This document shows, piece by piece, positions 1-26,727 of a stretch of DNA of 26,727 bases (position 1 is the stretch's first letter; every line of letters starts with the position of its first letter). Under the pieces are notes generated by a model that ran no database searches, was not told the origin of the DNA, and saw only the letters and a list, made by a program, of their open reading frames with translations. This DNA is from an uncultured bacterium. Lineage in GTDB: Bacteria; Cyanobacteriota; Cyanobacteriia; Thermostichales; Thermostichaceae. The stretch is from contig CAZONZ010000002.1 of the NCBI GenBank assembly GCA_964581005.1, forward strand, positions 1 to 26,727, given 5' to 3'. Made by a program: the position numbers and the translations under genes.

Positions 1-14
1 GTGGGGACTTCAGG

Positions 15-488
15 ATGCGGATCGGGCAAGGTTACGATATTCATCGATTGGTGGAAGGGCGGCCTTTGATCTTAGGGGGGATTGAGATTCCTTATGATCA
101 AGGGTTATTGGGTCATAGTGATGCGGATGTCTTGACCCATGCGATCATGGATGCCCTGTTGGGGGCTGCTGCTCTGGGCGATATTGGGCACTATTTTCCG
201 CCTGAGGATCCCCAGTGGAAAGATGCCAACAGTATTGTGCTCTTGCAGAAGATTGTTGATCTGGTTCGGCAAAAAGGGTGGGCGATTGGCAATGTTGATG
301 CGGTTGTGGTAGCTGAACGGCCTAAACTCAAACCCCATATTCAAAATCTGCAGCAGAGTCTAGCTACCGCGATGCAGATCGAGACTGATCAGATCAGTGT
401 CAAGGCCACAACCCATGAAAAATTAGGACCGATCGGGGCCGGAGAAGCGATCGCTACCTATGCTGTGGCACTATTGATCCGAGCTTGA
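15..488 (+). CDS. ispF: 2-C-methyl-D-erythritol 2,4-cyclodiphosphate synthase
   Basis: 157 aa; N-terminal RIGQGYDIH (DxH), [26 protein letters not shown] and KATT motifs typical of IspF. Confidence 0.97.
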
Positions 489-602
489 TCCGGACTAAAT
501 GGAGATCTTTTTCTCCTAAACACCATTCGATCCTAAGATTTTAACGCTCATCTGTTTAGCTTCAGATCGTTTCCTTGCCCATCCTGATCGCAGCCTTTCA
601 TC

Positions 603-2402
603 ATGTCGCTATTTTCAGCATTTTCCACCCTTCTGAGAATCCTTCAGCAACTCCGGATCCTGCATTTTGGTCAAGGATTGGGTCTGATCCTTCTAAGCTG
701 GATGTTGACAGCTTGTGGGCCTCAGATCGCGGCGGATCGACCTCTGATTAATTTTCAGATTGCGGATCCAAAAACATTGAGTTCGTATCTTGCAGGAGAA
801 AACACGAGTCGGGATGTAATTGCCCCAACGGTAGCTGGATTGACCCGACTGAATGAAGATACTCTCTTGCCAGAACCGCAATTAGCGGAAGGTTGGGAGG
901 TTGATGATCAAGGATTGCGCTATGTCTTTACCCTCCGATCGGGACTTCGCTGGTCAGATGGAGAGCCCTTGACAGCTGCTGACGTGGACTTTACATTCAA
1001 CCAGCTTATCTATAACGAAGATCTCCCGATTTCTCAACGCGATGTCCAACGGATCGGTGAGAGTGGTGTCTTGCCGAAGGTGACTCAGCTAAATGATCTC
1101 CAGATTGAGTTTGTTTTACCTGAACCGTTTGCACCTTTCCTGCTACAGGCTGGGGTTCCGATCATGCCCAAACACATTCTGCAGCCGACGATCGATCAGC
1201 AGGACGCTTCAGGTAATCCTCTCTTTTTACAAACGTGGGGGATCGATACTCCAGTTGATCAAATTGTGGGTTGTGGTCCATTTTTCTATCAAAGTTATGT
1301 GCCTAATCAGCGAGTGATCTATAGAGCTAATCCTTACTACTGGAAGTCAGCTGTTGAAGGGGACACATTGCCTCGTCTGGATCAGTGGGTGCTACAAATT
1401 GTGGATAATCAAGACACGGCTCTATTACAGTTTCGATCGGGTAATTTTGATATTTATGAAGTCCGAGGAGGCGATTTCCAACTCTTAAAGCGAGAAGAAG
1501 ATCGAGATCAGTTCAAAATTTATAATTTAGGACCCACTCTCAATAATAATTTCATTGCGTTTAATATGTCACAGGCGCGTAATCCTAATACAGGTGATCC
1601 CTTTGTAGATCCGATCAAACAGCGTTGGTTCAATGATATTCACTTTCGTCAAGCTATCGCTCATGCCATCAATAAGCAGCAAATGGTCGATAGTATTTTG
1701 CAGGGACTGGGTGAACCTCAGAACTACACGATCTCTCCGGCCAGTCCGTTCCATCTCAGCCCAGATCAAGGCGCACCCCTTTATCCTTACGATCCTGATC
1801 GAGCTCGTCAGATCTTACGCTCAGCGGGATATCGTTACAATTCTGAACAGCAGTTAGTGGATCCAGAGGGGCATCAAGTCCGATTTATTCTACAAACTAA
1901 TGCAGAAAATAACCAGCGGACAGCGGCAGGGGCTCTGATCAAAGCAGATCTGGCTCAGGTTGGGATCACCGTTGATTTTGTGCCGATTGCTTTCAATACG
2001 CTGGTGCAGCAGATGGATAGTCGTGAGTGGGAATCGATCATGCTGGGGTTTGGGGGTGGAGGAACAGAACCGAATAATGGAGCCAATATCTGGCGTAGCA
2101 ATGGCCGTCTTCATATTTGGAATCTGGGTGATCTACCTGATAATCCAGCCGAAGGGGTTGTGGTAGCAGACTGGGAACGTGAGATCGATGCCATTTTTGC
2201 TCAAGGCACCCGTGAACTTGAGTTTACCAAGCGTAAAGCGCTCTACGATCAGTTCCAGATCATTGCCCAAGAGCAACTGCCCCTGATCGGCACCTTCAAT
2301 CCATTGGTTCTCGTCGCCATTCGGGATCGGGTTGAGGGAATCGATCCTCGTCCAATCTTGGGTCCACTTTGGAATCTGGATCAGGTATCGATCGCAGAAT
2401 AG
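603..2402 (+). CDS. ABC transporter substrate-binding lipoprotein, family 5 (peptide/nickel type)
   Basis: Lipobox LTAC after a hydrophobic stretch; FTLRSGLRWSDGEPLTAADVDFTF signature; GCGPF, FRQAIAHAINK and YDPDRARQIL segments. No permease or ATPase genes adjacent. Confidence 0.92.
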   Translation: MSLFSAFSTLLRILQQLRILHFGQGLGLILLSWMLTACGPQIAADRPLINFQIADPKTLSSYLAGENTSRDVIAPTVAGLTRLNEDTLLPEPQLAEGWEVDDQGLRYVFTLRSGLRWSDGEPLTAADVDFTFNQLIYNEDLPISQRDVQRIGESGVLPKVTQLNDLQIEFVLPEPFAPFLLQAGVPIMPKHILQPTIDQQDASGNPLFLQTWGIDTPVDQIVGCGPFFYQSYVPNQRVIYRANPYYWKSAVEGDTLPRLDQWVLQIVDNQDTALLQFRSGNFDIYEVRGGDFQLLKREEDRDQFKIYNLGPTLNNNFIAFNMSQARNPNTGDPFVDPIKQRWFNDIHFRQAIAHAINKQQMVDSILQGLGEPQNYTISPASPFHLSPDQGAPLYPYDPDRARQILRSAGYRYNSEQQLVDPEGHQVRFILQTNAENNQRTAAGALIKADLAQVGITVDFVPIAFNTLVQQMDSREWESIMLGFGGGGTEPNNGANIWRSNGRLHIWNLGDLPDNPAEGVVVADWEREIDAIFAQGTRELEFTKRKALYDQFQIIAQEQLPLIGTFNPLVLVAIRDRVEGIDPRPILGPLWNLDQVSIAE

Positions 2403-2539
2403 GGGAGACTCGCTCAAGAGCTCAGGTTGTCACTGAGGATTTATTAGAGTGATCCTTAGTGTTTGTAACTTCTGAGACGTTGTCGTTGAGGATCACCGTA
2501 AACTTAAGGATTCCCTTCCATTTCCTCCGTTAAATCATA

Positions 2540-2569
2540 TTGACAGAGTTTGCATCCAAGCCCTAAGAT
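2540..2569 (+). promoter_or_regulatory. Candidate sigma70-type promoter for glgP(-xfp)
   Basis: TTGACA (2540-2545), 18-bp spacer, TAAGAT (2564-2569), about 145 bp upstream of the likely glgP ATG. Confidence 0.5.
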
Positions 2570-2713
2570 TAGCCTCGACTAAGATTCTATCAAGCTTGAT
2601 ACTGATCTGATTTATCCTCATTGACTTTTCTCATTGTTCTTCGTCAACTTGCTGATTTATTTAGCTTGATCGACTCATCTCCCCTTAGGGCACAGAGCAC
2701 AGGAGCACCACTC

Positions 2714-5272
2714 ATGACTTCCGTTCCAACAACCAATCCTTCAGCTAATTTCACTATTGAAGATGATCGGACAGGGCTGAATGTTGAAACCTTGCGTCGC
2801 GCAATCGCAGACAATCTTTTTTATATTCAAGGAAAATATCCAGACATTGCCACGAAGAATGATTTTTACATGGCACTGGCTTACACCGTTCGGGATCGGC
2901 TTCTGCAACGCTGGTTGAGCACAACTCGAACCTATCTCAGTCAGAACGTGCGGACAGTTTGTTATTTATCGGCTGAGTTTCTGTTGGGTCCACATCTGGG
3001 AAATAATCTGATCAATTTAGGCATTTATGATCAGGTCAAGCAAGCCGTTGAGGAGTCAGGACTAAACCTGCAAGAGTTGTTGGAGCAGGAAGAGGAGCCT
3101 GGGCTAGGCAATGGTGGCTTGGGCCGATTAGCCGCCTGCTATATGGACTCGCTAGCCAGTTTATCCATCCCTGCAATTGGGTATGGGATCCGCTATGAAT
3201 TTGGCATTTTTGATCAGGAAATTCGGGATGGATGGCAGGTTGAGATCACGGATAAATGGCTACAACATGGAAATCCTTGGGAGTTACCTCGTCCAGAAGC
3301 CTCATTGACGGTTAAGTTTGGTGGACATACGGAAGCCTACACAGATGAAGAGGGGCATTACCGGGTTCGCTGGATCCCTGCTGAGATCATCAAAGGAATT
3401 CCGTATGATACGCCGATCTTGGGCTATCGGGTCAACACAGCTAACACATTGCGATTGTGGAAGGCCGAAGCACCTGAGTCGTTTGACTTTCAATCGTTTA
3501 ATCTGGGTGATTACTACGGTGCTGTTGAAGCGAAGATGGTATCTGAGAATATTACTAAAGTTCTCTATCCCAATGATGAGCCTCTGCAAGGGAAGCAATT
3601 GCGACTGCAGCAACAATACTTTTTTGTCTCCTGTTCATTGCAAGATATGATCCGGATTCATCTCAGCCAGGGTGGGAGTTTGGAAACCTTTCATCAGCAG
3701 TTTGCAGCTCAACTGAATGACACTCACCCTTCGATCGCAGTCGTTGAACTGATGCGCCTACTTATTGATGATCATAACTTATCCTGGGAAAAGGCTTGGG
3801 AGATCACTCAGCAGACCTTTGCGTATACGAACCATACACTCCTGCCAGAAGCATTAGAGAAATGGTCGATCAGTTTGTTTAGTCATTTGCTCCCGCGTCA
3901 CTTGGAACTGATCTATGAAATGAATCGGCGGTTCCTTGATCAAGTGCGGATCCAGTATCCCGGAGACAATGATAAATTGAGAGTGCTTTCGTTGATCGAT
4001 GAGGACGGGGAACGTTATGTACGGATGGCTCATCTAGCCACAGTTGGTAGTCATACGATCAATGGTGTTGCCGAGTTGCACACTCAGCTTCTACAGGAAC
4101 TTGTGTTGCGGGACTTCCATGATCTGTTCAAAGGGGAAGCTTGGATCCAGAAGTTTGTTAATGTTACCAATGGAGTGACGCCTCGACGGTGGATGGTGTT
4201 GATCAATCCTCGCTTGACGGACTTGCTTAATCGTAGAATTGGGGATCGATGGATCACTCATTTGGACGAGTTAAAGAAGCTGGAAGACTTGGCTGAAGAT
4301 CCAGAGTTTCGGGCAGAGTGGCGTCAGATCAAACAGGCAATCAAACAGGACTTAGCTAACTATATTCAGCAGCAGCAAGGGCTGATCGTCAATCCTGAAT
4401 CGTTGTTTGATATCCAGGTGAAGCGGATCCATGAGTACAAGCGCCAGCATTTGAATGTATTGCATATTATTACTCTTTATAACCGGATCAAACATAACCC
4501 TGATCTGGATCTGGTTCCTCGCACCTTTATCTTTGGAGGGAAGGCTGCGCCGGGATACTTTATGGCCAAACGGGTCATCAAATTGATCAATGCTGTGGGA
4601 GAAGTGGTTAACCATGATCCAGATGTGCGGGATCGACTCAAAGTTGTTTATCTGCCGGATTATAATGTGACGAATAGCCAGCGGGTTTATCCAGCAGCGG
4701 ATCTGTCTGAGCAAATTTCGACAGCTGGTAAAGAAGCTTCGGGTACAGGGAATATGAAGTTTTCGCTGAATGGGGCGCTGACGATCGGTACACTCGATGG
4801 AGCTAATGTTGAGATCCGTCAAGAAGTCGGGGCTGAACATTTCTTCTTGTTTGGGTTAAGGAGTGATGAGGTTTTGGAGCTGCGATCCAAAGGCTACGAT
4901 CCCCGTCGATATTATGAGTCTGATCCGATGTTGAAAGAAGTTATCGATCGAATTCAGTCTGGGCTCTTTTCGAGTGGAGATACTAGCCTGTTTCAGCCGT
5001 TAGTGGATTCATTGTTGTATCACGATCCATTTATGTTGTTTGCCGATTATGCTTCGTATATTGACTGTCAGGATCACGTCAGTCAAGCGTTTCGGGATCA
5101 GGAGAGTTGGACTCGTAAATCTATCTTGAATGTGGCTCGGATGAGCAAGTTTTCTTCCGATCGTTCGATCCGTGACTACTGTGAGCGGATCTGGGGGGTT
5201 AAGCCCGTTCCGATCGAAGTCAATGAGTATGTTCAGGCCCAGGCAGGATTGCAGGTTGAAATTAAGAAATAG
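2714..5272 (+). CDS. glgP: Glycogen/starch phosphorylase (likely start ATG 2714 behind AGGAG; the ORF track extends to TTG 2621)
   Basis: GLGNGGLGRLAAC, QLNDTHP, KRIHEYKRQ and PLP-lysine motif EASGTGNMKF. Confidence 0.97.
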   Translation: MTSVPTTNPSANFTIEDDRTGLNVETLRRAIADNLFYIQGKYPDIATKNDFYMALAYTVRDRLLQRWLSTTRTYLSQNVRTVCYLSAEFLLGPHLGNNLINLGIYDQVKQAVEESGLNLQELLEQEEEPGLGNGGLGRLAACYMDSLASLSIPAIGYGIRYEFGIFDQEIRDGWQVEITDKWLQHGNPWELPRPEASLTVKFGGHTEAYTDEEGHYRVRWIPAEIIKGIPYDTPILGYRVNTANTLRLWKAEAPESFDFQSFNLGDYYGAVEAKMVSENITKVLYPNDEPLQGKQLRLQQQYFFVSCSLQDMIRIHLSQGGSLETFHQQFAAQLNDTHPSIAVVELMRLLIDDHNLSWEKAWEITQQTFAYTNHTLLPEALEKWSISLFSHLLPRHLELIYEMNRRFLDQVRIQYPGDNDKLRVLSLIDEDGERYVRMAHLATVGSHTINGVAELHTQLLQELVLRDFHDLFKGEAWIQKFVNVTNGVTPRRWMVLINPRLTDLLNRRIGDRWITHLDELKKLEDLAEDPEFRAEWRQIKQAIKQDLANYIQQQQGLIVNPESLFDIQVKRIHEYKRQHLNVLHIITLYNRIKHNPDLDLVPRTFIFGGKAAPGYFMAKRVIKLINAVGEVVNHDPDVRDRLKVVYLPDYNVTNSQRVYPAADLSEQISTAGKEASGTGNMKFSLNGALTIGTLDGANVEIRQEVGAEHFFLFGLRSDEVLELRSKGYDPRRYYESDPMLKEVIDRIQSGLFSSGDTSLFQPLVDSLLYHDPFMLFADYASYIDCQDHVSQAFRDQESWTRKSILNVARMSKFSSDRSIRDYCERIWGVKPVPIEVNEYVQAQAGLQVEIKK

Positions 5273-5350
5273 TTACTGCGGCACGGTTTTGGATCAGATC
5301 CTGTGAACATAGAGGTTGAACTCTGATAGCGATGTATTGATCCTAATCCT

Positions 5351-7768
5351 ATGACAGCCACTACCTCCGCTCAAACCACACCTGCTGCTGCAGCTCAACC
5401 TCTCAATCCAGAAGAATTGCGTAAGATCCATGCGTATTGGCGAGCTTGTAATTATCTCGCAGTAGGGATGATCTACTTGCGCTCCAACCCCCTTCTGAAA
5501 GAGAGTTTGAAACCAGAGCAGATCAAGCACCGCCTCCTGGGTCACTGGGGAGCATCACCCGCTCTCAGCTTTACCTACATTCACCTGAATCGCCTGATCA
5601 AAAAATATGATCTGAACATGATCTATTTGGCAGGGCCAGGACATGGGGCTCCAGGGGTGCTGGGGCCTGTGTATTTGGAAGGCACCTACTCTGAGATCTA
5701 CCCAGACAAGAGTGAAGATGAAGAAGGGATGGGCAAGTTCTTCAAACAGTTCTCCTTCCCTGGCCATATCGGGAGCCACTGCACACCTGAAACCCCTGGA
5801 TCGATCCATGAAGGGGGTGAGCTGGGCTACAGCCTTTCGCATGCTTACGGAACAGTGTTAGACAGCCCGGATTTGATCTCAGCTGTTGTGGTCGGTGATG
5901 GGGAAGCGGAAACCGGACCACTGGCGACCGCTTGGCATTCCAACAAGTTTATCAATCCGATCCGAGATGGGGCTGTCTTACCGATCTTGAACTTGAACGG
6001 ATACAAAATTGCGAACCCCACGATCTTGGCCCGGATCTCACCGGAAGAATTGGAAAGCTTATTCCGAGGATACGGCTATACGCCCTATGTGGTTGAAGGT
6101 GAAGATCCGGAATTCATGCACCAGAAGATGGCGGCTACCTTGGAGGAATGTATCACTCAGATCCGTTCGATCCAGGCGGAAGCACGTAGCTCTGGAGTGG
6201 CTCAGCGTCCGCGTTGGCCCATGATCATCTTGCGCGCTCCGAAGGGGTGGACGGGACCGAAGGAAGTGGATGGTCATAAGGTGGAAGGATTCTGGCGGGC
6301 TCACCAGGTACCGATGGGAGGCATGCATCATAATCCTCAACACCTGGACATGTTGACAGCCTGGATGAAGGGCTACAAGCCAGAAGAATTATTTGATGAG
6401 CATGGTACCTTGATCCCCGAATTGAAGGAACTGGCTCCCACTGGCCACCGCCGCATGAGTGCAAACCTGATCACCAACGGGGGCTTGGTGCGCAAGGAAC
6501 TGTGTTTACCTGATTTTCGTGAATATGCCGTTGAAGTGCCGAAGCCAGGTCAAGTCGAAGTTGAAAACACCAAGATCATGGCGTATTTCCTGCGGGATAC
6601 GATGCAGAAAAATATGACCAGTTTCCGGGTGTTTGGTCCAGATGAGACGGCTTCCAATCGGCTGAGCCCGATCTATGAAGTCACGCAAAAAACCTGGATG
6701 GCAGACTACTTGCCAGAAGATGCTGATGGAAGCCAACTGTCACCGGATGGTCGCGTGATGGAGATGTTGAGTGAGCATACCTTGCAGGGTTGGCTCGAAG
6801 GATATCTCTTAACTGGACGGCACGGTCTCTTCCATACTTATGAAGCCTTTGCCCATGTTGTCGATTCAATGTTCAATCAACATGCCAAGTGGCTCGATAT
6901 CTGCAAAAATCATGTGCCCTGGCGTGCTCCGATCTCCTCGTTGAATATTTTGTTGTCCTCGTTGGTATGGCGGCAAGATCACAACGGCTTCAGTCACCAG
7001 GATCCTGGGTTCATTGATCTAGTCACGAACAAAAGCCCAGATGTAACTCGGATCTACCTTCCTCCTGATGCCAACTGCTTGCTTTCTGTGGCGGATCACT
7101 GTCTGCGAAGTGTGGATTATGTGAATGTGATCGTGGCCGATAAACAGATGCACCTGCAGTACTTAAGTATGCCGGAAGCGATCAAGCATTGCACTAAGGG
7201 TATTGGCATTTGGGAGTGGGCCAGCAACGATGATCAAGGGATAGAGCCTGATGAGCCCGATGTCGTGATGGCTTGCTGTGGAGATATCCCCACAATGGAG
7301 TCTCTAGCAGCTACGGCGATCCTGCGCGAGGAATTCCCTCATTTGAAAGTGCGGTTTATCAATGTGGTGGATCTGTTCAAGTTGCAGCCTGAACACGAGC
7401 ATCCTCACGGCTTATCCGACATTGACTTCAATACCCTGTTCACGCCCGATAAACCTGTGGTGTTTAATTTCCACGGCTATCCCTGGCTGATCCACAAGTT
7501 GACCTATCGCCGCACCAATCAGCATCGGATCCATGTACGGGGCTACAAAGAGGAGGGGAATATCAACACACCTTTGGAATTGGCGATCCGGAATCAAATT
7601 GATCGCTACAACCTGGTGATTGATGTGATCGATCGAGTTCCGAAGCTGGGTTCTGCTGCTGCCTATGTCAAGGAGCGAATGAAAAATCTGATCATCGAAA
7701 ACCTCAATCACGCCTTTGAAGAAGGATCCGATCGAGCAGAGATCGTTCATTGGCGTTGGCCCTACTAA
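5351..7768 (+). CDS. xfp: Xylulose-5-P/fructose-6-P phosphoketolase
   Basis: 805 aa; LLGHWG, GPGHG, EGGELGY, ThDP-binding [14 protein letters not shown] and [13 protein letters not shown] motifs. Confidence 0.96.
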
Positions 7769-8090
7769 GATCTAGCCCACTCGTGCAAATGGACCATGAT
7801 ACGAGAGCGATCGGGTGTGTGGATGATCTACATGCCCGATTTTTCTAGGATCAGCCAAGCTTGTAGGCACTAACCCTTGCAGGGACTGTTCATGGACCTA
7901 ATCGAGTTGCTTAATGATCACCTTCTCCCGCAGGATTCAACTTTAACTCCAGCCAAGTTGCAGATCTGTCGATACACTAAAGTCTTGGATTGGAATTGCG
8001 TGACTACGATCGAGAACTATGACAAACCTGCCGTATCCAAGGATCAGTTCTTCCTCCATCAAGCACCTGAGCCATCTCAGTCCCCAACAG

Positions 8091-9515
8091 ATGATGAGGA
8101 GCTGGATGAGGGGTATATGGACTCTGATCTATCTGGTGATCGGTGCAGCTTTCATGGCTGGGTGTTGGTCGGACTCAGCCCCACCTCACCAGGCCCAAGC
8201 CCAGACTGACTCATCTGTAGCTCTACAACCGTCCTCAGCTCTACAAGTTTCCTCATCGGCGACCGAAGTGAGTCCAGGCACTGATCAACCGATCCCGACT
8301 AGCCAAATTGCAGCTTCAGAGAACCAGCCACCTGATTCGGTCTCAATCGTACTACCCACCACACCGAACCCCACCACCCAAAGGATCATCGATCTATATC
8401 TCGATCGCCTTGCCGCTAGAGGGTTTAACCGCGAAGGTCAGGGAGTATGGATCCAAATGGATCAAGAGTGGGTTGCCGCTGCTCAGGGTTCGGTCCCTTT
8501 ACCTGCTGCCTCCGTTACCAAAGTGGCCACGACCCTGGCTGTCTTCGACGCCTTGGGGCCTGACTACCGTTTCCTCACTTCGTGGACTGCAACCGGACCC
8601 ATCCAAAATGGCATTCTGACAGGGGATCTTGTTGTGCAAGGATCTGGAGATCCCTTTTTTGTCTGGGAGGATGCGATCGCTGTAGCCAATCTGTTGCAGC
8701 AAGCTGGGATCCAGCAGGTTAGCGGCAATTTGATCGTGACAGGCCGGTTTGCGATGAATTTTCAGACGGATCCTCAGGTTGCGGGTGAGATCCTCCGACA
8801 AGGGTTGAACGCTGCCCTCTGGCCTCCTGAGGCGGAAACCCAATATCAAACCCTTTCGCCTGGTACTCCCCGTCCCCAGATCACGATCCAAGGATCAGTT
8901 CAAGTTGTGCCCAATCTCCCGGATCAGGTGCCCCCTCTCCTCCAACATGCTTCCTTACCCGTGGCCGAGTTGCTCAAAAAAATGAATCTCTATAGCAACA
9001 ATGTTATGGCCAATCAGTTGGCGGATCAGGTTGGCGGAGCAGCTGCTGTCGCTGAAAAGGTGTCAAACATTACAGGGATCCCACTGCAGGAGATCCAACT
9101 GGTGAACGGATCGGGCTTAGGGATCGAGAACCGGATCTCGCCACGGGCCGCTTGTGCCATGTTGCTGGCTATCGATCAACTCCTTGAGAGAAGCAATCTA
9201 TCGCTCACAGATGTGATGGCTATTGTGGGTCAGGATCAAGGAGTGCTGCAGTCCCGCTCACTTCCCCCTGTGGTGATTGCAAAATCGGGAACCCTCAATG
9301 CAGTCAGCAGTCTAGCAGGTGTCCTCCCGACTCAGCAAGGAACGCTCTGGTTTGTGATCATGAACACTAGCGCTGATCTACAAGGATCTCGACTCGAACA
9401 GGATGCCGTGTTACGAGATTTGCTGCAACAATGGGGATCCGTATCTGTCCTCCCAGCTAACTTGCGGCCTACTGTGGAGCGAGCTAACCTCACATCCTGG
9501 AGCAAACTGCTTTGA
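8091..9515 (+). CDS. dacB: D-alanyl-D-alanine carboxypeptidase/endopeptidase, peptidase S13 (PBP4/DacB-like) lipoprotein; likely start ATG 8091 (ORF track 8019)
   Basis: Lipobox FMAGC followed by an S/P/Q-rich linker; SxxK (ASVTK), SxN (SNN), NGSGL and KSGT motifs. Confidence 0.88.
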   Translation: MMRSWMRGIWTLIYLVIGAAFMAGCWSDSAPPHQAQAQTDSSVALQPSSALQVSSSATEVSPGTDQPIPTSQIAASENQPPDSVSIVLPTTPNPTTQRIIDLYLDRLAARGFNREGQGVWIQMDQEWVAAAQGSVPLPAASVTKVATTLAVFDALGPDYRFLTSWTATGPIQNGILTGDLVVQGSGDPFFVWEDAIAVANLLQQAGIQQVSGNLIVTGRFAMNFQTDPQVAGEILRQGLNAALWPPEAETQYQTLSPGTPRPQITIQGSVQVVPNLPDQVPPLLQHASLPVAELLKKMNLYSNNVMANQLADQVGGAAAVAEKVSNITGIPLQEIQLVNGSGLGIENRISPRAACAMLLAIDQLLERSNLSLTDVMAIVGQDQGVLQSRSLPPVVIAKSGTLNAVSSLAGVLPTQQGTLWFVIMNTSADLQGSRLEQDAVLRDLLQQWGSVSVLPANLRPTVERANLTSWSKLL

Positions 9516-10207
9516 TGAGCCCAACCCCCCATTCTCTTCCGCAGGGGTGTGTCCTGCGATCGGCCACTAAGTCTGATCGATTTGCACTGCAAGCGTTGGT
9601 GTATCGATTTATCCGTCAGGAGGCTTGGAGCTTTGAGGTACGCATTGTTGGATACTCACTCCTACAAATTTTAATGTTGTCAGGATTGATCTGGCTGGAA
9701 AGTTTTTTGTTTGCCTTCAGTCGTCAAGGGTGGGTGCAATTGGGTTTGTTTTTTGCGATCCTGGCAACCATGATCATGATCTGTTTGGAGATTTCGTTTT
9801 TACTCTTACATTTGCAGTCTAGTTTAAGTGGTGCATTCTTTCATTGGAGCAATTATACTGTGATCGAACATCAAGGGCGCTTGATCGGTTGTGGTGCTCT
9901 CGCAGAATCAACCTTATGCTCGATCATTTATAATATGTTTGTCGATCCAGAATGGCGCGGAAAGGGTCTAGGATCAGAGCTGATGCATCATTTATTAGCT
10001 AAAGATCTTTCTTCTATATATCTAGTTTGTAAACCTGATTTAGTCCCTTTTTATCAAGCCTTTGGCTTTTCTCCAATGTCCTGGTGTGATCTCCCCGATC
10101 TAATGAAACTTAGCTTCGAGATCTTTCGCCCCAGCCTACGTTTACGAGGCTACTCCTTTTGTTTCTTAGTCCTACATCCTAATTCCCAAGATTCCTCAGG
10201 ATCTTGA
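9515..10207 (+). CDS. GNAT-family N-acetyltransferase with an inserted pair of predicted transmembrane helices
   Basis: LRSAT..D start; acetyl-CoA motif A FVDPEWRGKGLG; C-terminal FYQAFGF. ATG overlaps the dacB stop (TGATG). Confidence 0.8.
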   Translation: MSPTPHSLPQGCVLRSATKSDRFALQALVYRFIRQEAWSFEVRIVGYSLLQILMLSGLIWLESFLFAFSRQGWVQLGLFFAILATMIMICLEISFLLLHLQSSLSGAFFHWSNYTVIEHQGRLIGCGALAESTLCSIIYNMFVDPEWRGKGLGSELMHHLLAKDLSSIYLVCKPDLVPFYQAFGFSPMSWCDLPDLMKLSFEIFRPSLRLRGYSFCFLVLHPNSQDSSGS

Positions 10208-10237
10208 TCTCATCTGATCAGGGTAGGTTCTATCATT

Positions 10238-10309
10238 TCGATGAACAACTCGATGAGCAACTCGATGAGCAACTCGATGAGCAACTTGATGAGCAACTCG
10301 ATGAGCAAC
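10238..10309. repeat. Tandem repeat, 6 x 12 bp TCGATGAGCAAC
   Basis: Six adjacent units with two single-base variants (TCGATGAACAAC, TTGATGAGCAAC) in the convergent intergenic gap. Confidence 0.97.
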
Positions 10310-10443
10310 GGTGGGGCATGGAGATCAGTTCAGAACTTTCCAATCCAATAGCTTGCCTCGCCTAAGTTTTTGCCAACTCAGGACTAAAGCAAGCTGAATG
10401 ATCTTGATCTTATGGTCTTGATCTCGGTCAGAGGTGAGATAAC

Positions 10444-11124
10444 CTAGTTTGCAATCAGTTTATCGACGATCTCAGCATGGCTCATGCCTTTACGGATCCA
10501 GTCTGCACAAGACTGTAAACGCTCAGCGGTCGTAATGATGAAACGATTGCGATCGGCACCTAACGATTCACAGGTTGTTTGAACACAGCTCAACGCTCGC
10601 CCTGACAATGCTGAGAACACACTGGCTAGAACCCCTGCTTCCATATAGCAAGAAGGTTCATCCGGCTTCGTCTCCTCCGGCAAACTCGCAAGAGCAGCCT
10701 TAGCAAACCCAGAATTGAAGACTGTCGCCTCTACAACTCCTCGATCCGAGTGTTCAAAATGAAGCTGCAGCCGCCCCCACCCATGCGTTGCCCAGAGATC
10801 GGTCAGAGAGTCGATCAAGATCCCAATCGGCATATCGCCCAGTGGCTCACCGCGATACTGGGAGAGTTCCTCCTCAAATCGTTCAAAGAACTCCTGTCCC
10901 CAATCGCGTCCACAGTTGTAGAGGATCACTCGTGTTGCTTGTCCAGTCTCATACCGAAGCCCAGAATACATGGCTCGGACCAAAGCCTCTGGAAAGGCCG
11001 CTAATCGGTACCCACCTCGACTTTCCAGTAAACCCGAATGAATATCAGGCCGAATGTAGTACGTTGGGGTAAAGCAATGGCCGGGTAAGACCCGATCTTG
11101 CAGCAGCTCTTGCAATGTTGTCAT
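10444..11124 (-). CDS. V4R (4-vinyl reductase) domain protein, Slr0147-like
   Basis: WATHGWGRL, PSCYMEAGVLASVFS and SCVQTTCESLG motifs of the V4R fold; position in the cluster. Confidence 0.82.
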   Translation of the reverse strand: MTTLQELLQDRVLPGHCFTPTYYIRPDIHSGLLESRGGYRLAAFPEALVRAMYSGLRYETGQATRVILYNCGRDWGQEFFERFEEELSQYRGEPLGDMPIGILIDSLTDLWATHGWGRLQLHFEHSDRGVVEATVFNSGFAKAALASLPEETKPDEPSCYMEAGVLASVFSALSGRALSCVQTTCESLGADRNRFIITTAERLQSCADWIRKGMSHAEIVDKLIAN

Positions 11125-11280
11125 CGTTTCAACTCCTAGCTCAAACCCATTGGTTCAGCAATCGTGATCAGTAGATCCAATGATCCAAGGACACTCAGGA
11201 CTATCCCAGTTCCAACCCTTCGTCAGATCAACTAAACATCAGACAGACAATCAGAGGAAGATTAGATAGAAAAAACACAA

Positions 11281-11751
11281 CTATCCCTTCAACATCATCT
11301 GGGTCAGCATCACATAAGGACGGATCAGCTCACACTCCTCCGAGGTAAATACCAGCTGGAGAGAATCCAACATCATTCGGTAAGCAGGATTGCACTGATC
11401 CCGCATTTTGAATGATTTCAAGATCGTTTCCAACCAGTAGAGGAGTTTGTCACGCAAATAGTCCTCATCATTGAGTACCATGGCCAGAGCACAATAGCGC
11501 CAAGCCATAGCCAGATCACGACGACAGCGTTGCCACGCGGTGGGACCATGTTGGCGAGTTAAATTCGGTAGGGTGGGCTGAAACTTTTCCATCACCCGAT
11601 CCAGCAGTTCATTTTCCTTGGCTTGCAAGGTTTGATAAACCCGGATCCGACGTGGTAGATCATCAATATAGGACTGCAGGGTCTGCATTTCATCAGGCAG
11701 CAGATAACGTCCTTCCGATTCCCGCATGATATCAACAATCGCCGTATTCAT
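11281..11751 (-). CDS. Phycobiliprotein/globin-fold protein retaining a putative bilin-attachment Cys (Slr0149-like); start ATG 11751 behind GGAGG (ORF track 11826)
   Basis: N-terminal 'ESEGRYL..E...L..Y' matches the phycobiliprotein AD..GRYL pattern; RCRRDL matches the CxRD chromophore site; RY..LAM..ND follows. Confidence 0.8.
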   Translation of the reverse strand: MNTAIVDIMRESEGRYLLPDEMQTLQSYIDDLPRRIRVYQTLQAKENELLDRVMEKFQPTLPNLTRQHGPTAWQRCRRDLAMAWRYCALAMVLNDEDYLRDKLLYWLETILKSFKMRDQCNPAYRMMLDSLQLVFTSEECELIRPYVMLTQMMLKG

Positions 11752-11826
11752 TGAGCATTGCCTCCAACAAACTAAATGACCAAACCAGTGCTGAACTCGA
11801 TCCAGTTCGCCAACCAAAGTCAACAA

Positions 11827-12378
11827 TCAGGCAAACATTTCCATGAGAGTCAAAGGTTCTTCATGGATCTGAGCATCGGGAAGTTCAAGTGTCTCTTGTT
11901 GCTCATTAACCTGATCGGACATTGTTTCCAGCAACTCAGACTTAGCCATGATTTGGCTGATCAATGCTTCACGATAAGGTTGGATCAGTGCCTGGTGCTG
12001 AGGAGTCAAGGATTGCATCATCACAGCAAAAAGCTGATGAACTCCAGTGACCAAATCCAGATATTGATCCATAGATCCGAATAACACTTGTGATAGAACA
12101 GCCTGATCATCCATCAACAAACTTGTCCCAACAAGCCTCAGATATCTAGCTAACTGTTCCGCCAATAAACTGGCCGATCGACTTAAACTCTGAGTCAAGT
12201 CATAGCCGTTTTGCCGCAGAACGTGAGTGATCCATTCCATCTCATGCTGCATGATCATTTGATAGAGAGCGCGGCGGGATGAAAAGGACTCAGCATAGTG
12301 CAGCAACTCCTCCAAAGCCTCAGACTTTAGAAAGCTTCCTTCAATATCTGCAAGCTGTTCAGCCCAGGTAGTTTGCAT
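11827..12378 (-). CDS. Degenerate phycobiliprotein-fold protein without the bilin Cys (Slr0146-like)
   Basis: 'ADIEGSFL...LEELLHY' N-terminus and 'RYLRLVGTSLLMDD' helix; LARY replaces CxRD; acidic C-terminal tail. Confidence 0.6.
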   Translation of the reverse strand: MQTTWAEQLADIEGSFLKSEALEELLHYAESFSSRRALYQMIMQHEMEWITHVLRQNGYDLTQSLSRSASLLAEQLARYLRLVGTSLLMDDQAVLSQVLFGSMDQYLDLVTGVHQLFAVMMQSLTPQHQALIQPYREALISQIMAKSELLETMSDQVNEQQETLELPDAQIHEEPLTLMEMFA

Positions 12379-12490
12379 GATCAGATTCCTCCAAACAACT
12401 CAAGCAATCTTAAGGGAAACAAAGATCCTCAATTGGCCTCCCACTTACTGAATTGAGCTTAAGCCCACTAAACTCAATCAGCTGGTTCGA

Positions 12491-12802
12491 TCAAAACAAC
12501 TCTGAAAAATCAGAGAGTGAGAATGAAGACTCATAAGTCACTAAATCAGGATCATTCGGATCAGGATCAGCGATAATTGAGGGCACACTTGCTCCTATGG
12601 ATCCTGGTGATGGGCCTGTCCAAGACATATGATTGAAAAACTGTCCAACCGACCAGTTCAACAGCATCGACGCTAAGGAATGATCGGTAGGGGCCGAAAC
12701 ATTGAGCAGATCCAGCAAAGGCAAGTTATCCCAGTTCACCATCTGGATAAATCCTTTGACAGGCTGAGAAAGATTGAGCATGTGTTGATCGGTTTGTCTC
12801 AT
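12491..12802 (-). CDS. Small hypothetical protein in the Slr0145-like position; start ATG 12802 behind AGGAGG
   Basis: Strong Shine-Dalgarno; two related F..vNW / FF..msW motifs; lies inside a co-directional cluster. Confidence 0.65.
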   Translation of the reverse strand: MRQTDQHMLNLSQPVKGFIQMVNWDNLPLLDLLNVSAPTDHSLASMLLNWSVGQFFNHMSWTGPSPGSIGASVPSIIADPDPNDPDLVTYESSFSLSDFSELF

Positions 12803-12906
12803 GGAGATCACCTCCTGAAGTTAAAGACTCAAGGGATCAGTGCGAAGAGGTGCAGCATTATTCCTGAAGTGCAGGCCAAAAAGCTTCGGACACGGGTCGT
12901 CTTAAC

Positions 12907-13629
12907 TTACTTACGATGAGGCTGATCCCCCTGGTGCAAGCGACGCTCAATCTCTTTTGCACTTGCACCTTCATTGATCCAGAAATTGGCAGCATCGATC
13001 CGATCTTGTCCACCCAGCAGGAACTTGCAAAAGGTTTCTCCCATGGCATAACACTGCAACTCAATACATGCGAGATCTCGTTGCGTCATACTCGTGAAAA
13101 AACCAGCAAATAACCCAGCATAAAGATGGCATACAGGTTTCCCAACATCTCCTAGGGTTCGAGCCACCATTGAATCAAACACATTAATAAAGATGAAGCC
13201 TTTCTGCTTGGATTCCGTTTCAACCTCCCACTTGCCCCACCCCTGAGCCGTAAATGGCCACCACCAGGTTTCTAGCAAGAACAGCAGATTCGATCGTTTG
13301 GTACTGATCCCAAATTCCTGCTCATACCATTCCGAGAACACGATCGCATCATTCCTGCCCCAATCAACTCCAATGCTATACATCACCGCACCAGAAGCAT
13401 CTCCGACTTCCCGCTCCAAGCCCTTCTGCAAACCCACAACAAAATCTTCACTCATCAACAGATTCTGAGTGTCATTCCAGTCAATAATGATCCCTTGATC
13501 ATGATTAAACCGAAAGAAATCTTGATAACTGTAGTGGGAATGCTTCATCTTGCCTAAACCAATGGCAAGCTTAGGGCGATTCTCAGTTTTCTCAACCGAT
13601 TGAGTTGTCGTGATCGCATCAACAGCCAT
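12907..13629 (-). CDS. V4R domain protein, Slr0144-like
   Basis: ETWWWPFTAQGWGKW, GKPVCHLYAGLFAGFF and CIELQCYAMGETFCKF (Cys/His ligand set of V4R). Confidence 0.88.
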   Translation of the reverse strand: MAVDAITTTQSVEKTENRPKLAIGLGKMKHSHYSYQDFFRFNHDQGIIIDWNDTQNLLMSEDFVVGLQKGLEREVGDASGAVMYSIGVDWGRNDAIVFSEWYEQEFGISTKRSNLLFLLETWWWPFTAQGWGKWEVETESKQKGFIFINVFDSMVARTLGDVGKPVCHLYAGLFAGFFTSMTQRDLACIELQCYAMGETFCKFLLGGQDRIDAANFWINEGASAKEIERRLHQGDQPHRK

Positions 13630-13748
13630 ATCTTGAATTCCTCAGAAACTTCAATCTAAATTCAGGCAAACTTCAGAATATGAGATGGTGATTTTCCAGC
13701 TCACAGGCCAACATGGGTGATCAACATAGGATGAATCGATGGTGATCC

Positions 13749-14234
13749 TCAAGCACTGGACGTATTAGCCAGAGTATTGCCAATCAAGCTGAAATCTTCT
13801 TGCTCTAGCTGCTTAATCGTGGAGCGGGTAATGATCTTGCCCTCTTCAACCAAGACTCGTCCTGTGGCAGGGTGGAGAAGATCTTGTTCAGCGCGCCGAC
13901 CGATCAAGACTTCAATATCCTGGAGTGAATTGACATACATCCCTGGAGGGAGCTCAACAACCACTCCCTCTCCTACAACTCTGGCTTGACAAGCCAAGCG
14001 AGAATTTGCTTTGGCGCTGGTGATCACCTCCAAAGTGCGAGATTCACGGGGTGTCATGGAACTCAGTTGGTCCATGCCTTCTAACACATAGAGATGGCAA
14101 GTAGCACAGATTCCTCGTCCATTGCACTCACGAGCAACTTGGAGATCCTCTGATAAGATCACGGAAAGCAAATTGTCGTAAGTGTCAACTTCTGAAACCT
14201 TGGAAAGAGGTTCCAGCCTGATCTGTTTGACCAT
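13749..14234 (-). CDS. 2Fe-2S ferredoxin with C-terminal extension (Slr0148/Fd5-like)
   Basis: C37-x5-C43-x2-C46 plus RLAC(82)Q; C-terminal 'LIGRRAEQDLLHP..G.VLVEEGKIITRS' extension. Confidence 0.9.
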   Translation of the reverse strand: MVKQIRLEPLSKVSEVDTYDNLLSVILSEDLQVARECNGRGICATCHLYVLEGMDQLSSMTPRESRTLEVITSAKANSRLACQARVVGEGVVVELPPGMYVNSLQDIEVLIGRRAEQDLLHPATGRVLVEEGKIITRSTIKQLEQEDFSLIGNTLANTSSA

Positions 14235-14415
14235 AGATTAAACCTGCAAAGGACTCAACAAGACGGTTAGCCTGACAACAGCTAAATCACAGCTCATTCC
14301 ACTCACGAGTAGAGATCTGCCACCGGGATCTCTAGTCGATATCAAGACCAGAGCTAATCAGGGCAAATCGCGCTTGATCGCAATAACCTCATTGTTGTAT
14401 TCGATCACATCATTG

Positions 14416-14444
14416 AGCATAGAACTGATACAAACCTTAACGAA
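14416..14444 (-). promoter_or_regulatory. Candidate promoter for the ferredoxin-V4R cluster
   Basis: Minus strand TTCGTT (14444-14439), 17-bp spacer, TATGCT (14421-14416), just downstream of the palindromes. Confidence 0.3.
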
Positions 14445-14452
14445 TAATACCT

Positions 14453-14496
14453 CCGTAGAAATACGGCAGAGCCACTAAGCCTCCATAAATATACGG
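14453..14496. promoter_or_regulatory. Twin palindromic operator-like sites CCGTA-N4-TACGG
   Basis: Perfect CCGTA-GAAA-TACGG at 14453-14466 and CCATA-AATA-TACGG at 14483-14496; both are preceded by CT and lie exactly 30 bp apart in the divergent intergenic region. Confidence 0.6.
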
Positions 14497-14789
14497 GCTT
14501 TAGGCAAAGAGTTCTGGGAATAGTCTGGTTGAATGTAAATATTTATGAGAGATTTGCTGCACAAGGAACCCGTTCGCGTTACACCAGGATCAAAGTAGCA
14601 TTTTTAGCTTTCGCCCCAGTCCTCTGTGCTGATTGCATAGCCCAATTGAGGAGATGTTTAGAGCGGCTGTGCTGTGATGGAGACTGTCTGAGACGAAGAG
14701 CTCAAATAGCTTTTCGTCGTGCATATTGAATCCTGATCCCTGGGGAGATAAGACCCAGATCTCCCACCCAATGACTTATCACTAGGAGT

Positions 14790-15344
14790 TTGACCATGAT
14801 CTGTTTCCAGCAAGCTGAGATCCCCGTGCTTCGCTACCAGCGCAATGCAGATCCAGAAACCCTGCAAAACCTGCTACGGGCTGCACATCAACAGATCCTG
14901 GAGCGTCAACCGTATGCTCACGAAAAACAAGGGGAATTGATGCGTTTGGAGCGAGATTTTCTGCGGAAGAAGGTTGGGATGATGCGCTTGGTTCGCCAGA
15001 TCGGGCAATCTGAGCTTTATCAGAAATTGTTTTTTCAGCATGGTTGCAACACTCGCTGCATTGAAGAAGGGTTCAAGCACTTTTTAGGTCGAGCTCCTGT
15101 ATCGAAGGAAGAAGTGATCACCTATCATGACATTTTGGTTGAGCGGGGATTTAAGGCTATGATCAACACCTGGATCGATTCTGAAGAATATCATGATGCG
15201 TTTGGGCAAGATATTTTACCTCACCCACGTCCTCAGATGGCCACCCACACTCCAGCAGCGTATTTATTGTCTGAGCGGGTTACGCGGGCACATCATTTGG
15301 CCTTGCAAAACTCCGATCACGTTCTCAGCCTTGCTGTCTTGTAA
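14790..15344 (+). CDS. Stand-alone phycobilisome linker-domain protein (CpcG/ApcE REP-type domain)
   Basis: LRAAHQQILERQP, LE..F, SELYQKLFF, IEEGFKHFLGRAP, G..AMI..WIDSEEYHDAFGQDILP: the linker polypeptide domain pattern. Confidence 0.85.
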   Translation: MTMICFQQAEIPVLRYQRNADPETLQNLLRAAHQQILERQPYAHEKQGELMRLERDFLRKKVGMMRLVRQIGQSELYQKLFFQHGCNTRCIEEGFKHFLGRAPVSKEEVITYHDILVERGFKAMINTWIDSEEYHDAFGQDILPHPRPQMATHTPAAYLLSERVTRAHHLALQNSDHVLSLAVL

Positions 15345-15814
15345 TCTCTAGGCCACAGCTAGCCAAGCTCTGATCGATGCTCTGGCTCGAAACATGGATC
15401 ACAAGATCCTGATCGGGTCAGAGCTCACAAAAAGTTAACTTACTTCTACTCTTCACTAACGCGGATTGGCTTAAAATGATACCCCTGATGCCTCAGTCTC
15501 TCTGAATGTCTCTCGATCTCATAAAACTCTCCTGAATCAAAACGAAATTTATCACCAACACGCGATGAATACTTGCCAGGAATAGTTAGAGCGATAATAG
15601 CAAATTGGAGGTGTTAAACCACGATCAGTAAGCTCATCTTTGATTCCCCTCTCTAATGCCTTGGTGTATTCTGTTTGGCGAGTTGCTACGCCGTGAATAA
15701 AAAACAGCAACATAGCTCGAATTTCAGACTTTGTACCTGAGCTTAGTATACAATACCCTATATCGAAACACCTTAAGGTTCTGGACCCATGGCAGTATCG
15801 GAGTTGATAGATCG

Positions 15815-16510
15815 ATGAGCTCTGAACCGATCCAAGTGCTCTTAGTGGATGATCAAGGCTTGATTCGGCAGGGCTTGAAGGCGTTGTTGGAGCTCAATGC
15901 TGATCTTCAGATTGTGGGTGAAGCTGAAAATGGTGAAACGGCACTGCAGCGGGTTGAATCCTTGCAGCCTGATGTGGTGCTGATGGATATTCGGATGCCG
16001 GTGATGGATGGAGTTGCTGCCACCCGTGCGATCATATCCCGCTTTCCTCAGGTTAAAGTTTTGGTGTTGACGACGTTCGATGATCAAGACTACGTGACGG
16101 AAGCCTTGAAGGTTGGAGCTCAAGGATACTTGTTAAAAGATACGCCGTCGGAAGAGTTGGCTCAAGCGATCCGATTGATTCACAAGGGCTATAGCCAATT
16201 TGGACCAGGGATCATGCAAAAGATCGTGGCAGGAGTAGCTCAACCGGAGGCCAACCCCCCTGTAGAACTGCCACCCGGATTTTCAGAACTGACCATTCGA
16301 GAACGAGAGGTTTTGCAATTGATCGCTACCGGCGCAAGTAATCGAGAGATCGCCCAGAAGCTCTACATCTCAGAAGGTACCGTTAAAAATCACGTCACCA
16401 ATATCTTGAATCGATTGAATTTACGCGATCGAACCCAAGCTGCGATCCTGGCAAACTCCCTCAGCAGCCAGATCCCTGGACTGCTTGATGGCCCAGCCAA
16501 TACTCCTTAA
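15815..16510 (+). CDS. NarL/FixJ-family DNA-binding response regulator (REC plus LuxR HTH); start ATG 15815 (ORF track 15731)
   Basis: VLLVDD, DVVLMDIRMP phospho-Asp, LTTFDD, YLLKD; HTH LTIREREVLQLIATGASNREIAQKLYISEGTVKNHV. Confidence 0.95.
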   Translation: MSSEPIQVLLVDDQGLIRQGLKALLELNADLQIVGEAENGETALQRVESLQPDVVLMDIRMPVMDGVAATRAIISRFPQVKVLVLTTFDDQDYVTEALKVGAQGYLLKDTPSEELAQAIRLIHKGYSQFGPGIMQKIVAGVAQPEANPPVELPPGFSELTIREREVLQLIATGASNREIAQKLYISEGTVKNHVTNILNRLNLRDRTQAAILANSLSSQIPGLLDGPANTP

Positions 16511-16566
16511 TATCTAAAACATTTTATAACATCTAAATCGTTTAAGGTGAATGAGATATGTTAGAC

Positions 16567-17904
16567 TCATAGGCTAACCAACTTGTTTTCCCTGTTAGTT
16601 TCGTAGTAGCTACGCTTCTCCCAAAGGAGCAACTGTGTCTCCTTGGGAGGCTTGTTAGGGTAGGACTGTTTCAACTTGCGCTTGGATACTGCAGTATCTC
16701 CGAATGTTGCAGATGTGCAATACTCGAATAGATCTTTTTTACTGTTCCGCTTCCGAATGATCCGCGATTCCACGTTCTTGAATCCGTGAACCCTGAGCGA
16801 TTCCTCGTAAAGCGTTGGTGTATCAACCAGGATGCCGTAAAAGGTGCTGTTCCCAATAATGTAGTAAACCTCAGCTCCAGGGTTAAGAATGTTTCGGATC
16901 ATTTCAATGTGTCGATCTATATCGTAAAAATACTTCTTCACATAAAGGGACAGTAGCTCACCGTTCTTGCCGTCAGATGCAGCAATCTCACTTACCGTCT
17001 GAGTAAGGGAGGGTATAGAACAATCGTGGGTCGGCTCCCAAGTGGTAAGGCGACTCGTGGCAATGCCCCATGTCCCACCAATCGCTTGCCAGTCCAATTC
17101 GCCAGCTTCTCGCGCCTCAGTCAAAAATCCGAGCCAGAACATATAGGGCCTCAACTCACGAATGTAGCTGATCCGGTTGGGGTAAGGAGGAGAAGTGACA
17201 ATCGCATCAAACTTGCCCCCGCTCTCGAATGGCTCTGAGCTATCGTGAAGAATAACTTCAGCTTGAGCGGATAGATGTCTGGATGCATCGGCAATAAATA
17301 TCTGCGCGAAGCTCTTAAAAGACAGAATGATCTCATTCAAAGAATAGGCTTTCGTATCGTTGTGGAAGGAGACAGAAACGTGATTGAACGCTGCTGCAGA
17401 ATACTCGATAGCAGTCCGAGCGAAGGCGATCCAGAGCAGGGCAAACAAGCCTGACTCAAGAGGTACTCCAACCTCCTCAAGAAGAGCTGATCGAAGTCTA
17501 GCTAGGCCATCTAAGGTGTCTTTGCTCCACCATCGCTCAATATTCTTGAGTGGCGGCACCCACAAGTTGGTATTTGCCAGGGAAACTGCACTATTACTTA
17601 CCCGCACAACAGCAGAACGGAGGGAGGCTGCTTCGTCCTCAGTAAGGTTCGTGAGCTTCGCATTGCCTAACCACACTAAAAACGGATTAATGTCGAAAAG
17701 AATGCTGGAGTAACCAAACTCCGCAGCGGCAACTCCGGTTGTAGCCGTCCCTGAAAAAGGATCAAGAATGCGGCAACCTGTGGGTAAATCTTCGATGATT
17801 TCACGGGCAAGCTTAACGGAATAAGCTGGTGTAAGACGTAGCCAACCGTGCCGCCCTAATGATCGGTTGTGCTTAAATGTGTAATCTGATCGCTGGGTAA
17901 TCAT
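16567..17904 (-). CDS. Amino-DNA methyltransferase, probably N4-cytosine, alpha-class motif order
   Basis: Motif I (ILDPFSGTATT) near the N-terminus, long insert, then motif IV (VTSPPY); later IIGNS motif; ATGA overlap with the upstream gene. Confidence 0.88.
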   Translation of the reverse strand: MITQRSDYTFKHNRSLGRHGWLRLTPAYSVKLAREIIEDLPTGCRILDPFSGTATTGVAAAEFGYSSILFDINPFLVWLGNAKLTNLTEDEAASLRSAVVRVSNSAVSLANTNLWVPPLKNIERWWSKDTLDGLARLRSALLEEVGVPLESGLFALLWIAFARTAIEYSAAAFNHVSVSFHNDTKAYSLNEIILSFKSFAQIFIADASRHLSAQAEVILHDSSEPFESGGKFDAIVTSPPYPNRISYIRELRPYMFWLGFLTEAREAGELDWQAIGGTWGIATSRLTTWEPTHDCSIPSLTQTVSEIAASDGKNGELLSLYVKKYFYDIDRHIEMIRNILNPGAEVYYIIGNSTFYGILVDTPTLYEESLRVHGFKNVESRIIRKRNSKKDLFEYCTSATFGDTAVSKRKLKQSYPNKPPKETQLLLWEKRSYYETNRENKLVSL

Positions 17905-18695
17905 TGGGGTCGTAGTAAAGTCTCCAAAATAGCTTCGATCTCACTTCGAATGGCGACGCTGTTCATTTCAAAGAATCTGGCAAGATCGTAGCCAATAATT
18001 GCATCCATGAAATCGTAAAGCGAAGCCAAAGGACCGGAACCTTGAACGCCAGTAAGAATGCCGCAGCGACTGTTGCGATAGCGGAGCACGATGTCGGTGT
18101 CGATCTGGCTGGAGAATACTGCAAACACTGGGAGGTAGCCGTGAGACCATGCGACAGCAGCATTGTCAATATCGGCATTCTGCCGCTTAGAATCCTTGCT
18201 CTTATAGCCCTGTCTCACCTCAAAAACTGCGCCAGCACTTGGGGTTCTTGGAATCTCAAGTTGTTCGCAATAATCCGCAAGCCACTTCTCTACACGCCCA
18301 CGCACAACGGAATTTTCAATGTCTGCCAAACCGATCCGTCCATCGAGTGAAAGCGTCTTCAACTTTCCAGACGGGGTTGTTGCCGTGTAGGACCAAGTGG
18401 CCAAATCACGATCAGAATATCCTATGGAATCAAAAAGCACTTCGCGGAAGATTCTCTCGCATCCGATCCCAATTTGTCGGTAAACCGAGGTCATTCCTCC
18501 CGCTGCCTTGTGTGCTGCATACATGAGGTCTGAGTCAAGACCAATCCACGAATAGAAAGGGTCGCTTCCGTAAAGACTCTTGAAGCCCACCAGATCCAAT
18601 CCTGTTTCACGGGTTGAAGTTCCGAATTTTGGGGTATAATCGGCGCACTTCCGTATTGGGTCGAGGAAGATGTTGAGGTACTTGGATTCAGACAT
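17901..18695 (-). CDS. Putative type II restriction endonuclease (PD-(D/E)xK-like)
   Basis: 264 aa coupled to an MTase; candidate catalytic elements GCE, SLDG and FEVR. Family not recognised with certainty. Confidence 0.68.
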   Translation of the reverse strand: MSESKYLNIFLDPIRKCADYTPKFGTSTRETGLDLVGFKSLYGSDPFYSWIGLDSDLMYAAHKAAGGMTSVYRQIGIGCERIFREVLFDSIGYSDRDLATWSYTATTPSGKLKTLSLDGRIGLADIENSVVRGRVEKWLADYCEQLEIPRTPSAGAVFEVRQGYKSKDSKRQNADIDNAAVAWSHGYLPVFAVFSSQIDTDIVLRYRNSRCGILTGVQGSGPLASLYDFMDAIIGYDLARFFEMNSVAIRSEIEAILETLLRPQ

Positions 18696-18730
18696 TCAGA
18701 AGGGTGGGCGATGGAGATTGGATCCTAACG

Positions 18731-18955
18731 CTATTTCTTACGGAGACGATAGGTGATCCGGCCTTTGGTCAGATCGTAAGGAGTCAACTCGACCTTGACT
18801 CGATCCCCAGGCAGAATCTTAATGTAGTTACGACGGATCTTGCCGGAAATGTGGGCTAAGACGTTGAAGCCATTGTCGAGATCGACGCGGAACATGGCAT
18901 TCGGGAGGGACTCGGTCACCGTCCCCTCCATCTCGATCGAATCTTGCTTGGACAA
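18731..18955 (-). CDS. infA: Translation initiation factor IF-1
   Basis: [23 protein letters not shown]...[35 protein letters not shown]. Confidence 0.99.
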
Positions 18956-19162
18956 ACAGAACCTCCTGAGAACGATACTGTCAACGGATCCATGACGACC
19001 TAAGTTCAGATCCCGCTTCCTATCTCCTGCAAGAGCACAGCACGATGAAGGGATCGAACCTGCAGCTGGAATGGGGAAAGCGGGTCAAGCCTTAAACCGC
19101 TACTATATTAACTCTGTGAGCGAATCAAGCCGATCGAGTCGCAGGAATTGAACTCAAGAAAC

Positions 19163-19732
19163 TCAGGACTCGTGGTGGTTCGAGTTTGAGTTCACTAAAG
19201 ACATGAGGTTGTCATACACTTCATCGACGGGACGATTGCCATCGATCTGAGAGAAGCACTGCTTGGCTGCGTAGAAATCGATTACCGGCTTAGTCTGGTT
19301 GCGGTAAACCTCCAAACGATGCCGGATCACAGACTCCTTATCATCCGCCCGCCCTCGATTTAGCAACCGATCCACCAAGATATCGTCCGGGACATGCAGA
19401 TCGATTACATGATCATAGGATTGGTCCAATTCGGGCAAGAGGTGATCAAGGGCCTCCGCTTGCGCCAAGGTCCGAGGAAAGCCATCTAAGATCCATCCGT
19501 CCGATGCAGAAAGCAACTGACCCCGAACCATCTCAATCAGCACTTGATCAGGCACCAGATCGCCAGCATCCATATAGGATTTGGCTTGCAACCCCAGAGG
19601 TGTTTCGGCGCTAACTTCGGCCCGGAGCATATCACCTGTCGAGATCTTGCGAATCTGCAGATCGTCGGCTAGCTTCTGGGCTTGAGTTCCTTTGCCCGCT
19701 CCGGGGGGGCCTAAAAAAATCACACGTGACAC
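19163..19732 (-). CDS. adk: Adenylate kinase (short-LID type), GTG start overlapping the secY stop
   Basis: P-loop [33 protein letters not shown]. Confidence 0.98.
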
Positions 19733-21033
19733 TACTGTTTCACCATTCCTTCATAACGTTGCGAGATCAGGTAAGTCTGAACTTGCTTGACCGTTTCGAT
19801 CGCCACCCCCACCAAGATCAGCAGCGATGTTGCCCCCAATCCCTGAAACGTGGTGATCCCAGTTGCCCGTTCCACTGCTGTCGGAATAATCGCCACCGCC
19901 CCCAGGAATAATGCCCCCAGCAACGTCAAGCGATTCAAAACTCCCTCAAGATACTCAGCCGTAGCCTTCCCTGGCCGGATCCCTGGAATACTTGCCCCCA
20001 CTTTTTTGAGATTTTGAGCCACATCCACTGGATTCATGATCAGCGAAGCGTAAAAGTAGCTGAAAAACAGGATCAACGTAAAGTAGGCAATCACGTAAAA
20101 CCACGAACTGGGAGCCAGCAGATTCGCAAACTGGATCAAGAAGGTGTTTTGAGAAAACTGAGCGATCGACGCGGGCAAAAACATCACTGAGGTTGCAAAG
20201 ATGATCGGCAACACCCCCCCTTGATTCAACCGCAAGGGCAGATAGTCTTTCCGCTCCCGGAACAACTTGTTTCCCACTTGACGCTTGGCATAGACGATCG
20301 GGATCCGCCGATTCCCTTCCTGAACAAACACAATCCCGACGATCATGACCAGGAAGACAATCACCAGCAAAATGATCCCACCGATCCGACTGCTATCCGC
20401 CTGAGCCAGGTTGATCGTTTGACCCAAGGCTCGCGGCAAGCCTGCCACAATGTTGACAAAGATCAGCAGCGAAGGCCCATTGCCAATACCGCGCTCTGTG
20501 ATCACCTCACCCAACCACATCACAAACATTGAACCTGCAGCTAGAGCCACAGTAGTTGTCAGGACAAAGGCCAATCGATTGGGGTTGGTGGTGTAGTTTT
20601 GAGCCCACAAGGATAAGCCTAACCCTTGAACGATGGCCCACCCCAAGGTGACGTAGCGTGTGTATTGCGAGATCTGCCGCCGTCCCTGCTCTCCCTCATG
20701 CTTCTGCAGATTCTCCAAATAGGGAACCGCTGAGGCCAATAGCTGCATGATGATCGACGCATTGATAAACGGCAGGATCCCTAAGGTAAAGACCCCTAAG
20801 GCTGAGATACCGCCACCGGAGAAAATGTCCAATAACCCAAACACGGGGCTGTTACGCAAGTTGGCCGCAAATTCAGCTCGATCGATCCCTGGCAGAGGGA
20901 TGTAGACGCCTAAGCGGACCAGCAGCAGCAAGCCCAATGTCAGGAGAATCCGTCCCCTTAGCCCAGCAGCCTGAGCCGCTTGGAGGAAGGATGTATCTTG
21001 GTTGGAGGAGTTAGAACCGCGTGAATTGACCAT
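19732..21033 (-). CDS. secY: Preprotein translocase subunit SecY; start ATG 21033 (ORF track 21120)
   Basis: [42 protein letters not shown] and [11 protein letters not shown] motifs. Confidence 0.98.
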
Positions 21034-21245
21034 GAGAACTGGCTCTGGATGTAAATGATCATTCCCGATCCAGTGTACTGAATCGAAACACCTTCCGCAG
21101 GATCTCGTATCAATGATCACTTAAGCAAAGCCCTTAAGCAATCGCGGGAATCCAAGGCGTAAAGGGAGTCTTGATCGTGAGGTGGAGAAGATCGTCGGAT
21201 CGGGGTAAAGTCAGCTGGTTTGAGGACATTCTGTTCAAGCCTTAC

Positions 21246-21785
21246 CTAGGGTTCATTCTGGATCGGCTCAGCTTCAGCAACTGTTTCCTCAGCCACAGAT
21301 TCCGAGGTTGAGTCAGAGTTTGCCTCCCCTCTAGCTCGGAGATCGACAATGGTCACGCTTCCTCCTGCAGCTTCGATCTTGGCCTGAGCAGAGGCCGTGA
21401 TTGCGGCAGCTTCGACCCTGAGCCGCTGAGTGATCTCCCCGTCTCCCAGGATCTTGAGTGGACCATCGTTGGTGGTTGCAATTCCAAGATCGAGCAAACT
21501 GTCCAAGGAGACCAGAGCATCTTCCGGCAGATCTACCAAGGAGCGCAGATTGATCTCGGTGTACTCCTGACGGTTGACAATGTAAAAATGCTTAAGTTTG
21601 GGGACACGCCGATACAAAGGCATTTGACCACCCTCAAACCCAGGCCGGGTACTGCCCCCTTTCCGTGCCTTTTGGCCTCGCATCCCCTTACCGCCTGAGG
21701 CTCCCTGACCGGCTGAGATCCCGCGACCTAAACGCCGCCGCCGTCGGGTTGCTCCGGGATGGGGTTGAACATCATTGATCCGCAT
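21246..21785 (-). CDS. rplO: 50S ribosomal protein L15 with acidic C-terminal extension; start ATG 21785
   Basis: [47 protein letters not shown]. Confidence 0.97.
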
Positions 21786-21869
21786 TTTCCTTGCCTCTTC
21801 AACCTCTGACTGGTTTCTGGATCGGTTAGATGGATCCAAAGAACTGGATCGAACCGATCGGTTGCATCT

Positions 21870-22406
21870 CTAACGACTTTTCAACTTAGCCAGATCGATC
21901 CCGCGCTCTTCGGCTACACTTTCAAACGTCCGCATCCGCCGCAGGGCATCAACCGTGGCACGGGCATTGTTGAGTGGGTTACTCGATCCTAGCTGCTTGG
22001 CCAAACTGTTCCGCACCCCAGCCAACTCTAGAACCGTCCGGACGGCACCCCCTGCGATCACTCCGGTTCCTGGGGCGGCAGGCATGACTAAGACCGAGGC
22101 TCCACCCCCGCGTCCTTGCATCCGGTGGGGGATCGACAAACCAGAGGTCAGAGGAACATCGACTAGGTGCTTTTTGCCATCCGCAACGCCTTTACGCACA
22201 GCCCCGATCACGTCGTTGGCCTTGCCGACTCCAACGCCAACTTGACCTTGCTCATTGCCCACGACAACAACAGCTCGGAAGCTGAGTTTTTTCCCCCCTT
22301 TGACCACCTTGGTAACCCGTCGGATCTGGACGACCCGCTCTTGCCACTCTGTGGACTCGCGAGTTTCTTTCTTCTTGCCTTTGCGTCGTTCCCGTTGCTC
22401 AGCCAT
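21870..22406 (-). CDS. rpsE: 30S ribosomal protein S5
   Basis: [46 protein letters not shown]. Confidence 0.99.
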
Positions 22407-22506
22407 GATGCTCCCCTGCCGATCCTTGATTGATTAGTCTGAAGATTGCCTGCCTCTGCTGGTGTCGTGATCGAGTTGATCGCTTAACCTGTTTGAGATG
22501 TGACCG

Positions 22507-22548
22507 TTTAGATCTTTCGCTTTAGATCTTTCGCTTTAGATCTTTCGC
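22507..22548. repeat. Tandem repeat, 3 x 14 bp TTTAGATCTTTCGC
   Basis: Three perfect adjacent copies in the rplR-rpsE spacer. Confidence 0.97.
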
Positions 22549-22593
22549 CCCCTCTCGATCATCTGGATACGTATGATCGGTCGGACCCTTTGA

Positions 22594-22677
22594 TCGGTTG
22601 TGATCTGTCGGTTGTGATCTGTCGGTTGTGATCCATCGGTTGTGATCCATCGGTTGTGATCCATCGGTTGTGATCTG
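22594..22677. repeat. Tandem repeat, 6 x 14 bp TCGGTTGTGATC(TG/CA)
   Basis: Units 1, 2 and 6 end in TG; units 3-5 end in CA; no spacers. Confidence 0.97.
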
Positions 22678-22695
22678 TTGGACTTCATAAATCCA

Positions 22696-23058
22696 TCAGA
22701 ACTCTAGACCGGCCTCACGAGCAGCCTCAGCCAGAGCTTGAACCCGACCATGATAGCGCTTACCGCCCCGATCAAAGACCACTTGCCGGATTCCTGCTTC
22801 TAAAGCCCGTTCTGCAATCGATCGGCCTACCAGAGCAGCCGCTTCCTTGTTTGTGGTGTTGGTAAATTGCTCCCGCAAGGCTCGATCCACGGTTGAGCAG
22901 GACACTAGGGTATACTGCCGTTCATCGTCGATCACCTGAGCATAGATATGCTGATGCGAACGAAACACCGCTAGACGGGGGCGATCGGGGGTGCCCATCA
23001 CTTTCCGGCGAATCCGTTTATGCCGCTGTTGGGTTGTGGTTTTACGGTTGAGTTTCAT
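22696..23058 (-). CDS. rplR: 50S ribosomal protein L18
   Basis: [46 protein letters not shown]. Confidence 0.99.
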
Positions 23059-23070
23059 GATCAGATCACC

Positions 23071-23613
23071 CTACTTTTTCTTACCAGACTTACCAGCTTT
23101 GCGACGAACAAACTCCCCAGCATAACGGATCCCTTTGCCTTTGTAGGGCTCCGGTGGGCGCATACCCCGAATCCGAGCTGCAGTGTTACCCACAATCTCC
23201 TTGTTGATCCCCGTGACAATCACGTTGACATTGGCTTCAACTTTGATGTCGATGCCGTCTGGGAAGGGGATCCTGACAGGATTGCTATAGCCCACGTTCA
23301 AGATCAAGGTTTTGCCTTCGGTAGCAGCCCGGTAGCCAACCCCCTGGATCTCTAGGCGGCGCTCGAAGCCGGTTGATACGCCCTTGACCATGTTGTCTAC
23401 AAGCGTGCGACAGAGGCCATGCATTTCGTAGGCTTTGCGGGTTTCATCGGCCCGATTGACGGTGAGAGTTTGATCGACCTGCTCCACCTTGACCTGGCGA
23501 GGCAGGCTGCGGGATAGCTCTCCTTTTGGACCCTTGACGGTCACTGTGCTGCCCTCAATCCGGACATCCACCTTGGGCGGGAGCGGAATCGGGCGTTTAC
23601 CAATCCGAGACAT
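23071..23613 (-). CDS. rplF: 50S ribosomal protein L6
   Basis: [28 protein letters not shown]. Confidence 0.99.
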
Positions 23614-23667
23614 GATTAGACTCCAACTCGATCAACATGATGGGCAAGAACAGACTGAGGCCAAGCG

Positions 23668-24072
23668 CTAGTAGACATAGCACAACACCTCACCGCCGAT
23701 GCCCTGCTGGCGAGCATCTCGATCAGTCATGATCCCGTGCGAGGTTGAGATGATCGCAATGCCAATCCCCCCTAAAACGCGGGGCAATTCTTTCCGATTT
23801 TTATAAACCCGCAGACCTGGACGGCTGACCCGCTTCAGATCGGTGATGATCGGTTTGCGGCCTCGACCTTTATATTTCAACCCCAGGATCAAGTTGAGAT
23901 TGATCCCTTCGCCAGTTTCGCTCACCTCGGAGATAAAACCTTCCTCCAGCAACACTTTCGCAATACTGCGTGTCATCCGGGTTGCTGGAACGGCAACGGT
24001 GGTGTGGCGAGCCATCGTTGCATTGCGGATGCGGGTGAGCATATCAGCAATTGTGTCGTTGGTGTGGGCCAT
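23668..24072 (-). CDS. rpsH: 30S ribosomal protein S8; start ATG 24072 behind GAGG (ORF track 24198)
   Basis: [56 protein letters not shown]. Confidence 0.99.
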
Positions 24073-24151
24073 AGGATGGGCTACCTCATTGGGGTGTCGT
24101 GGAGTTGTTTTTTGAGTGGGGTGGTCGAATCGATCGTGTTTGGCGTTGGGT

Positions 24152-24541
24152 TCACTCAGGAACGGTTGGTCGCTGGAATGTTTTTCTCTCAAACACATGA
24201 GGGATTTCAGGATGAAGCCACAAAATACTGTTCCACGTGAGATTCAGTAGCTCCATGACTTCTTCCAAGCTAACTCTGAGATCGAAATCCTCCTGTGGGT
24301 GAACCCAGATCTCCGTTCCTTTCGGATCAGGAGCGTTTTTGTAGCTGACAAGAGCATAATGCTTACCTGATTGGGATTGAATTAAGGCACCTTGAAATTC
24401 ATCAAGCTCGTCATGTTGATCAGTGAACTCAATATGGCTTTGTCTGTTCAGATCATTGGGCAATTCCCGAACAAGAGCAATGGATAAGTCCAGTCCTGTT
24501 GGCCATTCATTCAGAGGTAGCTGAAGTTTCTGATCAAGCAT
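24152..24541 (-). CDS. Hypothetical acidic protein, candidate immunity/antitoxin
   Basis: 129-aa ATG ORF starting 3 nt after the upstream ORF stop; about 22 D/E versus about 10 K/R; mixed alpha/beta pattern; fills the rplE-rpsH gap. Confidence 0.6.
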
Positions 24542-24544
24542 GAG

Positions 24545-24874
24545 TCACACCTGAGTATTCCGAGTCAGGATAACCTGTATCTTTGCAAAACCATCTTCGA
24601 GACGTACTCCTTCTCGTGGGCCTGACCAATCAGCACGACTAGGAGGTGTCCCAGAATCAGGTTGAAATTTTGCCATAAATTCAATTCCTCTTTTCCCCTG
24701 CGGCAACTGGCCCACATATGCCTTGACCTTAGGAAAATCACTACTGTGGGAATTGTGGGCTGGTTTTCCCCAGATCTCACCCGTTTGTTGCTGAAGTTGA
24801 GCAATTTCAGGGGTTTGTGTTGGTGATTCGCAACGATGAAATGGGCCATAAGGGTAAAGCTCCGAAGAAGACAT
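24545..24874 (-). CDS. Hypothetical protein, candidate minimal ADP-ribosyltransferase-fold toxin
   Basis: 109-aa ATG ORF 24 nt after the rplE stop, with AGGA upstream; FHR...helix...TGEIWG...VKAY...GIEF pattern. Confidence 0.55.
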   Translation of the reverse strand: MSSSELYPYGPFHRCESPTQTPEIAQLQQQTGEIWGKPAHNSHSSDFPKVKAYVGQLPQGKRGIEFMAKFQPDSGTPPSRADWSGPREGVRLEDGFAKIQVILTRNTQV

Positions 24875-24898
24875 CTTTTACGCTTGTATTCCTAAGGG

Positions 24899-25441
24899 TT
24901 AGGAGGCAAACGGCATACCAAAAGCTTTCAGTAGAGCTCGACCTTCTTCGTCGGTGAGAGCAGTCGTAATGATCGACACATCCATGCCTCGGATCTGATC
25001 GATTTTGTCGTACTCGATCTCTGGGAAGATCAACTGCTCGCGGACCCCTAAGGTGTAGTTACCATGTCCATCGAAGCTTTTCGCACTCACGCCTCGGAAG
25101 TCGCGGATCCTGGGAAGAGCCACATTCATCAGTCGATCGAGGAAAGCGTACATCCGTTCCCGTCGAAGGGTGACCATCAAGCCTACGGGCATTCCTTTCC
25201 GGATCTTGAAGCTGGCGATGGCTTTCTTGGCACGGGTGATCACGGGTCGTTGGCCTGCGATGGTGCTGATCTCGGTTACCGAAGACTCCAAGGCTTTCGC
25301 GTTTTGAGAAGCGTCGCCGAGGCCGCGATTCAAGACGATCTTGTCCAGCTTAGGCACTTGATGGATGTTTTTGTATCCCATCTCCTGCATGAGTTTGGGA
25401 ACGATCGTGTTGTGGTAGAGAGTGTAGAGACGTTGTGGCAT
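24899..25441 (-). CDS. rplE: 50S ribosomal protein L5
   Basis: [59 protein letters not shown]. Confidence 0.99.
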
Positions 25442-25611
25442 GGTGGTTTCCTTCCTGGGCTCTGGGCTTGGTCAGAGCAAGTGGACTAGAACAGGTGGGC
25501 TAGCGATCAAATGGACTCAAGTTCATCAAGAGATCTAGATCTATAAGGAGCCAAAAGCGCGAACGGTCTGGAGCCATAAACGGCTTTGTCCAGAGACACA
25601 ATGGGCATGGA

Positions 25612-26010
25612 TCAATCCAACTCTTCTCCAGTTTTTTGCAGGACGCGGACTTTCCGGCCATCTTCGTTGATCTTGAAGCTAACCCGACTGGCTACCTGGC
25701 TTTTCTTGGAGTAAAGCATCACATTTGAGACATGGATCGGAGCTTCCCGCTCGTCAATGAAGCCTGATTCTCCTTCCCGCTGAGATTTGCGGTGGCGTTT
25801 GATGATATTGACCCCATCCACAACGACCATGTTGCGATCAGGTAGCGTCATCATCACTTCTCCCACCCGTCCTTTGTCATCCCCAGAGATCACCTGGACG
25901 GTATCTCCCCGCTTAACGTGCATCTTGTAACGCAAACTGTTGCGGTGAGCTCGGATCCCTGGCTTTTTGACCAGTTCTTTGATTTGACTGGGTTTCAACC
26001 GACGTCCCAT
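25612..26010 (-). CDS. rplX: 50S ribosomal protein L24 with basic N-terminal extension (alternative start ATG 25923)
   Basis: [21 protein letters not shown] (KOW), EAPIHVSNV; TAATG coupling to the rplN stop supports the long start. Confidence 0.97.
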
Positions 26011-26378
26011 TACAGCACCTCCGGAGCCAGTGAGATGATCTTGGTGAAGTTTCGATCCCGTAATTCCCGCGCCACAGGACCGAAGACGCGAGTCCCTTTG
26101 GGATTGCCATCGTTATTGATGATCACGGCAGCGTTATCATCAAAGCGGATACTCAACCCATCGGCTCGTCGAGTGGTTTTCACCGTGCGCACAACCACGG
26201 CCCTGACAACATCAGACTTTTTGATGGGCATGTTGGGCAGAGCGTCTTTGACAACGCCAATGATCACATCCCCCACCCCTGCGTAGCGACGGCCACTTCC
26301 ACCGAGAACGCGAATACACATCAACCGCCGCGCCCCAGTATTGTCCGCTACCGTCAACATGGTCTGTTGCTGAATCAT
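26010..26378 (-). CDS. rplN: 50S ribosomal protein L14
   Basis: [45 protein letters not shown]. Confidence 0.99.
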
Positions 26379-26626
26379 AGTTTCTGTGCCTCCCGAATGA
26401 CTTCCATCACGAGCCAGCGCTTGGTTTTGCTCAGCGGACGAGTCTCCACGATCCGCACCCGATCGCCGATTTTGCAGCGTTCTTCCTCGTCGTGAGCCTT
26501 AAACTTTTTGGTCTGGACCACGATCTTGCCGTACTTGGGATGAGCAACCCGGTTCTCGACCGCAACCACGACGGTCTTTTGCATCTTGTCGCTAACCACT
26601 GTGCCTACTTTCTCTTTCGCCGCCAT
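26375..26626 (-). CDS. rpsQ: 30S ribosomal protein S17
   Basis: [35 protein letters not shown]. Confidence 0.99.
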
Positions 26627-26629
26627 CGG

Positions 26630-26727
26630 TTACGCCTCCTGATCTGCTAAATCATCTGCAGCACTCTCGGTTGGGTTGGATCCTGTTTCAGCAGTCTCAG
26701 GTTCCCCAGGATCATGAGTCCCCTCAG
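26630..26727 (-). CDS. rpmC: 3' end of an upstream CDS, probably L29, with an acidic low-complexity tail (truncated by the window edge)
   Basis: Open frame EGTHDPGEPETAETGSNPTESAADDLADQEA* ends 3 nt before the rpsQ ATG; identity rests on S10-operon synteny only. Confidence 0.6.
   Translation of the reverse strand, partial: EGTHDPGEPETAETGSNPTESAADDLADQEA

Follow-up and report, generated by a model that had tools for sequence, protein, structure and literature searches.

The spc ribosomal operon of an uncultured cyanobacterium of the family Thermostichaceae contains two small genes, here called X and Y, between rplE and rpsH. On the basis of their position, their composition, the architectures of their relatives, and their predicted structures, we propose that they probably constitute a horizontally acquired toxin-immunity cassette, in which X would be an ART-like toxin that uses NAD+, Y would block it, and the pair would persist as a selfish, addiction-type module. 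Systems of this kind, an ART-fold polymorphic toxin with its immunity protein, are well known; the family described here is new and its location is unusual. A search of the literature returned nothing relevant on toxin-antitoxin modules inside ribosomal operons or on the motif of X.

Anatomy and foreign origin of the insert

The window, by which we mean the whole stretch of 26,727 nucleotides that was analysed, carries on its minus strand the gene array rpsQ-rplN-rplX-rplE-[X-Y]-rpsH-rplF-rplR-rpsE-rplO-secY-adk, which follows the usual order apart from X-Y. Upstream of the insert lies rplE (ribosomal protein L5; positions 24899 to 25441, minus strand), which aligns end to end with the rplE genes of 29 relatives, and downstream lies rpsH (ribosomal protein S8; 23668 to 24072, minus strand). 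X (109 amino acids; 24545 to 24874, minus strand) encodes a free-standing, putative toxin domain that belongs to an unnamed family of polymorphic toxins and is predicted to have an ART-like fold. Its ATG stands 24 nt after the rplE stop codon and is in frame with rplE, with two stop codons in between. The TGA of X is followed after 3 nt by the ATG of Y (129 amino acids; 24152 to 24541, minus strand), which is preceded by a GGTG motif and encodes the putative cognate immunity protein, whose acidic D-x-L-D loop contains an invariant Asp44. The coordinates thus bear out the two co-directional open reading frames and the 24-nt and 3-nt gaps described in a sequence-only reading of this DNA. Between the Y stop codon and the rpsH ATG are 79 nt (24073 to 24151, minus strand), the 3' part of which keeps the native rpsH ribosome-binding region (GAGGTA) common to relatives.

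A consensus scan of positions 23600 to 25500 revealed no promoter-like site and, on the coding strand, no terminator-like site, in agreement with the same reading, which had seen neither for X-Y. This result fits, and weakly suggests, read-through transcription of the two genes. Lying between rplE and rpsH and lacking a recognisable promoter or terminator, X and Y presumably share the transcript of the spc operon, with translation of Y probably coupled to that of X.

Do X and Y belong to this operon, or did they enter it from elsewhere? The gap between rplE and rpsH is 829 nt here versus 24 to 156 nt in 29 relatives from the same family, order, and class, consistent with the initial statement that the two genes are normally adjacent in cyanobacteria. 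No X was found in 60 relatives, and just one of the relatives searched had Y. GC3 was 0.35 in X and 0.42 in Y versus 0.63 to 0.65 in the flanking ribosomal genes, and X contains 1 GATC in 330 nt versus a window mean of 18.2 per kb. The hand counts of GATC made earlier (7 GATC and no CGATCG in 24152 to 24874; 26 GATC in 18721 to 19860) proved right. The 29 junctions without an insert, the failure to find X in 60 relatives, and the deviant GC3 and GATC content support the view, drawn from sequence comparison, that the cassette is foreign to the spc operon and was horizontally acquired. When both junctions were set by eye against the spacer that separates rplE from rpsH in the closest relative (L011), the inferred limits of the inserted DNA, within ∼5 nt, were 24125 to 24881 (minus strand; ∼755 nt), comprising ∼7 nt 5' of X, X, Y, and ∼27 nt 3' of Y. 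The native spacer picks up again on both sides, so that the insert is nearly devoid of non-coding flank. No direct or inverted repeats, target duplication, terminal repeats, or integron-like site were found around it.

The sequence of the locus is present in stromatolite and microbial-mat metagenomes of three studies. One metagenome contig covers 23500 to 25012, that is, rpsH through rplE; another, from a different study, covers 24237 to 25021 (Y, X, and the rplE junction) with 5 differences; and a further contig covers 24099 to 24698 (Y and part of X). Across the three studies, all strain differences in rplE and rpsH were synonymous, X had one synonymous and no non-synonymous change, and Y had two synonymous and three non-synonymous changes. 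Diverged strains have therefore carried the cassette intact. Among RNA runs from the same study, none was shown to hold the locus. These data reveal that the spc operon, among the most conserved gene arrays known, can, in natural populations, take up a foreign toxin cassette and retain it.

In the E. coli spc operon, the rplE-rpsH junction is where rpsN sits, and X-Y occupies that place here. This position would be compatible with a ribosome-related or housekeeping function, such as an rpsN stand-in or a translation regulator, as would the fact that the closest solved fold to X belongs to TreTu, a toxin that modifies EF-Tu (PMC9825190). We consider it extremely improbable that X-Y has such a function or that the insert is an assembly chimera. 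A housekeeping insert and an rpsN substitute were both rejected because X was not found in the 60 relatives and the 29 junctions hold no insert, and the foreign composition of X-Y likewise speaks against them. In addition, ribosomal-protein genes are absent from the vicinity of all 58 other X loci. With no other X locus in a ribosomal-protein operon, the position between rplE and rpsH looks incidental rather than functional, and the link to the ribosome that had been drawn from the location finds no support. A chimera is ruled out by the independent metagenome contigs that span both junctions.

The X family and its association with Y

A profile search with X against 1.84 billion representatives returned 729 matches, which define a family of 729 clusters at 50% identity spread over Cyanobacteria, Actinobacteria, Proteobacteria, Chloroflexi, Verrucomicrobia, and other phyla. 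Together with 16 close homologues of X and a conserved family for Y, these matches mark both open reading frames as real genes. Scans of X and Y against Pfam, NCBIfam, and PADLOC gave no match, a scan of viral contigs gave no relative of X, and every source annotation seen for relatives of X and Y reads "hypothetical protein." Our searches define an unnamed, widespread toxin-immunity family that forms the tips of Rhs proteins, exists as a free module of two genes, and takes part in TIR/EAD conflict systems.

Among the best 150 of the 729 matches, 79 are 140 amino acids or shorter and 28 exceed 300 amino acids, and the domain lies mostly at the extreme C-terminus; X is free-standing in about half of the listed family representatives. 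In five phyla, X forms the extreme C-terminus of Rhs toxins, one of the outcomes for which a neighbourhood check had been suggested. In the genomes of named organisms, open reading frames of 1518 to 2089 amino acids with RHS repeats end in X. Proteins ending in X include an Rhs protein with PT-HINT in Micromonospora, one with a T7SS signal and DUF6531 in Streptomyces, one with SpvB and FG-GAP in Aliikangiella, one with DUF6531 in Bryobacteraceae, and a protein with an RHS core in a gammaproteobacterium. More Rhs-X architectures were found among representatives of 309 to 1319 amino acids, the set that was scanned for RHS repeats; representatives of 1943 to 3238 amino acids, outside that scan, also end in X. 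The copy in our window has no secretion or delivery domain, as had been noted from its sequence.

A Y-family open reading frame lies directly downstream of X in 50 of 58 loci, Rhs-fused copies included, at a spacing of -62 to +71 nt and usually with a 4-nt overlap. In one further locus, the Y-family gene is divergently placed. The predicted order, with X homologues preceding Y homologues, was thus recovered in most neighbourhoods. Modelling of X and Y together, which had been suggested as a check, gave a score of 0.78 versus 0.00 for the best control; 58 of 80 solved complexes attain this mark, as do 2 of 110 mismatched pairs, counts that hold only roughly because own alignments were used. In the predicted interface, X residues 14-15, 17-20, 35-39, and 49-55 face Y residues 43-48, an arrangement that would pair the most conserved positions of X with the invariant acidic loop of Y. 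The model predicts that Y binds X directly. The model of Y itself is confident (pLDDT 87.9), consists of a sheet and two helices, and has no informative structural relative, with no significant Foldseek match in the PDB. Taken together, the Rhs tips, the linkage to Y, and the complex model support the original view of X-Y as a toxin-immunity cassette.

Two small adjacent genes with a 3-nt gap, a predicted complex, and putative co-transcription also recall type II toxin-antitoxin systems. The hallmarks of a type II antitoxin, however, were not found in Y: its model gave no HTH or RHH match, Pfam gave no domain and no known antitoxin or DNA-binding domain, and no promoter-like site of its own was found.

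Predicted fold and candidate active site of X

The confident model of X (pLDDT 87.6) shows a strand and a helix followed by six strands. Foldseek found no significant match in the PDB and, among AFDB clusters, only the uncharacterised family of X itself. A structural search independent of Foldseek, over 48,161 chains, returned a list made up almost wholly of the ART superfamily, with TreTu as the best match. Other matches included the CNFy ART-like domain, Tpt1/KptA, TreX, CARDS toxin, diphtheria-type toxins, pertussis toxin, scabin, many PARPs, RhsP2, Tne2, TccC3, and ExoS, with DarT and ParT among the weaker ones. An Atlas shape search with X led to LXG toxins carrying the Pfam domain TreTu_C (TM 0.59), and the language-model neighbours of X included Tox-ART-HYD1 (0.88), Tse2, Arr, and PARP clusters, all below 0.9. 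Since these two partly independent leads agree with the structural search, we assign X a predicted ART-like fold; the split beta-sheet of the ART core is present in the model.

Sequence methods linked X to no ART family, which places it outside both TreTu_C and Tox-ART-HYD1/HYE1. Two X profiles, run as HMM searches over PDB sequences, returned nothing relevant, and the organism's own genome had no TreTu_C match. For TreTu_C (PF24691) there was no Pfam match, and hhalign of the X family against the TreTu_C alignment gave a probability of 0.05% and an E value of 0.84; its best local register places Y53 on a TreTu-family Phe, G-I-E-F on Y-V-E-F, and W83 on a Trp, a hint that is not significant. 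Tox-ART-HYD1 (PF15633) and Tox-ART-HYE1 (PF15634) are, like X, small ART-type polymorphic-toxin tips, and they had been named as the model for X; no Pfam model, these two included, matched X up to E = 10 or any of 72 family members up to E = 1, and their His is not conserved in X. Of the initial assignment, the ART-like fold has stood as a prediction and the membership and the His have not.

Residue conservation was counted over the 72 members of the X family. Q20, G63, F66, and W83 are present in all 72, R14 (on the first strand) in 71, Y53 in 66, E65 in 64, and E33 in 63. H13, previously put forward as the catalytic His, is found in 58 and replaced in 13 (9 Tyr, 3 Phe, and 1 Val), with one sequence gapped. 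Because H13 is replaceable whereas the adjacent R14 is kept in 71 of 72, conservation points to an R-type, TreTu-like site rather than an H-Y-[ED] site. Y53 and E65, which had been grouped with H13, stay plausible site residues, and an R-Y-E site of the kind reported for TreThr (PMC13617354) perhaps fits X better than H-Y-E. TreTu binds NAD+ via R6 on strand 1, E12, S25, H31, F41, and W68 (PMC9825190), and the spacing of R14, Q20, S/T31-E33, Y53, and W83 in X seems similar, as judged from the spacing itself and not from a superposition. Candidate site residues of X are R14, Q20, S/T31, E33, Y53, E65, and W83.

A rival explanation is that X has an ART-like fold but acts as an NAD+ glycohydrolase like Tne2/Tse6, as a phosphotransferase like KptA/Tpt1, or as a toxin that performs some unrelated chemistry on this fold. 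The structural matches include Tne2, Tpt1/KptA, and the CNFy domain (which has no confirmed ART activity), and the residues conserved in X (R, Q, S/T, E, Y, E, and W) do not fit any canonical triad cleanly. We regard this explanation as rather unlikely. Most structural matches, the best one included, are true transferases; the site of TreTu is itself atypical (PMC9825190), a point that can be read in favour of other chemistry. R-type sites with atypical second or third residues occur in Rhs/T6SS-linked ART toxins, and the strand-1 Arg, Tyr, and Glu of X resemble the R-Y-E and R-[ST]-E types among them (PMC13617354). X is probably one more minimal ART of the TreTu-like group, and a search for its target would be worthwhile.

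TreTu/TriTu, from the Rhs-main protein of Salmonella Typhimurium (PDB 7ZHL/7ZHM), offers the closest comparison in fold. TreTu is, like X, a minimal ART-fold Rhs tip of ∼100 to 113 amino acids with an Arg on strand 1, and its immunity gene is directly downstream, as Y is of X; in both cases, the immunity partner is predicted to sit over the catalytic face (PMC9825190 and the X-Y model). The two toxins have no detectable sequence relationship by Pfam or hhalign: X has the signature [YF]-H-R-x-E-S-P-T-Q-T, W-G, A-Y, G-I-E-F, W, versus G-R-W-M, E, S-G-T-T-H, Y-V-E-F, G-W in TreTu, and Y has no convincing match to TriTu or any other solved fold. TreTu_C also occurs as a stand-alone domain, as X does, for example in Gloeobacter. 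In Gloeobacter kilaueensis (L093, positions 1094 to 1800), a free-standing gene for a 104-amino-acid TreTu_C protein is followed by an overlapping open reading frame that, from its position, may be an immunity gene; true TreTu-family toxins would thus also form stand-alone pairs in cyanobacteria.

Among other systems, Tre1, TreX, Tre23, RhsP2, TreThr, and Tse2/Tsi2 follow the same logic as X-Y, a C-terminal toxin with a downstream immunity gene, but the toxins are larger domains of other sequence families. DarT/DarG and ParT/ParS are intracellular two-gene modules with an ART-fold toxin, as X-Y would be, but differ in gene order and in neutralising mechanism. DarG, for instance, is a macrodomain hydrolase.

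The X in our window has two peculiarities. Codon 68 (24671 to 24673), directly after the invariant G-I-E-F strand, encodes Ala, where 66 of 72 members have Thr, and residues 41 to 43 form a 3-residue loop insertion common to 14 of 72 members. These changes may mean that this copy of the toxin is attenuated. Elsewhere in the family, X decays and Y stays. In two Acaryochloridaceae MAGs (L053, positions 3009 to 3503, and L054, positions 5980 to 6285), an in-frame stop interrupts X, at one and the same profile position, and the downstream Y is intact. In a relative of the same order (G023; L009, positions 1471 to 1845), a Y-family gene stands alone, with no trace of X upstream, and is thus an orphan immunity gene. 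Such pairs usually decay in this way, the toxin being lost and the immunity gene kept. Our sample comes from a mat or stromatolite community, and the cassette might be kept mainly for Y, as a shield against X-type toxins delivered by the Rhs proteins of neighbours, with X attenuated or decaying. We hold this reading to be somewhat improbable: X is intact, all its other near-invariant residues are kept, and between the strains of the three studies it was Y, not X, that accumulated non-synonymous changes.

Proposed role and other genomic settings

In the reading that we prefer, the selfish cassette, X corresponds to a toxin domain of minimal size (∼100 amino acids) that is carried elsewhere at Rhs C-terminal tips and stands alone here. 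It would most likely use NAD+ to modify, or just consume, an essential cytoplasmic molecule, and Y, in a 1:1 complex, would lay its invariant acidic loop D44-x-L-D47 over the conserved face of X so that the site is blocked. The cassette would have landed between rplE and rpsH without a recognisable promoter or terminator and would most likely be maintained as an addiction-type module expressed from the host operon. On this reading, X-Y in the spc operon offers a clean natural case of selfish modules exploiting essential operons. The pair may also protect against the same toxin from mat neighbours, or against phage; retained immunity against the Rhs toxins of neighbours and anti-phage defence may both be non-exclusive alternatives.

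Several settings of X elsewhere bear on the second of these. X is embedded in a protein with the order TIR (CAP12/Pycsar-type)-RNAP alpha CTD-X-GUN4, and an X-EAD7-HEAT protein also belongs to the family (the two being P0087 and P0094); such architectures are typical of intracellular conflict systems. In Altericista sp. CCNU0014 (L041, positions 4645 to 8063), X starts 12 nt after a gene for a BREX-type BrxC/D ATPase, and Y is present as a domain joined to a long TPR region within a protein of 592 amino acids, which may represent a sensor-linked defence version. Other free-standing copies lie among toxin-antitoxin genes, beside RHH, HTH, and pRha genes in Chroococcidiopsis and near HicAB, ParE, and Phd genes elsewhere. 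That X-Y in our window is primarily an abortive-infection, anti-phage module nevertheless seems unlikely to us, since PADLOC matched neither gene, the locus has no sensor or regulator, and constitutive expression from a ribosomal operon would leave no obvious trigger.

In a Sandarakinorhabdus MAG (L057, positions 4142 to 7547), the start of X overlaps the end of aspS (aspartyl-tRNA synthetase) by 4 nt, and Y is followed by a PPK2 gene. This makes a second example in which the cassette sits immediately behind a translation gene. From the two cases, rplE-rpsH and aspS, one might propose a class of promoter-less ART-type cassettes that lodge in essential, highly expressed translation operons and whose toxin targets the translation machinery, as TreTu does. 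We consider such a class quite unlikely; were it to exist, the host could neither silence nor easily delete the cassettes.

Some further features of the window and its MAG were recorded. On another contig of the MAG (G000), C167 (positions 3192 to 5649), at least one large protein with Rhs repeats is encoded; its open frame comprises at least 1242 amino acids, and its C-terminal tip is not X. The window (1 to 26727) contains 486 GATC (18.2 per kb), ∼4 to 5 times the random expectation at 50% GC, and just 2 copies of GCGATCGC (HIP1). The rplR-rpsE spacer (22520 to 22690) holds two short tandem arrays built around GATC, one with about six copies of a 13-nt unit, GATCACAACCGAT/CA, and the other with three copies of AAAGATCTAAAGCG. 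Finally, on the operon strand after adk and the infA region (16567 to 18695), a 264-amino-acid open reading frame without a Pfam match overlaps one of 445 amino acids that matches N6/N4 and D12-class DNA methyltransferases. These two fit a restriction-modification pair added to the end of the operon and would make up its second foreign passenger.
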